Made by a program: the position numbers and the translations under genes | Notes under the pieces: model-generated | The model's input: the letters and a program-made list of their open reading frames with translations, nothing else | The model's database searches: none | What the model was told of the DNA's origin: nothing | Shown here: positions 1-64,000 of the stretch, piece by piece | Layout of the letters: every line of letters starts with the position of its first letter | Position numbering within the stretch: the stretch's first letter is position 1 | Source of the DNA: a phage | Sequence record: PX667085.1 | Direction: 5' to 3' (one strand) | DNA: 64,000 bases

Positions 1-93
1 ATTTATGGAGAAGGTGTATTATCATTGTCTACAGAACAAATGATCATCCTTCGTGACTTCTTAATTAGTTTAGATCTAGGAGAAAACAAATGA
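1..93 (+). CDS. 3-prime end of an upstream gene truncated by the window edge
   Basis: Frame 1 is open from base 1 to TGA at 91-93, overlapping the next ATG (ATGA). Confidence 0.35.
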   Translation: MYGEGVLSLSTEQMIILRDFLISLDLGENK

Positions 94-359
94 GTAAAAC
101 TTCTATCGAGTTTATCGAGAAATCCCCTGTTCCAAAGTTATACCGTTTATCTGAAATTGAACCTATGTCTGTTTTCTACTACTACGATTCAGAAGTAAGT
201 GAACAAGAACGGGACTACTACTTAGCTACAGATACAGGTGCAGTGTGCTTAACAGGTTCTCGTGCAGGAGAATACATTGTGACTAGTCGTTTTAATGAAG
301 CAGATTACTGTTGGGCTAAGGTTGAAACTAAGATTGTCATCAACATCACTAATCATTAA
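90..359 (+). CDS. hypothetical protein (89 aa)
   Basis: ORF with AGGAG ribosome binding site upstream of ATG; no recognisable motifs. Confidence 0.6.
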   Translation: MSKTSIEFIEKSPVPKLYRLSEIEPMSVFYYYDSEVSEQERDYYLATDTGAVCLTGSRAGEYIVTSRFNEADYCWAKVETKIVINITNH

Positions 360-381
360 GACTAATCTGACAAAGAGTTAC

Positions 382-411
382 TTGACATGTGCAAAGCTCT
401 TTGTGTAGAAT
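382..411 (+). promoter_or_regulatory. sigma70-like promoter (TTGACA, 18 nt spacer, TAGAAT)
   Basis: Near-consensus -35 and -10 hexamers read directly, upstream of the ORF at 442. Confidence 0.5.
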
Positions 412-441
412 AAAGATTCACTTACTAAGGAGATTTTATAA

Positions 442-639
442 ATGGCTACAAAGAAACAGAAAATGAAATGTCTTACTCTCACTGAACTGGGTCAAGCTTC
501 CAACTGCGTTACTGTTGGTAAGATTTATTCTACAGTTCTTGATAAAGACAACAACAGTTTTACTTTCAAAGATGATAACGGAAACCCTCAAGTTGGAATC
601 TACCCTTCCTGTGCTTTTGGTACTTGGGAAAAAGTGTAA
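442..639 (+). CDS. hypothetical protein (65 aa)
   Basis: ORF with AAGGAG ribosome binding site; downstream of the promoter-like site. Confidence 0.55.
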   Translation: MATKKQKMKCLTLTELGQASNCVTVGKIYSTVLDKDNNSFTFKDDNGNPQVGIYPSCAFGTWEKV

Positions 640-682
640 CTAATTAGAGGGTATACTTGTAAACAAGATTAAGGAGGCATTT

Positions 683-856
683 ATGGGAGATAAACAAAGT
701 AACATCCGTTACGCGCTTTATGGAAGAATGGGTGCAGATTGTGAATGGATGCTTCTGTCGCAACGTATACCCTCTTACAAAGAGGCTCTTGAAAAAAGAG
801 ACTATTATAAACAAACATGGCGTTTTGTCATTTGTAAACACTATTTGGAGGCGTGA
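683..856 (+). CDS. small hypothetical protein (57 aa, absent from ORF track)
   Basis: TAAGGAGG ribosome binding site 4-5 nt before ATG at 683; stop TGA overlaps the ATG of the next gene. Confidence 0.4.
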   Translation: MGDKQSNIRYALYGRMGADCEWMLLSQRIPSYKEALEKRDYYKQTWRFVICKHYLEA

Positions 857-1164
857 TGAGTACATTATCATTAGCAGTTACGGTGCACCAGTATTACGAA
901 GAAGCTGTAAAAGATTCAGAAAACCCATCTACATTGGTGTTTGAAGATCGGACTGGTCTTAAATGGGTAGAATCTGGGGATGAACTCTACTTTTGGTATC
1001 CACAAGGTTGCACAAGTAATTCTAATTTGTATAGTTATGAACTGGAGTATCGTGCGCCTGTAGACGAAGATGACAATTACATCATGTATTATGTTAATAA
1101 TGGTTGCGGTGAAACGTTTAATGTAGTATTCTCTAAAGCCTTGAAGTCCGACGAGGAGATGTAA
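856..1164 (+). CDS. hypothetical protein, tandem paralog 1
   Basis: ATG at 856 after GGAGG; shares LSLAV...H..Y, EHRAP..DD and GE...VVF motifs with the next ORF. Confidence 0.6.
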   Translation: MSTLSLAVTVHQYYEEAVKDSENPSTLVFEDRTGLKWVESGDELYFWYPQGCTSNSNLYSYELEYRAPVDEDDNYIMYYVNNGCGETFNVVFSKALKSDEEM

Positions 1165-1469
1165 TGCGGCACAATACGACTTTAAGTTTGGCAGTTGCAG
1201 CCCACATGCTGTACAATGATTCTGTGAAGAATGAGTTGTCGCCTGTGAGTTTAGCTTTCTATCTGATAGACAGGGATTGGATGTTCTCTGGTGAGGATGA
1301 AATCTACTACGTAAATTCACGCGGTTTTATTGAAAGTTTTGAACTTGAACATCGTGCACCAACAGCAGAAGATGATCGTTTTATTATGTTTTGTGTAAAA
1401 GATGGTTACGGAGAGGTATATGACGTAGTATTCTTCAAAAATCGACAGAAGACTGAAGAGGAATTCTAA
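1164..1469 (+). CDS. hypothetical protein, tandem paralog 2
   Basis: Start overlaps stop of paralog 1 (TAATG); clear similarity to paralog 1. Confidence 0.6.
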   Translation: MRHNTTLSLAVAAHMLYNDSVKNELSPVSLAFYLIDRDWMFSGEDEIYYVNSRGFIESFELEHRAPTAEDDRFIMFCVKDGYGEVYDVVFFKNRQKTEEEF

Positions 1470-1832
1470 ATGAAAAGGCTACTTTGTGTCCTGATATTGA
1501 TGATTACCACCAATGCTACAGCCGCCCGTGATGGTTTCAAGATTGGGGTGGAAGGTAGCCAATTCTTCACTTGGTATGGTGGTGAAGCTGTCTACCAAGT
1601 GGATGATAAAAAGTATAACTGCAAGTTTGATCGTATAGATCGTGGAGTGGATAATTGGGGTGACGCTTACAAAGCCACAGGTTTCTATTGCACAAAAGAT
1701 TTATATATTACAGTCAAAGAACCACAAGACAACAGAAAGGTGTTGTTCATTGTGGTAAACCCTGCTAAATTTGAAGAACGTAAAGCTTACTATGTAGATA
1801 TGTTCATTGAATACAAAAAGGAGGAAAAATGA
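1470..1832 (+). CDS. secreted hypothetical protein with N-terminal signal peptide
   Basis: N-terminus MKRLLCVLILMITTNATAA is signal-peptide-like; ribosome binding site present. Confidence 0.55.
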   Translation: MKRLLCVLILMITTNATAARDGFKIGVEGSQFFTWYGGEAVYQVDDKKYNCKFDRIDRGVDNWGDAYKATGFYCTKDLYITVKEPQDNRKVLFIVVNPAKFEERKAYYVDMFIEYKKEEK

Positions 1833-2191
1833 GAGAAACAATCGTAGATGTTGTTATTAATGGTCAACGTTATGTGCCTGTTGTAGAGAAAGCTGAACCA
1901 GATGCTTTAGATGTTGTTTTTGAAGACGATGATCTTGGCACTGTTACTGTGCGTGAATATTTCAGACGACTGCTCTCTACGCTTTGGGAAGAAGAAGATA
2001 GTTTCAGTGGAAAACGCCCTTTCGGTAACTCTTGCTGGCAGTTCGATTTGATTATTGGTTTGATCGATGCTGGGTACCTGGAAGGTAAAGTTTATCGTGA
2101 CGAAGATGGTGGTATAGAAGATACCGACTATGATCGGGAAGAAGCAGATAAACTCATCCAGGGTCTGATCGCACGTATGTGTTTAGGTTAA
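1829..2191 (+). CDS. hypothetical protein (120 aa)
   Basis: ATGA overlap with upstream gene; acidic protein. Confidence 0.55.
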   Translation: MRETIVDVVINGQRYVPVVEKAEPDALDVVFEDDDLGTVTVREYFRRLLSTLWEEEDSFSGKRPFGNSCWQFDLIIGLIDAGYLEGKVYRDEDGGIEDTDYDREEADKLIQGLIARMCLG

Positions 2192-2192
2192 T

Positions 2193-2561
2193 ATGAAGGT
2201 ATTAAACTTTTACCATTTAGGCAAAACAATCCCAGAAGGTGCTGTTTATATTGGTAGAGCAATGCCACACATGGAATTAAAAGCCTCTAAGTTTGCAAAC
2301 CCTTTTAAGTTAAAAGATGATGAACCACGAGGATCAACTATACAAAGGTATAAAGAGTGGTTGTGGGAGCAAATTCGTTGTGGTAAGATCACTCTTGAAG
2401 ATTTATTAGAGTTAGAAGGGAAAGATTTAGTTTGCTTCTGCTCCCCTCAACCTTGTCATGGAGATGTATTGGTAGCAGCCGTGACTTGGGCTAGAAAAGA
2501 GTGGGACAAAAGGCATCCTACTTATGTAGACAATTATTGGATTTGGGAGGAGAATTTTTGA
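2193..2561 (+). CDS. DUF4326-like protein
   Basis: Motifs GRAMP, SKFANPF and CFCSPQPCHGDVL resemble the DUF4326 family common in phages (from memory). Confidence 0.45.
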   Translation: MKVLNFYHLGKTIPEGAVYIGRAMPHMELKASKFANPFKLKDDEPRGSTIQRYKEWLWEQIRCGKITLEDLLELEGKDLVCFCSPQPCHGDVLVAAVTWARKEWDKRHPTYVDNYWIWEENF

Positions 2562-2917
2562 AAAATATTATTGATGTAGATGTGTTTGGTATCACAGCAC
2601 TACAAGACAAACAAGCAACATTATACTACCATAAAAAAGAGGATAAGGCTTACATCTACATCTACCTAGGAGCAGAAAAATTTGGTGTTGGAGATATGGC
2701 TCTAAATGTAGAAGGGGATCTTCCTTTAGAACAAAAGTTGAAAGTTTTTCGTTTCACAAGAGATGTTAAACTAGACGGCGTTATCGCAATCCTACAAGAA
2801 GACCATTATTATATGGTAACTTTCGTTACTCCTGCTTTCTCTGGTCTTAATGGAGAAGAAGCTCTTAACGATGTTATTATCTTAAAGATTGGTAATGCTT
2901 TAAACGATGTAAACTAA
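2558..2917 (+). CDS. hypothetical protein (probable TTG start)
   Basis: GGGAGGAG lies 6 nt before the in-frame TTG at 2558; the track ATG at 2501 would overlap the previous gene by 61 nt. Confidence 0.4.
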   Translation: MKNIIDVDVFGITALQDKQATLYYHKKEDKAYIYIYLGAEKFGVGDMALNVEGDLPLEQKLKVFRFTRDVKLDGVIAILQEDHYYMVTFVTPAFSGLNGEEALNDVIILKIGNALNDVN

Positions 2918-2931
2918 AGGAGGGAGTGTGT

Positions 2932-3441
2932 ATGTTCTTTGATGCAAATTCTCTTTTTGTATCTACAGCAGGGCAGTCTGCTGTTAATGCAGAATTTGAG
3001 GAAAGAGAAGAATGGATTGATAATCACAACTATGATCCAAGTAATCTAAACTGGTGCAGTTTGGATGTTGGTAATCTTAGTAGAGATAATGCACTTAGAG
3101 CATACTACTCTGTATATACTGTTGACAATCTTTATCAATACTACGTGTTTCGTAGTCTTATTGTTAATCTTAATTTAGCTGGACGTTTAAAGAACAATAA
3201 GGCATTCACATTGGGACATTATATTCCCTTCCGTAAAGGTGGTGTGCATTTTCCATGTAATTGGATCATTCAAACACGAAAAGAAAACAGTTTAGCAGGA
3301 GACACCATGCCAAGATTTAAAGATAAGTGGACATGGGAAAAACAAATGGGGTACATTAATGCACATTTGCCACCTAATCTAAAAGAACCTTATGCCAGCA
3401 GAGCTAAGGAAATGATGAGGATTGTCAAGAGTTTTTATTAA
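2932..3441 (+). CDS. hypothetical protein
   Basis: AAGGAGGG ribosome binding site then ATG at 2932 (track begins at GTG 2926). Confidence 0.55.
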   Translation: MFFDANSLFVSTAGQSAVNAEFEEREEWIDNHNYDPSNLNWCSLDVGNLSRDNALRAYYSVYTVDNLYQYYVFRSLIVNLNLAGRLKNNKAFTLGHYIPFRKGGVHFPCNWIIQTRKENSLAGDTMPRFKDKWTWEKQMGYINAHLPPNLKEPYASRAKEMMRIVKSFY

Positions 3442-3455
3442 GAGAGGAGAAATAC

Positions 3456-5048
3456 GTGTCTACACAATTGAGTTTTACACCTACCGAGGAACAATACGCT
3501 ATTGAAAGCGGGTATAAAGAAAATCGTTTCGTTACAATTCAAGCTAAATCTGGATCAGGTAAAACGTCAACACTGTATATGTTGGCTAATGGCACAAATG
3601 ATAGTATTCTATACTTGGCGTTTAACAAAAGTATGGCAGAGGAAGCTCGACGTAAAATGCCGCCTAACGTTATGTGCCGAACGCTACATTCAATCTGTTA
3701 CCAGCGTCTTCCACAAAACCTTCGACACAAATTGTCTCGTCCAGAAGGTCAATATGTTAACGTAGCTGGAACTGGTAGTGAGATTGCCAAAAAATTCAAG
3801 ATTCAGAACTTGATTGATAAGAATGGTAAAGTGCTACTGACTCGTGCAATGATCGGGTTAATGGTAAAACAAACTTTAGCTAAATATGAGTTTTCTGACG
3901 ATGAACATATTGGACATAAACATTTTCCTAAAGTGCATATGTCAGATCTTAAACGTAAGAACATCAACGAACAAAAACTTATTAACGAAGTTGTTAAATA
4001 TGCGAAGCAACTTTGGCGTGAGCGTATTGATCCTAAATCAGAAACCATTATGACTCATGACACCTATGTGAAACTCTTTGAATTGAGCAAAGAAGACTTA
4101 GGATATGATATTATTTTTGGAGATGAATTCCAGGATGTTAACCCTGCATTCCTGTCTATCCTTCGCAATGCTAAATCGGCTAAACGTATTGTTGTTGTGG
4201 GTGATGAATTTCAGAGTATTTATCAGTTCCGTGGAAGCCAGAACATGATGAAGCAAACGGCTACATATGGGATTGAGTTGCCTCTGACAACTTGTTTTCG
4301 CTTTGGTCCTAAAGTTGCGGATATTGCTAATGCGATCCTTTCTGATCGCTCACCTCTGAAGCATCCGCTGGTAGGCAAAGGTTATGATACTGTCACTGGA
4401 AGTTTTCATTCTGATGTGGTAGATTATAGTAAACCTTACACCATTATTTTCCGTAAGAATTTGACTCTGTTGCTCGAAGCTATGGACCGAATCGCTAACG
4501 GAGAAGAGATTATTATTAACGTAGATACCAAAGATTTCATTTCTATGGTTGATAGTGTTAATGCTTTACGTAGAGGTGATTTGGACAAAGTTAAGCATGA
4601 GACAGTCTTACCTTACACTTCTTGGGAAGAATTTGTAGAGTGTGCAGAATCAGATCCTGATGCAAAACGACTTTTAAACATCGTTGTTTCTGGTAAAGCT
4701 AATAATATTGCATACACTTTACGTATGCACCGTAACTCTCCAACGGCTAAAGTTACTTTAACTACAGCCCACAAATCAAAAGGTTTGGAGTGGGATCAGG
4801 TTATTGTTGCAAATGACTTCCCTTCCAATTATGATAAGAAGGGTGAGTGGGTAGGTCTTGAAGAATCAGAACGAAATCTTCTGTATGTTGCACATACACG
4901 TTGTATTAAATGTCTGCAATGGAACCGGACTGTTCAAGAGATTTTAGACATGCATCGTTTAGGTAAGAGCACGGCTCCTGTATCTGAAGAAGATAAGCTT
5001 ATAGCTGCCCTTGCTCGTAAGATTAATCAAATCAGAGAGGATCGTTAA
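3456..5048 (+). CDS. UvrD/PcrA-like superfamily 1 DNA helicase
   Basis: Walker A SGSGKTS, DEFQD box, VVGDEFQSIYQFRGS, C-terminal TAHKSKGLEWD motif; GTG start after GAGGAG. Confidence 0.8.
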   Translation: MSTQLSFTPTEEQYAIESGYKENRFVTIQAKSGSGKTSTLYMLANGTNDSILYLAFNKSMAEEARRKMPPNVMCRTLHSICYQRLPQNLRHKLSRPEGQYVNVAGTGSEIAKKFKIQNLIDKNGKVLLTRAMIGLMVKQTLAKYEFSDDEHIGHKHFPKVHMSDLKRKNINEQKLINEVVKYAKQLWRERIDPKSETIMTHDTYVKLFELSKEDLGYDIIFGDEFQDVNPAFLSILRNAKSAKRIVVVGDEFQSIYQFRGSQNMMKQTATYGIELPLTTCFRFGPKVADIANAILSDRSPLKHPLVGKGYDTVTGSFHSDVVDYSKPYTIIFRKNLTLLLEAMDRIANGEEIIINVDTKDFISMVDSVNALRRGDLDKVKHETVLPYTSWEEFVECAESDPDAKRLLNIVVSGKANNIAYTLRMHRNSPTAKVTLTTAHKSKGLEWDQVIVANDFPSNYDKKGEWVGLEESERNLLYVAHTRCIKCLQWNRTVQEILDMHRLGKSTAPVSEEDKLIAALARKINQIREDR

Positions 5049-5300
5049 ATGGCAGGGTATCACATAACAGACATTAAGAAACAACCTTATGGCAGCATAG
5101 AAAAGATTAAAGAGGAAGTAGAAGAACTTTTTGATGCTGTTGAACAGGATTGCAAAATAATGCAACTTGTTGAATTATCAGATATTATAGGTGCTGTTGA
5201 GGGAGTTTTAGAACAACAGTTCCCAGATATGACTTTACAAGATTTAATCATTATGTCCAGCATTACTAAACGCGCTTTCCGCACAGGAGGGAGATCATGA
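5049..5300 (+). CDS. hypothetical protein (possibly MazG-like all-alpha pyrophosphatase fragment)
   Basis: EEVEELFDAVEQ followed by ELSDIIGAVEG resembles MazG/HisE helices; short, weak. Confidence 0.35.
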   Translation: MAGYHITDIKKQPYGSIEKIKEEVEELFDAVEQDCKIMQLVELSDIIGAVEGVLEQQFPDMTLQDLIIMSSITKRAFRTGGRS

Positions 5301-5851
5301 ACGTAGCTGTTATTGCTCAAGCTATTGATTACTATGGGCGATTTGCGGAGATGTTGGAAGTCCCTTATCTTGTAGATGCGGATATCCTTGCATATACATT
5401 ACCAGAAGGTAAAGAGGATCGCCCCTTGGGGCATCCTAATGGTAAGTTCTACGTAGCCAGTGCAGAGCAGTCTTTCCTCCAGATGGAGAAAGACGGGTTT
5501 GAATTTTCAACAGACCATCCTTATATGGCTCTAACACCTTGCTACCGAACAGAAGAAGAGTTAGATGATGTTCATTTTAACATTTTCTTGAAGTTGGAAA
5601 TTATTGAGTTTTATCCAGGAGCATCCATCAAAGAATATGCCGAAACTATGCGCTATTTCTTTTGGACGTATTACAAAGTTCAAACTCAAATCATAGAGAC
5701 AGATATTGGTCTTGACGTGGAAGATATGTATGGGTTAGAATTAGGTTCGTTTGGGATGAGAACTTCTCCACAAGGTCATCCGTATTTATACGCCACTGGT
5801 ATCGCAGAGCCTAGGGCATCTATTGCAATAAAACGAGGAGGGTTATTATGA
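5297..5851 (+). CDS. hypothetical protein (184 aa)
   Basis: ATGA overlap; ribosome binding site GGAGGGAG. Confidence 0.55.
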   Translation: MNVAVIAQAIDYYGRFAEMLEVPYLVDADILAYTLPEGKEDRPLGHPNGKFYVASAEQSFLQMEKDGFEFSTDHPYMALTPCYRTEEELDDVHFNIFLKLEIIEFYPGASIKEYAETMRYFFWTYYKVQTQIIETDIGLDVEDMYGLELGSFGMRTSPQGHPYLYATGIAEPRASIAIKRGGLL

Positions 5852-7194
5852 ATGTATATACACATAAGCAAGATTTGGTAACAGCGGCAAACAATCGGGG
5901 CTTGTTCGATAGGCTTTGCAAAGCTATTGAAATTGCATATGGTTGGACTAAAGAGACAGATCCTAAACTTACAGGACAATATGCTCTTTTACACGGTTGC
6001 ACAAATTTTCCATACATCTGTCACACAGTCGGGACCAATGAATTTTCTGGAGAGCCGACAGTAGGAGATAATGAGCTACGTTTTACAGGAGATGCAATGC
6101 TAGATTTAATTCTTAAGAAAACTAAAATGCTAAAAATTGAAGATGTTTACACAGACACTAGTAACCTTTCTGAAGAAGAAATTGGAGAAATGATTACTAC
6201 TTTCAATAATACAACAGGGAAGAGTTTTTGGACTAAAAGCGATGCTTCCCGTCTTAAACGAGTAGACCCTGCTATTCCAGAAGACGGTAAGAAGTATCGA
6301 AAAGTTATCTTTTACGATAAAATGGCAGGTCTGGATGCTCTCCATCTTGAGTGTGGAAGCCTTGTGCCTCCGGTTGTTAGAGAACATGAATTTGCAGTTG
6401 AGGTTGAAGCACAGGAGTTTAAAGATATGTTTTATACTAAACATGTAAGAAAAGTGGAAGATGTGGAACAACAAAAAGAGACTTTTGAACCAGAAGACAC
6501 AGAGCCTACCTATATTCCTAATACAGGTATTCAACCTTGCGAGGACTTTGTTCAAGTCCGTTACAAAAATGGTGTTTTAGAAGTATGCAAAGCCAACCAC
6601 TTCGAATGGGAGAAATACGACAGTGAATGGCAGATTGAAGAATATTTTGTTCTCCCAAGAACAGCAAAATACCAAGCCCACATCGGAGGTAGACGCCCTT
6701 GTGATGGTCCTGTTAATGTTCTTTTTCGAAATGGGGACCAAGGAAAAGGGTTGGCAGAGACGTTTTATTGGAGCCACTCTGGAGATGGATCAGATATTGT
6801 AGGTTATATTAAACTTAACCCGTCTCCCCGTTACCGCAAGCGTCGTCAGAAGCCTCCAGTAGGTAAGAAGAGTGTCGTTCGTGTCCTTTACACTACACAG
6901 CAGACATACACATTTAAAAATGTGGTAGACGTGCAAGTGACCGAGGAGCGAGTTTATATCCAATATGATCGTGAAGTTACAGAGGGTATTAAAGAATCGG
7001 TTACTACCGAAATTGAAAATAAGCTTGTTATGGCAATCATTGTGGAAGAAAGTAAAGTAGAGAACGGTAAAGCCTACACTGTTCGTGATAGTTTCTTGCG
7101 TAACATTGATGGAACTTGGGATTATAATGGACACGATGGGACCGCTGTAAAGAACGGTAAGATCATGGGAAGACAATTCCTCTCCAAACGATAA
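5848..7194 (+). CDS. hypothetical protein (448 aa)
   Basis: ATGA overlap with upstream gene; followed by an intrinsic terminator. Confidence 0.55.
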   Translation: MNVYTHKQDLVTAANNRGLFDRLCKAIEIAYGWTKETDPKLTGQYALLHGCTNFPYICHTVGTNEFSGEPTVGDNELRFTGDAMLDLILKKTKMLKIEDVYTDTSNLSEEEIGEMITTFNNTTGKSFWTKSDASRLKRVDPAIPEDGKKYRKVIFYDKMAGLDALHLECGSLVPPVVREHEFAVEVEAQEFKDMFYTKHVRKVEDVEQQKETFEPEDTEPTYIPNTGIQPCEDFVQVRYKNGVLEVCKANHFEWEKYDSEWQIEEYFVLPRTAKYQAHIGGRRPCDGPVNVLFRNGDQGKGLAETFYWSHSGDGSDIVGYIKLNPSPRYRKRRQKPPVGKKSVVRVLYTTQQTYTFKNVVDVQVTEERVYIQYDREVTEGIKESVTTEIENKLVMAIIVEESKVENGKAYTVRDSFLRNIDGTWDYNGHDGTAVKNGKIMGRQFLSKR

Positions 7195-7200
7195 AACTTA

Positions 7201-7224
7201 AAGGCGCACTTTGCGCCTTTTTTG
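7201..7224 (+). terminator. rho-independent terminator
   Basis: Hairpin aaggcgca/tgcgcctt followed by a T6 run. Confidence 0.65.
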
Positions 7225-7294
7225 ATTTTCCTCAAAGCTTTTTTCGGTTGGAAGAGGTAGAATAATAGTTCTACTCACAAAATAAGGATTAATA

Positions 7295-9121
7295 ATGAAA
7301 GATTTGTACCAAGATGTTTTTTCTTTTTTAGATCGCACTTCAGAAACATACACTAGAGAGAATGCAAACAAACCTTCCCACCTCGTTAACACACACAGGG
7401 ATCTCTTGGCGGGGATTTTAAGCAAACATATGGCAATGACACAGATACTGCCAAAAAACTTGTCAGAATGGCATACAGAAGGTTTTGGACATATTCACGA
7501 CTTGGATTATCTGCTCTCTCCTCTTACAAACTGTTGTCTTGTTAATTACCAAGATATGTTAGAAAATGGTTTTAAGATCGGTGCTGCACAGATAGAAAAA
7601 CCAAAATCTATTGGAGTAGCTACCACAGTGCTAACTCAAATCATCCAAGCTGTAGCATCGAGCCAGTATGGTGGACAGACTTGTGCGCATATTGACGAGG
7701 GATTAAAACAATACGTAGAAAAAAGCTACAACAAAATCTTTAATAATCTCAGCAAAAATTATCGTGGTCCTAATACAGAGGACTTAGAGAAAAGGGCGAT
7801 GGAAGTGGTGGACAGTCTTGTTTATGACGCAATGCAAACACTTCTGTATCAAGTTAATACCTTGATGAGTGTGAATGGTCAATCACCATTCATCACTATC
7901 AGCCTCGGCTTGGACACCTCTGTTTTTGGACGAATGATCACTAAGAACTATTTAAAGGTTCATACAGGAGGTCTTGGGAAGGATCGCGTGACCCCAGTAT
8001 TCCCGAAAGTCGTGTTCTTCCTGAAAGACGGGGTGAATATGAAACCGGGTGACCCGAATTACGATCTCAAGCAACTGGCAATGGAATGTTGTGCAGAAAG
8101 GATTTACCCTGATTTCATCTCTGTTCCACTGAACATGGAAGTCACAGGATCTTCAGATGGCAAGGTTACAAGCATGGGTTGCAGAAGCTTCCTTTCTCAC
8201 TATGCCACCGAACAAGGAGAAAAATACGACGGACGATTCAACCTTGGAGTAGTTTCTATCAACTTACCTCTGATCGCTGCGGAAGCGAGAAGTAAAGGAG
8301 AATCTTTCACCGATCTTCTTAATAAACATATGGAGATAGCCTACGATGCTCACATGCTACGTGTAAACCGTATCAGACATACCAAAGCATCTGAAAACCC
8401 TATTCTTTTCATGGAAGGGGCTTTAGCTCGTTTAAATGCCAACGATGAAATTGGTGTTTTGTTTGAAGGTGGTTATGCTTCTATTAGTATTGGTTATGTA
8501 GGTCTTGCCGAAGCTTTGGAAATCCTTTATCCAGAAGAAAAAGATAAAAAGGAACTTGGTAAAAACATTCTGCAACATATGAAAGATGTGTGTGCTGTGT
8601 TTAAAGAACGATCTAATTTGGCGTTTAGTCTCTATGGAACTCCAGCAGAATCTTTGTGCTATAAGTTTGCAACAGCTTTAAATGAAAAATACCCAGGTTT
8701 GGTAGAAAGAGACTATCTTACTAACTCTTTTCATCAACCTGTGTGGTTGGTAACAAACCCTTTTGAAAAATGGGATTATGAAGCAGGTTTTGCACAGATT
8801 AGTAATGGTGGTAACATAAGTTATGTCGAAACACCAAACTTAAAGAATAACTTAGAAGCTTTGGAGACTTTAGTAGACTACGCTTATGAACATATTCACT
8901 ATTTTGGTATTAATCAGCCCGTGGATCAATGCTTTAAGTGTGGTTTTCATGGGGAATTTAAGGCAACGGCTAAAGGGTTTGAGTGTCCTGATTGTGGCAA
9001 CCATGAAGAAGAAACTATTTCTGTAGTTAGACGTGTGTCAGGGTATCTTTCTGCCCCTAACTCACGCCCTTACAACAAAGGTAAAATGCAGGAAGTTTTG
9101 CAAAGGGAGAAACATCTTTGA
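7295..9121 (+). CDS. nrdD: anaerobic ribonucleoside-triphosphate reductase (class III)
   Basis: 608 aa; C-terminal Zn-ribbon CxxC...CPDCG and glycyl-radical-type RVSGYL motif. Confidence 0.8.
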   Translation: MKDLYQDVFSFLDRTSETYTRENANKPSHLVNTHRDLLAGILSKHMAMTQILPKNLSEWHTEGFGHIHDLDYLLSPLTNCCLVNYQDMLENGFKIGAAQIEKPKSIGVATTVLTQIIQAVASSQYGGQTCAHIDEGLKQYVEKSYNKIFNNLSKNYRGPNTEDLEKRAMEVVDSLVYDAMQTLLYQVNTLMSVNGQSPFITISLGLDTSVFGRMITKNYLKVHTGGLGKDRVTPVFPKVVFFLKDGVNMKPGDPNYDLKQLAMECCAERIYPDFISVPLNMEVTGSSDGKVTSMGCRSFLSHYATEQGEKYDGRFNLGVVSINLPLIAAEARSKGESFTDLLNKHMEIAYDAHMLRVNRIRHTKASENPILFMEGALARLNANDEIGVLFEGGYASISIGYVGLAEALEILYPEEKDKKELGKNILQHMKDVCAVFKERSNLAFSLYGTPAESLCYKFATALNEKYPGLVERDYLTNSFHQPVWLVTNPFEKWDYEAGFAQISNGGNISYVETPNLKNNLEALETLVDYAYEHIHYFGINQPVDQCFKCGFHGEFKATAKGFECPDCGNHEEETISVVRRVSGYLSAPNSRPYNKGKMQEVLQREKHL

Positions 9122-9588
9122 ATTTTGCAGGATATGAACCTGTAGATCTTATTAATGGCGAGGGAGTTAGGTGCTCCCTCTGGGTTAGTGGTTGTAGCCA
9201 CGGTTGTCGTGGCTGTTTTAACCAAAAAGCCTGGTCTTATTCTTATGGGAAACCGTTCACTCACGAAAATGTAGAGCAAGTTTTAAAAGATTTGTCAAGA
9301 CCGTTTGTAAAAGGCTTAACAATTTTAGGAGGAGAGCCATTAGATCCACAGAATATTTACAATGTTAAAAACCTTATAGAAAAGGTTAGAGACGTTTATG
9401 GGTCAAGCAAAGATATAATGGTGTATACAGGGTATACTTTTGAGGAAGTGCCTTTGTATATTAAAAATCTTGTTGACATTATTGTAGACGGAAAGTATGA
9501 AATAAACAATCCAACTACAAAACCTTTCAGAGGGTCAGATAATCAAAGATTATGGACCAAAACGGCAAGTGGTTGGCAATCAGATTAA
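9118..9588 (+). CDS. nrdG: anaerobic ribonucleotide reductase activating protein (radical SAM)
   Basis: YEPVDLINGEGVRCSLWVSGCSHGCRGCFN matches the NrdG N-terminal cluster; TTG start overlapping the nrdD stop. Confidence 0.8.
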   Translation: MNFAGYEPVDLINGEGVRCSLWVSGCSHGCRGCFNQKAWSYSYGKPFTHENVEQVLKDLSRPFVKGLTILGGEPLDPQNIYNVKNLIEKVRDVYGSSKDIMVYTGYTFEEVPLYIKNLVDIIVDGKYEINNPTTKPFRGSDNQRLWTKTASGWQSD

Positions 9589-9601
9589 CTTAGGAGGTTT
9601 C

Positions 9602-9793
9602 ATGGTTACATATTTTGCTGTAGGAGATAGAGTAGGGACGGCAGGAGAACTTTTGAAGAACAGTGATCGGGACGTTAAGGACATTCTTGCAACCCTTGTG
9701 GATATTTTACAAAGAAAAGAGTTGCTTTCTGATCGAGATGTTGCTAAATTACTTGATATCGGAGGAGATGAACTTCAAAGACTTCCATTTTAA
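9602..9793 (+). CDS. hypothetical protein (63 aa)
   Basis: TAGGAGG then ATG at 9602; the track start at 9569 overlaps nrdG. Confidence 0.45.
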   Translation: MVTYFAVGDRVGTAGELLKNSDRDVKDILATLVDILQRKELLSDRDVAKLLDIGGDELQRLPF

Positions 9794-9808
9794 GTGAGGA
9801 GATAAGTA

Positions 9809-10414
9809 ATGCAACATAGTGTAGTAGTCAACATGCCGAATAGTGGGGATAAATCTTTTGGTGTCCCTGCTAAAAAAGTGTGGAAAGCCCATTTTCATCT
9901 TACTTTATCTAACGTTAGTTCTGAAGAGTTGATGAAAGCAGCTAAGATTATTGGTGCCAAATGCACAACAATTGATTTACATCGGGATACAAAGTCTCAA
10001 CGTGATCGTATGTTAACAAAGTATCAAAGCGATCTCGACACTACTTTAATGTTGCAGTGTGTAGAAAAACTTGAGAATGCAGGTTTCAATGTTGTTCGTT
10101 ACAAACTGGAACGAATGTTTAAACATGTTGCCTGTGTTCTTTTCATGGATCTAAGTAAAGAAAATTACGGAGAAGTTCACATTAAGACTTCAGCAAGTGA
10201 TCCCGAAGTAGAAACAAACTTCTTCCGTATTTCTTCTAATGCTGAAGAAATTGATTACCGATTTTATAATGCTCGCTTATATTCCGCAGAAGATAAGTTG
10301 CGTTTCAATGAAGCGTATGATATGCTCTTGAACAGTGGGATACAGATAAAAGGCTACCACATAGAACAAGTGGTAGTGGACAGTAATCTTAACTTAGACG
10401 CATGGTGGGCTTAA
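9809..10414 (+). CDS. hypothetical protein (201 aa)
   Basis: GAGGAG ribosome binding site; no motifs recognised. Confidence 0.55.
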   Translation: MQHSVVVNMPNSGDKSFGVPAKKVWKAHFHLTLSNVSSEELMKAAKIIGAKCTTIDLHRDTKSQRDRMLTKYQSDLDTTLMLQCVEKLENAGFNVVRYKLERMFKHVACVLFMDLSKENYGEVHIKTSASDPEVETNFFRISSNAEEIDYRFYNARLYSAEDKLRFNEAYDMLLNSGIQIKGYHIEQVVVDSNLNLDAWWA

Positions 10415-10415
10415 T

Positions 10416-11072
10416 ATGACTATTAAACATATCTCTTTTGATGTATGGAACACACTGATCACAGCAAACTCCAATTACGCAGACATGCGAGCCTGGACTA
10501 TCGCAAAATATGGAGATATTACGGAAGTGGAAGCAAGAGCAGCTTATAAAAAGATCAAAAAGGAACTGGATAATGCAGCACTTCAAGGCAAAGCCGAGTG
10601 TGCAGCATATGCCTGGGAAAGACTTGGTTCTGAACTTGGGATAACGCCTTGGAAGTCTGCAAAGCTTCGTTTCGAGTGTGAACAGTGGTTCCTTAAGTTT
10701 CCACCACACGTAGCCGTAGATCTGCCGATGTACTTGCTGTATCTTTCGGGGCGTTATGATTTGAGTATTAAGAGCAACACCAACTTCATATCAGGAGATA
10801 TCCTGCGTCGTGCTTGTAAGTTTGATAGTTGGAATTGTTTTGAGTTCACCCATTTCTCGGATGAAGCTTTACTTTGTAAACCAGATCCGCGATTCTTTGC
10901 TCGCACGCTCACGTATTCTCCGATCCCTCTGTTAGGGCACGAAGTGTTGCACGTAGGCGATAGTGAAGAATATGATGGAAAATGTGTTGACTTAGGATTT
11001 AACTTCTGTCATATTAAGAACCCTAACGACTTACTAGAGAAACTTAAAAGAGGAGAAATTGTAAATGCGTAA
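10416..11072 (+). CDS. HAD-superfamily hydrolase-like protein
   Basis: N-terminal ISFDVWNTLI (HAD motif I, dehalogenase-like variant) and C-terminal HVGDSEEYD. Confidence 0.55.
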   Translation: MTIKHISFDVWNTLITANSNYADMRAWTIAKYGDITEVEARAAYKKIKKELDNAALQGKAECAAYAWERLGSELGITPWKSAKLRFECEQWFLKFPPHVAVDLPMYLLYLSGRYDLSIKSNTNFISGDILRRACKFDSWNCFEFTHFSDEALLCKPDPRFFARTLTYSPIPLLGHEVLHVGDSEEYDGKCVDLGFNFCHIKNPNDLLEKLKRGEIVNA

Positions 11073-11892
11073 TCAAACTCAAATTTTTGCAAATAAATTT
11101 GATGACCTGGAAACTGCTACTTTTGATATCCAAGATTATTCAAAATTGAAATTTGGTAGTAACCAAGCTGCGCGTCGTATGGGTAAAGAATTGGCACTTC
11201 AGTTTTTTGCTCAAGTGGCAATGAAACATATTGGGGAACAATTTGTTATCATTCCTTCTCCTTATAACCATGTGCATAATGCTGCAACAATGATGACAGA
11301 TCATTTTATTAATTATTTTAATATGTTGCAATCACAATATGATCAAGGTCGTTCAGCAGAACTGGACATTATTCATCGTAAAGTTAGCTATATCAACGAT
11401 TATGGTTTCTTGGATAAAGCTAGTCGTAAGAAACTTATTGATGGGGATACATTCTACTGCAACAAAGAATTCTGGGGCGATAAGAAGCTTGTATTCATTG
11501 ATGATGTAAATATCACTGGAACGCATGAAGACAAACTGATTGAGATCCTTGATGAAAATCAAGTTAAAAATGATGTTTACTTCTTGTATTTTGCAAAATA
11601 CGAAGGTAATCAAGCAGATACCGAAGCTAAACTGAATTTTAACTACATTAATACACCAGAAGCGTTTGTTAAAATGATTAATGAAGAACGTGATGCACAG
11701 TGTCTTGTTCGTCCTATTAAGTATCTTATGGGCCAAAATCATGAAGACTTCAAAATCATTCTTAGCCAATTGCCACATTACTATGTAGAGCAACTTTTCT
11801 TTGGATGCTTGGGAGAAGGTTACAACCGAATTTCAAAGTATGCTGAAAACTTTGAATTCTTGGATCGTTACACAAAACAACACATTCTGTAA
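11065..11892 (+). CDS. phosphoribosyltransferase (type I PRTase) family protein
   Basis: PRPP-binding signature LVFIDDVNITGTH. Confidence 0.6.
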   Translation: MRNQTQIFANKFDDLETATFDIQDYSKLKFGSNQAARRMGKELALQFFAQVAMKHIGEQFVIIPSPYNHVHNAATMMTDHFINYFNMLQSQYDQGRSAELDIIHRKVSYINDYGFLDKASRKKLIDGDTFYCNKEFWGDKKLVFIDDVNITGTHEDKLIEILDENQVKNDVYFLYFAKYEGNQADTEAKLNFNYINTPEAFVKMINEERDAQCLVRPIKYLMGQNHEDFKIILSQLPHYYVEQLFFGCLGEGYNRISKYAENFEFLDRYTKQHIL

Positions 11893-11905
11893 TAAGGAGC
11901 TAAAA

Positions 11906-12379
11906 ATGCTTAAAATGAAAACAGGTAATCTTATTGATGCCGCTAAAGCAGGTGAAGTAACTGTTATTGCTCATTGTTGCAACTGTATGTGTAATATGGG
12001 GGCAGGTATTGCCCCACAAATTAAACAAGCATTCCCTTATGCATATGCGGCAGATTTAGACACAAGGGCTGGTGATCAAAGTAAGTTAGGTTCTTTTAGT
12101 TTAGGGGTGCCAGACGAACAATCAGACCCTTTGGTATATAATCTATACGGGCAATACCGTTACGGATACAATGCTAAAGGTCGTCAGTTGGACTATGATG
12201 CACTTTATGATGCACTAATAGCTATGGCTAATGATTTGCTTCTCCGTGACCAAAAATGTAAGATCGGCTTACCTATGATTGGCGCTGGATATGCTGGAGG
12301 TAATTGGGCTATCATCCAAGTGATGATTGAAGAAACTTTAGTAAAAACAGGTCACGATGTGACTATTTATAAACTTTAA
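11906..12379 (+). CDS. macro-domain protein (ADP-ribose-type ligand binding/processing)
   Basis: VIAHCCNCMCNMGAGIA and LPMIGAGYAGG align to the two glycine-rich macro-domain loops; AAGGAGC then ATG at 11906. Confidence 0.65.
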   Translation: MLKMKTGNLIDAAKAGEVTVIAHCCNCMCNMGAGIAPQIKQAFPYAYAADLDTRAGDQSKLGSFSLGVPDEQSDPLVYNLYGQYRYGYNAKGRQLDYDALYDALIAMANDLLLRDQKCKIGLPMIGAGYAGGNWAIIQVMIEETLVKTGHDVTIYKL

Positions 12380-12391
12380 GAGGAGATTAGT

Positions 12392-12613
12392 ATGGGTGTT
12401 TTTGCAGGTATTGTTGCAGTGGTAAGCTTTTTTGTTATTGCTTTTATGCTTAGTTTGATTCCAGCTTGGTTACTGTTGCTGGCTTACAACTATGTTGCTG
12501 AAGTTATGGGTCATGCAGATATCACTGTCCCAGTAACCTTCTGGACCGTGGTTTGTGTTTCGTTTATTCTGGCTGTATTACGAGGAATCTTTTCCTCTCA
12601 TTCAACAAAATAA
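12392..12613 (+). CDS. small hydrophobic membrane protein (73 aa)
   Basis: Two predicted transmembrane helices; GAGGAG ribosome binding site. Confidence 0.5.
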   Translation: MGVFAGIVAVVSFFVIAFMLSLIPAWLLLLAYNYVAEVMGHADITVPVTFWTVVCVSFILAVLRGIFSSHSTK

Positions 12614-12616
12614 GTG

Positions 12617-12644
12617 TTGACATAGTTCTTAAAAAGAGTAAGAT
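12617..12644 (+). promoter_or_regulatory. sigma70-like promoter (TTGACA, 16 nt spacer, TAAGAT)
   Basis: Consensus -35 read directly; -10 matches 4 of 6. Confidence 0.45.
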
Positions 12645-12656
12645 GTATCACATGAA

Positions 12657-12675
12657 GCGGGGAATAGTTCCCCGC
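12657..12675 (+). promoter_or_regulatory. GC-rich hairpin in the terC 5-prime leader
   Basis: gcgggg/ccccgc stem between promoter and ribosome binding site; no T-run follows. Confidence 0.4.
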
Positions 12676-12692
12676 AAAGAGAGGAGAAAAGA

Positions 12693-13667
12693 ATGCAACT
12701 TGGTTTCCCAATTATTGATGTAGTTGTTTTAGTTGGTATTTTGGCATTGTCTATTGGTATCGATTTCTTTGGTCATAAAGAGAATAAAGAAATTGGAATT
12801 AAATCTGCTTTGCTTTGGTCTGTTTTTTGGATTGCTTTAGCTTTAGGATATTACGCATTCATTTGGGTAGAACATGGTAAAGAGTTTGCCGCGCTTTTCC
12901 TAAGTGGCTATGTGTTGGAAAAGAGTCTTTCTGTAGATAACCTGATGGTGTTCATGGCAATTTTTGCAAGCTTTGGAATTAAGAGCACACATCTCCAACA
13001 TAAGATTTTACTTTGGGGGATTGCAGGAGCCATTGTCTTCCGAGGTATTTTTGTTGCAGCAGGGACCGCTTTGTTTAACCTTCATTGGTCGGTCCAAGTG
13101 TTGTTCGGTTTGATTGTAGCTTGGTCTGCCGTGGCTATCATCAAAGGTGGTGACGAAGAAGAGGATATTGATTACTCTAAGCATTGGGCTGTTCGTTTAG
13201 TAGGTAAAGTTCTGCCTGTGCACAATGCACTAGATGGTGAAAAGTTCATTACCATTAAGAATGGTATTAAATATGCAACTCCTGCTCTTCTTTGTGTGTT
13301 TGTTATTGAGCTTACAGATATTGTCTTCTCTTTTGATTCAGTTCCGGCTGTGATCGGTGTGACACAAGAACCTCTGCTAGTTTATTCTGCAATGCTGATG
13401 GCTGTTCTTGGTTTACGTGCACTTTTCTTTGTGTTAAGTGTAGCTGTGAAATATCTGGTTCACTTAGAGAAAGCTGTTGCTGTGGTTCTGGTGTTTGTCG
13501 GTGCTAAACTTATGTATCACCCGTTCGGTGAAACACTTCATGCCAAATGGTCATTCCTCCCGCATGATATTTCCCCTAACGTAAGTCTGATGATTGTTCT
13601 AGGCACATTAGCTCTTGGTGTTATTGCAAGCTTTATCTTCCCTGAAAAAGAAGAAGCTGCTGTTTAA
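12693..13667 (+). CDS. terC: TerC-family integral membrane protein
   Basis: Multi-pass membrane protein with the EKSLSVDN motif characteristic of the TerC family. Confidence 0.75.
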   Translation: MQLGFPIIDVVVLVGILALSIGIDFFGHKENKEIGIKSALLWSVFWIALALGYYAFIWVEHGKEFAALFLSGYVLEKSLSVDNLMVFMAIFASFGIKSTHLQHKILLWGIAGAIVFRGIFVAAGTALFNLHWSVQVLFGLIVAWSAVAIIKGGDEEEDIDYSKHWAVRLVGKVLPVHNALDGEKFITIKNGIKYATPALLCVFVIELTDIVFSFDSVPAVIGVTQEPLLVYSAMLMAVLGLRALFFVLSVAVKYLVHLEKAVAVVLVFVGAKLMYHPFGETLHAKWSFLPHDISPNVSLMIVLGTLALGVIASFIFPEKEEAAV

Positions 13668-13673
13668 TAGATG

Positions 13674-13698
13674 AGCCTCCTTCGGGAGGCTATTTTAT
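13674..13698 (+). terminator. rho-independent terminator
   Basis: agcctcc-ttcg-ggaggct hairpin followed by a T-rich tail. Confidence 0.6.
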
Positions 13699-13709
13699 AG
13701 GAGAGACTT

Positions 13710-14060
13710 ATGAATAATTTTGATGAAATTCAAGAACTTATTTGGGATTTATCTGGTGATGTGGATTACGTTTTAGATTACCTTTCAAAAGTTTACCCTG
13801 GGGTAAGCGTTATGATTGTGACCAAAGATCCAATTAATTTGCCTCCTAATGTTGTAGCTTGTTGTGGAAGTGGTTCAGGAGAAGTAGAGCCTGTATCTCG
13901 TTGGGAATTAACTAAAGCTGTTTCAAAACGAAACGGTGAAGTTTTGAATATTGATATCGAACAAATATGGACTTCTCCAGCAGCCAAATGGAACGATCCA
14001 AATGGTTGGGATTTGTTCTTCTGGGATAATGAAACTGATGATGAGGTATTTTTAAAATGA
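13710..14060 (+). CDS. hypothetical protein (116 aa)
   Basis: ORF with ribosome binding site. Confidence 0.55.
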   Translation: MNNFDEIQELIWDLSGDVDYVLDYLSKVYPGVSVMIVTKDPINLPPNVVACCGSGSGEVEPVSRWELTKAVSKRNGEVLNIDIEQIWTSPAAKWNDPNGWDLFFWDNETDDEVFLK

Positions 14061-14302
14061 AATACTTGTTGGTTGTGTTTGAAAATATCTGTTTTGCAAT
14101 AGGGTTGTTTGTTGTAATTTTTGTATTGACAAGCGTAATCAACGGCAGTAAAGTGAGTTTATACCGAGATGGAGAGCAACTTTATTGCTTCTCTGGAGAT
14201 TTCAAACACAGATGTATTAATAGTCAAAATGAGGAAAGCAAATATGAAAAAACTAGCCCTGATTTTAATTGGTTGTATCTTTTTAACAGCTTGCGAGGAT
14301 GA
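14057..14302 (+). CDS. possible small membrane protein (81 aa)
   Basis: ATGA overlap with upstream stop and a hydrophobic N-terminus, but overlaps the lipoprotein gene by 59 nt. Confidence 0.35.
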   Translation: MKYLLVVFENICFAIGLFVVIFVLTSVINGSKVSLYRDGEQLYCFSGDFKHRCINSQNEESKYEKTSPDFNWLYLFNSLRG

Positions 14303-14681
14303 AACAAATCCTGCACAATACCAACAACCTCCTCAACAATACGCTCAACAAGGATCTGACGGAGATACAACTATTATCAACAATGGTGGCGGTTCTAGTA
14401 GTAGCGGTGTTGGTGAGTTTGCTACAGGTATGTTGTTAGGGCATATGATGAGTGGTGGTAGTAATCGTAACAGTGGGGATTATAACGATAACAGAACGAT
14501 TATTAATAAGCATTATAATACACCTAAACCGAAAACTAATTTTTATGGTAAGCCTAAACAAGAGATAAAAACTTATGAAAAGCCGAGACAAACTTTTAAA
14601 ACAAATAGTAGCTATACAACTCGTAAATCTTACAATAGCCCTTTAAGTAAAAAGAGTTCATCTCGTAGCAAGCGACGTTAA
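14244..14681 (+). CDS. putative lipoprotein, Gln/Ser/Gly-rich
   Basis: MKKLALILIGCIFLTAC lipobox-type signal after GAGGAAA; low-complexity mature region. Confidence 0.55.
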   Translation: MKKLALILIGCIFLTACEDETNPAQYQQPPQQYAQQGSDGDTTIINNGGGSSSSGVGEFATGMLLGHMMSGGSNRNSGDYNDNRTIINKHYNTPKPKTNFYGKPKQEIKTYEKPRQTFKTNSSYTTRKSYNSPLSKKSSSRSKRR

Positions 14682-14695
14682 TAAGGAGAAAAACA

Positions 14696-15289
14696 ATGAC
14701 AATTTCTATTCGTACTTCCATTACAGGTGTTAAAAGTTTGCCTAATGCTTTGCAAATCACACGTGCTTTGAGGGATACGTTCTCTGCTGTGGATGAGCAT
14801 AAGATGCTCGATAATCTCTCAAATTGGCCCTATTTTCATTATTTTAAAAATGAAGACGACGAGTTTATAGACGCTGTTTCTTACGGTTATGATTTCGGTA
14901 AGGAGGTTTCTCCTGAAGAATTTGTAGCTACAGTATTTCCAAACGGTTTGCCTACTCGCAGTAAACGTAAAAAAGGACCAAAAAACAAGAAACGTGCTAC
15001 TAATAAAGCTACCATTTTCTTTACTGATGGCACACAATATACGATTAAAGATTTTGAAGAGGTATCTTATACAGCAGGTGGGAGTCTTTCTTTCTACACC
15101 ATCAAAAAACAAAACTATACGTTCAGCCATGTTTCTAACATGATTGAAATGTTAGTAGAAGATATTGAAAGCGTGGCTGTGTTAGGTATGCATAAAAGCT
15201 TTTTAATTACAAATATTTCAGATTTCAGTGCAAGTTTATCTGGCCCTGATTTTGAAGCCACGACCACGTATTTCGCTTTTAAGGTGTAA
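14696..15289 (+). CDS. hypothetical protein (197 aa)
   Basis: AAGGAG ribosome binding site. Confidence 0.55.
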   Translation: MTISIRTSITGVKSLPNALQITRALRDTFSAVDEHKMLDNLSNWPYFHYFKNEDDEFIDAVSYGYDFGKEVSPEEFVATVFPNGLPTRSKRKKGPKNKKRATNKATIFFTDGTQYTIKDFEEVSYTAGGSLSFYTIKKQNYTFSHVSNMIEMLVEDIESVAVLGMHKSFLITNISDFSASLSGPDFEATTTYFAFKV

Positions 15290-15292
15290 GTT

Positions 15293-15883
15293 ATGCATAC
15301 CGAGAGAGACTTGCAACTCTTGTGGTGGGAAGTGATGCAGGAAATAAAAGAAGATTTTCCTGTTTACTACAACATGTTACGTGAAGCAGGATATAAAGCT
15401 TGTGTTAGAAACAAAGTGAATAACTCTTTCGGTTGGTGCAACTACCGAGATAAAATTGTTGTTGTAAATTGGCACTTGCATAAGAACTCCACAAGAGATA
15501 TGATCGTGGATACAATGAAGCACGAAATTGCTCATGCTATTGATGGTTGTATGGGTAAGTTTAGTAGACACGGTGCTCATTGGCAAAAACTGGCAGCAGA
15601 GTTAGGGGCTAATCCTAAAGCCACTTCCAAAGAGCCGTTGAACCACGAATATAAATATGTTCTTGTTCTGGTAGATAGGTTTGCGACAAGATGTGTTAGA
15701 GGTTATAATCGTAAACCTAATCGCATGTACCCAGGTAAGCAACCTAATATGTGGTTGAAATCAGATAAAGAAGGGACCGAAGGAAAATTATGGTTGTATA
15801 AATGGGACGATTGGGTTAAAGTAGCTAAAGAGTACGGTGTTTCACCATATATAAGAGATGCAGAAGAGGAGAATGAAGAATGA
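15293..15883 (+). CDS. SprT-like zinc metallopeptidase domain protein
   Basis: HEIAH (HExxH) motif in an SprT-like context. Confidence 0.45.
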   Translation: MHTERDLQLLWWEVMQEIKEDFPVYYNMLREAGYKACVRNKVNNSFGWCNYRDKIVVVNWHLHKNSTRDMIVDTMKHEIAHAIDGCMGKFSRHGAHWQKLAAELGANPKATSKEPLNHEYKYVLVLVDRFATRCVRGYNRKPNRMYPGKQPNMWLKSDKEGTEGKLWLYKWDDWVKVAKEYGVSPYIRDAEEENEE

Positions 15884-16992
15884 CAAGTCCATTTTTAAAA
15901 GCAGCTACTGGTGGTCAGAAGAAGCCTGAAATGAGCGTATTTGCTGCAACAACAGATGCAAGTAAATCTGTATTCGCTCCAAGCGTGTTAGATGCCAGTC
16001 CTGTTTATGCACCAGCGGCACCGCAAGAAGTTCCAGTTTTGCCTTCTATGACCCGACAAGAGATTGAAGAGATTGGGGCAGAGGCAGGAACAACCTTGCG
16101 TTCCTTGAATGCCGAGGTGTTAAAACATCAACGTAGTAATCAAGGCGATCAGATGAGTGAACGACTCACAGCTTTGATTAAACAGGCAAAACAACTTGAT
16201 CCAAACTCTATTAAACAAAGCAAGGGTATTACTAAACTCATTAAAAAAGTTATGGGTATGAAAGAAGACCTGTTCGGGGAGTTTGATAATGTTAATAACC
16301 GTATTGAAGAGTTGGTAAAGAACCTTCAAATGGATATTCGCAAAGAAGAAGATTCCTTGGTATATCTTGAAAAGCTACATCAAGCTATTGGACAATATGC
16401 TGCAAGTTTGAACCGAGATATGCAGCTTCTAACAGCAACCTATGAAAAAGAAGAACAAGCTTTGGCTGCTCTTCCAGAAGATGCAGTAGAACAGCGACAA
16501 GTGATCCGAGATACTTTGGATCTTCTGGAGATTCGTATTGCAGATTTAAAAGCATTGCGCCTACTGTGTGTCCAAATGGGACCGCGTGTACAAGGTATGC
16601 AAAAAGTTTCTGCAAGCTTAATGCGATCTGCGCGTAACATAGTAAATAATGTTATTCCTGCTTACTCTGCTAACTTCTCAATGTATATCGAGAGCTTACG
16701 TCAAATGAAAGCAGCAGAGACGCAGAATAACGTTCTTGATGAATTTAACCTGGCAATTAAACTGGGTAGCGATCTTGCCACACAGAATCAGATCGAAGCA
16801 GCAGCACTGGCTAACCGTCAAGTGTTGGATATTGAAACTCTGCGTCACGATCAGGAAAACTTGGTTAAGATGTTGGAAGAAACTAACCGCATCAATACGG
16901 AAGCCCGTGCTGCTCGTGTTGATTATATTAATGAAGTTCAATCTCTGGAAGACGGGATGGTAGCTGCTGTGAAACGAGGGCTTGGTAAATGA
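15880..16992 (+). CDS. hypothetical alpha-helical protein (370 aa; TelA-like is a speculation)
   Basis: Disordered Ala/Pro-rich N-terminus then long helical region; ATGA overlap. Confidence 0.5.
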   Translation: MTSPFLKAATGGQKKPEMSVFAATTDASKSVFAPSVLDASPVYAPAAPQEVPVLPSMTRQEIEEIGAEAGTTLRSLNAEVLKHQRSNQGDQMSERLTALIKQAKQLDPNSIKQSKGITKLIKKVMGMKEDLFGEFDNVNNRIEELVKNLQMDIRKEEDSLVYLEKLHQAIGQYAASLNRDMQLLTATYEKEEQALAALPEDAVEQRQVIRDTLDLLEIRIADLKALRLLCVQMGPRVQGMQKVSASLMRSARNIVNNVIPAYSANFSMYIESLRQMKAAETQNNVLDEFNLAIKLGSDLATQNQIEAAALANRQVLDIETLRHDQENLVKMLEETNRINTEARAARVDYINEVQSLEDGMVAAVKRGLGK

Positions 16993-17186
16993 GAATCCGT
17001 ATCTATATAATTGATGAAGACATTGGTGTCCGTTATGATGACGAAAAACGATTCGCACCGATGGGAGGCATATATCCCCCAAGTGTTCTAGCAGTTTGTC
17101 GTGATTGTTATATTTATGAAGGTTGTCGTAACTTCCGTAAATTCGAACTCCTTGCAGATATTGACTTCAATGAGGAGGAGGAGTAA
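16989..17186 (+). CDS. hypothetical protein (65 aa)
   Basis: ATGA overlap with upstream gene. Confidence 0.45.
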   Translation: MRIRIYIIDEDIGVRYDDEKRFAPMGGIYPPSVLAVCRDCYIYEGCRNFRKFELLADIDFNEEEE

Positions 17187-17359
17187 TGAAAATATTACGA
17201 GTGAATATTGAAACTGCTTGGTGTGGATGCAATGAGGTTGTGGATATCGAAATTGAAGATGATATGTCTCAAGAGGATATAGAAGATCTTGCACACGAAA
17301 CCTTTCAGGATTATTGTAATTACGGGTTCCATATTTTAGAGGAGGAAGAAGATGTATAA
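17186..17359 (+). CDS. small acidic hypothetical protein (57 aa, absent from ORF track)
   Basis: ATG overlaps upstream stop (TAATG); GGAGGAGGAG ribosome binding site; 3-prime end overlaps next start. Confidence 0.35.
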   Translation: MKILRVNIETAWCGCNEVVDIEIEDDMSQEDIEDLAHETFQDYCNYGFHILEEEEDV

Positions 17360-17750
17360 TCCAACAGGTATTCTTTTAAAACTTACAGTAACAGACCCTA
17401 CTCTTTTCACTAAGTTAGCAAGTGGTGAAGTTTATGAAGTAATGAAAGATGGTGACGGTTGGTGTTATCTTTGTGGCTACTTCCTCTGTGATGCAGAAGA
17501 GTTAGAGTCCATTGTAACTAAAGGTTTTTATGAAGAACCAGGGTTCCGTGTGGAAACTACGCAGAAACCTGATACCATTACGCTGACTCGACAGGAACTG
17601 ATCACAATCATTGAAGATGCTTTTATTGATGGCTGGAATACACAAGATAATGACTGGGGTGGACCCGAAGCTTTTCTGGAACATCATAAAGCTTATGGAG
17701 AATTTTGTGAAACCACTGTAGCTCTTGATAATCTGAAGGAGGGTTTGTAA
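17352..17750 (+). CDS. hypothetical protein (132 aa)
   Basis: GAGGAGG ribosome binding site. Confidence 0.55.
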   Translation: MYNPTGILLKLTVTDPTLFTKLASGEVYEVMKDGDGWCYLCGYFLCDAEELESIVTKGFYEEPGFRVETTQKPDTITLTRQELITIIEDAFIDGWNTQDNDWGGPEAFLEHHKAYGEFCETTVALDNLKEGL

Positions 17751-18319
17751 TGGGTTGCTTTAGTTTTCTGTGTAAGGAGTCGGGCAAAGCTGCCCTCTCC
17801 ACCTCTTTCGATGGATCTCCTTGCTATCTCTTTCTACTGAAAGATGGAAAGGTTATCGAAGAGATGCACGGCAATTATGATAGTTATGGGCGTGTCTTCT
17901 CCAGTAAGCAGGATGCTCACGGGAACAGAGAAAGCTTTAAATGGACTATACCTTGGAGCGACGTTTGTGATCTTATGTTCTCTGTAAACCGTGGAGACGG
18001 TATTGCTATGGTTTTAGCAGAACACTTTACAGGAGAAGCCCCCACAGAACGATCCGAGGATGATCCTAATCAAGGTTGGGGAGACGGAGAAGAAGAGGAA
18101 GAAGAGGATTATTTCTACAGCACCGAAAATAATATTTTCAAACGTGTTGACAACCCTTATCATAAAGTGCATAATGTCCTCACTGAAACAGAAGACGACA
18201 AAATGGAAATTGAAGAAGATGATCCTCTTGTAACACTTCCTATAAGTGAGTTACAAAAGATCACTAAGGAAGCTTACGATTTGGGCTTCAAAATTGGTAG
18301 AGGAGGTATGCGTGTTTAG
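17750..18319 (+). CDS. hypothetical acidic protein (189 aa)
   Basis: TAATG overlap; poly-Glu stretch. Confidence 0.55.
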   Translation: MGCFSFLCKESGKAALSTSFDGSPCYLFLLKDGKVIEEMHGNYDSYGRVFSSKQDAHGNRESFKWTIPWSDVCDLMFSVNRGDGIAMVLAEHFTGEAPTERSEDDPNQGWGDGEEEEEEDYFYSTENNIFKRVDNPYHKVHNVLTETEDDKMEIEEDDPLVTLPISELQKITKEAYDLGFKIGRGGMRV

Positions 18320-18590
18320 ATTCAATATTCAAGAAGAAAAAAGTCAAGATTTACCTATTGCTTTCGAAGATCTTGACGTAGGGGCAACATTCATGTATTA
18401 TGATGCCTATGAAGACGCAGGGTTGGATACCTACCGTAACTTGGTGTTCATTAAAAATTCCACAAACAGTGCGATTTGTATTAATGGATCACTAGCACAA
18501 CGAGGCTATACTCATTGCATCCCACCAGATACAAATATGGTGGAAGTAGATTTAGAAGTTACCAATATTACACTTAAGAAGGAGAAATAA
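18312..18590 (+). CDS. small hypothetical protein, cassette paralog A
   Basis: GTG start 5 nt after GGAGG; paralog of 19612-19881 (shared DLDVG.TF, LEV.LTV.ITLK). Confidence 0.5.
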   Translation: MFRFNIQEEKSQDLPIAFEDLDVGATFMYYDAYEDAGLDTYRNLVFIKNSTNSAICINGSLAQRGYTHCIPPDTNMVEVDLEVTNITLKKEK

Positions 18591-18591
18591 T

Positions 18592-19386
18592 ATGTCCGAG
18601 AAAATCAGCCTGAAAAAACGTCAAGAAAACCTTGCTTTCTCTCTGAAAAAGAATAAGAACCTGAATGAAGGTAAGATTGTTCTTCGTGTAGCATGTGCTC
18701 TAGATATTTCTGGTAGTATGCATGGTCTATATTCTAGTGGGGTAGTGAGTGATTTTGTAGGTAAACTGCTTCCTTTTGGTATGCTGTTCGACGATAATCA
18801 ACAAATTGATATGTGGGCCTTCAATACGAGTTCCCAAGAGCTTACTCCAGCAACAGCAGACGTTTACGATGACTATGTTGGTAAATGTATGCGTAATGTT
18901 CGTATCGGAGGTGGAACAAATTACGCCCCTGTAATGGCAGATATCTACGATGAGTATTTTGGCACTGTTACCAAATATATTACCACTAAACAAGTGGTAC
19001 AAGAGGAGGCTCCAAAGAAAGGCTTCTTTAATCGTCTGCTTGGTAAAACTGAAACAGTGTCTGTAGAGCGTGAAAAAGTTGTAGCTGTATCTGAACCAGG
19101 TGCTGACGTTACCCCTGGTGTTGTATTCTTCCAGACGGATGGTGAGAATGGTGATCCTAGTGCTGTTCGTCGTCTTATTGAAGAGAATAAGAATAAACCT
19201 ATTTATTGGTTCATGGTTGGCGTTGGTAATGAGAAGTTTGGGTTCCTGAAAGAACTGGCAAATGCTTATGATAATGTTGGTTTTATTGGCATTAAAGATT
19301 TAGACTTGACAGATTCAGAGCTTTATGACAAACTCTTATCTGAGGAGTTCGGAGAGTGGGTTGTTAAAGTAGGTGCTAAAAAATGA
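18592..19386 (+). CDS. von Willebrand factor A (vWA) domain protein, TerY-like
   Basis: MIDAS motif DISGSM, downstream GGTNY and QTDGENGD; N-terminal KISLKK motif shared with TerD. Confidence 0.65.
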   Translation: MSEKISLKKRQENLAFSLKKNKNLNEGKIVLRVACALDISGSMHGLYSSGVVSDFVGKLLPFGMLFDDNQQIDMWAFNTSSQELTPATADVYDDYVGKCMRNVRIGGGTNYAPVMADIYDEYFGTVTKYITTKQVVQEEAPKKGFFNRLLGKTETVSVEREKVVAVSEPGADVTPGVVFFQTDGENGDPSAVRRLIEENKNKPIYWFMVGVGNEKFGFLKELANAYDNVGFIGIKDLDLTDSELYDKLLSEEFGEWVVKVGAKK

Positions 19387-19631
19387 TCGACGAGCTTGCC
19401 TCTCAAGTCATAGAAAATTATTGGCGCGAGAGAGAAGCTTTCATTATGCGCAGTCTCAAAGAGTATTTCATTGGGACTGTGCGAATGGAAGATATTGTAA
19501 GTAGAGTGGAGATTCATGTATGGCCCGATTATGAAGAATGGGTTGACAAAGAAAATGAAAATGCTATAATTCTTCGTATATACAAACCGGAGATAACATT
19601 AGGAGGAAGAAGTGTTAAACTTCGAAATTGA
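19383..19631 (+). CDS. hypothetical protein (82 aa)
   Basis: ATGA overlap with vWA gene. Confidence 0.45.
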   Translation: MIDELASQVIENYWREREAFIMRSLKEYFIGTVRMEDIVSRVEIHVWPDYEEWVDKENENAIILRIYKPEITLGGRSVKLRN

Positions 19632-19881
19632 TGAGCAAAAAGTAAATAAACGATGCCTTACCATTAAAGATTTGGATGTAGGAGATACTTTCGTCTATGA
19701 AAATGCATTTGACGAAAATGGTTTAGACCTTAGTGAAATCATTGTTTATTTAAAAGTAGATGATGGGGAAAATGATTATTCTGCTGTAGAACTAAACCAT
19801 CATGCACAATTAGTATCAATCCAAAACACATCTAAGCTTTTGGAAGTAGAATTGACTGTAACTGGTATTACACTTAAATAA
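19612..19881 (+). CDS. small hypothetical protein, cassette paralog B
   Basis: GTG start 5 nt after AGGAGG; paralog of 18312-18590. Confidence 0.5.
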   Translation: MLNFEIDEQKVNKRCLTIKDLDVGDTFVYENAFDENGLDLSEIIVYLKVDDGENDYSAVELNHHAQLVSIQNTSKLLEVELTVTGITLK

Positions 19882-19896
19882 TAGAGGAGACAAAAG

Positions 19897-20499
19897 ATGA
19901 CTGATAAAATTTCCCTGAAAAAAGGCTCTAGCGAAAAAATTTCCCTGAAGAAAGTTGCTCCGGCTCTGAAAGAACTGCGCCTGGAATTCTCTTGGAAATC
20001 TGATTCTAAACTGGATCTGGATGTAAGTGCACTGGTTTGTCGTCACAATGCCGCTGGTAATCCTGAAATGCTGTCTGCACGTCATCTGGTTTGCTATGCT
20101 AACAAGTTTGATCCTGAACGTTCTACCTTCGCTGGTGACGATGTTCGTGATGGAACTGGCAGCATGGAGCAGATTGATATTACTCTGGCTAAAATCTCTC
20201 CTGATGCACAAGAGATTGCCTTTGTTCTGACCATTGATGATGATACAGGTCTGAAACGTTTTGGTCATGCTTCTGAAGGTATGCTTAAAATCTTCGACTC
20301 CGAGCGCAATGTGGAAATTCTGGATTTTGACTTCCTGGCTCCTGAAGTAGCTGGCAACACAATCTGCCACGTGGCTTCCTTGGTTCGTGAAGATGGGGAA
20401 TGGAAGCTGAAAGCATATGGTGTAGGTAAAGCTGGTCTGGATATTTGTGATGTGGTGATGGCCTTCGGTGGTAAAAAAGAATGGTATGAATGTCCATAA
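19897..20499 (+). CDS. terD: TerD-domain protein
   Basis: Matches E. coli TerD (recalled from memory): N-terminal SLKKG...ISLKK, DLDVSAL, GDDVRDGTGS, IAFVLTIDD, DGEWKLKAYG. Confidence 0.8.
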   Translation: MTDKISLKKGSSEKISLKKVAPALKELRLEFSWKSDSKLDLDVSALVCRHNAAGNPEMLSARHLVCYANKFDPERSTFAGDDVRDGTGSMEQIDITLAKISPDAQEIAFVLTIDDDTGLKRFGHASEGMLKIFDSERNVEILDFDFLAPEVAGNTICHVASLVREDGEWKLKAYGVGKAGLDICDVVMAFGGKKEWYECP

Positions 20500-20517
20500 T
20501 AATTAACAAATGATTTT

Positions 20518-20537
20518 GAGGGGGAGAAATCCCCCTC
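20518..20537 (+). terminator. GC-rich hairpin, putative terminator
   Basis: gaggggg/ccccctc stem after terD; weak T-tract. Confidence 0.45.
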
Positions 20538-20566
20538 TTGCAATAAAGCCTCTATCGTGTTATACT
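20538..20566 (+). promoter_or_regulatory. sigma70-like promoter (TTGCAA, 17 nt spacer, TATACT)
   Basis: Near-consensus hexamers with optimal spacing. Confidence 0.55.
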
Positions 20567-20598
20567 AGAAATTCGTTAACTTAAAAAGGAGGCAAAAT

Positions 20599-21120
20599 TT
20601 GCTGATAAAAAACTTTGTAACAGTTGCGTTACTATCCTTAACTGCTTTTACATTTACACCTGTTGTGGCGAAAGCCGAAGCTGCAAACGTAAAAACCGCT
20701 AAAGTAGTTCACAAATGTACAAAGCAATATAATGATAAAATTCTATTAGCTTGTGCAATTTACGCAGAAGGTCGCGGTCTGGGTAAAAAAGGAATGAATG
20801 CCGTTGGGAATGTGGTAATCAACAGAAGAAATGATACCTACTTCCCTAACACAGTCAGAGGAGTCTTGTTCCAGAAAGGACAATTCTCATATGCGAAAAC
20901 TTTTAACGTAACAGAGAAAGATAAGTGGCAGGAAGCAAAAGCAATAGCGGAACGTTTACTTTATTTAGAGAAACATTTTCCTGAATTGCGGTCTGTTTTA
21001 GATGTTACTAAAGGTGCTCTATACTTCAAGAAACGGAATATAAGGACAAACTGGGAACGTGATATGCGTCTTGTTTATCGAGATAAAGTGCATGGTTTCT
21101 ATCTACCAAAGGGGAGTTAA
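20599..21120 (+). CDS. SleB/CwlJ-like cell wall hydrolase with signal peptide (candidate endolysin)
   Basis: AIYAEGRG...NVVINR...QFSYA motifs; N-terminal signal peptide; TTG start after AAAAGGAGG. Confidence 0.65.
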   Translation: MLIKNFVTVALLSLTAFTFTPVVAKAEAANVKTAKVVHKCTKQYNDKILLACAIYAEGRGLGKKGMNAVGNVVINRRNDTYFPNTVRGVLFQKGQFSYAKTFNVTEKDKWQEAKAIAERLLYLEKHFPELRSVLDVTKGALYFKKRNIRTNWERDMRLVYRDKVHGFYLPKGS

Positions 21121-21121
21121 A

Positions 21122-21406
21122 ATGCAAGAAGATAATACTGTTGTTGTAGCAAGTTACCTGGTTGTCGGTCTTACCGAAGAGGACGTATACTACACCCGTA
21201 AGCATTTGGAAGCATACGCTACTTTGTTTATGGAAGATGAAAAGGATGTAGATAAATATAGCATTGATATGATCAACGACAGTATTTATCCTTGTATGGT
21301 TCTTAAAGTAGATGCTGTGTTGTGGGAGCGTTTTGCAAGGACTCATGATGCTGTAGAATGCTCCGCAGTAATGTCTCAAAACAACATTTTAGGGGAGATT
21401 CATTGA
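21122..21406 (+). CDS. hypothetical protein
   Basis: GGGGAG then ATG at 21122. Confidence 0.5.
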   Translation: MQEDNTVVVASYLVVGLTEEDVYYTRKHLEAYATLFMEDEKDVDKYSIDMINDSIYPCMVLKVDAVLWERFARTHDAVECSAVMSQNNILGEIH

Positions 21407-21636
21407 TGGGAGAAGTCATTGAAGTCAATTTTCGCACTAAACAGAAAGTGCAAAAATATGTCGTTATTAAAAACATTTGCGTTGTCTGCTTCAATACAGT
21501 AATATACGACTCACGACGCGGAGAAAACGAAAATGAACCTTACATTGAAATTTCTAAGAACAAAGGTCAATGTATTTGTAAGAACTGTGCAGTAGCTATT
21601 AAGGAGGTTGTAAATGAAAACGCTTGGGACCAATGA
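21406..21636 (+). CDS. small Cys-rich (zinc-ribbon-like) protein
   Basis: CVVC ... CICKNC spacing; ATG overlaps upstream TGA. Confidence 0.45.
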   Translation: MGEVIEVNFRTKQKVQKYVVIKNICVVCFNTVIYDSRRGENENEPYIEISKNKGQCICKNCAVAIKEVVNENAWDQ

Positions 21637-21805
21637 AACTGGCGAAATCTCTCTTCAAGAAGTGACAAACGACAAGCTGATTAAACTACGGGATGTAGCT
21701 CGTGACCATCTCCAAGAATCTTTTAAAGAATATATGGAAGCACGAGATCGTGTGATCCAGATTCAACAAGAAATGATTAAACGTGGGATTGTAGCTGACA
21801 GTTAA
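21614..21805 (+). CDS. hypothetical protein (63 aa)
   Basis: AAGGAGG ribosome binding site; overlaps previous ORF by 23 nt. Confidence 0.45.
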   Translation: MKTLGTNETGEISLQEVTNDKLIKLRDVARDHLQESFKEYMEARDRVIQIQQEMIKRGIVADS

Positions 21806-21821
21806 TATAACGGAGGGGAGA

Positions 21822-22385
21822 ATGATTTATTATATTACTCCCTATCTGACAGGAAATATCGGCAAGGCTATCAATGAAGCCATTGCCGTTCTTCCAGATG
21901 ATAGTTGGGTGTGTTTAAGAGATACCGATACAATGTTCCTCCTACCTGATCAACCATCTATGCTTGAAGAGCTTGTTATGTCAAATCCGCCTTTTGATGT
22001 AATAGGTGCAACTTGTAACAGGTTAGGCAGTGGTTATCAGCTTTTCTCTAACCAAATTAACGATGATCCAGATATTCTAAACCATATAGAATATGCTAAG
22101 ATTGCAAGAGAATATCATAAAGTGAGTGTTGAAGAAGTTCCTTTCGGAACACCTCTAGCAGGTTTCTTCTTGCTTTTTAGAAAATCATTGTGGAATGAAA
22201 TTCCTTTCGAAGAAAAATCTATCCAATTCGACTTAATTTTCTCTCGCACTTTACATGAAAAAGGGAAGAGGTTAGGATTGATGCGGGGAATGTATCTGTT
22301 TCACATTTACAGATTAGGTCAAACAAATCCTCAACGGTCTATACATCATTTATTACACTGTCATGATCACAGTAAAACTATTTAG
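21822..22385 (+). CDS. putative glycosyltransferase (GT-A-like)
   Basis: N-terminal Y..G..N.A and DTD (DxD-like) arrangement; weak. Confidence 0.4.
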   Translation: MIYYITPYLTGNIGKAINEAIAVLPDDSWVCLRDTDTMFLLPDQPSMLEELVMSNPPFDVIGATCNRLGSGYQLFSNQINDDPDILNHIEYAKIAREYHKVSVEEVPFGTPLAGFFLLFRKSLWNEIPFEEKSIQFDLIFSRTLHEKGKRLGLMRGMYLFHIYRLGQTNPQRSIHHLLHCHDHSKTI

Positions 22386-22393
22386 GAGAGAAA

Positions 22394-23077
22394 ATGGAAA
22401 ATATTAAAATTGGAGTGGGTGTTATCACTGTAGGTGTCCGTCCACTTAAAGACTACCTTGTAACAGATCCACGTGCAGATTTTCGAGTATTCAACGATCC
22501 AGATCGTAAAGGTGTAGCTTATGCCAGGAATGAACTTATGCACCAGTTTTATGAAGAAGGTTATGATTATTGGTTTATTTTTGACGACGATTGCTACCCA
22601 GTCATGGAGGGATGGGAAACATACTTTGTAGGTCAAGCTGTCTCTGGAGGATGGGATTTCTTTGGTATGCCGGAGTATTTCAAAGATAAAGTTGTTGGAA
22701 GCAAAGGAGAAGTTATTCTCTGGGAACTTGCAATGTGTCAATTTGCAATGTATTCTCGTGCCGTTGTTGAGAAGATGGGTTATTTCCGTCCTTACACTCA
22801 CGGCTATGGTTTTGAAGATGCTGAATGGGGACACCGTTTGCAAGCTGCTGGTTTGAATCATGGTATTCAGGCAACACCTTGTCCACTTCGTATCATGGCT
22901 TATATCCACCCAGACGATGTTTTTGGAAACAATCCTATGCCTTTTGCTAATCTGACAAAAGAAGAGAAAGAAGCTGCTATCGGGATTAACTGGGAAGAAT
23001 ATAAAGCATCTTTAGAGGATATTAAAAATGGGAAAATCCGAATTTCCTATGAGGAGGCACTGGCACATGTCAAATAA
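22394..23077 (+). CDS. family 2-like glycosyltransferase (GT-A)
   Basis: GVAYARNE, FIFDDD (DxD) and GYGFEDAEWGHRL (ED motif) in canonical GT2 order. Confidence 0.6.
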   Translation: MENIKIGVGVITVGVRPLKDYLVTDPRADFRVFNDPDRKGVAYARNELMHQFYEEGYDYWFIFDDDCYPVMEGWETYFVGQAVSGGWDFFGMPEYFKDKVVGSKGEVILWELAMCQFAMYSRAVVEKMGYFRPYTHGYGFEDAEWGHRLQAAGLNHGIQATPCPLRIMAYIHPDDVFGNNPMPFANLTKEEKEAAIGINWEEYKASLEDIKNGKIRISYEEALAHVK

Positions 23078-24014
23078 AAAATGGTCTAAACTAAAAATTG
23101 ATGCAAAACCTCATAGCGGTTGTGACTATCATCGTATTGTTATGCCATTTAACAACAATAATTTTCAACCTAAGAAAGATATTGTTGTGTTTAACCGTAT
23201 CCACTCTAAAGGTGCAGAATACGTTTTATCTTTGAAACGTCAAGGTGTTAAGGTTGTTGTAGATTTAGATGATTTTTACCAACTTAATCCAGAGCATTAT
23301 TTAGCAAGTCTATACGAGTCAAACACTCATGCTATTGTAGCTATGGTTAAGCTTGCTGATGTGGTTATTGTGACTACAGAATATTTGGCATATAAGATCC
23401 GTCACTTAAATAGAAATGTCGTTGTGATCCGAAATGCACTTCCTTTTGATAGCGGACAATTCACTTTGTCAAATGATCGTTCATCCGGTACCCCTGTTGT
23501 ATGGGCTGGCGGTGCTAGTCACGAACCAGATTTACGACTAGTCTCTAATACTTTCGATGATGAACTTCTTACTATTGCGGGATATGAAGCATCACAAAGC
23601 ATCACGGGACAAGAGTGGATTAAGATTCGCAGAAATTTACCAAATGCCAAATATAAAGCTGCTGTAAAAGATTTAGATAATTACATGAGTGTTTACGAAA
23701 GTCATGCTATTGCTATAGCTCCTTTGGTAGACAATGATTTTAATAATTGTAAAAGTAATCTCAAAATCCTGGAAGCTGGAGCAAAAGGTATTCCGATTAT
23801 TTGTTCTAAGGTATTACCTTATTTTAACCCTGTAGATGCTCGCGCTGTTGCTTACGCAGAGAATAAAGCAGAATGGCATTACGAAATTGTTAAGCTTCTT
23901 CGCAATCCAAACTATCGGGAAGATCGTGGCTTGTTCTTGGCTGAACATGTTCGAACACATTATAATCTGGCAGATGCAAACGAGTTGCGACGCCAGGTTA
24001 TTGAAAGTTTGTAG
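23067..24014 (+). CDS. putative glycosyltransferase (GT-B-like), paralog 1
   Basis: GAGGAGG then ATG at 23067; KSNLKILEAGAKGIPIICS resembles the GT-B C-terminal motif; paralog of the next gene. Confidence 0.45.
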   Translation: MSNKKWSKLKIDAKPHSGCDYHRIVMPFNNNNFQPKKDIVVFNRIHSKGAEYVLSLKRQGVKVVVDLDDFYQLNPEHYLASLYESNTHAIVAMVKLADVVIVTTEYLAYKIRHLNRNVVVIRNALPFDSGQFTLSNDRSSGTPVVWAGGASHEPDLRLVSNTFDDELLTIAGYEASQSITGQEWIKIRRNLPNAKYKAAVKDLDNYMSVYESHAIAIAPLVDNDFNNCKSNLKILEAGAKGIPIICSKVLPYFNPVDARAVAYAENKAEWHYEIVKLLRNPNYREDRGLFLAEHVRTHYNLADANELRRQVIESL

Positions 24015-24021
24015 GTGAAGT

Positions 24022-24966
24022 ATGGGACAAATAATTCTTGACAATCGTAACGGAATCAATTATAGTGTCTGCGATTTCCATAGGGTAGTGCTGCCTTACT
24101 CAAGGCAGTTCTCTTCACAACCTAAATACAACGTTTTCGTTTTTAACGGAGTGCCAACAAAAGGTAAAGAGGGCTTTTTAGCCCTTAAAAACCTAGGCTT
24201 TAAAATGGTTATGGATTTGGATGACTCTTTAGTTATTCCAAAAGGACACATGTTAGAAGGTATTTTTGAATCAGGTATTCGTGAACATTTAAAATGGTTT
24301 TTAGAGCACAGTGATCTTGTTACAACTACGACACCTGCCTTGCAAGTTGAACTTTCACAATACAATGATAATGTGCACATAATCCCTAATGGACTTCCTT
24401 ATGACGAAGGTCAATTTGTGTTGACCCGTGATCGCTACTCCAAAACTCCATTAGTCTGGGCTGGAAGTGAAACACATAAGCAAGATTTGGCTATCTTGCC
24501 CGATTTTGGTAAAGATCTTACAATATGTGGTTTTCGTAGGGATTCTGAAGTTTTAAGTAGTCGTGAATGGTCTGTAATCAGAGAAAATGTAGCACCAACT
24601 TGTGTTTATGAAGGTGTAAGACCATATGCCAACTACATGGAATCTTACGATGGTCATCAAATCAGTCTTGCGCCACTGATTGATAACGTGTTTAATAATG
24701 CAAAAAGCAATCTTAAAATTCTTGAGGCAGGTGCTAAGGGTTTACCTTTGATCTGTTCTCCTCGTGAGAATTATCATACACAAGAGTTTAAAGATCTGTT
24801 GTTCTTTGCTGAAACACCTTCCGAGTGGAAAGATATTACGGAATACTTATTAAGTGCTCCCGATGTTTGCATGGAGAAAGGATTAGCATTAGCTAAGTAT
24901 GTCAGGACTCATTATCACATTGATGTGTTGAATGAGCGTCGTAGACTTTTATTTGAGGAGCTATAA
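24022..24966 (+). CDS. putative glycosyltransferase (GT-B-like), paralog 2
   Basis: Shares CD(Y/F)HR, DLDD, TPVVWAG and KSNLKILEAGAKG motifs with paralog 1. Confidence 0.45.
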   Translation: MGQIILDNRNGINYSVCDFHRVVLPYSRQFSSQPKYNVFVFNGVPTKGKEGFLALKNLGFKMVMDLDDSLVIPKGHMLEGIFESGIREHLKWFLEHSDLVTTTTPALQVELSQYNDNVHIIPNGLPYDEGQFVLTRDRYSKTPLVWAGSETHKQDLAILPDFGKDLTICGFRRDSEVLSSREWSVIRENVAPTCVYEGVRPYANYMESYDGHQISLAPLIDNVFNNAKSNLKILEAGAKGLPLICSPRENYHTQEFKDLLFFAETPSEWKDITEYLLSAPDVCMEKGLALAKYVRTHYHIDVLNERRRLLFEEL

Positions 24967-25244
24967 TGATTAACACTTTTGATTTTGAATACACCACTCG
25001 TAACGGGAAAGCCTTAGTTGTGGAGGTGGATTACTATTATGAAGAGCCTAACCCGCTTTCTCGTGAAAGTGATTGGGATTACCACGGAGGGCTTTTAATT
25101 GACGGTATTCGTTTTTATGAAGGCTCTACAGAAGTTTTTGAAAAAGATTTAAATGTAACTGTAGCAGAAATTGCTTTCCAATTTAGAAAGCATATGGAAG
25201 AACTAGAAGCAGAATATATGATGGAGACTAACGAACCATTTTAA
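24966..25244 (+). CDS. hypothetical protein (92 aa)
   Basis: TAATG overlap. Confidence 0.5.
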   Translation: MINTFDFEYTTRNGKALVVEVDYYYEEPNPLSRESDWDYHGGLLIDGIRFYEGSTEVFEKDLNVTVAEIAFQFRKHMEELEAEYMMETNEPF

Positions 25245-25256
25245 CAGGAGAACAAA

Positions 25257-27035
25257 GTGTCGCACATTATAACTAAATATGGATTTGATGTTGATCTTAG
25301 CAAGGAAGGGCATACAGGTTGTCCGCGCTGCATGAAAAATGGCAAGGATCGCTCTCGTAATAACCTGATGGTTTATGGATTAGATTCTAATGGAGAGCAT
25401 AAAGGTGCTAAGTGCTTTGCGTGTGAATACACTATTCCTAGCGTAGAATGGTTACGAGAAAATGGTGAAGTTTTAGAAGAAGAGGAGGAGATTGTGGGTT
25501 CGGAATTTAATAAACAGATTCATCGTAAAATTGTTCAAGAAACATCAACCAACCCACGTGGTTATCGAGGAATTAAAGAAAAAGTTTCATCTTTCTATGG
25601 TGTTCGTTATGAATACCGTCAGGAAGGGGATCAGATGGTAGTAGAAAGTTGTTTATATCCGACTACTATCGGTAAAGAATTGGTTGGTTTTAAGCGTCGT
25701 ATTCATCCTAAAGATTTCAGTAAACCTATTGGTCAAGTAGGTAAAGATGTAGATCTTTTTGGACAAATTCGTTTTGCAGACCGTTCTCATACTGTGGTAA
25801 TTACAGGTGGTGAACACGATGCTCTGGCAGCTTATCAAATGCTATCTGAAAACTTGGACAACAAGTATGAACTTCCAGCAGTAGTTAGTGGCACAACTGG
25901 TGAAACCAGTATGTATAAACAAGTTCAGGCACAATATCCTTTCTTTGAAAAATTTAAGAAGATTATTGTTTGCATGGATAATGACAAAGCAGGTAATGAA
26001 GCATTTGAAAATATTGTTAAGGTGCTGCCTCGTAACAAAGTCTACCGTATGCAGATGGATCTTAAGGATGCCAATCAGTATCTGGAAGAAGGTCGTGCAA
26101 AAGATTTCGTAAAAGCTTTTTGGAGTGCTCGTCTATACACCCCAGCAGGTGTTTATGCTTCTAATGTCTTGTATGAAGCTGCATTAGAATGCTTGGAATC
26201 CAAGATGATTACCTTGCCTCCTTTTATGCGTGTAGCTGCAAACATGCTGGGTGGTGGTTTAGTAGAGGAAGAGATTACAGTCATCCTGGCAAAGACCAGT
26301 ATCGGTAAAACTTTAATGGTGAACGAGATCACCAAACATATTATTGTTGCGCACCCAGAACATACCCTAGGTATCCTGTCCTTGGAAGCAACTTATAAGA
26401 AATATTCTCGTAACCTGTTGTCCTCGTTCCTGCATATTCCTCTACACAGGAAAACACCGGAAGAGAAATTTCAAATCTTGGAAGAGAATAAAGAAAAAAT
26501 CCTAGATTTTTACGAAAGAGAAGATGGATCACCACGTTTTTATGTGTGTGATGATCGTGGAGCAGATGTGGAGTCTATCAAAGAAAAAGTTTTGGAGATG
26601 ATCATCTATTTTGGAGTAACAATTCTTGTTATCGACCCTTATTCTGATTTGCTTTCTGGTATGGATGTTCAAGCCCAGGAAGAGTTAGCAACATGGTTGA
26701 AGCGCATCATGAAAGAGTATGCTATAACTATTATCGTCATCTCACACGTTAAGAAATCGGCTAATGGTGGCAATGAACACTTAACAGAGGACGATGCAAT
26801 GGGTAGTAGTTTCTTGGCTAAAGGTGCTGGTATTACCTTGGCTTTGGAACGAGATAAAGCCGCTGAAGACCCTGTAGAACGCAATACGACTCATTGCTTT
26901 ATCCTAAAAAACCGTGAGTTCTCGGAAACTGGTCCGGCAGGGCAGTTTTACTATGACATTAGAACTGCAACTCTGCATGACAAAGAGCAGTATTTCAACA
27001 ATCCTGCTAATTTGCCTACGGATAGCAACTATTAA
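25257..27035 (+). CDS. bifunctional DNA primase/helicase (T7 gp4-like)
   Basis: N-terminal Zn-ribbon CPRC...CFAC, TOPRIM-like centre, DnaB-type Walker A KTSIGKT; GTG start. Confidence 0.8.
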   Translation: MSHIITKYGFDVDLSKEGHTGCPRCMKNGKDRSRNNLMVYGLDSNGEHKGAKCFACEYTIPSVEWLRENGEVLEEEEEIVGSEFNKQIHRKIVQETSTNPRGYRGIKEKVSSFYGVRYEYRQEGDQMVVESCLYPTTIGKELVGFKRRIHPKDFSKPIGQVGKDVDLFGQIRFADRSHTVVITGGEHDALAAYQMLSENLDNKYELPAVVSGTTGETSMYKQVQAQYPFFEKFKKIIVCMDNDKAGNEAFENIVKVLPRNKVYRMQMDLKDANQYLEEGRAKDFVKAFWSARLYTPAGVYASNVLYEAALECLESKMITLPPFMRVAANMLGGGLVEEEITVILAKTSIGKTLMVNEITKHIIVAHPEHTLGILSLEATYKKYSRNLLSSFLHIPLHRKTPEEKFQILEENKEKILDFYEREDGSPRFYVCDDRGADVESIKEKVLEMIIYFGVTILVIDPYSDLLSGMDVQAQEELATWLKRIMKEYAITIIVISHVKKSANGGNEHLTEDDAMGSSFLAKGAGITLALERDKAAEDPVERNTTHCFILKNREFSETGPAGQFYYDIRTATLHDKEQYFNNPANLPTDSNY

Positions 27036-27054
27036 GGGCTTCGGCCCTTTTATT
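27034..27054 (+). terminator. rho-independent terminator
   Basis: aagggc-ttcg-gccctt hairpin then T-rich tail. Confidence 0.6.
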
Positions 27055-27065
27055 AAAAATACCTG

Positions 27066-27094
27066 TTGACAACTTTGCGGAAGGGACTTATACT
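27066..27094 (+). promoter_or_regulatory. sigma70-like promoter (TTGACA, 17 nt spacer, TATACT)
   Basis: Consensus -35, optimal spacer, 5 of 6 -10. Confidence 0.65.
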
Positions 27095-27127
27095 TGTCTC
27101 ATCAACCAAACAAGAGGAGAAGTAAAA

Positions 27128-27559
27128 ATGCGTATGACAATCGATCTGAATGCAAAAGTTAAAGCTGCTGGTGCTCTGGGTGCTGGTGTTATTAAACACA
27201 AACAAGCGTTGGCATTTGCCATCCCACATATGATTGTTGAGGATCATCCTGAAGAGTTTGCTGTAAAAGTTGTTGAGAACAATGTCTCTGTTATTGAACA
27301 TCTTCCAACTGGACGTTCTTACCGTGTTGTTTCTTCTAAAGGTTTCCGTTTCGATGTAAGCCCTTCTTTCACAAAAGGTGCTGGTCGTAGTAAAGTGGGT
27401 ATTCTTTCTTACAAATATTATATCGATAAAGTTGCAGATGGTGTTGCATTCTGTCGTGTAAGTGAAGGTAAAGTAGATATCATCTTTAAAAATACTAAAA
27501 ACATGGTTATTTCTGATGATGGTAAAGTTGACCTCACTATTGAGTTCGCTAACAACTAA
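27128..27559 (+). CDS. hypothetical protein (143 aa) in its own transcription unit
   Basis: Strong ribosome binding site AGAGGAG; flanked by terminator/promoter upstream. Confidence 0.6.
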   Translation: MRMTIDLNAKVKAAGALGAGVIKHKQALAFAIPHMIVEDHPEEFAVKVVENNVSVIEHLPTGRSYRVVSSKGFRFDVSPSFTKGAGRSKVGILSYKYYIDKVADGVAFCRVSEGKVDIIFKNTKNMVISDDGKVDLTIEFANN

Positions 27560-27568
27560 GGAGGACTA

Positions 27569-28363
27569 TTGAGCAAGTTGAACACACTTGATCAATATTA
27601 CACTAACCCCGCTTATGCGGGGTTCTTATGTGATAAGATCAAAGAAATTTTTGGAGAGGAAGCTAACTACGTAGAACCATCTGCGGGAGAAGGAGCTTTC
27701 TCTTCTTGTTTTAAAAACATAACTTCTTTTGATATTGACCCTAAGTTTGAAGATTGTATTGAGGCAGATTTTTTAGCTCAATCTGTTGAGTCTGTTGGTA
27801 GTGTAACTGCTTTTGTCGGTAATCCTCCATTTGGAAAAAATGCTAGTCTTGCCATTAAATTCTTTAACCATTGTGCTGAAATGCTGGATAACGAAGGTGG
27901 TATTTGTTTTATCTTGCCTCGCACATTTCAAAAAATCTTTTTTGCACACAAGCTAAATCCCCATATGCATCTTCTTTACGAAGAAGAATGTCCAAAAGGA
28001 TCTTTTATTCTTCATGGAGAACCTTGGGATGTTCCTTGTGTATTCCAGGTATGGATTAAACGCAACGAGAAGCGTTCTCCCGTTGTTTTAGGAGAGAATC
28101 GACTATTCGTATTAGGTAACAGTAAAGACTACGATATAGCCGTTAGGAGAGCGGGAGCAAGTGCAGGTAAAGTGTTATCAGAAGAAGATTCTTTATCTGA
28201 AGCATCTACCTATTTTTTAAAAGCCTTGACTTCTGATCTTAAAACGCGTATCATTGAGGCTTACCCGTTACTTAAAGCTGAAGCTAGTAAAACTGCGGGA
28301 GTAAGAAGTTTAAGTTTAAAAGAACTTCAGTGGGTTCTGGAGAACATTAGAAAGGAGGAATAG
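27569..28363 (+). CDS. N6-adenine DNA methyltransferase (gamma-class-like)
   Basis: AdoMet motif EPSAGEGAF and catalytic GNPPFG; TTG start after AAGGAGG. Confidence 0.6.
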   Translation: MSKLNTLDQYYTNPAYAGFLCDKIKEIFGEEANYVEPSAGEGAFSSCFKNITSFDIDPKFEDCIEADFLAQSVESVGSVTAFVGNPPFGKNASLAIKFFNHCAEMLDNEGGICFILPRTFQKIFFAHKLNPHMHLLYEEECPKGSFILHGEPWDVPCVFQVWIKRNEKRSPVVLGENRLFVLGNSKDYDIAVRRAGASAGKVLSEEDSLSEASTYFLKALTSDLKTRIIEAYPLLKAEASKTAGVRSLSLKELQWVLENIRKEE

Positions 28364-30960
28364 TGAGTAAGTTTACATGGGATATTGAAGCAAACGGATT
28401 GTTGAATAATGACACTATTGATTATTTAGCTAGTCCTTATCGTCTCAAAGACACATTTCAAATGCACTGTATTGTCTTAGAGAACCATGAAACAGGAGAA
28501 ATAGTAGCTTTCCACGATGGCCCTAAATACATCTTTGATGGGCGTCCTTACGAAGAGTCAGATGGTAAATACACATATGTTCTTAAAGAGTATGTGGCGC
28601 AAGATTACACACATTTTCAACTAAAAGATTTCCCAGATTTTATTAATCATGAAGGTTATTTTAAAGACAAGCCTGAATATCTAGTTGAAATGGCTGTGGC
28701 TCACAACGGTATCAACTACGACTGGTTGGCTACAAAACTGTTTTATGGATTAGATTACAGTGTTAAATATAATACGTGGGGCAAAAATAAGGTAAAACTT
28801 ATTGACTCCTTGATTTTGAGTAAAGTGTTAAACCCAGATCGAAAGATTGAGGGCAAATCAGGACATAGCTTGGCAGCACTTTCTCGAAAAGCAGGTGGTG
28901 ATGTAAAAATAGATTTCCGTAAAGAGATTCCAGAAGAAGATCGATTTAAGACTTTTGCTGCGGATATGCTTTATTACTGTATCTATGACAACAAAGCCAA
29001 TACGAGCGTATATAATTACCTTATGGAAGAATGGGGTGATTATGATAAATGGGAAGGTCCATTTGAACTTGAACAACGTGTAGCAGACATTATTACACGC
29101 CAGGAACACCGTGGGTTTGCTTTTAACATGAAACAAGCAGAAGAGAACCTTGCTTTTTTGGATGCAGAAATGGAGCGTCTTCGTTTACTCGTTGAGCCTA
29201 TTTTGCCACCTAAACCAGCAACAAAAGGTTATCTTAAGGCTTTTATTCCACCTAAGTTGCAAATTAAAAAGAACTTAGAGCCAACTAACCATATGATCAA
29301 TTTTGCTAAGAAACATGATGGTCATTTGGAAGAGAGGGATGGCGATTGGTGGTTAGTTATGTTGGGGAAAGAGTGGAAACTGCCAGTTGCAGCAGATGAG
29401 CCTCTATGTGATCCTAACATTCCTGCAACATTGAACGATACAACCCATATTAAAAACTGGCTTGTAGGATTAGGTTGGGTACCGTCTGAATATAAAGATA
29501 AAGACTTGACGCTTAAATCTGGCACCAAAATTAAAAAGAGCGAGGAAGAACTTCAGAAAGGTATTAGAGCTTACGTTGAGCAAACTCTATCTTCTAATTT
29601 TTGTCAGGATCGTTGTGATCATCTGGAGTGCACACCGGAAACTTTGGAAAGGAAGATTCAAGAGCGTATAGCAAAAGGTAAAGGTCGCGGTCTTAAAGTA
29701 TTGACTAACCCGTGTTTTACCAAAGGTCAGGAAAAAGAAATTTGTCCTAACCTGCAAGCTTTGGGTGAGAAGTTTCCTTATGCTACACAGATTGTAGAAT
29801 ACTTAACGTATAAGCATCGTAGGAACTCTATTTTAGGTGGCGGTGCTGATTGGGAAGAAGATGAAGAAGATCAAGAATACGATAAAGGTTTCTTAGCCGC
29901 AGTAAGGGCAGATGGTCGTATTCCTACCCCAGCCGCTACATGTGATGCTGCAACTTCTCGTATGAAGCACAGATCTGTAGCTAATATTCCTCGTGTCACA
30001 TCTTTGTTTGGATGGGAGATGCGTAACTTGTTTGGTGTAGAGGTTCCTAAATACTTCCAGATTGGCTACGACTTCGACTCTTTAGAAGCAAAAATTGAAT
30101 CGCATTACTGTTGGCGGTACGAGCCGGAGCCACACGAATATTGTAACGCTCTGTTGTTAGAGAAACCTAATGATGTTCACACAATGATGGCAAAACGTAT
30201 CACTGAAACTATTGGACGCAAATTTGAACGTAGTCCTGCTAAATCTGTTAAGTATGGTATTACCTATGGTGCACAAGCCGACAAGGTTGCTAAAACAATT
30301 GGTAGTGATAAGTTTACAGGTCAGTTGGTGTTCGATGCTTTCTGGGAAGCTGCGTTCCCATTGGCGCGTCTTAAAGAACGTTTAAACGATTTCTGGGTTA
30401 AGACTGGTAAACAATATGTTTTAGGTATTGACGGTCGTAAGGTTCCTACTCGTTCTGCTCACGCGATTCTTAACTCTCTGTTCCAAAGCGGTGGGGTTAT
30501 CTGTGCTAAACGTGCAATGGTTATTTATGACGATATGATCGAAGAAGAAGGACTAAGTGTTGACTTCTTTAAAGATGACTGGAAGAATAAAGACTTCGTG
30601 CAACAAATGATTGCATATCACGATGAAGCCCAGCTTGAAGTTTCTCGTAACCTTGTAGAATTCAAATGGTTTTCACCGGAATCATTAGGTTGGAAGAAAG
30701 TAGACGATCCTGAAGAACAAAAGAAAATTGATAAAGAATGCCTTGCTAAAGTTGAAGAATGGAAGCATAATAAGGAAAAAGAGACAGGGCAAATTTGGGC
30801 TAACATTCATGAATCTCCCAAAGGTGGATGGTTTACAGCTTATAGTCGGGCAGGTGAACTTGCTGCTTTAGCTGTTACTAAGGCTGGAGAATTTTACAAT
30901 CTTAACGTTCAGCTTACTGCCGGATATGATGTGGGTAATTCCTGGGCGTCTTGTCACTAG
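28363..30960 (+). CDS. family A DNA polymerase with 3-prime-5-prime exonuclease
   Basis: Exo I DIEANGL near N-terminus; motif B-like KYGITYGAQ; motif C HDE; GTG start. Confidence 0.8.
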   Translation: MSKFTWDIEANGLLNNDTIDYLASPYRLKDTFQMHCIVLENHETGEIVAFHDGPKYIFDGRPYEESDGKYTYVLKEYVAQDYTHFQLKDFPDFINHEGYFKDKPEYLVEMAVAHNGINYDWLATKLFYGLDYSVKYNTWGKNKVKLIDSLILSKVLNPDRKIEGKSGHSLAALSRKAGGDVKIDFRKEIPEEDRFKTFAADMLYYCIYDNKANTSVYNYLMEEWGDYDKWEGPFELEQRVADIITRQEHRGFAFNMKQAEENLAFLDAEMERLRLLVEPILPPKPATKGYLKAFIPPKLQIKKNLEPTNHMINFAKKHDGHLEERDGDWWLVMLGKEWKLPVAADEPLCDPNIPATLNDTTHIKNWLVGLGWVPSEYKDKDLTLKSGTKIKKSEEELQKGIRAYVEQTLSSNFCQDRCDHLECTPETLERKIQERIAKGKGRGLKVLTNPCFTKGQEKEICPNLQALGEKFPYATQIVEYLTYKHRRNSILGGGADWEEDEEDQEYDKGFLAAVRADGRIPTPAATCDAATSRMKHRSVANIPRVTSLFGWEMRNLFGVEVPKYFQIGYDFDSLEAKIESHYCWRYEPEPHEYCNALLLEKPNDVHTMMAKRITETIGRKFERSPAKSVKYGITYGAQADKVAKTIGSDKFTGQLVFDAFWEAAFPLARLKERLNDFWVKTGKQYVLGIDGRKVPTRSAHAILNSLFQSGGVICAKRAMVIYDDMIEEEGLSVDFFKDDWKNKDFVQQMIAYHDEAQLEVSRNLVEFKWFSPESLGWKKVDDPEEQKKIDKECLAKVEEWKHNKEKETGQIWANIHESPKGGWFTAYSRAGELAALAVTKAGEFYNLNVQLTAGYDVGNSWASCH

Positions 30961-30978
30961 TTAACTCATTGTTTTATA

Positions 30979-30996
30979 AGGGGCTTCTGCCCCTTT
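30979..30996 (+). terminator. hairpin, putative terminator
   Basis: aggggc-ttct-gcccct then TTT; ribosome binding site of next gene follows. Confidence 0.5.
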
Positions 30997-31008
30997 ATAG
31001 GAGGAGAT

Positions 31009-31200
31009 ATGCATTACGATTTAGATTGTCTTGGTATGCCTTACCTACCAGATGAATTTGAAGGTGAAGAAGAACGTGAATGGGACGATGGGGATATCCG
31101 TTGTTGGTCTTGTGGTAAAGATATGTCTTATGAACAACATATGCACAATGATGGTTTCTGCATACATTGTTATAATGAAATTGATCTGGAGGAAGATTAA
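31009..31200 (+). CDS. small Cys-rich acidic protein (zinc-ribbon-like)
   Basis: CWSCGKD ... CIHCYNE; AGGAGG ribosome binding site. Confidence 0.5.
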   Translation: MHYDLDCLGMPYLPDEFEGEEEREWDDGDIRCWSCGKDMSYEQHMHNDGFCIHCYNEIDLEED

Positions 31201-31367
31201 TGGGAAATGGTATCATGATTTGCTATAAAATTGTGCGTATTGTCGGAGACGAAATTACCACTCGGTATTTTATGATAGAGTCTCAAGCCGATGAGGTTTA
31301 CAATGACTGGCTTGAAAAAGGTGGATACGATTTTGTATCTAAAGAAACTTTCCGTTTAGAAGTATAA
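31200..31367 (+). CDS. small hypothetical protein (55 aa, absent from ORF track)
   Basis: ATG overlaps upstream stop (TAATG); open frame ends just before next ribosome binding site. Confidence 0.3.
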   Translation: MGNGIMICYKIVRIVGDEITTRYFMIESQADEVYNDWLEKGGYDFVSKETFRLEV

Positions 31368-31377
31368 GGAGAAAACA

Positions 31378-31596
31378 ATGCGTAAATTAGTGAGCTTTAA
31401 TGTTTCAATTCTTGTTGATGAACAAAATGAAGATGTTATTAAAGGTCTTGCAAATAAGATTGCAGGTGGAATGACGGAAGCTGAAGTGTGGGAAGAATGT
31501 GCTCGACTTTATGAGGAAGGTGTTATTGAGGTCTTGGGGGATGAGATTAATATGGACGATGTTGTAAAAGTAACTGTGGAGCGTATCAATGACTAA
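31378..31596 (+). CDS. hypothetical protein (72 aa)
   Basis: AAGGAGAA ribosome binding site. Confidence 0.5.
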   Translation: MRKLVSFNVSILVDEQNEDVIKGLANKIAGGMTEAEVWEECARLYEEGVIEVLGDEINMDDVVKVTVERIND

Positions 31597-32182
31597 ATCA
31601 AAACAAATCAATATTGCCAAAGAAATTCTTACCGTATTAAAGATCGCTGATCCTAATTCTGTCTTGGCTGGCGGTGCTGTTCGTGATTGGCGTATTCTTG
31701 ATATTGCTGGACGTGATCTGGATTTCTATACATCCCTTCCTGCACATCGGACTGAAGAACAAATACAAGGATTAATTGCATCTGCTTTAATGGGAACCAA
31801 TATTCGTAAACTAGGAAACAAAGAGGCTTCTGACAATTATGAAGGTGTTACTGGTCTTAAACACGTTTTTGAGTTTGAACGTGATGGTCAGCTTTGCAAC
31901 CTTATGATTATGGAACCAAGCGTAATGACAACCTTTCTAAATGAGTTCGATCTGTCCATCTGCCAGGCTGCATTTGATGGGAAGGATTGTTATTATTCTA
32001 AAGATTTTGAAACAACCTTGGAAACAGGGATCTGCTTCTTGCACAAAGACGTTAGAGAAGATGCCAAACACGTTATTAAAATTGCTACACGTTTCCCATA
32101 TCTTCGTTTTGTGAAAGAGGTTAAGGTTCCACGTCCACCTCAAGTAGATACCAGATTGGAAGAAGATGATATTCCTTGGTAA
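31589..32182 (+). CDS. Pol-beta-superfamily nucleotidyltransferase (CCA-adding/poly(A) polymerase head-domain-like)
   Basis: LAGGAVRDWRILDIAGRDLDFY matches the GGxVRD...DxD head motif; only 197 aa. Confidence 0.5.
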   Translation: MTKSKQINIAKEILTVLKIADPNSVLAGGAVRDWRILDIAGRDLDFYTSLPAHRTEEQIQGLIASALMGTNIRKLGNKEASDNYEGVTGLKHVFEFERDGQLCNLMIMEPSVMTTFLNEFDLSICQAAFDGKDCYYSKDFETTLETGICFLHKDVREDAKHVIKIATRFPYLRFVKEVKVPRPPQVDTRLEEDDIPW

Positions 32183-32227
32183 TTAAAGCTTGACAATATT
32201 AAACATTTTATGATAGGATAGCATTCA

Positions 32228-32620
32228 ATGACTGAACGTTCTAAGATAGCTGTTGAAACTGTTTATGGAAACTATACCAGTTTGACACTAGTTGAGAAAA
32301 ATGTTGTAGGTCTTGACAACTCTTTTTATTTTCAAATTTTGGTTATTCAAGGTGGAAACAAGAAGCTAACTGCTCGTGTTGAAACATCTGAAATAATTGA
32401 AACCACTGTTACAAACAAAGAATTCATTTCACTGCAAGATACAATCCGAAACGTTATAGACGAAGAAGGCAAAGCTGCCACAATTAAACTCGGAGGTTTC
32501 CCAGTGCAAATAGTTCATTTTCCTAATGGTGAAATTGGAGTTGGAATAGGTAAAGGTAAATACCTGTTAGAGCAAGATGATATGGAAAGACTCCGTTCTT
32601 TCTGTGCAAAATTAATGTAA
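32228..32620 (+). CDS. hypothetical protein (130 aa)
   Basis: ORF after TTGACA-containing intergenic region; weak ribosome binding site. Confidence 0.45.
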   Translation: MTERSKIAVETVYGNYTSLTLVEKNVVGLDNSFYFQILVIQGGNKKLTARVETSEIIETTVTNKEFISLQDTIRNVIDEEGKAATIKLGGFPVQIVHFPNGEIGVGIGKGKYLLEQDDMERLRSFCAKLM

Positions 32621-32636
32621 TGTAGAGGAGATAATA

Positions 32637-33524
32637 ATGTCCGTAATTAATACTGAAACTGATCGTAAAGGCAAAACCGTAACTTATGCAACTGGTATCG
32701 TAGACTACGTTAAACTGGATAAATTCGCTGAACCTAAAACTTTTCATTGGGAAGGAAAAACGATTGTTTCAACTCACCGAGCTTCTCTTGTTCTGAAAGA
32801 GAAAGGTGCTAAACCAGATGAGAAAGGTGTTTGGATTTCTCTTGGTGACATTGAACTGAAAGAAGGTTATGAAAACCTGCAAGTCAAAGAAGGTGATAAT
32901 TGGATCACTATTGAAAAAGGTGTAGAAGTAAGTATTGATATTGATCGCGTTGATAATAAAGGCGGTAAAACTTACTACAATACTAAAAAATCTCGTATTA
33001 CAGTATTGTCTACCGATGGTGTTCAGAAGTCTAACAAATCTTCTGGCAATAAAGGTTCCAACGATGCTGCTCCTAAGCAATCCTATAAAAAACGTGATAC
33101 TGTAGGTCTGGAAACTGGTCACGCAGTAAATGGTGCACTGGAACTGATTCGTAATGGTGTTAAAGGCGATGCTTTCGATATCGCTGGGGTTGTTCAATCT
33201 GCAACTGTCACGCTGAAATCGGAAATTGCTGAATCTCGTGGCGTTGATATTAATGATTATGATCTTGGGGCATCTGTTGGTCACGCTATTCTTAATGCTT
33301 GTAAAGACCATACCATTAAGACTGTATCTGTAGAAGATCTGATTGACTCTGCTCGTAAAGTTCTAGCTCTGTCTGATAAAGTTGCTGCTGCCATTCGTGG
33401 TTCCGCAGAACAACCTAAGAAAGAAGAGAAGAAAGAAGTTAAAAAGCCTGAACCACAACCAGAACCAACTCCAAGCAATCAAGAAGAACCTCCAATGGAC
33501 TTCGATGATGATATTCCATTCTGA
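32637..33524 (+). CDS. putative single-stranded DNA-binding protein
   Basis: C-terminus EPPMDFDDDIPF matches the E. coli SSB C-terminal tip (from memory); basic/acidic linker precedes it. Confidence 0.55.
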   Translation: MSVINTETDRKGKTVTYATGIVDYVKLDKFAEPKTFHWEGKTIVSTHRASLVLKEKGAKPDEKGVWISLGDIELKEGYENLQVKEGDNWITIEKGVEVSIDIDRVDNKGGKTYYNTKKSRITVLSTDGVQKSNKSSGNKGSNDAAPKQSYKKRDTVGLETGHAVNGALELIRNGVKGDAFDIAGVVQSATVTLKSEIAESRGVDINDYDLGASVGHAILNACKDHTIKTVSVEDLIDSARKVLALSDKVAAAIRGSAEQPKKEEKKEVKKPEPQPEPTPSNQEEPPMDFDDDIPF

Positions 33525-33551
33525 TCTTATTGATTTATAAAGAGTTTTTAT

Positions 33552-33586
33552 AAAAGAAAAGGGAACCTTTGCGGGTTCCCTTTTTT
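33552..33586. terminator. bidirectional rho-independent terminator
   Basis: gggaacc/ggttccc hairpin flanked by an A-run and T6 between convergent genes. Confidence 0.7.
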
Positions 33587-33587
33587 A

Positions 33588-36263
33588 TTAGTCGTAATAT
33601 TTCAAACCTGTAATGAACTTCGATCCCCAATCCGCACTTGCGGCGGTGAACGTCAACATCCAAGTTGTAGCTGTACCAGTGAAGACCTCTCGTTGCACAG
33701 TACCATCAGTGTGGTAAATGTCCACGCCAGTATGTCCATTCTTAGGAATAGTGAAGGTAACAGCACTGGTAGTGTCTCGTGCATAAGAACAAACAAATGG
33801 TGTCCCCGCCCAAACTGGATTTGTCATATCACCCATCTCAAGCTGTGGAACCCAAGCAATAAGACCTGCCGTACCATCTCCTGCGAAAGTGTCTGATCCA
33901 CTTGCATTCAAAGCTATAATCTCATAGGTTATAGATGCTTGTTTGGCAACTGTCACTTTGTGTAGAATTACACGATACCAACCGTTCCCCATATCGATTA
34001 TGTTTGCATCTGCACCTGTAAATGTTCCAGCTACAAGATCATAAGTCCCTTCGTTAATCTCATCTCCTGAAGTCAATTTGAGTTTCACTTTAGTGATCCC
34101 GTCTGGCTTCAAGAATACGGATGCCGCCCAGTGCTTACCTGCTGTAATATCAGAAGCTGTATTCACTGCTGATAAAATATGTTGTCCTGAAGTTGTAGAA
34201 GGTGTTAACTTGTAAGTGTTAGCCGTAGTTCCAACCGGAGAGTTGATTGTTGATGCTGTGACTGTCAAGTTCGTCTTCAACCACGGGGAAGCTGTTGTCA
34301 AGTTATTGTTGATAAAGATATGTGTACGGTTGGCTGCTACAACACGTCTACCTTGTGGAGTTGTACCAACATATTCTAAAGGTGCTACGGGAGCAGAACT
34401 CTCTGTAGGTACAAGGATATCTCCAGAAGCCCTGGCATAACGGTTACTCCTGTTGACCTTTACATCCGCCGGAATAGTTTCTTGCGTCAAATCATAGTCC
34501 ATCACAATGACCACAGCATTCACTGTGAGATAAGAACTATCTTCGGCAGTTACCACACCTTGATAAGTTGCTCTACAACCGATACGACAACCTCCATCAG
34601 CAACCGCTGTAATAACGCCTGTAACGGGGTCAACTGTTGCTACCGTAGGGTCATTAGAGAAATACTCAACAACCATACCAGGTAAGCTTGCTGCTCCTGT
34701 TGGCGTTATTTCTGCTACCATTGTTTGTGTTGTTCCTACATCCATCGCAGATAAGCTAGGAGTGTAAACGCTCAATGTTGAAGCATATCCTCCAGAGGTA
34801 TCTGATAAAGTTGTTCCTTCAGCGTTTAAGGCTGTCATACCTGCATCAAAACCACCTTCTGCATGGAAAGTCATTAAACCAGTAGATGATATTGTCATGT
34901 TTGCAGGGGCAGAAGAAGTGTATTTAATATTGAAAAGTTTACCTCCTTCTGGGCTAACAGAATGTGTCAACTGTTTAGTTCCACCTACAATACAAATTCC
35001 TAAAGAATCTGTAGTTAAGCCAGTTGCCAGAATATCACCCGTAATCACGGAGCTTGCTATTGGTGTGAATTTATTATAGTTTAGACCACTATTGAACAGA
35101 TACGAGGCTTTCCCATCTTTCCAAATACCGGAATAATACATATCCCCGTTATAAACGAAAAAGGTTCCTTGATAACCTAATTGGTTAGTAATATCCATAT
35201 TCAGCGTATGAACGCTTGTGAGCTTGTTTATATCCCAGGAACCCACTCCTTCAGGTTTAACTGGTTTTCCCACTTGGAGTGGATCTCCGCTCGCAGAATC
35301 ATACCCCAAACCTAAGTTTGCAGTGTAGTTCTTACCAATAGCCCACAAGGAATTGTTGATCCCAACGAAAAAAGAGTGGCGGTTTGGTGGAAATTTCCAT
35401 GTTGAGAAACCTGCTGCAAAGGTATCCAGTTTAGTGTAGGTTGTTTCTGTATTAGACCTGACATATAAGTAGTTTACCGTGCCCGTACCACCGGAGGTAT
35501 CTCCTACAACTATTGTCTGGGAAACTGTATTGATGTAATCTTTGACATACACTGTTTCAGTAGCGGATATCGTGGCATTGACAAAAGCGGTTGTTGTGTT
35601 ATTATTACCTGCTAAACCTTTACTAGCTCCACAAACACGCAAGGTTCCCACATTGTTGACATAAGAGCATTGGTTGTAACCTGCATCAAAAGCAACTGCT
35701 GAACTTGTTATCTGACGAGGAGTAGAAACTTCGTTAGTAGTGCTTGCACCTAAACTACCTACTGTGTTTTGACCCGATCCATAAAGAACACCACTATTCA
35801 TTAACCAGAGAGTATTGTTATACCCTCCTTTAACCTCTTTAAGATTGGCTAAAGAAATAGTCCCTGTTATTACAGATGGAAAGCTGGTCCAAGTAGTTAC
35901 ACATGCATCCGTACCACCTGCTGCTATAGATCCTACCAACCCTGCTGTCAATCCTGAATATTGCCATCCCCCACTGTTAGTTTTAATAACAAAACAACGA
36001 TCTGCGGTAAACACATCCGCTACTACAGTAGAAGCTAAGTGGAAATTATTGAATCGTGCACTACGAGTTCCATCTGCAATCTCACCAAAGAGGTTTGCGC
36101 CTTGAGTAAACAATCTACCATCATTAAGCAAAATTGCCAAACTGCTGTTAGAATTACCAGCGTTATCTGGGTAATCTAAAGTAATTACTTTTTTAACAAT
36201 ACCTGCTGGCAGAGGAACGACACCAGTGCTGGTCATAATAGTAAATATTGGAATTGGAAACAT
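33588..36263 (-). CDS. tail fibre / receptor-binding protein (891 aa)
   Basis: Large Gly/Thr/Ser/Asn-rich protein at the distal end of the tail module; GGAGGG ribosome binding site. Confidence 0.55.
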   Translation of the reverse strand: MFPIPIFTIMTSTGVVPLPAGIVKKVITLDYPDNAGNSNSSLAILLNDGRLFTQGANLFGEIADGTRSARFNNFHLASTVVADVFTADRCFVIKTNSGGWQYSGLTAGLVGSIAAGGTDACVTTWTSFPSVITGTISLANLKEVKGGYNNTLWLMNSGVLYGSGQNTVGSLGASTTNEVSTPRQITSSAVAFDAGYNQCSYVNNVGTLRVCGASKGLAGNNNTTTAFVNATISATETVYVKDYINTVSQTIVVGDTSGGTGTVNYLYVRSNTETTYTKLDTFAAGFSTWKFPPNRHSFFVGINNSLWAIGKNYTANLGLGYDSASGDPLQVGKPVKPEGVGSWDINKLTSVHTLNMDITNQLGYQGTFFVYNGDMYYSGIWKDGKASYLFNSGLNYNKFTPIASSVITGDILATGLTTDSLGICIVGGTKQLTHSVSPEGGKLFNIKYTSSAPANMTISSTGLMTFHAEGGFDAGMTALNAEGTTLSDTSGGYASTLSVYTPSLSAMDVGTTQTMVAEITPTGAASLPGMVVEYFSNDPTVATVDPVTGVITAVADGGCRIGCRATYQGVVTAEDSSYLTVNAVVIVMDYDLTQETIPADVKVNRSNRYARASGDILVPTESSAPVAPLEYVGTTPQGRRVVAANRTHIFINNNLTTASPWLKTNLTVTASTINSPVGTTANTYKLTPSTTSGQHILSAVNTASDITAGKHWAASVFLKPDGITKVKLKLTSGDEINEGTYDLVAGTFTGADANIIDMGNGWYRVILHKVTVAKQASITYEIIALNASGSDTFAGDGTAGLIAWVPQLEMGDMTNPVWAGTPFVCSYARDTTSAVTFTIPKNGHTGVDIYHTDGTVQREVFTGTATTWMLTFTAASADWGSKFITGLKYYD

Positions 36264-36274
36264 TTAAACCCTCC

Positions 36275-36300
36275 ATAAAAAGAAAGCCCCTTTCGGGGCT
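36275..36300 (-). terminator. rho-independent terminator (minus strand)
   Basis: agcccc/ggggct hairpin followed by a U-rich tract on the minus strand. Confidence 0.55.
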
Positions 36301-36304
36301 TCTG

Positions 36305-38329
36305 TTATCGTGTTACAACAACCATGTCCACGATATTACCCACACCAGGATACGTTAATTGCAAAATTGTTACTGCGTTAGCAGTAGTTGCTATTTCTGT
36401 ATCATTCAGTGCTCCATAAGACGCATCTAGTGTAACCGTGTGTCCCGTTGTATCTTGAATCAAATAAATCATTGCTGAAAATGCTTTAGGTTTTGTAGAT
36501 CCAGTGACACCAGGCCATGCTCCAACTGTCAGAGCGTCAGTTACTGTAACAACATACATATTGGAAGTTCCAGAAGGAGTCCAAGATGCTCCAGAGTTGG
36601 CAGTAGTTGTTTCAAGTTCCATGAAACCTGCTGTAACTTTAGTTGGTGTTATAGCTTCTGTAGGATCTGATCCTGATATTTCGATCCAGTTCCCATCAGA
36701 ACGACCATACGTCAAGCCGTCTTGAGGTGCTTCTGGTATACTAGGAAGAGTTCCTATAAGTGTCCACGTAGAAGAATCTGTTTTCTTGAACACTGCTCCA
36801 GTGGTAGTATTGAAGGCGTAATCATTGATAACACCATCTCCTGCGACTGGATTAGTTGTTGCTACAAACCACTGTGCGCCGTCCTTACCGTTGGTCCCAT
36901 CTGTACCGTTGGTTCCGTTTGTTCCAGGATCACCCTTATCTCCTTTATCCCCTTTTTCACCTTTGTCGCCTTTAATACTTCCCATGTCAACAAAAGATGC
37001 GGAATTGGTGTCTTGATCGTAGGTATAGATATAAAGATTACTAGTATCTTCAGTTAAGTAGGCATCACCATAGTTATTATAAACAGGGAGAGCTTCACTG
37101 TTCGGAACATGACCTTTAGCTGTAATTGATGTTCCTCCAAGACTGCCAACATTCATCCATTCTGTAGCATCTTGAACCCAAACATACAAATCATTATTAA
37201 TTTTATATGCATCACCTACTTCTCCAGTAGGAGGAAGTTCAGCTTCACTGTTCAGAACCCCGATAATCTCTAAGCCTGATCCTGTTGCACCCACTGGTCC
37301 TTGTGGACCTAGTTCACCTTGTGGACCTCGCTCTCCTTGATCACCCTTGTCTCCTTTTGGACCTTTAAGTGAGGCAATAAAATCTACTTCTGTCCCTTCA
37401 TTACCAGCATCCAGCCAACTTTGATATGCAGATTTCCCTTCATCTCCATCTGTTCCATCAAGACCGTCTTTACCTGCCTCACCTTGTGGACCTTGAGGAC
37501 CAACAATATTACCCATGTTGACCCAAGCTGTCCCATTAGAGACATAAAGATTACCATTGATAGAATAAGCTTGGCTTACGTTTTCAGAGTTAGGTTGTGG
37601 TAAGTTACTTGTAGAAGGTAAATCCCCACGATAATCAAAACCGTTGGCGTTAACACCAGGTGCTCCCTGTGGCCCTGTAGGACCAACATCACCTTTATCA
37701 CCTTTTATAGAGGTAAGAAAGTCATAAACAGATCCTGTATTACCATCTGCCAACCATACCTCATAAGCTGATTTCCCTTCTGGTCCAAGAGAAGAAATAA
37801 GTTTCCAAACAGAACCATCCCAAGCATAGATTACATCGCCTACGATATAACCGTCCCCTGCAACGTTACCTGTAGATGGTAGCTCACTAGTGCTTGCTAA
37901 TGATCCTTTAATATTAAGTTGAGCACCAGTATCTCCTTTCAAAGAAGCAAGCCATTGTGCTTCTGTTCCAACAAAACCATTATCAAGTGCGATCTGATAA
38001 GCTGATTTACCAGCTTCAGGTATTGTTTCCGACAGATCATCGATCTGTTGCTGCACTGCCGTAAACTTGGCATTGATAATTGCTATATCATCAGCGGTCC
38101 CAACATTTTGCCATGCAAGGGAAGAAATACCACCTGTGGTGGCTGGTGTAGAGTTTGCTGGAACTACTTTAGGAAAAGTTCCTTTCCATTGGTAATAATT
38201 CCCTTCTGCTGCTAACAGCAAAACTTCACGGGAATTACGTAATGTAAAACCTGCCTCAAAACTGCGACGTTTTCGATAAGTAGCTTCTACCAGATCGGCT
38301 ATCGCACTATTAGGTCTTGTTAAATTCAT
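36305..38329 (-). CDS. tail fibre protein with collagen-like Gly-X-Y repeats
   Basis: GPQGPQGEAGKDGLDG, GDKGEKGDKGDKGDPG and three repeats of a GKSAYQ/E...SLKG module. Confidence 0.65.
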   Translation of the reverse strand: MNLTRPNSAIADLVEATYRKRRSFEAGFTLRNSREVLLLAAEGNYYQWKGTFPKVVPANSTPATTGGISSLAWQNVGTADDIAIINAKFTAVQQQIDDLSETIPEAGKSAYQIALDNGFVGTEAQWLASLKGDTGAQLNIKGSLASTSELPSTGNVAGDGYIVGDVIYAWDGSVWKLISSLGPEGKSAYEVWLADGNTGSVYDFLTSIKGDKGDVGPTGPQGAPGVNANGFDYRGDLPSTSNLPQPNSENVSQAYSINGNLYVSNGTAWVNMGNIVGPQGPQGEAGKDGLDGTDGDEGKSAYQSWLDAGNEGTEVDFIASLKGPKGDKGDQGERGPQGELGPQGPVGATGSGLEIIGVLNSEAELPPTGEVGDAYKINNDLYVWVQDATEWMNVGSLGGTSITAKGHVPNSEALPVYNNYGDAYLTEDTSNLYIYTYDQDTNSASFVDMGSIKGDKGEKGDKGDKGDPGTNGTNGTDGTNGKDGAQWFVATTNPVAGDGVINDYAFNTTTGAVFKKTDSSTWTLIGTLPSIPEAPQDGLTYGRSDGNWIEISGSDPTEAITPTKVTAGFMELETTTANSGASWTPSGTSNMYVVTVTDALTVGAWPGVTGSTKPKAFSAMIYLIQDTTGHTVTLDASYGALNDTEIATTANAVTILQLTYPGVGNIVDMVVVTR

Positions 38330-38351
38330 TTATCTCTCCTATCATTAGACC

Positions 38352-38385
38352 ATTCTATTGGAAGAAGAGGGGGAATCCCCCCTCT
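38352..38385 (-). terminator. GC-rich hairpin, putative terminator (minus strand)
   Basis: 8 bp agaggggg/cccccTCT stem between fibre genes. Confidence 0.45.
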
Positions 38386-38391
38386 ATTCCA

Positions 38392-41300
38392 TTAGGTTGT
38401 TGGCACATCTACTACTGGCGTTGGGCGAATAACCGCAGTATTACCTACAGAAACATTACTGGAATCATTAGGTATGGTTTTAATTCTAACTCCAGCACTT
38501 GTAGGCGTTACAATTGGATCTGCAATGTCTATTTTAACTGGGTTAGTCCACGTATCATTATCTTGATAAGGTGCACGAGTAATAACTGTGTCCAAATCTG
38601 CTCCACCTACGCCAGCACCAGGAATACGGATACGTGTCCCTGCTGACAGAGGGTAATGATACAACCAAGAAGCATTTGTTGCTGTCCCGTTAGGAGTCAA
38701 GTTCTGTGTCAGGAAGGTATCTCCTGCCTGTGTAGCTCGAATACCGAAAGCTGGGATATCTGGAATATATGCCCCACTTGTTGTTACAAGGAAGAACGTA
38801 TTATCCGCCTTGACTATCATATCACCTTTGTCAAACTCTTTCCCTGTTGGGAAATGCATTCCATCAATGTTTCGACTAGGATTAGGCTCTAAGTAATAAA
38901 CTTTGCCCGTTGTCCCTACAATAGCTCCAATACCACCTGCGATATTGGTATACATATTAGCTTCAACATTACAGTTGACACGATGAATATCCGAGTAACG
39001 GCAACGGCTCCACTGTGGACGACCAGTAACCATCGTCTTGCCATCTGGGTAACAGTTTACGTTAACCATTTCAAGAACAGATTTTTCTCTACGGAAGAAT
39101 CCATCATAAAATGTCCCTGGACCAGATTCAGGTTGACCAACACAATCGAAGATATTACAGGTGATGTTAGACATTGAAAGCCAAGAAGCTATACCGAACA
39201 ACTGCAATGCAGCGCAACGAATATTTTCAAAGCTAACTCTGTTTTCATAACCTGGCCCAGCGGAAACTCCCGCAAAAACACGCCCAGTTTTGGTGTGAAT
39301 GTTACGAACAGAATAGTTAAAACATGGATTTGAAGGTCTGCCCTGTGCCGGAACTACCGGATTACCCTCTTCGTCCAGAACTGCGTTAGTTCCCCACTCC
39401 AAATAAATCATACGGATATTACTTGCAAGTGTGCTACCGTCTGTTTTAGGCTCTCCATAAACACCGTCAATCGTAAAATCTTTACTTCCGTACATTACAA
39501 CTGCGCCAGTTGCCAAACCTGTCCCAACAGATACAGTCTGATCTGGATCGCCATGAATGTTTTCGATAGAGATATTACGACCAACTTCTACGTGGACAAT
39601 CTGACGACAACGTTTTGCAAAAACGTTACGAATTGTAATATTCTTGCAATATTGATCATCAGGGATTCCGTAACCATATGGTCCTTTACCAGCTACACCG
39701 ATACCGATACCCCAGTTGGACAGAGGAATAGGAGCGTTAGTCCCATCGATATTAGACAGGTAAATATTCTCAATCACACAACCATCGTCATAATGTTTAT
39801 TGATGACGTTCAGTTCTATTGCATCACCTTGCATGTCCATGAAGGTAAGGTTACGGAAGACACCACGTGTTACTGGTTCCCCTGTTCCTTGTTGAAGGAT
39901 GCCATACAACCCGTTTTTAAAAGTACAGTTATCAATTTCAAAAGTACCTGATATTGGGTTGCCTTGGAATACCAAGCTACCAACTTGACCTGCGCGAGGA
40001 GCACCGTCCCACAAACAATCGAACATGCGCACAGCACCACCCCAATACATAACACGAGAGTTACGGAAAGTTGTGCCTTCTACTGTAGCATTTTGCACAC
40101 GATAGTCGCGTTGACCACGGAACACACCCCCACGCAAAGTGATACCTTGAATATCAAAAGAGCTTGTCGTGAAAGTCATATCGCAACCGTAAGCATCGAG
40201 AATCTTGCTTTTCGAAGATTTTGCTGCTAACAGTGCCGCTTGGAAAGCTGCTTCTGGTGTGGTATAGGTAGTTGTATTGTTAGCAAATTCGGACAAGTAG
40301 ACAACATCGAATAAATCGTTGTATGTTCCACCACGAGGGGTTAACAGTCCTTCTGTATTAGTCAGAACCCATGCATTTGGACCTAATCCTCCGCTCGTCT
40401 CCAAGGTATCGGAAGCCAAAATACTTTTTGGTAAACTTCCAGCCCAACGATAACGACCAGCGCCACGTCCAATCGTCTGATTTTTAGCTGTCAGAGTTAC
40501 ATTATTACCAAAGCTTGTAGGCAAATGAACAAACTGTCCACGCTCAACAGCCAGTGCAGAAAGGTCTACAGATCCTCCAGAATAAGTCATTACTCCAGAA
40601 ACAGACAAGGATGTTAAAGTGCCTGTAATGTTAGGAGGTAATGTGTAGGAAGACTGCGCTACCGGATCATACAGAGCTTTAATCCCTGTTAACGATTGAC
40701 CTGCTGTTGCGTAAGCCACCTCATCATCTAACAAACCATACTTACGAGCAATAGTTTGCAGAGGGACTTTATCCATGCTTTCTGTTAGTTCTTCCGTTTT
40801 TGTTTCTAAACTAACAAGACGGTTCTCTAGATTAGGATCTGTATCTGCTGAAGCTACGATTTTGCCAATATAAGCAAAAAGTTTGTTTGGCAGTCCTGTT
40901 GCAGGATCGTGTCCCAAAGGTTCAGATAAGATGATCTTACTATCTTCTATACGGAAAGCTTCCCCCAGAACCTGAATAACACCATTGATCGTAACAATAG
41001 CACTATCAAAGATGTAAGGAGGACTAATTACTGTTTCATAACCAGTTGCACCAGAATATACCCAAGGGGTGACTTCTGTTGCCAATTGTTCTGTCTTCAG
41101 TCCCCACAATACCCAGTTGTTATCTCCTACTGGAGTCCCTTGCATAGGGATTGGGTTAACCAATGTAGCGTTAGGGGCATAGTAATAACCGCTCAATACT
41201 CCATTCTGGAAATAACGAAGTTGGTTAAAAACTGTTTCGTTTGTGCCTTGCGCCCAATCCAATGGGCTTTTAAAGAAAAAGTTGTCAACAAGGGCTTTTC

Positions 41301-41445
41301 TCAGGGTTGGTATCAACCCTGATTCTGTTTCAATACTCTCTGTAGCACTTCCATTAATAACATCATGGAGTTGGTTAGATGAGAAAATAACCAGGTCTAC
41401 GCCCTGTTCGAGAGACGTTGCTGGATATGTTGGGAATGTTGCCAT
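38392..41445 (-). CDS. large tail spike/fibre protein (1017 aa), beta-helix depolymerase-like
   Basis: Recurrent N-I/V-x-I/V-x-N turns (NIYLSNIDG, NITIRNV, ISIENIHG) typical of right-handed beta-helices. Confidence 0.5.
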   Translation of the reverse strand: MATFPTYPATSLEQGVDLVIFSSNQLHDVINGSATESIETESGLIPTLRKALVDNFFFKSPLDWAQGTNETVFNQLRYFQNGVLSGYYYAPNATLVNPIPMQGTPVGDNNWVLWGLKTEQLATEVTPWVYSGATGYETVISPPYIFDSAIVTINGVIQVLGEAFRIEDSKIILSEPLGHDPATGLPNKLFAYIGKIVASADTDPNLENRLVSLETKTEELTESMDKVPLQTIARKYGLLDDEVAYATAGQSLTGIKALYDPVAQSSYTLPPNITGTLTSLSVSGVMTYSGGSVDLSALAVERGQFVHLPTSFGNNVTLTAKNQTIGRGAGRYRWAGSLPKSILASDTLETSGGLGPNAWVLTNTEGLLTPRGGTYNDLFDVVYLSEFANNTTTYTTPEAAFQAALLAAKSSKSKILDAYGCDMTFTTSSFDIQGITLRGGVFRGQRDYRVQNATVEGTTFRNSRVMYWGGAVRMFDCLWDGAPRAGQVGSLVFQGNPISGTFEIDNCTFKNGLYGILQQGTGEPVTRGVFRNLTFMDMQGDAIELNVINKHYDDGCVIENIYLSNIDGTNAPIPLSNWGIGIGVAGKGPYGYGIPDDQYCKNITIRNVFAKRCRQIVHVEVGRNISIENIHGDPDQTVSVGTGLATGAVVMYGSKDFTIDGVYGEPKTDGSTLASNIRMIYLEWGTNAVLDEEGNPVVPAQGRPSNPCFNYSVRNIHTKTGRVFAGVSAGPGYENRVSFENIRCAALQLFGIASWLSMSNITCNIFDCVGQPESGPGTFYDGFFRREKSVLEMVNVNCYPDGKTMVTGRPQWSRCRYSDIHRVNCNVEANMYTNIAGGIGAIVGTTGKVYYLEPNPSRNIDGMHFPTGKEFDKGDMIVKADNTFFLVTTSGAYIPDIPAFGIRATQAGDTFLTQNLTPNGTATNASWLYHYPLSAGTRIRIPGAGVGGADLDTVITRAPYQDNDTWTNPVKIDIADPIVTPTSAGVRIKTIPNDSSNVSVGNTAVIRPTPVVDVPTT

Positions 41446-41448
41446 TAA

Positions 41449-41784
41449 TTACCCCTTATTCTGTGTACGTTTAACTATGTCATCTAGCATCATTTGGATA
41501 GTCGCATTCTTGAGGTCCATAATCTTTTCAATTTTTTGCTCAAGGGTGTTATTATTTGCCATTAATGTAGAGTTAATTTGATTTAGCATCTGGGTAAGTT
41601 CGGCTTTAGTTGCATAAGTTGATTCAACAAAGACCAACTTCTTCTCTAGCTCTCGACTTTTCTCCTCCATTTCCTCAAGATCAGAGCCGAATTTATCCAT
41701 TTTTTGTTTGAAAAAGAACCAGATGACTCCGATTAAAGGGATTATTGCATCCTTTGCAAGTCCCCATGCTTCTTGAAATTCCAT
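41449..41784 (-). CDS. small membrane-anchored coiled-coil protein (111 aa)
   Basis: One N-terminal hydrophobic helix, then charged helical region. Confidence 0.4.
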   Translation of the reverse strand: MEFQEAWGLAKDAIIPLIGVIWFFFKQKMDKFGSDLEEMEEKSRELEKKLVFVESTYATKAELTQMLNQINSTLMANNNTLEQKIEKIMDLKNATIQMMLDDIVKRTQNKG

Positions 41785-41793
41785 AGTGATCCC

Positions 41794-42339
41794 TTATTCT
41801 GTCGGTAATGTAGGCCAATCTATAGCGTAAGGATAGTCTTTTTGAAGCGGAACACGATTTAGTTTAACTACATAAACTTGAAGATTTTTAAGATAAGCTA
41901 ATTCGTCTTCAGTAGCCATTTCTAAATCTTTAGCATACTGTAAAGGTGTTATAAGTGCTACCGCTGTTTCTTGTAAAGAGCGAATTTTTGCACTAGCTTG
42001 TGTCATCAACTCTTCACGGGAATACTCTTTATCCTTAAGAGTTAAGGTTTCTAAATCCAGAACCTTGTTCCTAATATCCTCAAAAGTATCTATATTAAAG
42101 TCTACTTGTGCTATAGAAAGATCTTCAGGGCAAAGTAGTGTAGGATCAGTATTCCAAAACACAATACGATTTTGATCATCAAAAACGACTTTCATTTTAT
42201 CGTTATTGAATTCTGTGCTACGTAAATCATACCAATCGTAACCTTGATCGCAACGAAGAAAAAGAATGTTCTCTGCTTCTACCAATTCTTTTAGTTCAGG
42301 GTCTTCAGGAATATATTTTTTAAAGTTTGTAAATATCAT
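41794..42339 (-). CDS. tail fibre assembly chaperone (Tfa-like)
   Basis: C-terminal LNRVPLQKDYPYAIDWPTLP resembles the Tfa signature; follows a fibre gene. Confidence 0.6.
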   Translation of the reverse strand: MIFTNFKKYIPEDPELKELVEAENILFLRCDQGYDWYDLRSTEFNNDKMKVVFDDQNRIVFWNTDPTLLCPEDLSIAQVDFNIDTFEDIRNKVLDLETLTLKDKEYSREELMTQASAKIRSLQETAVALITPLQYAKDLEMATEDELAYLKNLQVYVVKLNRVPLQKDYPYAIDWPTLPTE

Positions 42340-43401
42340 TTAGCCTCCAATATCGTACCAGTTTCCGTTAACGTTGCGCTGGAGGCGTTTGAAGTAAACC
42401 CCACCGATGTTATCCGCAGAGCTACGTCCTGTTTCCTGTACGATAATACCAGAAAGAACATAACCAGAAGAACAGATATAAGTCCAAGAAACCTCGTTCC
42501 CTGGTGGATAATACACACCTTGGCTAGTATAACGAATATCTCTTACAAAGGTTCCGTTAGCATAATTGTAGTTATTTGTAATCTGACTTTGATGATTACT
42601 TTCTACATTGTTTATACGGGAAGAAAGGTTGCTGTTAACATTATTCAAGTTATTTTGAACAGTGTTAATATTCGTCTGCAATGTGTTCTGAAGGGAAGTC
42701 AAACGAGAGTTCAGATAATCTAAACGAACTAAAGCATTTCCGTTAGAAGTATCTTGTCCACTGTTTGATCTTGGATTATCTATTAGAACATAACCTGCAT
42801 CATATAAACGAACACCTGCCGATACACTACCTGTGCTAGGATTTCTACGATAAATATAAAGCTGACCTCCGCTTTGATACTCGGCAGAAATCTCACCATT
42901 TGTTTGTCCTGCAAAGTTTTTGAAGAACAGTGTTGCAGGATCTGTTGTGGAAGTACCGTTAACATAAACATCGCCACCATAAATAGCACCACCCGCATCA
43001 CGTTTTACCAGCACGTTTGGTGTTACTGTTGAACTAGTGGCATCTGTAATGTTTGCCGACAAGTGATTATGACTGTTATCTTGAACCTGGATAGATAAAG
43101 TAACTTCTTTGTTACCGTTCCAAGTGGCCTCACCAGTAGCATCACCTGCCATTGTAATCTTAGTTCCCACTAAAGGCAAGTAGGTATTAGGTAAAGTTGG
43201 AAGAAAATCATCCACCAAATAGCGAATCCATAAACCGATATTATTAAGAATCCAGTTCATTTCTTCGCAAGTCATGATTTGACCATAATCCATACCAACT
43301 GTGCGGATGGTTTCTTTAGGTCTAATTTTGTTTGTGTTTAAAGTTCCTGGGAGCGTTACAGTTTGTGTAGCCCAGTCAGGATAATATATTGGCTTCGCCA
43401 T
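42340..43401 (-). CDS. tail fibre protein (353 aa)
   Basis: Position between gpI-like and Tfa-like genes (P2-like J-I-H-G order); Asn/Ser/Thr-rich. Confidence 0.55.
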   Translation of the reverse strand: MAKPIYYPDWATQTVTLPGTLNTNKIRPKETIRTVGMDYGQIMTCEEMNWILNNIGLWIRYLVDDFLPTLPNTYLPLVGTKITMAGDATGEATWNGNKEVTLSIQVQDNSHNHLSANITDATSSTVTPNVLVKRDAGGAIYGGDVYVNGTSTTDPATLFFKNFAGQTNGEISAEYQSGGQLYIYRRNPSTGSVSAGVRLYDAGYVLIDNPRSNSGQDTSNGNALVRLDYLNSRLTSLQNTLQTNINTVQNNLNNVNSNLSSRINNVESNHQSQITNNYNYANGTFVRDIRYTSQGVYYPPGNEVSWTYICSSGYVLSGIIVQETGRSSADNIGGVYFKRLQRNVNGNWYDIGG

Positions 43402-43410
43402 TTAAACTCC

Positions 43411-44040
43411 TTAATCTATTTGCTTGAGAAGCGTACACATGCGTCCTGTTTCATCCCCAGTAGATTCCATGTACAGGGAACCTAAACCACCAATACCATG
43501 AGGCGGTTTGGTAGCATAATAAGAACTAAAACCAAAAGCTGATCCTGCTTTTGCTCCAAGACGGTAGCTACTAATAATAGGGAAAACACTTAGCAACTGC
43601 TCTAAAGCTTGATCAGATTGAAGACACAGGTTGTAGAAAAACACATCAAAGGTTTTATTCAAACCTACGTAAGTATTAAGCGTTTCACGCTCTGTTCCTG
43701 TGAAACGGGCGAAGATATCAATTATGTCGCCACGAGTCCCCGATGAGGCTACGCGGTAAGCCCTGATTTTTAATATTGTTCTATACTCTTCATCATCAGA
43801 GCCATTACGTTCGATCCCCATTTCTTCCCCTAGAATATCTAGGTATTTGCCTGTGGCTGTAGAGATCAAGCGGTGTTTAGCAAGATAGATCATTGCCTGA
43901 TCTATCTTTTGCTTTTCACTGGATACGATGTAGAGGAGCTTGACAATGTTAGGAGAAGATTTAAAATCTTCAATCAGAAGGTTTTTAACATCTTCATTGA
44001 TACTGGCCCAAGTTGTTACATGGTCAACACTCACTGCCAT
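43411..44040 (-). CDS. baseplate protein (P2 gpI-like position)
   Basis: Immediately downstream of baseplate J-like gene; identified by position. Confidence 0.4.
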   Translation of the reverse strand: MAVSVDHVTTWASINEDVKNLLIEDFKSSPNIVKLLYIVSSEKQKIDQAMIYLAKHRLISTATGKYLDILGEEMGIERNGSDDEEYRTILKIRAYRVASSGTRGDIIDIFARFTGTERETLNTYVGLNKTFDVFFYNLCLQSDQALEQLLSVFPIISSYRLGAKAGSAFGFSSYYATKPPHGIGGLGSLYMESTGDETGRMCTLLKQID

Positions 44041-44042
44041 TT

Positions 44043-45530
44043 TTACACTCCATACTCGTAAGAAATGTTATCAAGGTCAAAAGAAGGGACAACATTATAA
44101 GCAGGAACTATATTATTCTCTGTATATTTACTGTCATCCTCAGTATTAAGTTTAACATAAACACGAAGAGAAGTCAAGCGTCCAAAAGCAAGTGCTGCAT
44201 AAATAACACCTTTGATTTGATCGTTCGTTACTGAAGAACCTAACTCAAAGTAAGCTTGCAGGTTTTGCAAAGCTTCTACGATGTTTTGTTTTTCTGTTCC
44301 ACTTAAAGTTGTTCCGTTGACAGTTTGATAAACAAGTTTTACGGAATACATAGCAGAAGCACCAGGAGAGAAGCGAATAATTTCTTGTCCTCCATCTTCT
44401 GTTGTAACTGTTATGTTAGTTGTTCCGTGTGTCAAAGTGTTGATTGGTTTGGTTTTATAGATAACATTTGCAATTTCTTCTGCACTGCCACCATAAACTA
44501 TAGTCTGGAAAGTCATAGCTGGAGCATGTTCTTGATCGTGTAATGTGGGGTTATCGTAGATTTTCACTTTGGTAACACCATCTGTAAGCAGCAGTGCTTT
44601 CACAATAGCTGCTCGTGTCCCCGCATTAGCTTCATCCACATTATCATTGAAACGAGAGCGGAATTCTGCATCTGTCTCAACATCTCGACCAGGAGAAAAC
44701 GAATAGAAGTTACCACTATCAAGATAACCTGTAAAGGTAGAAGATATCCCTGTAATAGACTCCACACCCACCGGATTGTATCCTTTCTCTGCTGCAACTA
44801 CCGGAATTTCACTCCATTTGGTTCCAACTGGAACACTAGCATAAAATTTGATAGGAGTTACTAGTCCCACTGGAGTATCGCTGGTTAAAGAAGTAAAACC
44901 AATTGACAAGTTACCAGAATCAGAAAATACAAGACTACGATCAGCTTCTGTTAAATTCGCCTTGATAAAAGTTTCAAGATCGGTTATAAATGTAGAAGAA
45001 CCAGGTGCAAGTGTTTTACTGTTTAGTCCTCCATCCACCGCACTTTGTGCATAAAAAGTAATATTTGGAACACCTGTAGCAGTTGCATTAGCACGGGAGA
45101 TTTGATAAGCTGCAATCTTAGCATTCAACATAGTTGGTGTGCTAACATAGTAGTTCATATCACTATCAGAGTTGAAATAAATATCTGTGCCTAGCTCATA
45201 AGTCCAAGCTGCTTTGTTATTACTCTTAACATATGCATAACCTGTACTTGCTGCTGCACCTGCTCGATAGAAACCGCGTTTAGAAAAGATTTCATCAAGA
45301 TAAATACCTTCTGCACCATCCAGTGTTTGAGTATTATAAACACCTTGCATACCTTCCCACAATGTGTAATCTGTGTATGCAATTATTCTAAACAGTTGTC
45401 CGATCACAGTATCTTCCGAAGTGGCTGCATCTGCACCAAATGTGTTTTTTACTGCTGTCATGTAGTTGTTTAAAACATCGTCAAAAGTCGGGATTACAAA
45501 TCCCGCATCTGTCAAACCATATTCGTCCAT
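44043..45530 (-). CDS. baseplate J-like protein
   Basis: N-terminus MDEYGLTDAGFVIPTFDDVL...IGQL resembles the baseplate J family N-terminus (from memory). Confidence 0.6.
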   Translation of the reverse strand: MDEYGLTDAGFVIPTFDDVLNNYMTAVKNTFGADAATSEDTVIGQLFRIIAYTDYTLWEGMQGVYNTQTLDGAEGIYLDEIFSKRGFYRAGAAASTGYAYVKSNNKAAWTYELGTDIYFNSDSDMNYYVSTPTMLNAKIAAYQISRANATATGVPNITFYAQSAVDGGLNSKTLAPGSSTFITDLETFIKANLTEADRSLVFSDSGNLSIGFTSLTSDTPVGLVTPIKFYASVPVGTKWSEIPVVAAEKGYNPVGVESITGISSTFTGYLDSGNFYSFSPGRDVETDAEFRSRFNDNVDEANAGTRAAIVKALLLTDGVTKVKIYDNPTLHDQEHAPAMTFQTIVYGGSAEEIANVIYKTKPINTLTHGTTNITVTTEDGGQEIIRFSPGASAMYSVKLVYQTVNGTTLSGTEKQNIVEALQNLQAYFELGSSVTNDQIKGVIYAALAFGRLTSLRVYVKLNTEDDSKYTENNIVPAYNVVPSFDLDNISYEYGV

Positions 45531-45793
45531 TAGTCATCCTCTTTGGTAGATTGTGATCTGCCCCAACGTAAATCAATAAGATTTTTCATGAGGCGAGAAG
45601 GGGTTATCATGAAAACAAAAGCCCAACCCATCCATTCAGGAATTTCTTTTTCTATTCCTAAAAAGATAAACATGCCTGTCATAACCGACATGCCTACAGC
45701 GTTCCAGACTTTCGTAGAGCTTACCCCGTTGCCGGGGTAAGTGCAGAACATTCCACGAATAAATTTTTTAAAACCGTTTTTCTCTTTAGCCAT
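45530..45793 (-). CDS. small membrane protein (87 aa)
   Basis: Two hydrophobic segments; AGAGG ribosome binding site. Confidence 0.4.
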   Translation of the reverse strand: MAKEKNGFKKFIRGMFCTYPGNGVSSTKVWNAVGMSVMTGMFIFLGIEKEIPEWMGWAFVFMITPSRLMKNLIDLRWGRSQSTKEDD

Positions 45794-45810
45794 GAGTACC
45801 TCTAAGTGAG

Positions 45811-45842
45811 ATATAAAGATTGAAATACCGCCTAAGCGGTAT
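45811..45842 (-). terminator. hairpin, putative terminator (minus strand)
   Basis: ataccgc/gcggtat stem inside a 336 bp non-coding gap. Confidence 0.45.
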
Positions 45843-46129
45843 TATTTACTTTCTAGGGTTGCAAGCCTTTCTTCAAGAGCTTTTAACTTTTTACGTTGAT
45901 AAGCCATCTCAATAAAAAACATTTGGTCAGCGCGGATACCCCATCGCGATCCTGCTGGAGTTATTTCGATAGTTTCTACAACATCTTCTACGATTGTTAC
46001 TGGATTACCTTACAACCTTCCCCTTCATCAAATAAAGGGATTTCTTTTTGTCCCGTAACAACACTATCGTACATAACAGGGTATTCATCATAACACAGAA
46101 AAGCATACTTACAATCTTAGTTATTTTAT

Positions 46130-47740
46130 TTATACTATATTGATGGTCCCCGATATACTTATGGCTCTTGCTGAACCGTCAGATACATCTGTCCAGTGTG
46201 CGTACCGAGTAGTTCCATCTATGAATGTTAATAAGAACTTAGCTGTATTATCTGACACCACCTCTAAGGAAACATCGTATAATTGTTTAGCTGAGTTTGC
46301 TGTAGCATAGTAAAATGCGTACAGGCCGCCCCTAACTGTACCTCCAAATCCAGATTTAATGCCATAAACAGGAGCTATATTTACAATTACATCACCTGTT
46401 GCTGACGGTATAGCTGCTACTGTTGTAGCTATGGAAAAACTTAATGTGTTATACCATATTCCAGAGGTCAGAGTTTGGCTCGACATCGTTACACCATCAG
46501 CACTTGCAAGAACAGCCCCTGAATTGGGTCCAAAGGTCATTCCTGTACGCATTTTTTCAGCATATCCATAACCTGAAATGTGATTTCTGGCTATCCCTGA
46601 ATTGTTTTCAAATGAAATCCATATGTCTGTTACATATTGCTCACCCGAAACCTGAAAATCTTTTATTGTCGATCTTTGAGTCGTGGTGATCATTGGTAAG
46701 GTACTTTTTGCTACTGTGTCATGTCTGGACGGTAATACAAGAATCCCATCAAGAACGCAGTCCCATGCATCACAAATTACACCAACCCCACCATTACTTC
46801 TAGATGGTGCATTATTGGTGTTTTTCCTTACCGGAGTATCAAGAATAATATTTGAATATGTAGAAAAACCTGCGTTCTCTGTGATTACGATACCAACATT
46901 CATCTTCCCCATCACGCCTACGCGATTATCAACAGTGTTTCCCCAGGGGTGTGCTTTATCAACCACATTTGCGCTCTTATTAAACTTTAGCCCAATTGAA
47001 TAACCAACTGGCGAAAGTTCACTAAACCAACTGTCAGTTGAATTACTTTCAAATCCTACAGAGTTATCAAGCCTTGTATTTGCTACAACCATCGTGAATT
47101 TGCTGGCTTTTCCTTCGTAGTTGTTCGTCTCATAGAACCCGCCATTATTAAAACCGATGATTGCCCCTCCTTCGTAAGTCCATCCGTAGCAATGGCGAAC
47201 ACAAACACCTTTAGCAGAAATACCTGTTGTGTAATCCTCTGCTACTAAGAAGAGGTTATAGCAATTTGTTTTGTTAGCTTTAGTAAAGTGATGGGAACTG
47301 CTGTATGTAGGAGTATCTGCTCCACCATCCATTATATAAGCATATTCAGCAGTTAATCCTGACTTAACTTTAGCTACAGCGTTCCATCGCACAGTTACAT
47401 TCTCTTTGTGCATAATAGGAAGGGATGTAAAGAGTATGTCCTCATTGACGAATAGTGTGCCACCACCATTAGCTGACAACTCAGACATCGCGGCGTTAAA
47501 ACCTTCTTCTCCGGCCCCCCATCCCCGTACATCACCTTCATCTCTCCAGCGTGACATTTGAAGTTCTGGGTACTTGGTAGCTCCAGAAATATCTTTTAAC
47601 TGGGTGGCTAAAACCACCCCAGTGTCAGTAAGAAAGTTGGAAACTGTGCTTTTAACAGTCTTATCAGGTTGGTCTAAAACCAGGTAATCAGAACCATTAA
47701 CTTTTGATGTTTCGGGTAAATTAGTAATTGTAGTTGACAT
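46130..47740 (-). CDS. virion structural protein (536 aa)
   Basis: Large ORF within the tail/baseplate operon. Confidence 0.5.
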   Translation of the reverse strand: MSTTITNLPETSKVNGSDYLVLDQPDKTVKSTVSNFLTDTGVVLATQLKDISGATKYPELQMSRWRDEGDVRGWGAGEEGFNAAMSELSANGGGTLFVNEDILFTSLPIMHKENVTVRWNAVAKVKSGLTAEYAYIMDGGADTPTYSSSHHFTKANKTNCYNLFLVAEDYTTGISAKGVCVRHCYGWTYEGGAIIGFNNGGFYETNNYEGKASKFTMVVANTRLDNSVGFESNSTDSWFSELSPVGYSIGLKFNKSANVVDKAHPWGNTVDNRVGVMGKMNVGIVITENAGFSTYSNIILDTPVRKNTNNAPSRSNGGVGVICDAWDCVLDGILVLPSRHDTVAKSTLPMITTTQRSTIKDFQVSGEQYVTDIWISFENNSGIARNHISGYGYAEKMRTGMTFGPNSGAVLASADGVTMSSQTLTSGIWYNTLSFSIATTVAAIPSATGDVIVNIAPVYGIKSGFGGTVRGGLYAFYYATANSAKQLYDVSLEVVSDNTAKFLLTFIDGTTRYAHWTDVSDGSARAISISGTINIV

Positions 47741-47748
47741 TTTTACTC

Positions 47749-49902
47749 CTATATATAAAATTTTTGTGTTGTTACTAAATCTTCTCCAGATTTAGTGGCT
47801 AATGTAATTCCACTTATGGTGGCAATCTCAACATTTACCTGTTTAAGAGTGATATCCTGTAAATAAACGTTCAAAGGCACGTTACCCATATAGAAAACTT
47901 GGGATTGAGAATTAACTACCGTGATAGAATCGTGCATTATTTGAGGATAGGCCCATATATATTGTGTAAGTCCATTGAACTTATTGGCGTTCAACACTAT
48001 GTTACCTATAATCATCTTCCAAAGATATGTGCGGTAGTTTGATTCAGGATCAAAGCCATACAAAGGTGCAAGAGTAGCATCTGGAACAAAACCTGCAAGA
48101 TAGTGAATATCAGAATATTCAAAACCTAATTTTTCATGTGGTATGGTAATTGCATCAAATGCTTTCATCATTTTACCTTCCAGAAGCCAGTCGTAACACT
48201 CCGAACAGTAAAAATCAAAAGCTTCAGGAATGTAGTAATCAGACGGAAAGTTAACTTTCTCCATCAACCCGTTGCCAATAATTGATGGTAAGAATGGAAG
48301 CAATGTTACTTTAGCTCCTGGATAAGTTGCTCTAGTATCTGTTGCAAACTTTGTAACTCTTAACCCTAGTTTACGAGACAAAAATGCATAGTATTCGTCA
48401 AATGGCGTTCCTGTTTTATAATTATCTATTGTTCCTGCATCTTGTGCAAATAAGCCTGTTTCTGTATTGAATGCCAGTTTGGTAGTGTAATCATATATAC
48501 AAGGCATTTTACTTGCTGTATTATACCACCACCAAGGTTCACCAATTTGAATGACGACTGGAATATTGTTAGCTTGAGAAATAGATGCTATTTTGTTAAT
48601 AACATTTTGCAAATATTCCATACCTTCATCAATTGTTGGAGATAACACATAACTAGGCGGCTCATAACCTGTTGCTGCAAGAGCATCGTTCCAATCATGT
48701 TGAACCCATTCTACAGGACAAACTGTGCTCATCAACTCAAAACTCAAAGAGTTCATTATTGTGTAGCCATTTTCATTAGCTATAGAATGGAAACTGTTAA
48801 GCCAAGCTTCTGTAGCCGGATTCAGGAAAACAGATCTATTCAAAGCCCAAGATGTTCCGTTCCATGAGAACTCATAATAGTGAGACATTCCGTTGTAATG
48901 GTTAATCATTCCACGATAACCTAGTGCATATGTATTATAAATAACTCTCTCTGGAGTCAGGTTATACATATCATCATAAGATGTGCACATGCGAATATCA
49001 TGTTCAGGCTGGACAAGGTTGCTGACTTTCATCATACTGTAACCAGAAGTAGGTTCAAGAAGAGTGAAAGTAAACCAAGCCTCTTGACTGGCAATAGGCA
49101 CAATCTCTTCTATTTCTTCATACCTTGCTGTAATCAAAGAGAAGAAAATATTATCTACAGCACTCATATCCAAAGGAATATCATTATTAGGGCCAGAAAA
49201 GATATTACCAAAATCTAACTTGATTGTGGCTGTTTTACCATCTTCTGAAATATCTGAAGCGTAGAATCCTAAACTGACATAATGAACACTTTTATCCAAG
49301 AGAGTTACAGTCAAAGTCGGCACCAAAGGTTCTTCTTTAAAACCTGGCATGTTTTGACTAATTTCCATTTTAAACCAAAGTTTCTCTGAACTTAAATCTG
49401 TGTGGGGTAAATACCCAACACCTTTGTGATCATATTTGTCAACTGTGCTCCAGATAACCCCTGCCAAACCTGCTGTTGTTCTGTTTACAAATCTTGCAGT
49501 AAAAGAGTCTCCATGAGATACAATAGAACAACTTTCCGTTGCTTGAGAATCTATTGTCCAATACATAGGAGAGAACATTTTAACGTCTTTTGTAGTCCAA
49601 GTTATTGGAGTAGTATTTTCTTGGATAGTAGTTATAATACAATTGATGGTTGTTTCAACCATCATGTTATTTTGACTAATCCCTGAAACTTGGAGGGAGA
49701 AGTTAAGATCTATTGAGTTCTTTGGTCGTTCAAATACTTCAACCACAATAGTAGCAGAATCAGCATCATCAGGGAACACAAGTGTTCCCGATTTTGCAAT
49801 ATAATCTCTACCAGCGACTGCTGTTCCATCAACAGTCGTGTAGTTAAATGAACTCGCATTTACTCTCTTGTCTCGCGTGACAGTAAATATAGCTTGTTTC
49901 AT
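47749..49902 (-). CDS. virion structural protein (717 aa)
   Basis: Large ORF tightly packed in the tail operon. Confidence 0.5.
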   Translation of the reverse strand: MKQAIFTVTRDKRVNASSFNYTTVDGTAVAGRDYIAKSGTLVFPDDADSATIVVEVFERPKNSIDLNFSLQVSGISQNNMMVETTINCIITTIQENTTPITWTTKDVKMFSPMYWTIDSQATESCSIVSHGDSFTARFVNRTTAGLAGVIWSTVDKYDHKGVGYLPHTDLSSEKLWFKMEISQNMPGFKEEPLVPTLTVTLLDKSVHYVSLGFYASDISEDGKTATIKLDFGNIFSGPNNDIPLDMSAVDNIFFSLITARYEEIEEIVPIASQEAWFTFTLLEPTSGYSMMKVSNLVQPEHDIRMCTSYDDMYNLTPERVIYNTYALGYRGMINHYNGMSHYYEFSWNGTSWALNRSVFLNPATEAWLNSFHSIANENGYTIMNSLSFELMSTVCPVEWVQHDWNDALAATGYEPPSYVLSPTIDEGMEYLQNVINKIASISQANNIPVVIQIGEPWWWYNTASKMPCIYDYTTKLAFNTETGLFAQDAGTIDNYKTGTPFDEYYAFLSRKLGLRVTKFATDTRATYPGAKVTLLPFLPSIIGNGLMEKVNFPSDYYIPEAFDFYCSECYDWLLEGKMMKAFDAITIPHEKLGFEYSDIHYLAGFVPDATLAPLYGFDPESNYRTYLWKMIIGNIVLNANKFNGLTQYIWAYPQIMHDSITVVNSQSQVFYMGNVPLNVYLQDITLKQVNVEIATISGITLATKSGEDLVTTQKFYI

Positions 49903-49910
49903 TTTACCCC

Positions 49911-52787
49911 TTACTCAGTAACGTCCACACTAATGTTTGCCATTGTCAAAACAGTAAGTGCAGGAATATTGCTCGAATCCAAAACAGGTAATGCATTTTG
50001 GGGATTAAGTTTTTTGTATAAAGCATACAACCCAAAACCACGTAACAACTCTCCAGCGTGGAAGCCAAAGAAGACTCCGTTATCACTGTCTGGTCTAGGA
50101 GCGGCACTCCAACAACCATTCATAACGTGATTAGGACCAAGAACAATATAATTTTCCTGAATAAGTTCAAAACAGCGGTCTGCTACTATTTTAATGTTAG
50201 GAATTTCTGAATCATATCCAGCCATCCCCATTATAGCACATCCCGCCATAAAGAGCGCAGACATGTGACTTGTAAAGTCATCTACAGGCGCAGCCACTTC
50301 TCCGTTAGGATAAAATATTGTTGGTGTTCTTCCTTCGTTGTTATCTTGGAACCACTTCAGATAGTTGATCCAGTTTTTACAAACTGTTAAAAGTTTTTCA
50401 GGAACTTCTGCTCCTCGTTGTTTCAGTTCGTATACTGTATGACACGCACAGAAGAATGCTCGTGCTTCATAACCATCCCAAGCTTTATCGTTCCAATGAT
50501 ACATTGTGAACTCATTCTTGTTTCCGTATTTATGAGCATCCCAACGATCCCAAACATAAGCTTGTGCCATTGGCCCAGGCATTACAGGGGCAAACTTATT
50601 ATAAAACCACATTTGTGAATCATATAAAAAGTCTATACTGTTGTTCATACGAACCCAGTCAATATCTCTCCCTTTAAAACAATATAAGGATGGGTATTGA
50701 TAACCTGGGTAAGGAATACCACGCCAACCGTCATATAATGCTGTATTAGGATCACTAATATTGGAAAATGGAATGATTCCTGGAGTATAATTCAAACTGT
50801 CAAGTTTGTAGTCCAGTATTGTACAATCTCCAAGTTTTGCTGTATAAGGATTTTCAGATGAAACTGTAACCCTGAAATACATTGTGTAATCATCACCAGC
50901 GGCTGAAGAATACAAAGATGGGATATCGTTAACGCAATAAAAGTCGATTGCCCCTGTCAAGCCATTTGCAGGTTCAGAATCCAATGCAATGTTGATCTGA
51001 TCAACAGCAGTCAGGTTTATTGACGAAGGTTTTGTCTCTGTGTCATCGTGATTAGGTTGCCAAGTACTTAATTTGAAATCAGCAGGACTTAAAGCTTTAG
51101 TAACCCATGCAGAATTTGTTTTTTCTAACATAGCCCACCATCTCCAACCTGCGGAATCCGTAATAGTGATGTTAAAATCATCTGCGTATGAACGATACGT
51201 AATAGATTTTAAATTGGCTGTTTTAGTTGGTGTTAACCAAAACCCAATAGTAAAACCACCATCTGAATCCATATTAGCAGAAACTATCTGATCACTATTT
51301 GTCCCAGCAATACCAGTTGCATATTTATATTGTATCACAGTATTGCTTCCCCAGTCAACAATGATTCTAGGTTCAGCAATAATATATACACCACCTCCAG
51401 GAGGTTCAGTGCGCATAAAACTGGATAAAGGTATATCCATCTTAGTCATATTAGCTGCACCAAGAGGTAAGCCACAACGATATGTCACTGTGTCTGTTTC
51501 ACTCTTAGTCTTGCTTAATTCTAACTCTGGACGGAAAAGAACACCTTCCCCTGCATCATCTACGCCTTGAAACTCAATACGTAGTTTTGAATTCTGATCC
51601 ACTCTGAACCAAACTGCCTGTTGTTCTAGAGTTGTTTGTGCTGCAACATCTTGGCGAATTACTGTGTATCCTAATTCGTCACGAGAATATTTAGGTATTG
51701 CTGTAGATGGGTATGAGTAATCATAAGAAATACCATCTGTAAAAGGAATTATTGCTGTCGTAGATCTACGGAAGAATTTATCAAACATATCGATGTTTGA
51801 GTAGTCTTGACACAGCAATAAAGAAGATTGCCAGCAAAGCCAGTATTTTCTCTCTCCTGTGATCTGATACATCAAGTAGTTTGCATCACACCACCACGTT
51901 TCAGCATCGGAAGCATTATCTTGATAACCTAACTCTACCGGAACGTTTACAGGACGGTTATGCCACATCTCATTACGTTTAAGTAGATACCCACCGTGTT
52001 CTACAGGGTTGCATGTAGCATAGTTGAATTTATAGTCACCGTTCACAGAAGCGTTTTTAAGTTGCACTGTTCCATATTCTGCAAAGCTATGACCAGTAGA
52101 TAAAATGTTACCATCCCAATCAACTTTACGTCCTAGACGGTCTATAATCCATTCAACGTCCCACTGATCTCCATATTCTTTCCAGTTGGTTGAACCATCT
52201 GGGTTAGTTGCATACACTGTTGCGTTAACAGAGTTCCAACCAAGATTACCATTGAAAGCAAACCAAGCTTTATCTAAGTATTCTCCCCAGTGTGGCGCAC
52301 CTTTAGGAATAATAGTCCTTCCGTTAATCCAAGTCATCATGCTACCTTTGAACCCACCGTGCGTAGGATACCCATCATCTGTGAGAGGGTAATGTGCTAA
52401 ACGTGGTTCTTTACCATTGATGATCCAGTTGGGACGATATTTAGCCGGAGGATCAGGAATAGGTTGGCCCCCGAAGAAGTGATCTATATAAGCTTGCCAA
52501 TACTTCTCGGCAGATTCAAGATATTTTTTATCCCCTGTAGCCAAATATGCATAAGCAAAACCAGTGATAAGCACAGATTGACCTTCGGTAGTAGCGTCAC
52601 CGTTTGGTTGCCCTTCCTGCGCTGTCCAGTTAATAAAGTGTCTGTTGTTCGCCAATACGTTTTGTGGGTTGATAATGTAATGCTGAACCGTAGGATCTAT
52701 GGTAAGCCCAGTATTTCTTTCCAAAAACTGAACCAACCCTTCAATCAACTGAAACGTGTTGTCAATATTGTGCTTAACTCTTGACAT
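49911..52787 (-). CDS. large virion protein (958 aa), possible receptor-binding or glycan-degrading protein
   Basis: Trp/Tyr-rich; position among baseplate/fibre genes; function not recognisable. Confidence 0.5.
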   Translation of the reverse strand: MSRVKHNIDNTFQLIEGLVQFLERNTGLTIDPTVQHYIINPQNVLANNRHFINWTAQEGQPNGDATTEGQSVLITGFAYAYLATGDKKYLESAEKYWQAYIDHFFGGQPIPDPPAKYRPNWIINGKEPRLAHYPLTDDGYPTHGGFKGSMMTWINGRTIIPKGAPHWGEYLDKAWFAFNGNLGWNSVNATVYATNPDGSTNWKEYGDQWDVEWIIDRLGRKVDWDGNILSTGHSFAEYGTVQLKNASVNGDYKFNYATCNPVEHGGYLLKRNEMWHNRPVNVPVELGYQDNASDAETWWCDANYLMYQITGERKYWLCWQSSLLLCQDYSNIDMFDKFFRRSTTAIIPFTDGISYDYSYPSTAIPKYSRDELGYTVIRQDVAAQTTLEQQAVWFRVDQNSKLRIEFQGVDDAGEGVLFRPELELSKTKSETDTVTYRCGLPLGAANMTKMDIPLSSFMRTEPPGGGVYIIAEPRIIVDWGSNTVIQYKYATGIAGTNSDQIVSANMDSDGGFTIGFWLTPTKTANLKSITYRSYADDFNITITDSAGWRWWAMLEKTNSAWVTKALSPADFKLSTWQPNHDDTETKPSSINLTAVDQINIALDSEPANGLTGAIDFYCVNDIPSLYSSAAGDDYTMYFRVTVSSENPYTAKLGDCTILDYKLDSLNYTPGIIPFSNISDPNTALYDGWRGIPYPGYQYPSLYCFKGRDIDWVRMNNSIDFLYDSQMWFYNKFAPVMPGPMAQAYVWDRWDAHKYGNKNEFTMYHWNDKAWDGYEARAFFCACHTVYELKQRGAEVPEKLLTVCKNWINYLKWFQDNNEGRTPTIFYPNGEVAAPVDDFTSHMSALFMAGCAIMGMAGYDSEIPNIKIVADRCFELIQENYIVLGPNHVMNGCWSAAPRPDSDNGVFFGFHAGELLRGFGLYALYKKLNPQNALPVLDSSNIPALTVLTMANISVDVTE

Positions 52788-53260
52788 TAAATAACTCCTG
52801 CTAAAACTAAGCTACCTGTCCAAGTTGCACCATTATCATAACTGATAAACTCAAAAGTGTCTGTTGCACCTTGACGATAACTCAAAACTGGGGGACGACC
52901 AAAACTCCATTTTACAGAAGAAGGCCATACGACTTTATTTGCACCACTTCCTTGACGCAAAGCTAAAGTAAAGTTTAAAACTGCATTTGTTGCTACTGGA
53001 ATATTAGTAAAACTAATTGTGCACGTTGCAGAAGATAAAGTTGCTGAAAAATATTCTGCTGAACTAATATCTAATGCCAAGGTGCTAGTTACTGTTCCCC
53101 GTGCATTCAGACGGTTTCTAGTTACCCCTGCACCACTCAACAGCACTTTCAAAGAAGTTTTCTTTGTTATTCCAGCCTGATCTGTTACAAAGAAATCTGT
53201 ATCAGATACAGAGGTTGTTTGTGTAAGATCAGAAATTTTGATCGTAGTTAAATCTGCCAT
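52787..53260 (-). CDS. virion structural protein (157 aa)
   Basis: Start/stop overlap with neighbours. Confidence 0.5.
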   Translation of the reverse strand: MADLTTIKISDLTQTTSVSDTDFFVTDQAGITKKTSLKVLLSGAGVTRNRLNARGTVTSTLALDISSAEYFSATLSSATCTISFTNIPVATNAVLNFTLALRQGSGANKVVWPSSVKWSFGRPPVLSYRQGATDTFEFISYDNGATWTGSLVLAGVI

Positions 53261-53886
53261 TACTCTTCTACTCCTGTCATAGCTGTTATACCGAAATCAT
53301 TGTTTGTAGCTAATGCATCACCTTTTTCGTTAACCATGATTCTTTCCACTGCTGACTCTGTGGACCATTCATTCCACCAAGTAGAGTAGGTATCACGTGG
53401 CAAACCAACAAAGTTGATAAAGCGATAAAGTCTATTCGAATTCTCAACAATACTGTAAGCTTCACAAATGATCGCTGCATTGTCTTCGCCAGCTTCAGGG
53501 TAAATAAACTCTTCAGAAGGTTGAGTATTGAATATAGATGTTACTGTATCTGCTCCAACTGTGACCATAACTGTCATTGAGTAATAACGTTGGTCCATAT
53601 CATAAGCAGATTTATAACTGTTTATTGTATCGATGTAAACGTTTTTGGCAATCTCTGCTAAAAATATTCTGTCTACAATATCTTTCTTTCTGGCAACACC
53701 AATAATCTCTTGTAAGTAAGGAACACCAAAGTTAGTATTTAAAAACCACTCCCCACGATACGTGTTCAGAGTTATCCCAAGAGTTTGTGCTGCAATTTCT
53801 GTTCTGGTTGTGGTAAGGACCAAATCCCCATCGTCCATGATGAGGTCGTTGTTTGGTCCAAGTTTTAAGTCAAAAGGGATTCCCAT
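53260..53886 (-). CDS. baseplate protein (gp25/gpW-like or XkdS-like, tentative)
   Basis: RGEWFLNTNFGVPY resembles the gp25-type motif; baseplate position. Confidence 0.4.
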   Translation of the reverse strand: MGIPFDLKLGPNNDLIMDDGDLVLTTTRTEIAAQTLGITLNTYRGEWFLNTNFGVPYLQEIIGVARKKDIVDRIFLAEIAKNVYIDTINSYKSAYDMDQRYYSMTVMVTVGADTVTSIFNTQPSEEFIYPEAGEDNAAIICEAYSIVENSNRLYRFINFVGLPRDTYSTWWNEWSTESAVERIMVNEKGDALATNNDFGITAMTGVEE

Positions 53887-53887
53887 G

Positions 53888-54622
53888 TTAGGCTCCTGTT
53901 GGTTTTAAGGACTCGGCACTTGAGCTACCGCTCTGAATGTTACGAACCGTGTGCGTGTGAGTATGGAATCCGATGCCATTACCATCTGTCATCAAACCGT
54001 TCTGATCTATTTTAAGACCATTGATATCTGCTACGCCGCCTTTGAAAGTTAAATTACCACCTTTTAGATCCAAAGTCCCTGTGCCATCTGTAATAGTAAT
54101 ACCGGAGGTAGTAATGTCTATTTTCATCCCTTGACTATTCCATATTGAAATATTACCTGTAGGGTCGAAAGAAGCGTACGTGTTTTTGTTATTAGAAATA
54201 ACTACCTTTTCAGAATCTACAGCTTCTGTTGAATCTGTTCCTGTAGCTATTTTGGGAATAAAACAAATAGGGTATAATCCACAAGGCTGCATAAAAGTGG
54301 ATGATGAAGAAGTTTCCCCACTAGTTTGCAGTGCATTAGAAGGATCTCGTTCAGAAAATATAACGGTCCCTAAATCTCCTGATTTAATAGGGAATGAGAT
54401 TCTTCCTGTCCCACCACCATTAACCATGAAAGGAACATCTTCAAAAGTAGGATAATCTATTTCATCTTCACTAGATCGTGTGTTTTTAACAATAGATTCT
54501 AAGGTGACAGTCTTAGCACCATAATTAACGCCAGTCACACGGACTGGCAAGGCTGTATGGACTTCTGCTAATTGTTCTGTCATTAAGCCACGCATTGCTG
54601 TGACAAAATTCAATGCATCCAT
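53888..54622 (-). CDS. baseplate hub/spike-like protein (tentative)
   Basis: Position and Gly/Thr-rich C-terminal half. Confidence 0.4.
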   Translation of the reverse strand: MDALNFVTAMRGLMTEQLAEVHTALPVRVTGVNYGAKTVTLESIVKNTRSSEDEIDYPTFEDVPFMVNGGGTGRISFPIKSGDLGTVIFSERDPSNALQTSGETSSSSTFMQPCGLYPICFIPKIATGTDSTEAVDSEKVVISNNKNTYASFDPTGNISIWNSQGMKIDITTSGITITDGTGTLDLKGGNLTFKGGVADINGLKIDQNGLMTDGNGIGFHTHTHTVRNIQSGSSSAESLKPTGA

Positions 54623-55632
54623 TATTTCTCCTTAGTCATTATTTCAGACACGGATACACACTCCACTTCAGTAACCCACTCTTTACCTTCTTTATCTCCG
54701 TTGTGAGAAACAGAAACTACTTTAAATGGACCATCATAATCTCGGCTTTTTAACCAGATTGTTTTTTCTGGTAATATTGCACCATTCATTTGGCATTTGA
54801 ATTTAACACCATCTGTAGGTTTCTTTGCCTTCTTAGATGACTTGGTAACTTTTTTAGTAGGTTTTATATCGTTGTGGAATGGTTCTGGACTTCCTATCAG
54901 ACCAGTTTCAGGGCTAATGTAGGCGCTACGTGCACTAGACATTTGTGAACGAGGAGTGACATAAACAGATCCATCTTGTATTGACACATTGTGATCAATA
55001 CTTTTACAAATATGTTCTAGGTAATGTGAAGTGTTTCCACACATAGCTGTTGCTGAGGATAAGGTTTGATCATTATCTACGTGTATATTACCTTCTGTAG
55101 TTCCTAAATCCTTTACCAAATCTGTCACAACACGTTTGATTTTAGTTCCTTTTGGATAACTGCGGCTTGTTCTTGCTTCTGCAATGTTAATACCGCCATC
55201 CAAACAGTGTAAAGTGGTTTTCCTGTCTACCGAGTCAAAAGTATCACTAACCCACTGGATAGTTCCTTTGAAGACCATAACCAACTCTTCACCTTCGTAT
55301 CCTACCGCTAAAGCAACAGCCAAGTTATTTCGGATACCACGGTTTATATAGTTAACAGTATCATCCGAAAGGTTATAAACTACAATCTCTGCTTGGTTAG
55401 GATCTTTGTTATTATCTTTCTTAATACTGAAGGTTATTTGATGGTCTTGCAACAAATACAAATTAGAAGAGGATTTTTCTGTTGTTCCTAACTTGGTATC
55501 CAAATCTACTGTAGATTTAAATGCCGAGTTCTTAGTTCTCTTCTGTATTGTGTTTGTGGCAGAACCAATTAATAATTTGTATGCCCTGTTTAAATTAGGG
55601 GCAGGAGCTTTTGTATACTCTCTTTCTGCCAT
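54622..55632 (-). CDS. baseplate/tail protein (336 aa)
   Basis: Operon position downstream of tape measure. Confidence 0.45.
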   Translation of the reverse strand: MAEREYTKAPAPNLNRAYKLLIGSATNTIQKRTKNSAFKSTVDLDTKLGTTEKSSSNLYLLQDHQITFSIKKDNNKDPNQAEIVVYNLSDDTVNYINRGIRNNLAVALAVGYEGEELVMVFKGTIQWVSDTFDSVDRKTTLHCLDGGINIAEARTSRSYPKGTKIKRVVTDLVKDLGTTEGNIHVDNDQTLSSATAMCGNTSHYLEHICKSIDHNVSIQDGSVYVTPRSQMSSARSAYISPETGLIGSPEPFHNDIKPTKKVTKSSKKAKKPTDGVKFKCQMNGAILPEKTIWLKSRDYDGPFKVVSVSHNGDKEGKEWVTEVECVSVSEIMTKEK

Positions 55633-55641
55633 ATTATCTCC

Positions 55642-56055
55642 TTACGCCTGATTAGGTTTGTTATCAATATAAACCAATACAAAACGTTTATCTCGACCTG
55701 TAGTTGTATACCCAGGACGACCATTAATCTTAACTGTATCTACTATATACAATTGACCATCTGGCACACTTTCAAGATATTTATAAGGTTTAAGAAGATC
55801 TAAACCATTTGTAACTTTGAAACTTATACTTGGATCATCTCCAGATAATCCAATCTGACATTGCCAAGACTCGTCCCTAGTGTTCCACCTTAAACGAATG
55901 TCATAATCAACTCCATCCAATGTAACTGTATATGTTTGATCAGGATACTCTTCAGTTTTCAGATACCATGCAAAATAAGTAGAATGGTCCTCTAGATAAA
56001 CTGCACTGTAGCCTGTATTACTTGTAGACCTTGTTGTTTTAGAATAAGTTGTCAC
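55642..56055 (-). CDS. tail/baseplate protein (137 aa)
   Basis: Operon position. Confidence 0.45.
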   Translation of the reverse strand: MTTYSKTTRSTSNTGYSAVYLEDHSTYFAWYLKTEEYPDQTYTVTLDGVDYDIRLRWNTRDESWQCQIGLSGDDPSISFKVTNGLDLLKPYKYLESVPDGQLYIVDTVKINGRPGYTTTGRDKRFVLVYIDNKPNQA

Positions 56056-56057
56056 TA

Positions 56058-56759
56058 TTAACCTCCGTTGTTTGTTGGGGTATTAGTAGCTTCAGCAGTT
56101 CTTACTGTAATATCTGACTTAGGACCATTCGAAGCAACTTGACCTTTCACATCACCACCAGTCGATTTATTTGGTGCTGTTTTTACAGCAATAGCATTAG
56201 TAGTGGCCTTAGAAACGAGACGGATTTGTTCAAACTCTAAATCAAATTGCATAGCAAATTCAGATTTATAATCATAAGAGTAGCCTTTGAGAATAACATT
56301 TTCAAAAGTCCTGTGTTCTGTCAAAAGAACTATTGGTTGTCTTGACTCAAATATTTGATCTAGATATTCTATTGCTTGAGAAATCCTTGCCCCATTTACA
56401 CCTGCACTGTATAATTGATCTCGCATAAGCCGAATTGGTGTTTCGGTAATTATACCTGAAAGTTTAAATCTGTTGTTTTTTATTTGAACGTGGTCACTTA
56501 CATCCGATCCTGATTCTACTGGAAAACTTGTAACATCTGCCTCACGAGTTACACCTACTTCAGGGACCGAATCGAAAGTAATTGCTTTAAAGTTTTGAAT
56601 GTATTGATCACTTGAACTATTATAAACACTTGCTAAAATGCAGAAACCATTATCACCCTTTACAGTAGATGCCGAGGTATTTTTATTCTCGGTAGAGTTG
56701 ATTTCCTGTTCTGCCTTATAGACGGCTCTCACCGACTGTTGTGGAGTCATTGCTGCCAT
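56058..56759 (-). CDS. tail/baseplate protein (233 aa)
   Basis: First gene after an internal promoter; GAGG ribosome binding site. Confidence 0.5.
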   Translation of the reverse strand: MAAMTPQQSVRAVYKAEQEINSTENKNTSASTVKGDNGFCILASVYNSSSDQYIQNFKAITFDSVPEVGVTREADVTSFPVESGSDVSDHVQIKNNRFKLSGIITETPIRLMRDQLYSAGVNGARISQAIEYLDQIFESRQPIVLLTEHRTFENVILKGYSYDYKSEFAMQFDLEFEQIRLVSKATTNAIAVKTAPNKSTGGDVKGQVASNGPKSDITVRTAEATNTPTNNGG

Positions 56760-56789
56760 GATAACCTCGTAGTAATGATAATGCCAAAA

Positions 56790-56808
56790 GGAAGATGCAA
56801 GATCTTCC
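56790..56808 (-). promoter_or_regulatory. hairpin in 5-prime UTR of the 56058-56759 transcript
   Basis: ggaagat/atcttcc 7 bp stem between promoter and ribosome binding site. Confidence 0.35.
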
Positions 56809-56818
56809 CATATTGATT

Positions 56819-56848
56819 ATTGTAACACATATAGAAACTTCGTGTCAA
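56819..56848 (-). promoter_or_regulatory. sigma70-like promoter with extended -10 (TTGACA, 18 nt spacer, TGtTACAAT)
   Basis: Reverse complement reads TTGACA...TGTTACAAT. Confidence 0.55.
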
Positions 56849-56850
56849 GG

Positions 56851-56878
56851 GAAACGAAAAAACCCCGCCGAAGCGAGG
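56851..56878 (-). terminator. rho-independent terminator (minus strand)
   Basis: ccucgc-UUCG-gcgggg hairpin (one G-U pair) followed by U6. Confidence 0.6.
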
Positions 56879-56885
56879 TATTTTA

Positions 56886-58874
56886 TTAACCACCAGTGTT
56901 AGATTGTCCACTTAGAGTTGAAAGAGATAAACGTTGGAAAATGCTATTTCCGCTATTTTGAATTCTTGCATCAAGAATATTTCCAAACTCGGAAGAAGGA
57001 CTGATCGTAACTTTGATAAGATCACTTGGTATTGCTACCGTATTCTCAACAACAGGTTGATTACGAGCCAAACTTACGTTAGGTGTATAGGCTGATTCAC
57101 GTAAATCTTCAAGAGGATTACCAAATCCAAAAGCACGTGTCCTTGTTTGTTCTCCTCTCCACATACGACCAATATCTTGTGTATCAATACCTGTTAAATT
57201 GTACAACCAATCTGCTACAGGATTGCTGTCTCCACTTTGCGTTGCCTCGTATGCTTTTTGTGCCATAGATTTATTAGGATCTGTGTTGTCTCCGAATGTA
57301 TCTGGGAATGTTTCTTTAAGCCAATTGGTAAAAGATCCGAAACCATCTCCCAATTCTTTAGCAAAACCTCCTAATTGAACTGTTGTCTTACCGAGTTCTT
57401 CACCTAAATCTTTGGCAAACTGATCTAGCACTTTAACGTTATCCAACCAAGAATCATCTTTAGGTAACGCTTTCACAAAACCCTCTAAGAAGTGGTTCTG
57501 CATACCTTGACCTACAAGCTGAACTGTTGCAGCAAAACGAGTAAACTCCTTAGAAGCATCTATTTGTTCTTGAGTTAATGTTGCACCTGTTCTTTGAAGC
57601 ATTTTCAATACTTCATTGTATCCTTCGCCGTTTTTACTAAACATTCGTTGGTAGTGCATAAGGTCGTCACCAAGGTTTTCAAGAAGTCGCCCGATTTGAG
57701 CAGAGTTCATACCTCGACGTTCACCTTCATTAACAGTAGCCTGAATAAAAGCTAAAGGATCGTTCTGTAAAGGTTTAAGCTGTTCTGGATTCCATCCAAA
57801 CAAGTTCATAATGTCATTTATGCCATTATCACCGCCTTTCCACTTCCCTTCTTTCTCATTCCATTTTGAGGCTAAAACTGTATTACCAAGACGTTCACGA
57901 ACGTCTTTAATATTATCTATTGACTTAATAATATTTGCAGAGTCTACACCGTTCTGTTCACCCCAAGCTGTCATTGCCAAAATAGCGTTGGCGTTTGTCT
58001 GAACGTTTTCAGCACCACGACTTACAAGTTTAATTCTTTCGTTAGTATTCATCAACGTGTTACCAACTACAGAACCACCTGCAAACAGCCCAGCACCTAT
58101 TAAAGAGGATGCAATCATGCGTGGATTAAGACCTGCTGCACCTTCTTTTAATTGTCCATATCGACGATCACGATCACGTTTTTGTTGAGCTAATTCACGC
58201 TTACGGTTGCGTTCTATATCTCTAAGTTCACGATTTCGCATACGTATACGCATTTTAGCTTCTGCTTCTAGCTCTCTACGAATACGGCGACGACCGCGAA
58301 CCTCGTCTTCTATTTCAGCATTCTTTTCACGATGAGATCTGCGTAAGGCATCTAACTGGTGAGCAAGAGCTTGGTTCATACGTTGAAGAGTTATTTCACC
58401 CTTTTTGTATTGCTCTACAGCTTTACCCATAACGTCTCTAGCTTCTTGCATAGCGCCAGGACTAGCTTTACTAAATGCTCTTGCTCGATAGTTAAAGTTC
58501 TGCAAACGAAGATTACCTAAATCTTCCCTACGTGCTGCTGCTTTAGCTTCGCGTTCAGCAGCTTTACGAGCTTTTTCTTCTTCTCTTCCTTGCGGGGTTT
58601 TAGGAGTTCTAGGTCTACCAGATCCGCCTACAGGAGCACCCGCTCCAGCGGGAGTAGGTGCTCGCATAGGTTTTTGACTTTGAGTTTGAGCTTTCTTAAG
58701 TTCACGCTCAATCTCTTTCATTTGTTGTCTAAACTTGGTCATGTTCATAGTGGGTTGCATTTTATTTGCAAACTTCTGAACACTCAACACGGCATCTTTT
58801 GCTTCCTTGAGACTGTTCTTGTCCACCTTAAACGTAACCACGTTACTAATTTTGGAGGCGTTAATTTCTAACAA
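56886..58874 (-). CDS. tail tape measure protein
   Basis: 662 aa, charged coiled-coil N-terminus, Gly-rich centre; directly downstream of the frameshifted chaperone. Confidence 0.6.
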   Translation of the reverse strand: MLEINASKISNVVTFKVDKNSLKEAKDAVLSVQKFANKMQPTMNMTKFRQQMKEIERELKKAQTQSQKPMRAPTPAGAGAPVGGSGRPRTPKTPQGREEEKARKAAEREAKAAARREDLGNLRLQNFNYRARAFSKASPGAMQEARDVMGKAVEQYKKGEITLQRMNQALAHQLDALRRSHREKNAEIEDEVRGRRRIRRELEAEAKMRIRMRNRELRDIERNRKRELAQQKRDRDRRYGQLKEGAAGLNPRMIASSLIGAGLFAGGSVVGNTLMNTNERIKLVSRGAENVQTNANAILAMTAWGEQNGVDSANIIKSIDNIKDVRERLGNTVLASKWNEKEGKWKGGDNGINDIMNLFGWNPEQLKPLQNDPLAFIQATVNEGERRGMNSAQIGRLLENLGDDLMHYQRMFSKNGEGYNEVLKMLQRTGATLTQEQIDASKEFTRFAATVQLVGQGMQNHFLEGFVKALPKDDSWLDNVKVLDQFAKDLGEELGKTTVQLGGFAKELGDGFGSFTNWLKETFPDTFGDNTDPNKSMAQKAYEATQSGDSNPVADWLYNLTGIDTQDIGRMWRGEQTRTRAFGFGNPLEDLRESAYTPNVSLARNQPVVENTVAIPSDLIKVTISPSSEFGNILDARIQNSGNSIFQRLSLSTLSGQSNTGG

Positions 58875-58894
58875 AGTATGTTCCTCGTGTTGGA

Positions 58895-59113
58895 TTAAAC
58901 AAGTTTCTTAAACAAATCTGACATTTTATTTGTCTGGTTTTGATGTTTTCTCTTTATTGAAGTGTCTTTAACATACATGGCTTCAACATACTCTTCGTAT
59001 GTTAAATACTCATATAGTTTTAAAAGATAATCTACACCGTAGTTATCCAATGTTTTCAGTGTTTCCGAGGTATCTTTAACGACTTTGCAAAGAATAACCT
59101 CATACCACTTCAA
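58895..59113 (-). CDS. tail assembly chaperone frameshift extension (T-like)
   Basis: Its frame stays open upstream into the 3-prime end of the chaperone gene in the -1 frame. Confidence 0.5.
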   Translation of the reverse strand: MKWYEVILCKVVKDTSETLKTLDNYGVDYLLKLYEYLTYEEYVEAMYVKDTSIKRKHQNQTNKMSDLFKKLV

Positions 59114-59160
59114 AGTAAGGGTTTTCGTTGCTATGTCGATAGCATGTTCAATCGCAGGTG

Positions 59161-59643
59161 TTAATTTGCTGCTAAACTCGTCATCGCCTGAAGCTGTGTG
59201 AACAGTTTTCCGAAACCTCGTTTGAAAAAAGGGCCGTAGTTTACCTCCAGAACTTTAGCAGTAAGATCTAACACTAGTTCTGGGTGAGCCATAAATAATT
59301 CATCAAAATTTTCTGCAACGTTATAACCGTCTTGAGTATAAACCTCATCTAAAATTTTACGCAAAAAGACAGTTAAATTCTTTTCTTCCAAACCTGCAAA
59401 AAGTTGGATCAATGCCATAGCAATACGTGACTCAAGGTCTTCGTCTGCGGACATTGTTGCTGTGCTATACATAGTCATAGGAACAACCAGAACACTACCT
59501 AATTCTGGAATCCTGTCAAACACTTTAGATGGACTCCACTTCATAATACGGAAAGTAACAGATCTGTTTCCATCTAACGGAATCTCAACTACTTCTTCTG
59601 GTCGAGCATATTTTTGAATTGTGTTATCTTGTTCTTGTGACAT
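59161..59643 (-). CDS. tail assembly chaperone (G-like)
   Basis: 160 aa acidic protein between tube and tape measure; GAGAGGAAAA ribosome binding site. Confidence 0.55.
   Translation of the reverse strand: MSQEQDNTIQKYARPEEVVEIPLDGNRSVTFRIMKWSPSKVFDRIPELGSVLVVPMTMYSTATMSADEDLESRIAMALIQLFAGLEEKNLTVFLRKILDEVYTQDGYNVAENFDELFMAHPELVLDLTAKVLEVNYGPFFKRGFGKLFTQLQAMTSLAAN
59223..59229 (-). other. candidate -1 programmed ribosomal frameshift slippery site (T TTT TTC)
   Basis: Heptamer in the chaperone zero frame (cct ttt ttc); the -1 frame from here is open to 58895. Confidence 0.45.
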
Positions 59644-59650
59644 ATTTTCC

Positions 59651-59683
59651 TCTCTAATGATAAAAAGGGCATTTCTGCCCTTT
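59651..59683 (-). terminator. rho-independent terminator after tube gene
   Basis: aaagggc/gcccttt hairpin; typical attenuator after a major structural gene. Confidence 0.55.
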
Positions 59684-59688
59684 ATTTA

Positions 59689-60168
59689 TTATTGAATTGT
59701 CAGAGCAGAGATTGAGTTAAGGGTGCTCAAACCTACACCAACTTCATTACGCAGAAGGCTTGCATCTTTAAGACCAATAACCCATTGGTTCTCTGTAATC
59801 ATTTCGCCAATAGTATCTTCAGGCTGACTTTGAATCCATCCAATCGTGCTAATGTAATAGCCACGTGGGTCTTCTAAATAAACACTGAACGCTACTTGAC
59901 GAGTAGAATACATTGTTTGTGCATATGTTGCAAGTACTTCGTTAGCTGGAGATGTGCGTTGCAAAGACATTGTGAGTGTTCCCAAACGGTTACGACTCAA
60001 AGCTAGTGAAACGTCGCCATCAGTCCCTGCATAAGGGTTGATAATATCGTTAGATTTAGCAATAACGATTTTAGTATCAGCCGCAAAACCCCACGGTTCC
60101 CAACCACCTAATGAAAGGATAACTTGAGATGGGTCGTAGGCCATTACGCCAGTAAGCATTTTATCCAT
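59689..60168 (-). CDS. tail tube protein
   Basis: 159 aa ORF immediately downstream of sheath gene. Confidence 0.55.
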   Translation of the reverse strand: MDKMLTGVMAYDPSQVILSLGGWEPWGFAADTKIVIAKSNDIINPYAGTDGDVSLALSRNRLGTLTMSLQRTSPANEVLATYAQTMYSTRQVAFSVYLEDPRGYYISTIGWIQSQPEDTIGEMITENQWVIGLKDASLLRNEVGVGLSTLNSISALTIQ

Positions 60169-60175
60169 TATAGAT

Positions 60176-60209
60176 CCTCTTTATTTTGATAACGGGGGCT
60201 TAACCCCCG
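60176..60209 (-). terminator. hairpin, putative terminator after sheath gene
   Basis: cggggg/cccccg stem followed by an A/U-rich tract. Confidence 0.5.
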
Positions 60210-60214
60210 CCGTA

Positions 60215-61588
60215 TTAGTTTGCAGTACGGTTAGTCAGGACGTTGACCTGAACTTTAACGTAATGGAAGAAGCCAGCGTAAACATATTCAATCTTCATCC
60301 CATCGACCAGACGAGCATTGATTTGCGCATCAGTCATATCGGCACGAGAAGGAATATAAACAATAGGTTTCAGATCGACACGCAAACCAGTCTCTTCAGA
60401 AGTAACAACTTCATTAGCGATGGAACCGTTGAGGATACCTACTTGGATCGGGTTAGCCAGAACAGCTTGTCGAATCAAAGCCAGACCGTTTGAAGTAGCA
60501 CGAACACCACCACCCAGCATAGACTGTTGTTTAAACAGTGTAAACAGTGATTCTTCTGTGCGAGCTTTAAACCACAAAGCATGAACAACATAGTCAACAA
60601 AGAAACCGCTAACCATCAATCCATCACGATAGAACAGAGTTCCATGCTCTTTACGATAGATGTTACCGTTCTGTTGAACAATATTGTTTTCCGAAGTCTG
60701 ATCCAGTTTCTCGATCTCTACACCTACCAGTGTTTTACCGTGAAGAGTAGTTAAACCAGGTTGACGAGAACAGATTGCACCAACAACTGCCGCTTCTGGG
60801 AATACAGAATCTGCATCGGTCATCCACAAAGCAAAGCAAGTGTTATTATAACCGAGGTCATTCAGTCGTTCCAGAACGTTATCTTCTGCTTTCGTTTTAA
60901 TTCCAGGTTCAGAGCTAGAGAAGAAGTAAACTTTATCATTCTCTTCTACCCATGCAGCCAAAGCTAGAACATCTTCTGTTTCATGGGAATCTGAAAGGGT
61001 CCAGAACCAGCTACTATCGATATCATGCAGAGCAGCAATATCTTCCGTAATAGCATTAGCATAGACAGTTTCTTGAGTGAAACCTGTGCTGTCAATAGAA
61101 CCAAACTTACCTTCTACTGGAGTGAAAGTCATTGCAGCGCCGTTGTTAGCTACTGTAAACAGTGGGCCATAAACAAGATCTGCATTGATCATTTCAGTCA
61201 GACCAACTACAATCTCTTGTGCAGTTGCAGTGTCATCAGCAATGAATTTAAATTCTTTTTTCTTGGTACCATTTTTGATGGTAATTGTGTAAGTTGCACT
61301 ATCTTCTACGATTGGAGTTAGAGTAAAGTTTGTAACTTCACGCTTACCAACCATGACTTGATCTGGTGGGAACAAACCGTTAAACAGTTTGACTGCCATA
61401 ATATACGCTGGATCATTTAATCCATAACCTGCTTCCAAAAGTGCATCGGAAGAAGAGTAATATTGAATCGCTTCGCCAGTTACGTTCTGACCTGTAAGGA
61501 TCAGGGGAATATCGAACTGGGTTTCACGAATTGATGTAGCACCATACAGTAAAGTTACGGTTGCTACCTTTTCACGAAAAGTTGCCAT
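60215..61588 (-). CDS. tail sheath protein
   Basis: 457 aa ORF preceding tube, chaperone and tape measure; AGGAGC ribosome binding site. Confidence 0.55.
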   Translation of the reverse strand: MATFREKVATVTLLYGATSIRETQFDIPLILTGQNVTGEAIQYYSSSDALLEAGYGLNDPAYIMAVKLFNGLFPPDQVMVGKREVTNFTLTPIVEDSATYTITIKNGTKKKEFKFIADDTATAQEIVVGLTEMINADLVYGPLFTVANNGAAMTFTPVEGKFGSIDSTGFTQETVYANAITEDIAALHDIDSSWFWTLSDSHETEDVLALAAWVEENDKVYFFSSSEPGIKTKAEDNVLERLNDLGYNNTCFALWMTDADSVFPEAAVVGAICSRQPGLTTLHGKTLVGVEIEKLDQTSENNIVQQNGNIYRKEHGTLFYRDGLMVSGFFVDYVVHALWFKARTEESLFTLFKQQSMLGGGVRATSNGLALIRQAVLANPIQVGILNGSIANEVVTSEETGLRVDLKPIVYIPSRADMTDAQINARLVDGMKIEYVYAGFFHYVKVQVNVLTNRTAN

Positions 61589-61622
61589 TTATGCTCCTGT
61601 TAGAAACTTAATTCCAATGAGT

Positions 61623-62261
61623 TTATTCGGTAGGGTTGTTAAATAATGATCCATTTTGATTGACTGACGAGTATTCGCCTGGAACCAAAGTAATTGCATA
61701 AACCCTGTTTAGAATTAAATCTAAAGGGATAGGATCATTGTAACTATCTCTGAATGAACGGATGTGCATGTTGATTGCTTCTATTGGTGTAGTAGCAATA
61801 TCTTCAATACTCATACGAGTGTTGAACGTCATAACCATACGCGCTCTTAATTCAGTCTTATCTCCGTCTACAATTGTATTGGCTTGAGCTATATTGGAGG
61901 CTCCTAAAAAACCAAGACCTTTAGAATAGAGATGTTTGTATTTTAATTCCTCTGCACCACGGAGAGCAGCCAGAACATAGCTCATCAAAGTGGTAGGTCT
62001 TCCACGATAGGCTACAAGTTCAATCTCGTAGGTATTATCCATCTCGTAGGAATACATATCATTTTGAATAGAGCTTCGGTAAGACCAACCTCCAGAATCG
62101 CTGGAAGTGATAATACGTAGTGCTAGGTAAGGAGTATCCGGTTTAATGAATGGCTTATCCATAACATAGACTGGCAACCCCACTAATTCTTGAAGGAAGC
62201 CACCTATATTTAAGTAGATGGCATTTTCGTATGCTTCTATTTGTTGGTAAATATTAGCCAA
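61623..62261 (-). CDS. neck/tail completion protein (tentative)
   Basis: In-frame TTG preceded by AAGGAGG 5 nt upstream suggests start at 62261 rather than the track ATG at 62282. Confidence 0.45.
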   Translation of the reverse strand: MANIYQQIEAYENAIYLNIGGFLQELVGLPVYVMDKPFIKPDTPYLALRIITSSDSGGWSYRSSIQNDMYSYEMDNTYEIELVAYRGRPTTLMSYVLAALRGAEELKYKHLYSKGLGFLGASNIAQANTIVDGDKTELRARMVMTFNTRMSIEDIATTPIEAINMHIRSFRDSYNDPIPLDLILNRVYAITLVPGEYSSVNQNGSLFNNPTE

Positions 62262-62703
62262 AGTTTCCTCCTTCTGTTCCATAAGACCAGGAGTTGTTTT
62301 GATCGTCTAATATTGCAACACAGTGATGATGGACTAAGAAAGATGTTCTGGTCCAATCTTTAAGGGAATAAACAGAATACCATTTACCATCTATCAATAT
62401 CTGATCTGATAACTGTTCTGTTCCTTGTTGTAACCCCTTCATTTCTGTTTTAGTCCAGAAACTATATTGAGCCTTAGATCTGTAACCTTCGGGTAGTGCA
62501 TTCAGTGTTTTACCAGATATCGGTTGTAAGCTTGCCGCTTCAATAGTAAATGGTTCATATTCTACACTACTTTCTAAGTTAGCAATAACTGAACCAACGG
62601 CCTCTTTGTAGACTCGTCTACGACCTTGGTATTCAGTTAGATCAAGGAGAGTAAATTGATCTAGTAACACTTGTATCTCCTTTTTAGTATACATCAAAAA
62701 CAA
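62254..62703 (-). CDS. head-tail joining protein (tentative)
   Basis: Operon position upstream of sheath. Confidence 0.45.
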   Translation of the reverse strand: MFLMYTKKEIQVLLDQFTLLDLTEYQGRRRVYKEAVGSVIANLESSVEYEPFTIEAASLQPISGKTLNALPEGYRSKAQYSFWTKTEMKGLQQGTEQLSDQILIDGKWYSVYSLKDWTRTSFLVHHHCVAILDDQNNSWSYGTEGGNFG

Positions 62704-62715
62704 AGTTTATGCAAG

Positions 62716-63204
62716 TTATTTTTTAGACTTGCTTTTTGTGATTTTTGTTTCGATTGCATTTATCATGTGTGCCGTATCTATTAAGATATGATTAGAATAG
62801 TTGCCTTTATCTTGTCGTATCTTAATTGTCACAGGAGATAAAGGACGATAACGTTGCATTGCAATCGCTTGAGCTATTCCTTCTCTAGAGGCTCTCGCTA
62901 TAGGCTCAAAAACAGCTAACCCGACATTATTCAGTAAGTAATTTGCAAACACCTGCTTCATCTTTTTAGCGATATTGTTCTGTGAGATAACAGCACCATC
63001 TGTTATAAAAGGGCGAGCAGGTATGTTGTTTGTTTCATTACCATATTGTTGAATAGCTGCTATTGCAGGAATAGTGAGATCTGATTCAGGATGCCTTTTG
63101 TTTGTTAAAAAACCAGCTTCGATTTGAACTTGTTCAAGATCCATCATCTTTTTGATAATGGTTTCCCAATCTGTATCGTCACCTGGTAAGATCTCACTTT
63201 CCAT
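62716..63204 (-). CDS. head-tail joining protein (tentative)
   Basis: Operon position; overlapping stop/start with neighbour. Confidence 0.45.
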   Translation of the reverse strand: MESEILPGDDTDWETIIKKMMDLEQVQIEAGFLTNKRHPESDLTIPAIAAIQQYGNETNNIPARPFITDGAVISQNNIAKKMKQVFANYLLNNVGLAVFEPIARASREGIAQAIAMQRYRPLSPVTIKIRQDKGNYSNHILIDTAHMINAIETKITKSKSKK

Positions 63205-63752
63205 TATTTGTCCCTACGATAAAAAGAAACAGGTCCGTAATTTCGCAAATAATTAACGTTGCGGGTATTACGATCAACACTTGCAACATTACCAAGACCA
63301 TTCACAGAGTTAGGATCGCTGTTTACTCGATCAATCTCACGAGCATCAACACCGCCAATAAGAACTTTACTGGTTGCTCCTCGTCCTGCCGTGCACCCAG
63401 GAATGACCATAAGACCATTTAAATAGTTATGATAGATATCTTCCCACGGAGACTTATAAGTTACTTGACCGTTGTTAAATTTAACTTCAACTTCGACTTC
63501 ACCCATCTTTTCTCTGCGGGACATAGCTCCTCCTGTTTGAGTACTATTGTTAAGAACATCGTTGTTCCATAAATACTCTAAAACAGAAATCAAGCTGTTC
63601 CACAATACTGCACACTTATCCTTATCTTCATTCCCTATAATATCAATCCAAGTTTGGATAATCTGAATCAGCATTGCATCTGGCAATACTTCTTGAGAAG
63701 GGTTATAAACAAGAATTCGGATCAGTGGTGCCAACTCTACCGCATTCAGCAT
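63204..63752 (-). CDS. head-tail connector/adaptor protein (tentative)
   Basis: Operon position. Confidence 0.45.
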   Translation of the reverse strand: MLNAVELAPLIRILVYNPSQEVLPDAMLIQIIQTWIDIIGNEDKDKCAVLWNSLISVLEYLWNNDVLNNSTQTGGAMSRREKMGEVEVEVKFNNGQVTYKSPWEDIYHNYLNGLMVIPGCTAGRGATSKVLIGGVDAREIDRVNSDPNSVNGLGNVASVDRNTRNVNYLRNYGPVSFYRRDK

Positions 63753-63761
63753 AAGCCCACC

Positions 63762-63995
63762 TTATTTTTTACGAAGGGAACGTTTTTTAGCTGGAGTGTC
63801 TACCGCTTCTACTTTTAAAACTTCTTCTTTGATTTTTACAGGTGCATAGTCTTCGTAACTTACAAGATAGTAACCCATGTGTTCTTCACTTGCAAAAGGA
63901 TGCACAAGAATACCTGTTTCTTCTCTCAAACGCGTGAGGAAGTGAATGAAGTTTCCACCTAATGCAATACGACCATCTTTCAGATAGAAAGACAT
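63762..63995 (-). CDS. hypothetical virion module protein (77 aa)
   Basis: ORF at window edge; upstream region not visible. Confidence 0.4.
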   Translation of the reverse strand: MSFYLKDGRIALGGNFIHFLTRLREETGILVHPFASEEHMGYYLVSYEDYAPVKIKEEVLKVEAVDTPAKKRSLRKK

Positions 63996-64000
63996 TGGTG

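Follow-up and report, generated by a model that had tools for sequence, protein, structure and literature searches.

The window, namely the whole stretch of 64,000 nucleotides analysed here (sequence record PX667085.1), carries an SSB-like gene at the end of a set of putative replication genes (Table 1). Escherichia phage ECO340P1 (genus Phapecoctavirus, Stephanstirmvirinae) matches the region of the window with 100% identity, and phAPEC8 and numerous further Phapecoctavirus genomes match it with 98-99%, which bears out the earlier note in its claim of a phage protein; the source is a phAPEC8-like myovirus of E. coli. By gene annotation, the phage has a T7-like replisome, which includes a polymerase of family A and a primase/helicase. 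The relative ESCO25, which is annotated, has these genes in one co-directional replication block that begins with primase/helicase and a hypothetical gene, goes on with N6-adenine methyltransferase, DNA polymerase and three small ORFs, and ends with nucleotidyltransferase, another hypothetical gene and the SSB-like gene, on which the tail-fibre and baseplate genes converge from the opposite strand.

Table 1. Features of the SSB-like gene and its surroundings (positions in the window)
Feature	Position	Strand	Remarks
Neighbouring nucleotidyltransferase, 197 aa	31589..32182	+	C-terminus EEDDIPW; two genes upstream of the SSB-like gene, same operon
Shine-Dalgarno GAGGAG	32625..32630	+	6 nt 5' of the ATG; read from sequence
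SSB-like gene (PHROG 4477)	32637..33524	+	295 aa, ATG to TGA, stop included; from the ORF list
OB-like beta domain, residues 1-131	32637..33029	+	Putative ssDNA-binding module
Basic disordered inter-domain linker, residues 132-153	33030..33095	+	pLDDT <50 at 132-149; pI 10.3
Four-helix domain, residues 154-255	33096..33401	+	Helices 156-172, 179-201, 208-223, 232-253; pLDDT 91-97
Lys/Glu/Pro-rich disordered linker, residues 256-283	33402..33485	+	Low pLDDT; 17-20% conservation
Tip, residues 284-295, EPPMDFDDDIPF	33486..33521	+	Same 12 residues as in the C-terminal tip of E. coli SSB (SSB-Ct)
Empty insertion site	33519..33556	+	From three-way DNA alignment; relatives hold a ~490-bp endonuclease cassette here
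Hairpin with 11-bp stem, T-runs on both strands	33557..33584		No strand; putative bidirectional terminator separating the replication block from the convergent tail genes

Identical or near-identical SSB-like proteins are found in 58 phage records, and the gene is mostly labelled 'hypothetical protein' in GenBank, with a minority of labels 'SSB' or 'single-stranded DNA-binding protein'. No other gene carries an SSB annotation in vB_EcoM_3A1_SA_NWU, a fully annotated relative, and phmmer searches of the 901 ORFs of this relative with the OB core of E. coli SSB (EcSSB), T4 gp32 and T7 gp2.5 gave no match. The tail of the EcSSB query agrees with the PDB match described below. The full-length EcSSB query matched only the tail of the SSB-like protein among the 901 ORFs.

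The C-terminal tip of the SSB-like protein

The SSB-like protein ends in ...QEEPPMDFDDDIPF. A phmmer search of PDB sequences aligned its final 12 residues, EPPMDFDDDIPF, to residues 167-178 of 1eqq_A (E. coli SSB) with 100% identity (12/12 terminal residues), and the same residues are also identical in 7f2n_A. The earlier note had pointed to an SSB tip of nine residues at the end of this ORF; the ORF lies exactly at the coordinates given there, and the match is longer than the note says. In the same search, no solved chain among all PDB sequences matched the rest of the protein, and a profile of 56 family sequences matched nothing but the tail. The relaxed tip pattern [DE][DE]x0-1[ILVM]P[FWY] at the C-terminus occurs in 2 of the 339 ORFs (>=40 aa) of the window and in 2 of the 901 ORFs in 150 kb of the genome of the close relative, which is 99.3% identical over the compared locus. 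This rarity together with the identity in the PDB establishes that the tip is real and that its resemblance to SSB-Ct is not due to chance.

Of all segments of the family, the tip is conserved best, and it is under strong purifying selection. In the 56-sequence family alignment, P294 and F295 do not vary, and D290 and D292 hardly do. When conservation of each segment was expressed as identity relative to the window protein in the 33 homologs of less than 45% overall identity, tip residues 285-295 were 82% identical, compared with 39% for the helical domain, 32% for the OB domain and 16-17% for the two disordered linkers. Moreover, members from enterobacterial phages keep the extended peptide PPMDFDDDIPF, although their overall identity is only 31-35% outside it.

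In the DNA, the resemblance of the tail-coding sequence to E. coli ssb genes (81-92% identity) is restricted to the final 39-56 nt. The matches in E. coli were to ssb genes only, with 525 of the 571 places on plasmids, and no E. coli genome covered at least 80% of the 145-nt tail query. Likeness confined to the last 39-56 nt is expected from selection on an identical peptide and is not evidence for a recent transfer of the segment, and recent capture of the tail from host ssb is ruled out by this limit and by the coverage. To our knowledge, DDDIPF by itself is nearly universal among bacterial SSBs. Only the 12-residue identity is informative on the host. The hint taken from the tip, that the host SSB ends in DDDIPF, fits the hosts, which are E. 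coli and other Enterobacterales.

Domain architecture and family

The AlphaFold2 model, which was built on the alignment of 56 homologs (mean pLDDT 82), consists of an all-beta part (residues 4-125), a disordered stretch (132-149), helices (156-253) and a disordered tail (about 254-295). The pI is 7.8 for the OB domain, 5.0 for the helical domain and 4.3 for the tail, beside the basic inter-domain linker (Table 1). The earlier note had proposed an OB-fold prediction for residues 1-130 as a check, and the beta domain predicted there gave OB-like structure matches, headed by MCM10 with ssDNA (7.0) and the OB lipoprotein 3f1z (6.8), followed by RPA14, RPA32 and mitochondrial SSB Rim1 (6.5 each), and lower by Bartonella SSB (6.1), PriB (6.0) and E. 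coli SSB (5.8). The list also holds anticodon-binding domains of AsnRS and AspRS, and the top OB matches are mostly binders of ssDNA or other nucleic acids. Foldseek against the PDB returned OB domains of aminoacyl-tRNA synthetases and MCM and the SSB of D. radiodurans, with no match at E <= 0.001, and BFVD returned uncharacterised family members and weak SSB matches. Because the structure matches agree but none in Foldseek reaches this threshold, the N-terminal OB assignment is reasonably supported as a prediction rather than a demonstration. The conserved residues of this domain include K41, H47, W66, K84, K111 and Y114, and such basic and aromatic residues of the barrel, being of the types that OB folds use for contact with ssDNA, may serve the same purpose here.

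Positions conserved in at least 75% of the sequences are more numerous in the helical domain (27) than in the OB domain (18). The helical domain carries the motifs D154-x2-G-x-E-x-GHAxNG and DYDLGASVGHAxLNA and, the tip aside, most of the near-invariant positions of the family (D154, G157, G161, H162, A163, T190, K194, G211, V214, G215, A217 and A221). Its structure matches were generic helical bundles only, and we propose that it is a domain for oligomerisation or interaction.

The protein belongs to PHROG 4477 ('unknown function'; E = 2.7e-97). Neither Pfam nor NCBIfam found a domain in it, and Pfam gave no match to SSB (PF00436). The only models above noise were those of SSB, at about residues 250-295; among them, NCBIfam PRK09010 scored 22.8 bits against a cut-off of 260 and covered residues 254-295 only. 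The OB core of the bacterial SSB family (PF00436 / PRK09010) was not detected by sequence, and the EcSSB OB core matched nothing in the genome of the relative by phmmer. The features shared with bacterial SSBs are the predicted OB-fold domain and the disordered linker with D-D-D-I-P-F at the extreme C-terminus.

A profile search of 1.84 billion representative proteins at E <= 1e-10 gave a family of 219 clusters (50% identity). The members fall into a class of about 260-300 aa and one of about 370-415 aa, which align as one family; in the longer class, seen in rV5-like homologs, a further beta domain (~100 aa) separates the OB domain from the helices. The window protein is a one-OB variant without this middle domain. 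It is homologous over its full length to PHROG 4477 and Bas52_0087-like proteins, and it has the helical motifs of the family, GHAxN and GASVGHA, including the residue of the D252V escape mutation described below. Distant members retain the helical domain with a smaller N-terminal beta domain, and the N-terminus of one of them matched Pfam tRNA_anti-codon (OB fold) below threshold (E = 0.0011, 19.3 bits, cut-off 27). They have long Pro/Val/Glu-rich linkers and end in DDDLPW, EDLPW or EELPW. An apparently standalone SSB of 'helical domain plus tail' in Salmonella phage NINP13076 was rejected as a truncated CDS call, as translation placed its start inside the helical domain; a similar one in phage 40 starts at the same position of the locus and is likely truncated too.

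A longer homolog has been studied by genetics. Bas52_0087 (QXV84166.1) of Escherichia phage RudolfGeigy/Bas52 (Vequintavirus) was described as an SSB-like protein with a conserved C-tip and as the trigger of DRT10 (UG17), a reverse-transcriptase defence that requires it for activation (bioRxiv 10.64898/2026.04.29.721553). Phold assigned an SSB-like fold to it, two OB folds were counted, its helical domain was called a putative oligomerisation interface, and two DRT10 escapers, D252V and Y351C, were mapped to it (bioRxiv 10.64898/2026.04.29.721553). Expressed alone, it neither harmed the cells nor triggered DRT10 (bioRxiv 10.64898/2026.04.29.721553). The host exonuclease SbcB (ExoI) modulates DRT10 and its overexpression weakens restriction, the link of SbcB to Bas52_0087 being genetic and not by binding, and DRT10 protects against Stephanstirmvirinae generally, that is, the subfamily of the window (bioRxiv 10.64898/2026.04.29.721553).

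By BLASTP, Bas52_0087 (MZ501102 75981-77207) is 35% identical to the window protein in the OB domain (E = 8e-13) and 33% identical in the helical domain plus tail (E = 9e-16). In the alignment, D252 falls on D154, the near-invariant residue with which the helical domain begins, and Y351 on about A250 in the last helix, so that both DRT10 escape sites lie in this domain. That the escapers are missense only would fit an essential gene. The two homologs share the family alignment and the DDDIPF end, and both genes lie just downstream of the genes for DNA polymerase and primase/helicase. On the other hand, Bas52_0087 is 408 aa long, with the ~100-aa extra beta domain between its OB and helical domains in contrast to the single OB domain of the window protein, and its tip stands in the context ...QYSFDDDIPF, whereas that of the window protein, EPPMDFDDDIPF, is fully identical to the host. 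The upstream 130-aa gene of the window (32228..32620) was considered as a conserved partner and discarded, as the gene that precedes Bas52_0087 is not similar to it.

A second tip and an endonuclease cassette

The C-terminus of the neighbouring nucleotidyltransferase is the only other tip-like end in the genome of the close relative. Its DDIPW is kept in homologs down to 59% identity, one of which has DSFPW, and is missing in the two most distant homologs. The AlphaFold2 model of this enzyme is of low confidence (pLDDT 62), and its last 26 residues are apparently disordered, which hints weakly at a flexible tail.

About 13% of the homolog clusters of the SSB-like protein run on past ...DIPF with AP[IV]GLQY... 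for 14-17 residues, and the peptide of the extended allele reads ...DDDIPFAPIGLQYGRNFLHCF. In phage nieznany and in a metagenomic contig with 99% identity to the window, the extension forms the 5' part of the ~490-bp cassette, which begins at the third base of the tip Phe codon and takes the place of stop codon and spacer. Its product is an endonuclease of 164 aa (PHROG 2340, E = 1.5e-48), in which the motif HAHHCDY...LHHEAWH is HNH-like. The cassette alleles are identical to the window through GATATTCCATT (Phe codon), diverge from its third base and regain homology at the terminator, so that the window is an empty-site allele, with the sequence GATGATGATATTCCATTCTGA at the empty site. An endonuclease of the PHROG 2340 family also lies directly 3' of a very divergent homolog from a Klebsiella phage. 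The placement of the cassette at the tip codons makes the tip-coding DNA look like a homing site. The extension is not always paired with the endonuclease: phi92 has the extension with a methyltransferase downstream.

In published structures of SSB-Ct complexes, binding depends on the terminal carboxylate. An extension past the tip should block such binding, and the free tip may therefore not be strictly essential; the natural alleles with an internal and presumably masked tip are viable.

The DDDIPF and DDIPW ends of these adjacent proteins, the D[DE]LPW ends of distant members and the endonuclease cassette that would mask the tip point to a wider idea, which we consider unlikely, that SSB-Ct mimicry is a modular 'address tag' of the phage group beyond one protein. 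If this were true, several phage enzymes would be routed to the docking pockets of host SSB partners or to one phage-encoded reader, and masked alleles would tune the routing and perhaps the detection by defences such as DRT10.

Role of the SSB-like protein and related systems

The SSB-like protein is probably the replicative SSB of the phage, belonging to a phage-specific family and mimicking the tail of host SSB. The computational results support the SSB-like reading of the earlier note by the 12-residue tail, the predicted OB domain, the position in the replication block and the homology to Bas52_0087. Specifically, the tip is far better conserved (82%) than the folded domains (32-39%), and the gene is the last of the replication block, with the sole SSB annotation and no other candidate in the genome of the relative. 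The architecture predicted by AlphaFold2, the weak SSB matches in BFVD and the sub-threshold OB match of the distant member suggest the same, as does the homology to Bas52_0087, which is described as SSB-like, is required for the activation of DRT10, is linked genetically to SbcB and gave escapers by missense only. On the other hand, the protein shares no sequence homology with characterised SSBs except in the tail, its OB domain is not markedly basic (pI 7.8), and about 13% of the homolog clusters extend 14-17 aa past the tip.

As a mechanism, the N-terminal OB-like domain would bind ssDNA at the T7-type replisome, the conserved four-helix domain may mediate self-association or cooperative assembly, and the flexible linker would display the peptide identical to E. 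coli SSB-Ct. SSB-Ct is a hub that recruits more than a dozen replication and repair proteins in E. coli, and SbcB (ExoI) is a known partner of it. Since the tail displays a copy of SSB-Ct, the host partners of SSB may be recruited to phage ssDNA or competed off host SSB: ssDNA coated with the phage protein would dock SSB-interacting proteins of the host, or the phage protein would compete with host SSB for them. The candidate partners of the tip are ExoI/SbcB, PriA, RecQ, RecO, the chi subunit, Ung and others. As proposed in the earlier note, the tip may hijack the interactome of host SSB, for which the sole experimental link is the genetics of the homolog with ExoI/SbcB in the preprint. That expression of Bas52_0087 alone is harmless and does not trigger DRT10 argues against strong titration of the host partners.

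Other functions of the tip are compatible with the SSB role. The T7-like replisome, with its family-A polymerase and primase/helicase, raises the question whether the tip docks these phage-encoded proteins as T7 gp2.5 does, its likeness to host SSB being ancestral or incidental. In that case, the phage polymerase or primase/helicase would be the partner to which the tip links both the SSB-like protein and the nucleotidyltransferase with its DDIPW end. A second protein of the same operon with a conserved DDIPW tip indeed suggests a docking site common to several phage proteins, and distant members end in DDLPW or EELPW, which is not the host motif. However, the identity with the host over 12 residues is far more than any acidic tail ending in an aromatic residue would show, PPMDFDDDIPF is kept in enterobacterial-phage members that are only 31-35% identical elsewhere, and Bas52_0087 is genetically linked to host SbcB. 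We consider docking of phage partners unlikely as the main function, though it is not mutually exclusive with host mimicry. It is rather improbable that the protein is mainly a decoy or competitor, whose SSB-Ct titrates or displaces host nucleases or repair factors (e.g., ExoI) and so protects intermediates of phage replication or recombination. Such a decoy would have no need of the conserved OB and helical domains and would leave the replicative job to another SSB, for which the genome of the relative offers no candidate; moreover, overexpression of the homolog alone did not affect host viability, and alleles with the tip masked by the extension are common. In favour of a decoy are the attenuation of DRT10 restriction by SbcB overexpression and the stronger constraint on the tip than on the DNA-binding domain. 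Docking of phage partners and the decoy function differ only in what the tip does.

A protein that does not bind DNA would depart further from the replicative SSB with host-tail mimicry. The barrel might accept proteins or other ligands, with the tail localising the protein to hubs of host SSB partners, as the E-values of Foldseek are not significant and the charge of the beta domain is near-neutral. This is very improbable, because ssDNA and nucleic-acid binders dominate the top OB matches, the gene lies within the replication module, aromatic and basic residues of the barrel are conserved, and Phold gave an SSB-like fold for Bas52_0087.

The idea of an SSB-like protein is not new: some GenBank records already say SSB, and a preprint of 2026 deals with the homolog. 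Our study adds the domain map of the one-OB variant, a measure of the selection on the tip, the placement of the DRT10 escape sites on this protein, the result that the genome of a close relative holds no other SSB candidate, and the findings on the nucleotidyltransferase tip and the cassette. An SSB of a lytic phage with an exact copy of SSB-Ct on an unrelated scaffold would be a clean natural experiment on interactome mimicry. The family is implicated as a DRT10 trigger, and the one-OB version, with its domains mapped and its conserved residues matched to the escape mutations, offers biochemists a smaller construct. In practical terms the gain is modest: it supports renaming of a gene that is mostly called 'hypothetical protein' and provides testable predictions of tip partners.

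Finally, the protein can be compared with known SSBs. E. coli SSB (PF00436; PDB 1eqq, 1kaw) has the same arrangement of an OB domain, a disordered linker and an acidic tip. The folded parts of the two proteins are without sequence homology, and the window protein differs in having the conserved four-helix domain between the OB domain and the tail and in a linker rich in Lys/Glu/Pro instead of Gly/Gln/Pro. T7 gp2.5 is a non-canonical OB-fold SSB of a phage and acts together with a primase/helicase and a polymerase of family A, and its acidic tail ending in Phe is an element for protein interaction that docks T7 DNA polymerase and gp4. The window protein is similar in its acidic C-terminal tail, terminal aromatic residue and origin from a phage with a family-A polymerase and primase/helicase. 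However, gp2.5 has no helical domain and its tail is not a copy of host SSB-Ct. The window protein shows neither sequence similarity nor close structural similarity to gp2.5, and the gp2.5 query had no phmmer match among the 901 ORFs of the relative. The SSB of HK620, a member of the canonical family, needs its NDYPPF tail for stimulation of Sak4. This SSB and those of conjugative plasmids resemble the window protein in being encoded by mobile elements and in recruiting partners by the C-terminal tail, but they are true PF00436 homologs, whereas the window protein shares the tip alone.

Endonuclease cassette at the tip codon and post-tip extensions

In close relatives of the phage studied here, an endonuclease cassette of about 490 bp lies at the very end of the SSB-like gene, and comparison with the window shows that the insertion begins at the third base of the tip Phe codon. 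The encoded enzyme (164 aa, PHROG 2340) carries an HNH-like motif. The cassette takes the place of the stop codon and spacer of the SSB-like gene, and thereby appends 15 residues, APIGLQYGRNFLHCF, behind the DDDIPF of the protein. Complete copies were found in nieznany, ZCKP1, Mt1B1_P17 and PsgM04F, and several other phages retain the first ~60 nt of the cassette alone. Moreover, a divergent homolog of the SSB-like gene in a Klebsiella phage is followed downstream by the same endonuclease family (PHROG 2340).

A conserved extension behind the tip ([AS]P[ILV]GLQY...) was found in 15-17 of the 120 homolog clusters in the set P0001-P0120, and these came from several lineages. Downstream of the extended homolog of phi92 lies a DNA methyltransferase gene, not an endonuclease gene. 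The post-tip extension could be a remnant of an earlier homing event; alternatively, it could be functional and serve to mask the free tip or take its place.

Features at the SSB-like locus and at homologous loci (L numbers, loci of other phages or contigs)
Feature	Location	Strand	Remark
Nucleotidyltransferase, PHROG 10174, 197 aa	window 31589..32182	+	tip codons 32165..32179
130-aa protein gene, PHROG 16560 (unknown function)	window 32228..32620	+	between nucleotidyltransferase and SSB-like gene
Empty cassette site	window 33519..33556
Endonuclease cassette, phage nieznany	L010 2742-3236
Endonuclease cassette	L011 3905-4399
phi92 gp156	L012 1501-2448		SSB-like homolog with post-tip extension
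CDS, Salmonella phage NINP13076	L003 2552-2986		annotated 'single-stranded DNA-binding protein'
CDS, Salmonella phage 40	L004 2552-2941

Genes upstream of the SSB-like gene

The nucleotidyltransferase encoded two genes 5' of the SSB-like gene ends in EEDDIPW, an SSB-tip-like motif. Apart from the SSB-like protein, it was the sole ORF with such a C-terminus in a scan of a whole phage genome, that of a close relative (150 kb, 901 ORFs). Nucleotidyltransferase homologs that are at least 59% identical keep DDIPW, except for one that has DSFPW; the two most remote ones, at 31-34% identity, lack it. The final 26 residues are without structure in the AF2 model (pLDDT 62), hinting that this tail may be flexible. 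The 130-aa protein had no match in Pfam or NCBIfam, and no similarity was found to the gene at the equivalent position in the Escherichia phage Bas52.

Database records and distant family members

The CDS of NINP13076 is a truncated call, whose start (MGAGYKVKDE...) falls inside a family member's helical domain, and that of Salmonella phage 40 is probably the same truncated call, judging from the shared start position at the locus. Host or taxon labels look doubtful in four records: Acinetobacter phage vB_AbaM_ABPW7 (locus 100% identical in DNA to the SSB-like gene), Pseudomonas phage PsgM04F and Campylobacter phage C3 (78.5% and 62% identical, respectively, to its protein product), and the homolog P0063, labeled 'Cystoviridae sp.' at NCBI.

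In the distant family members P0244, P0258, P0265 and P0270 the beta domain at the N-terminus is smaller, the GHAxN helical domain is shared with the rest of the family, and a long Pro/Val/Glu-rich linker leads to DDDLPW, EDLPW or EELPW at the C-terminus. Tips ending in W are natural variants in this family, whose hallmark looks to be its helical domain and not the OB domain.

What the first reader, a model, noticed from the sequence alone, without database searches (positions are those of the whole stretch)
58895..59643. Candidate -1 programmed frameshift in the tail assembly chaperone gene
Between tube and tape measure, the 160 aa chaperone ORF contains T TTT TTC near its 3-prime end. The -1 frame from that point is open through the next ORF to 58895, reproducing the conserved G/GT arrangement of tailed phages.
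Basis: partly seen in the sequence, partly recalled or inferred. Interest (0 to 1): 0.5.

Follow-up and report, generated by a model that had tools for sequence, protein, structure and literature searches.

The report
Tail chaperone frameshift, unannotated here
The tail-assembly chaperone gene of this phAPEC8-like E. coli phage very probably uses the classic -1 ribosomal frameshift of long-tailed phages to make a short and a long protein; public records of these phages miss it, but it is an ordinary, expected feature.

Summary
On the minus strand, the 160-aa chaperone ORF (59643-59161) carries C_CCT_TTT_TTC at codons 138-140 (59233-59224). That is two overlapping in-phase slippery heptamers. 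The -1 frame opens 7 codons before it and runs to the stop at 58897-58895, 20 nt before the tape-measure start. The predicted products are G (160 aa, 18.2 kDa) and GT (249 aa, 28.8 kDa).

The window is a Phapecoctavirus, 99.9% identical to phage Mt1B1_P17. All 28 distinct relatives examined keep T_TTT_TTC, or T_TTT_TTG in three GC-rich lineages. They span Stephanstirmvirinae, Vequintavirinae and deep metagenomic lineages, down to about 25% protein identity. All also keep a 103-141-codon -1 ORF.

The -1 product is conserved as protein, and that conservation starts upstream of any usable start codon. I found no downstream stimulatory structure. An SD-like GGAGG lies 13 nt upstream and is largely conserved; it is a plausible dnaX-type stimulator, which is inference.

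Felix O1-like phage Moogle has the same GGAGG-13 nt-TTTTTTC cassette annotated as a joined CDS. A 2025 paper proposes the same frameshift in related families.

Verdict: a real but unannotated new member of a well-known kind. Interest is low to moderate.

The parts
59161..59643 (-). G: short form of the tail assembly chaperone, 160 aa, 18.2 kDa, produced by standard decoding
59224..59233 (-). Slippery run C_CCT_TTT_TTC: two overlapping in-phase heptamers, C_CCT_TTT (59233-59227) and T_TTT_TTC (59230-59224)
   Evidence: Among 28 distinct relatives, codon -1 is always CCT or TGT, F1 is always TTT, and F2 is TTC (25) or TTG (3), whereas the neighbouring Tyr, Gly and Leu codons vary. U_UU.C is the second most shift-prone tetramer in E. 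coli (PMC4066793).
59244..59248 (-). SD-like GGAGG inside codons L-E-V, 13 nt 5' of T_TTT_TTC and 10 nt 5' of C_CCT_TTT; a candidate upstream stimulator (inferred)
   Evidence: It is the strongest anti-SD match in the whole G gene in 17 of 24 representative relatives, at the same offset (duplex about -10 to -15 kcal/mol). The Glu codon is GAG in 23 of 23 sequences, although GAG makes up 28% of Glu codons in this window. GGAGG or GAGGTG occurs only once per 1243 nt in ORFs. The same GGAGG-13 nt-TTTTTTC is present in phage Moogle.
58895..59224 (-). T: the -1 frame extension, read from CAA at 59224-59222 to TAA at 58897-58895. It adds 109 aa and gives GT = 249 aa, 28.8 kDa; coordinates complement(join(58895..59224,59224..59643))
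   Evidence: It is conserved as protein: window T against Murica T gives blastp 2e-12, with the alignment. Differences by codon position 1/2/3 are 1563/1120/2417 in the T-only part.
58895..59113 (-). The 72-aa 'hypothetical protein' ORF with a TTG start, as annotated in RefSeq and GenBank; here read as the C-terminal part of T and not a separate gene
   Evidence: Annotation. The TTG has no SD (anti-SD dG -0.1). Start codons in the T frame are not conserved, and in several relatives the first lies 60-85 codons after the heptamer. Conservation extends upstream of the TTG.
59689..60168 (-). Tail tube gene, upstream neighbour (context)
   Evidence: phrog_280, Pfam KPP10_Orf10. Annotated as tail tube in SKA64 and 05F01. 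It follows the sheath gene 61588-60215.
56886..58874 (-). Tape measure protein gene, downstream neighbour (context). It starts 20 nt after the T stop.
   Evidence: phrog_16051 'tail length tape measure protein'; annotations.
59664..59683 (-). Terminator-like hairpin between the tube and chaperone genes (context: it probably lowers expression of G/GT/TMP relative to the tube)
   Evidence: sequence.

Best explanation
This is a programmed -1 ribosomal frameshift of the lambda G/GT type in the tail assembly chaperone gene of a Phapecoctavirus.

Most ribosomes read 59643-59161 to the stop and make G (160 aa). A minority slip on C_CCT_TTT_TTC. With tRNA-Phe (and tRNA-Pro/Phe) in the P and A sites, they move back one base onto CCC_UUU_UUU. 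They then continue in the -1 frame from CAA (59224) to TAA (58895), making GT (249 aa).

The shift falls exactly at the end of the folded G domain. It replaces a 20-residue, low-confidence tail with a conserved 109-residue T domain.

By analogy with lambda (inference, not tested), many G copies plus a few GT copies coat the tape measure protein. The T domain then recruits the tube protein so that the tail polymerises to the right length, and neither protein ends up in the virion.

The shift is probably assisted by an internal Shine-Dalgarno-like GGAGG 13 nt upstream that pairs with 16S rRNA, as in dnaX. It is not assisted by any downstream RNA structure.
For: Shown by sequence and computation:
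- The in-phase heptamers and the 119-codon open -1 frame are present. Chance is about 2.5e-6.
- The gene is a TAC by Pfam and PHROG and by position between tube and TMP. The fold is TAC-like.
- The heptamer is kept in phase in phiWec179, alia, 05F01, Murica, Hena1 and Mydo and in all 41 IMG/VR loci. That is 28 distinct site sequences, including 3 GC-rich lineages that keep C_CCT_TTT_TTG against their own codon bias.
- In every one of them the -1 ORF starts shortly before the heptamer and ends just before the TMP gene.
- T is conserved as protein.
- The T frame has no conserved start codon or SD.
- T homologues in 1.84 billion representative proteins are only short ORF calls with ragged N-termini. 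Some begin exactly at the FF of the slip site. None is an in-frame fusion.
- The upstream GGAGG is conserved, with forced GAG codon choice.
- Phage Moogle has the identical cassette annotated as a joined CDS, and its G is homologous.

From the literature:
- The same frameshift is proposed for the related Vandenendeviridae and Andersonviridae (PMC12846349).
- The lambda mechanism and its wide conservation are reviewed in PMC5009743.
- UUC and UUU are shift-prone in E. coli (PMC4066793).
Against: - There is no direct evidence for the GT protein or for its amount; everything is comparative.
- There is no downstream stimulatory structure. The window's 84 nt fold no better than shuffles (z = +0.94). 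Alignment folds give -1 and -3 kcal/mol with no compensatory pairs. Efficiency may therefore be low.
- The SD-like element overlaps conserved residues L-E-V. It is weak or displaced in some Vequintavirinae (Hena1-, PVP-SE1- and Mydo-like), so its role is not proven.
- The conserved FF residues themselves partly explain the T run.
Confidence: 0.9

Rival explanations
1. Transcriptional slippage. RNA polymerase adds one extra U while copying the T6 run, so a fraction of mRNAs carry G and T in one frame. The protein product would be identical (…GPFFQTRF…).
For: The conserved element is a homopolymer run (T6) in all 28 sequences, and there is no downstream structure. The PRFect paper cites Vladimirov et al. 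2022 for T4-like phages making the two TAC forms by other means than frameshifting.
Against: Six residues are short for efficient slippage, which from general knowledge usually needs about 8-9 or more. The run never lengthens in any lineage. It is always in the X_XXY_YYZ phase and followed by C or G, as tandem tRNA re-pairing requires. An SD-like sequence at the dnaX-type distance is conserved, and that matters only to a ribosome.
Confidence: 0.06
2. Two independent genes, as in the RefSeq annotation. The 72-aa ORF (59113-58895) is translated from its own TTG, and the open -1 frame upstream of it is fortuitous.
For: RefSeq and several GenBank records annotate it as a separate hypothetical protein. 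PHROGs has a family for it, phrog_16039.
Against: The TTG has no SD (dG -0.1), and start positions in the T frame differ between relatives. In L008, L009, L018 and L026 the first start codon comes only 60-85 codons after the heptamer, downstream of much of the conserved domain. Protein conservation continues upstream of the TTG to the slip site. Other annotators call no gene there at all. The -1 frame is open back to the heptamer in 28 of 28 sequences.
Confidence: 0.03
3. No function: a chance slippery-looking run caused by a conserved Phe-Phe, next to a decaying or non-coding stretch.
For: FF is part of the invariant protein motif NYG(P/C)FF, which alone favours T-rich codons.
Against: The synonymous choices CCT/TGT and TTT never vary, against expected frequencies of about 50-67% each. 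The -1 ORF shows a 3>1>2 codon-position substitution pattern and blastp 2e-12 between subfamilies. P(open frame) is about 2.5e-6.
Confidence: 0.01

Closest known systems
Citrobacter phage Moogle (Felix O1-like, Mooglevirus) 'tape measure chaperone' pair, annotated as a joined CDS (KM236239, AIW03804/AIW03805)
   Same: The cassette is identical: GGAGG, a 13-nt spacer, then in-phase T_TTT_TTC within the motif LE(A/V)N(F/Y)G-x-FF. The -1 ORF runs to the tape-measure start, and the gene order is tube, chaperone, TMP. Its G aligns to the C-terminal half of this family (hhalign 95%, E 4e-8).
   Different: Moogle G is shorter (133 aa) and only its C-terminal half aligns. The T parts are not significantly similar (E 0.029). 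The frameshift is annotated in Moogle but in none of the nine Stephanstirmvirinae/Vequintavirinae records inspected.
The -1 PRF proposed for the TAC locus of Vandenendeviridae (Pakpunavirus Adele) and Andersonviridae (PMC12846349, 2025)
   Same: It has the same logic: TAC-N/TAC-NC, a poly-T slippery motif near the 3' end of TAC-N, and a downstream 'hypothetical protein' that is really the C-terminal domain. That paper states these families share an ancestral virion module with Vequintavirinae and Stephanstirmvirinae.
   Different: That study analysed only Vandenendeviridae and Andersonviridae and gave the motif as GTTTTT. Here the run is preceded by CCC, not G, in Stephanstirmvirinae. The paper does not mention an upstream SD-like element in the passages read.
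Phage lambda G/GT (Levin et al. 1993; Xu et al. 2004, 2013, 2014, as reviewed in PMC5009743)
   Same: The position is between the major tail and tape measure genes. The -1 shift lies near the 3' end of G, the T domain exists only as a fusion, and no downstream structure is needed.
   Different: From general knowledge, the lambda heptamer is G_GGA_AAG (tRNA-Lys), not a poly-U run. Lambda is a siphovirus and this phage has a contractile tail. There is no detectable sequence similarity. The G:GT ratio (30:1 in lambda) is unknown here.
Phage P2 E/E+E' (contractile-tailed)
   Same: It is a myovirus tail chaperone pair made by a -1 shift. From general knowledge the P2 site is T_TTT_TTG, the variant seen here in the three GC-rich lineages.
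   Different: It is a different protein family. The review states P2-type efficiency is 2-3 times that of lambda; efficiency here is unknown.
E. coli dnaX -1 frameshift (gamma/tau)
   Same: An internal SD-like sequence lies about 10-14 nt upstream of the slippery heptamer (Larsen et al. 1994, cited in PMC4066793).
   Different: From general knowledge, dnaX also has a strong downstream hairpin and the heptamer A_AAA_AAG, and its shifted product is the shorter one. No hairpin is present here.

Membership tests
Tail assembly chaperone G/GT -1 programmed frameshift of long-tailed phages (Xu, Hendrix & Duda 2004) | Gene pair located between the major tail/tube gene and the tape measure gene | tested here: met
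   The order is sheath 61588-60215, tube 60168-59689, G 59643-59161, T to 58895, TMP 58874-56886.
Tail assembly chaperone G/GT -1 programmed frameshift of long-tailed phages (Xu, Hendrix & Duda 2004) | Downstream ORF in the -1 frame, overlapping the 3' end of G, without its own initiation signals | tested here: met
   The overlap is 30 codons. The only upstream start candidate, TTG 59113, has no SD. Starts are not conserved in relatives.
Tail assembly chaperone G/GT -1 programmed frameshift of long-tailed phages (Xu, Hendrix & Duda 2004) | In-phase X_XXY_YYZ slippery heptamer inside the overlap | tested here: met
   C_CCT_TTT and T_TTT_TTC at 59233-59224.
Tail assembly chaperone G/GT -1 programmed frameshift of long-tailed phages (Xu, Hendrix & Duda 2004) | Arrangement and heptamer conserved in divergent relatives, with the -1 product evolving as protein | tested here: met
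   28 of 28 distinct sequences, down to about 25% identity. T blastp 2e-12 and a 3>1>2 substitution pattern.
Tail assembly chaperone G/GT -1 programmed frameshift of long-tailed phages (Xu, Hendrix & Duda 2004) | Both G and the GT fusion are made, in a fixed ratio, and both are required for tail assembly | not testable with these tools
   This needs mass spectrometry or western blots of infected cells, plus genetics.
Pfam PF21822 Phage_TAC_15 | Score above the curated gathering threshold | tested here: met
   84.3 bits against a cut-off of 22; residues 29-143 cover profile positions 3-125 of 127. All 41 database homologues carry PF21822.
TAC fold (e.g. HK97 tail assembly chaperone, PDB 2ob9) | Structural similarity of the G domain to solved TACs | tested here: inconclusive
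dnaX-type SD-stimulated -1 frameshift | SD-like sequence about 10-14 nt 5' of the heptamer that pairs with the 16S 3' end | tested here: met
   GGAGG at 59248-59244, with a 13-nt spacer (10 nt to the first heptamer). Duplex -10.7 kcal/mol. It is the strongest such site in the gene in 17 of 24 relatives. The stimulatory function itself was not tested.
dnaX-type SD-stimulated -1 frameshift | Downstream stem-loop stimulator | tested here: not met
   z = +0.94 against shuffles. Consensus folds give -1.05 and -3.13 kcal/mol with no compensatory pairs.
Transcriptional slippage sites | Long homopolymer run (usually about 8-9 nt or more; general knowledge) | tested here: not met
   The run is exactly T6 in all 28 sequences.

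The most novel reading that the evidence does not exclude
The frameshift signal may be an ancient composite cassette: an internal Shine-Dalgarno-like GGAGG/GAGGUG at a fixed 13 nt upstream of U_UUU_UUC, with no downstream structure. It would have been kept since before the split of Stephanstirmvirinae, Vequintavirinae and Felix O1-like Andersonviridae. This would make the group a natural example of a purely SD-stimulated, dnaX-like tail-chaperone frameshift. The ratio of G to GT would then be set by rRNA pairing, and synonymous covariation (CTG GAG GTN against CTT/CTA GAG GTG) would maintain that pairing.
Probability: 0.4. Interest if true: 0.4.

Novelty: new member of a known kind. Interest (0 to 1): 0.27.

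Why it matters
The main value is for annotation. All nine Stephanstirmvirinae and Vequintavirinae records inspected either call the T part a separate 'hypothetical protein' or leave it unannotated. These include RefSeq entries for phages being developed for therapy. They therefore miss a protein (GT, 249 aa) that is probably essential for tail assembly.

The comparative set also shows that one specific signal (poly-U heptamer plus upstream SD-like sequence) persists across at least three family-level lineages. That gives a clean, host-tractable (E. coli) system for asking how a chaperone ratio is set without a downstream RNA structure. It does not change any concept: G/GT frameshifting is expected in nearly all long-tailed phages.

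Tried and rejected
- Downstream stimulatory hairpin or pseudoknot: none found. The window's 84 nt fold worse than shuffles. RNAalifold on 10 Stephanstirmvirinae-like and 8 Vequintavirinae sequences gave negligible energy and no covariation. The conserved block GGTTTCG is explained by the two overlapping reading frames.
- Natural in-frame G-T fusions, which would prove that the two parts work as one protein: none among the 41 close homologues or among the 14 T-domain relatives in 1.84 billion representatives.
- A 3956-aa hit (P0043) is a repetitive E/T/P-rich protein and a compositional artefact.
- Solved structures by sequence for G and T: nothing significant.
- Literature on a frameshift in phAPEC8, rV5, Phapecoctavirus or Vequintavirus: nothing found. 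The rV5 genome/proteome paper mentions neither frameshift nor chaperone.
- Independent initiation at the annotated TTG: rejected.
- Other in-phase heptamers with long -1 frames in the window (ORFs 2501-2917 and 17352-17750): ordinary neighbouring genes in the -1 frame.
- Vladimirov et al. 2022 could not be read because it is not held.

Full report
**What the window is.** The region 56800-61700 is 99.9% identical to Escherichia phage Mt1B1_P17 and 99.2% identical to phAPEC8. Both belong to genus Phapecoctavirus, subfamily Stephanstirmvirinae, which are ~150-kb myoviruses. All genes of interest lie on the minus strand.

| Gene | Coordinates | Evidence |
|---|---|---|
| Sheath | 61588-60215 | phrog_205, DUF3383 |
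| Tube | 60168-59689 | phrog_280, KPP10_Orf10 |
| 160-aa chaperone | 59643-59161 | Pfam Phage_TAC_15, 84 bits vs cut-off 22; phrog_3840 |
| 72-aa ORF | 59113-58895 | phrog_16039, unknown function |
| Tape measure | 58874-56886 | phrog_16051 |
| Dit-like, plug and hub genes | downstream | |

**Checking the observation.** The minus-strand sequence reads ...CTG GAG GTA AAC TAC GGC CCT TTT TTC AAA CGA....
- With the ATG at 59643, P138-F139-F140 are CCT TTT TTC (59232-59224).
- T_TTT_TTC (59230-59224) is therefore in the X_XXY_YYZ phase. It overlaps a second in-phase heptamer, C_CCT_TTT (59233-59227). A shift at either gives the same peptide.
- The -1 frame has a stop at 59257-59255. It is then open for 119 codons to TAA at 58897-58895. 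The +1 frame is open for only 7 codons.
- The products would be G (160 aa, 18.2 kDa) and GT (249 aa, 28.8 kDa...VLEVNYGPFF|QTRFRKTV...).
- Stops occur at 0.103 per codon in the -1 frame of this window's long ORFs, so 119 open codons has P of about 2.5e-6.
- 81 in-phase heptamers occur in ORFs of at least 120 aa. Besides the two overlapping ones in this gene, only two others are followed by at least 60 open -1 codons. Both sit 2-5 codons before the stop of a gene whose neighbour lies in the -1 frame.

**Is the -1 ORF expressed only by shifting?**
- The ORF as listed starts at a TTG (59113) with no Shine-Dalgarno sequence (anti-SD duplex -0.1 kcal/mol).
- In relatives, start codons in this frame fall at inconsistent positions. 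In several (L008, L009, L018, L026) the first ATG/GTG/TTG is 60-85 codons after the heptamer, downstream of much of the conserved domain.
- Protein conservation runs upstream of the TTG, through the stretch LTPAIEHAIDIATKT, to the slip site.
- Annotators disagree. The stretch is a 'hypothetical protein' in Mt1B1_P17, WPEC4, phiWec179, 05F01, Murica and Mydo (where only a 132-nt ORF, locus 1312-1443, is called). Nothing is annotated there in SKA64, alia or Hena1. None of these nine records annotates a join.

**Comparative test.** A tblastn search with the conceptual fusion found two-piece, two-frame matches in many lineages: Phapecoctavirus (98%), phiWec179 (74%), Justusliebigvirus (67%), Klebsiella phage 05F01 (52%) and Vequintavirinae such as Murica, Hena1 and Mydo (~31%).
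- In each fetched locus the T_TTT_TTC heptamer is in phase. The -1 frame opens a few codons before it and ends just before the tape measure gene.
- A scan of IMG/VR gave 41 loci. All show the same arrangement, with -1 ORFs of 103-141 codons. Three GC-rich, deep-branching metagenomic lineages carry C_CCT_TTT_TTG in the motif NYAPFL.
- Across 28 distinct site sequences, codon -1 is always CCT or TGT, F1 is always TTT, and F2 is TTC (25) or TTG (3). The neighbouring Leu, Tyr and Gly codons vary freely. Background usage in this window is CCT 50%, TGT 67%, TTT 58%.
- One search pattern included the residues NYG-P/C-F. That biases the sample towards the motif but not towards particular codons.
- The T part is conserved as protein. 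Window T against Murica T gives blastp 2e-12 at 26% identity.
- In the T-only region, differences by codon position 1/2/3 are 1563/1120/2417. Between the window and phiWec179, 27 synonymous and 26 non-synonymous codon changes occur.
- A HMMER search of 1.84 billion representatives with the 119-aa -1 stretch found 14 hits, 13 of them short ORF calls (55-107 aa) with ragged N-termini. Three start exactly at the slip site (MALFQTRF..., MFFQERF...). None is an in-frame fusion. The 14th is a compositional hit.

**Stimulatory elements.**
The 84 nt after the heptamer fold at -12.5 kcal/mol against -15.2 for shuffles (z = +0.94).
- Consensus folds of two clades give -1.05 and -3.13 kcal/mol with no compensatory pairs.
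- Upstream there is GGAGG at 59248-59244, inside the codons CTG GAG GTA. It lies 13 nt from T_TTT_TTC and 10 nt from C_CCT_TTT.
- This is the distance range at which an internal SD stimulates the dnaX -1 shift (Larsen et al. 1994, as cited in PMC4066793; the numerical range is from my own knowledge).
- It is the strongest anti-SD match in the whole G gene in 17 of 24 representative relatives, always at the same offset.
- The Glu codon is GAG in 23 of 23 sequences that have Glu there, although GAG makes up only 28% of Glu codons in the window.
- GGAGG or GAGGTG occurs once per 1243 nt inside ORFs.
- When the Leu codon does not end in G, the Val codon is GTG in 9 of 10 cases, giving GAGGTG.
- The element is weak (GGAGA) in Hena1- and PVP-SE1-like phages. 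It is displaced about 9 nt upstream in Mydo-like phages.

I rate the stimulator role as plausible inference, not shown.

**Slipperiness of the site.** In E. coli, U_UU.C is the second most shift-prone tetramer after A_AA.G. All-pyrimidine heptamers with UUN in the A site are among the more shift-prone (PMC4066793).

**Structure.** An AlphaFold2 model of G (22-sequence alignment, pLDDT 74, pTM 0.68) has a folded domain ending at about residue 141. pLDDT is below 50 for residues 142-160. The shift at F139/F140 therefore falls at the domain boundary and swaps a disordered 20-residue tail for the T domain.

These are consistent with a TAC fold but modest. No PDB relative is detectable by sequence.

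**What is already known.** The lambda G/GT frameshift and its conservation in long-tailed phages are textbook. G and the G part of GT bind the tape measure protein. T binds the major tail protein. The ratio is about 30:1, and efficiency is higher in P2 (PMC5009743).
- A December 2025 paper on Pakpunavirus Adele proposes a conserved -1 PRF with a GTTTTT motif in the TAC locus of Vandenendeviridae (56 alleles) and Andersonviridae (231 genomes). It notes that the downstream ORF is routinely mis-annotated. It states that these families share an ancestral virion module with Vequintavirinae and Stephanstirmvirinae, but it did not analyse the latter two for the frameshift.
- The GenBank record of the Felix O1-like phage Moogle (2015) annotates a joined 'tape measure chaperone' CDS.
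- Moogle's site is ttGGAGGcaaacttcggaag-TTTTTTC. That is the same GGAGG, the same 13-nt spacer and the same heptamer, in the motif ALEANFGSFF.
- Moogle G aligns to the C-terminal half of the present family (hhalign 95%, E 4e-8). The T parts are not significantly similar.
- I found no paper reporting the frameshift for phAPEC8-, rV5- or Phapecoctavirus-type phages in the held library.

**Rivals.**
- *Transcriptional slippage on the T6 run* would give the same protein. The run is short, never lengthens, is always in the tandem-slippage phase, and is accompanied by a ribosome-specific SD-like element. I give it about 6%.
- *Independent initiation of the 72-aa ORF* is contradicted by the start-codon and conservation data. 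I give it about 3%.
- *Chance* is effectively excluded.

**Verdict.** This is a -1 programmed ribosomal frameshift of the G/GT kind, with confidence about 0.9. It is missing from all nine Stephanstirmvirinae and Vequintavirinae records inspected. Mechanistically it is the same as an annotated case in Felix O1-like phages and as the recently proposed cases in related families. It is a new member of a known kind.

The only mildly novel angle is the deeply conserved SD-like element at dnaX-type spacing combined with the absence of any downstream structure. Interest is 0.27.

Noticed in passing
window 59664-59683 (-) and 56862-56879 (-), promoter-like 56819-56848 (-): Terminator-like hairpins lie between the tube and chaperone genes and just after the tape measure gene. 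The second is followed by an 11/12 sigma-70-like promoter. The G/GT/TMP block therefore looks like a separately attenuated expression unit.
   Followed up: partly
L007 1425-1454; L008, L009, L040 just after the T stop: In Vequintavirinae relatives a strong terminator-like hairpin sits between the T stop and the tape measure start, and is annotated as a terminator in Murica. The window's phage has only a 20-nt gap with an SD there.
   Followed up: no
L051 (Citrobacter phage Moogle KM236239) 48626-49263: Moogle carries the identical GGAGG-13 nt-TTTTTTC cassette and is annotated with a joined CDS. The signal therefore seems older than the split between Felix O1-like phages and the Stephanstirmvirinae/Vequintavirinae.
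   Followed up: partly
window 2501-2917 (+) and 17352-17750 (+): In-phase heptamers TTTAAAC and GGGTTTG sit 2-5 codons before the stops of these ORFs, with long open -1 frames. The downstream genes simply lie in the -1 frame; for 2501-2917 the neighbour ORF 2926-3441 starts after the upstream stop. These are most likely ordinary.
   Followed up: partly
public records MG065646-MG065677 ('Campylobacter phage'), OP562383 ('Acinetobacter phage vB_AbaM_ABPW7'), MH252123 ('Klebsiella phage ZCKP1'): Records labelled with non-Escherichia hosts are nearly identical in this region to E. coli rV5-like or phAPEC8-like phages. The host labels or the isolates' purity look doubtful.
   Followed up: no
window 56058-56759 (-): RefSeq-style annotation calls this 233-aa protein 'tail fiber protein'. 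It matches Pfam Dit_like (9e-27), and SKA64 calls it a tail tube initiator. This is a probable name error propagated from PHROG 817.
   Followed up: no
L003 (phage WPEC4) 3441-5315: WPEC4's tape measure gene is annotated with a start 114 nt downstream of the TTG used in other records. An extra 147-nt ORF is also called at its 3' end.
   Followed up: no
protein P0043 (3956 aa): A giant repetitive E/T/P-rich protein matches the T query in 18 stretches (E 1e-18). This looks like a compositional or repeat artefact and not homology.
   Followed up: partly
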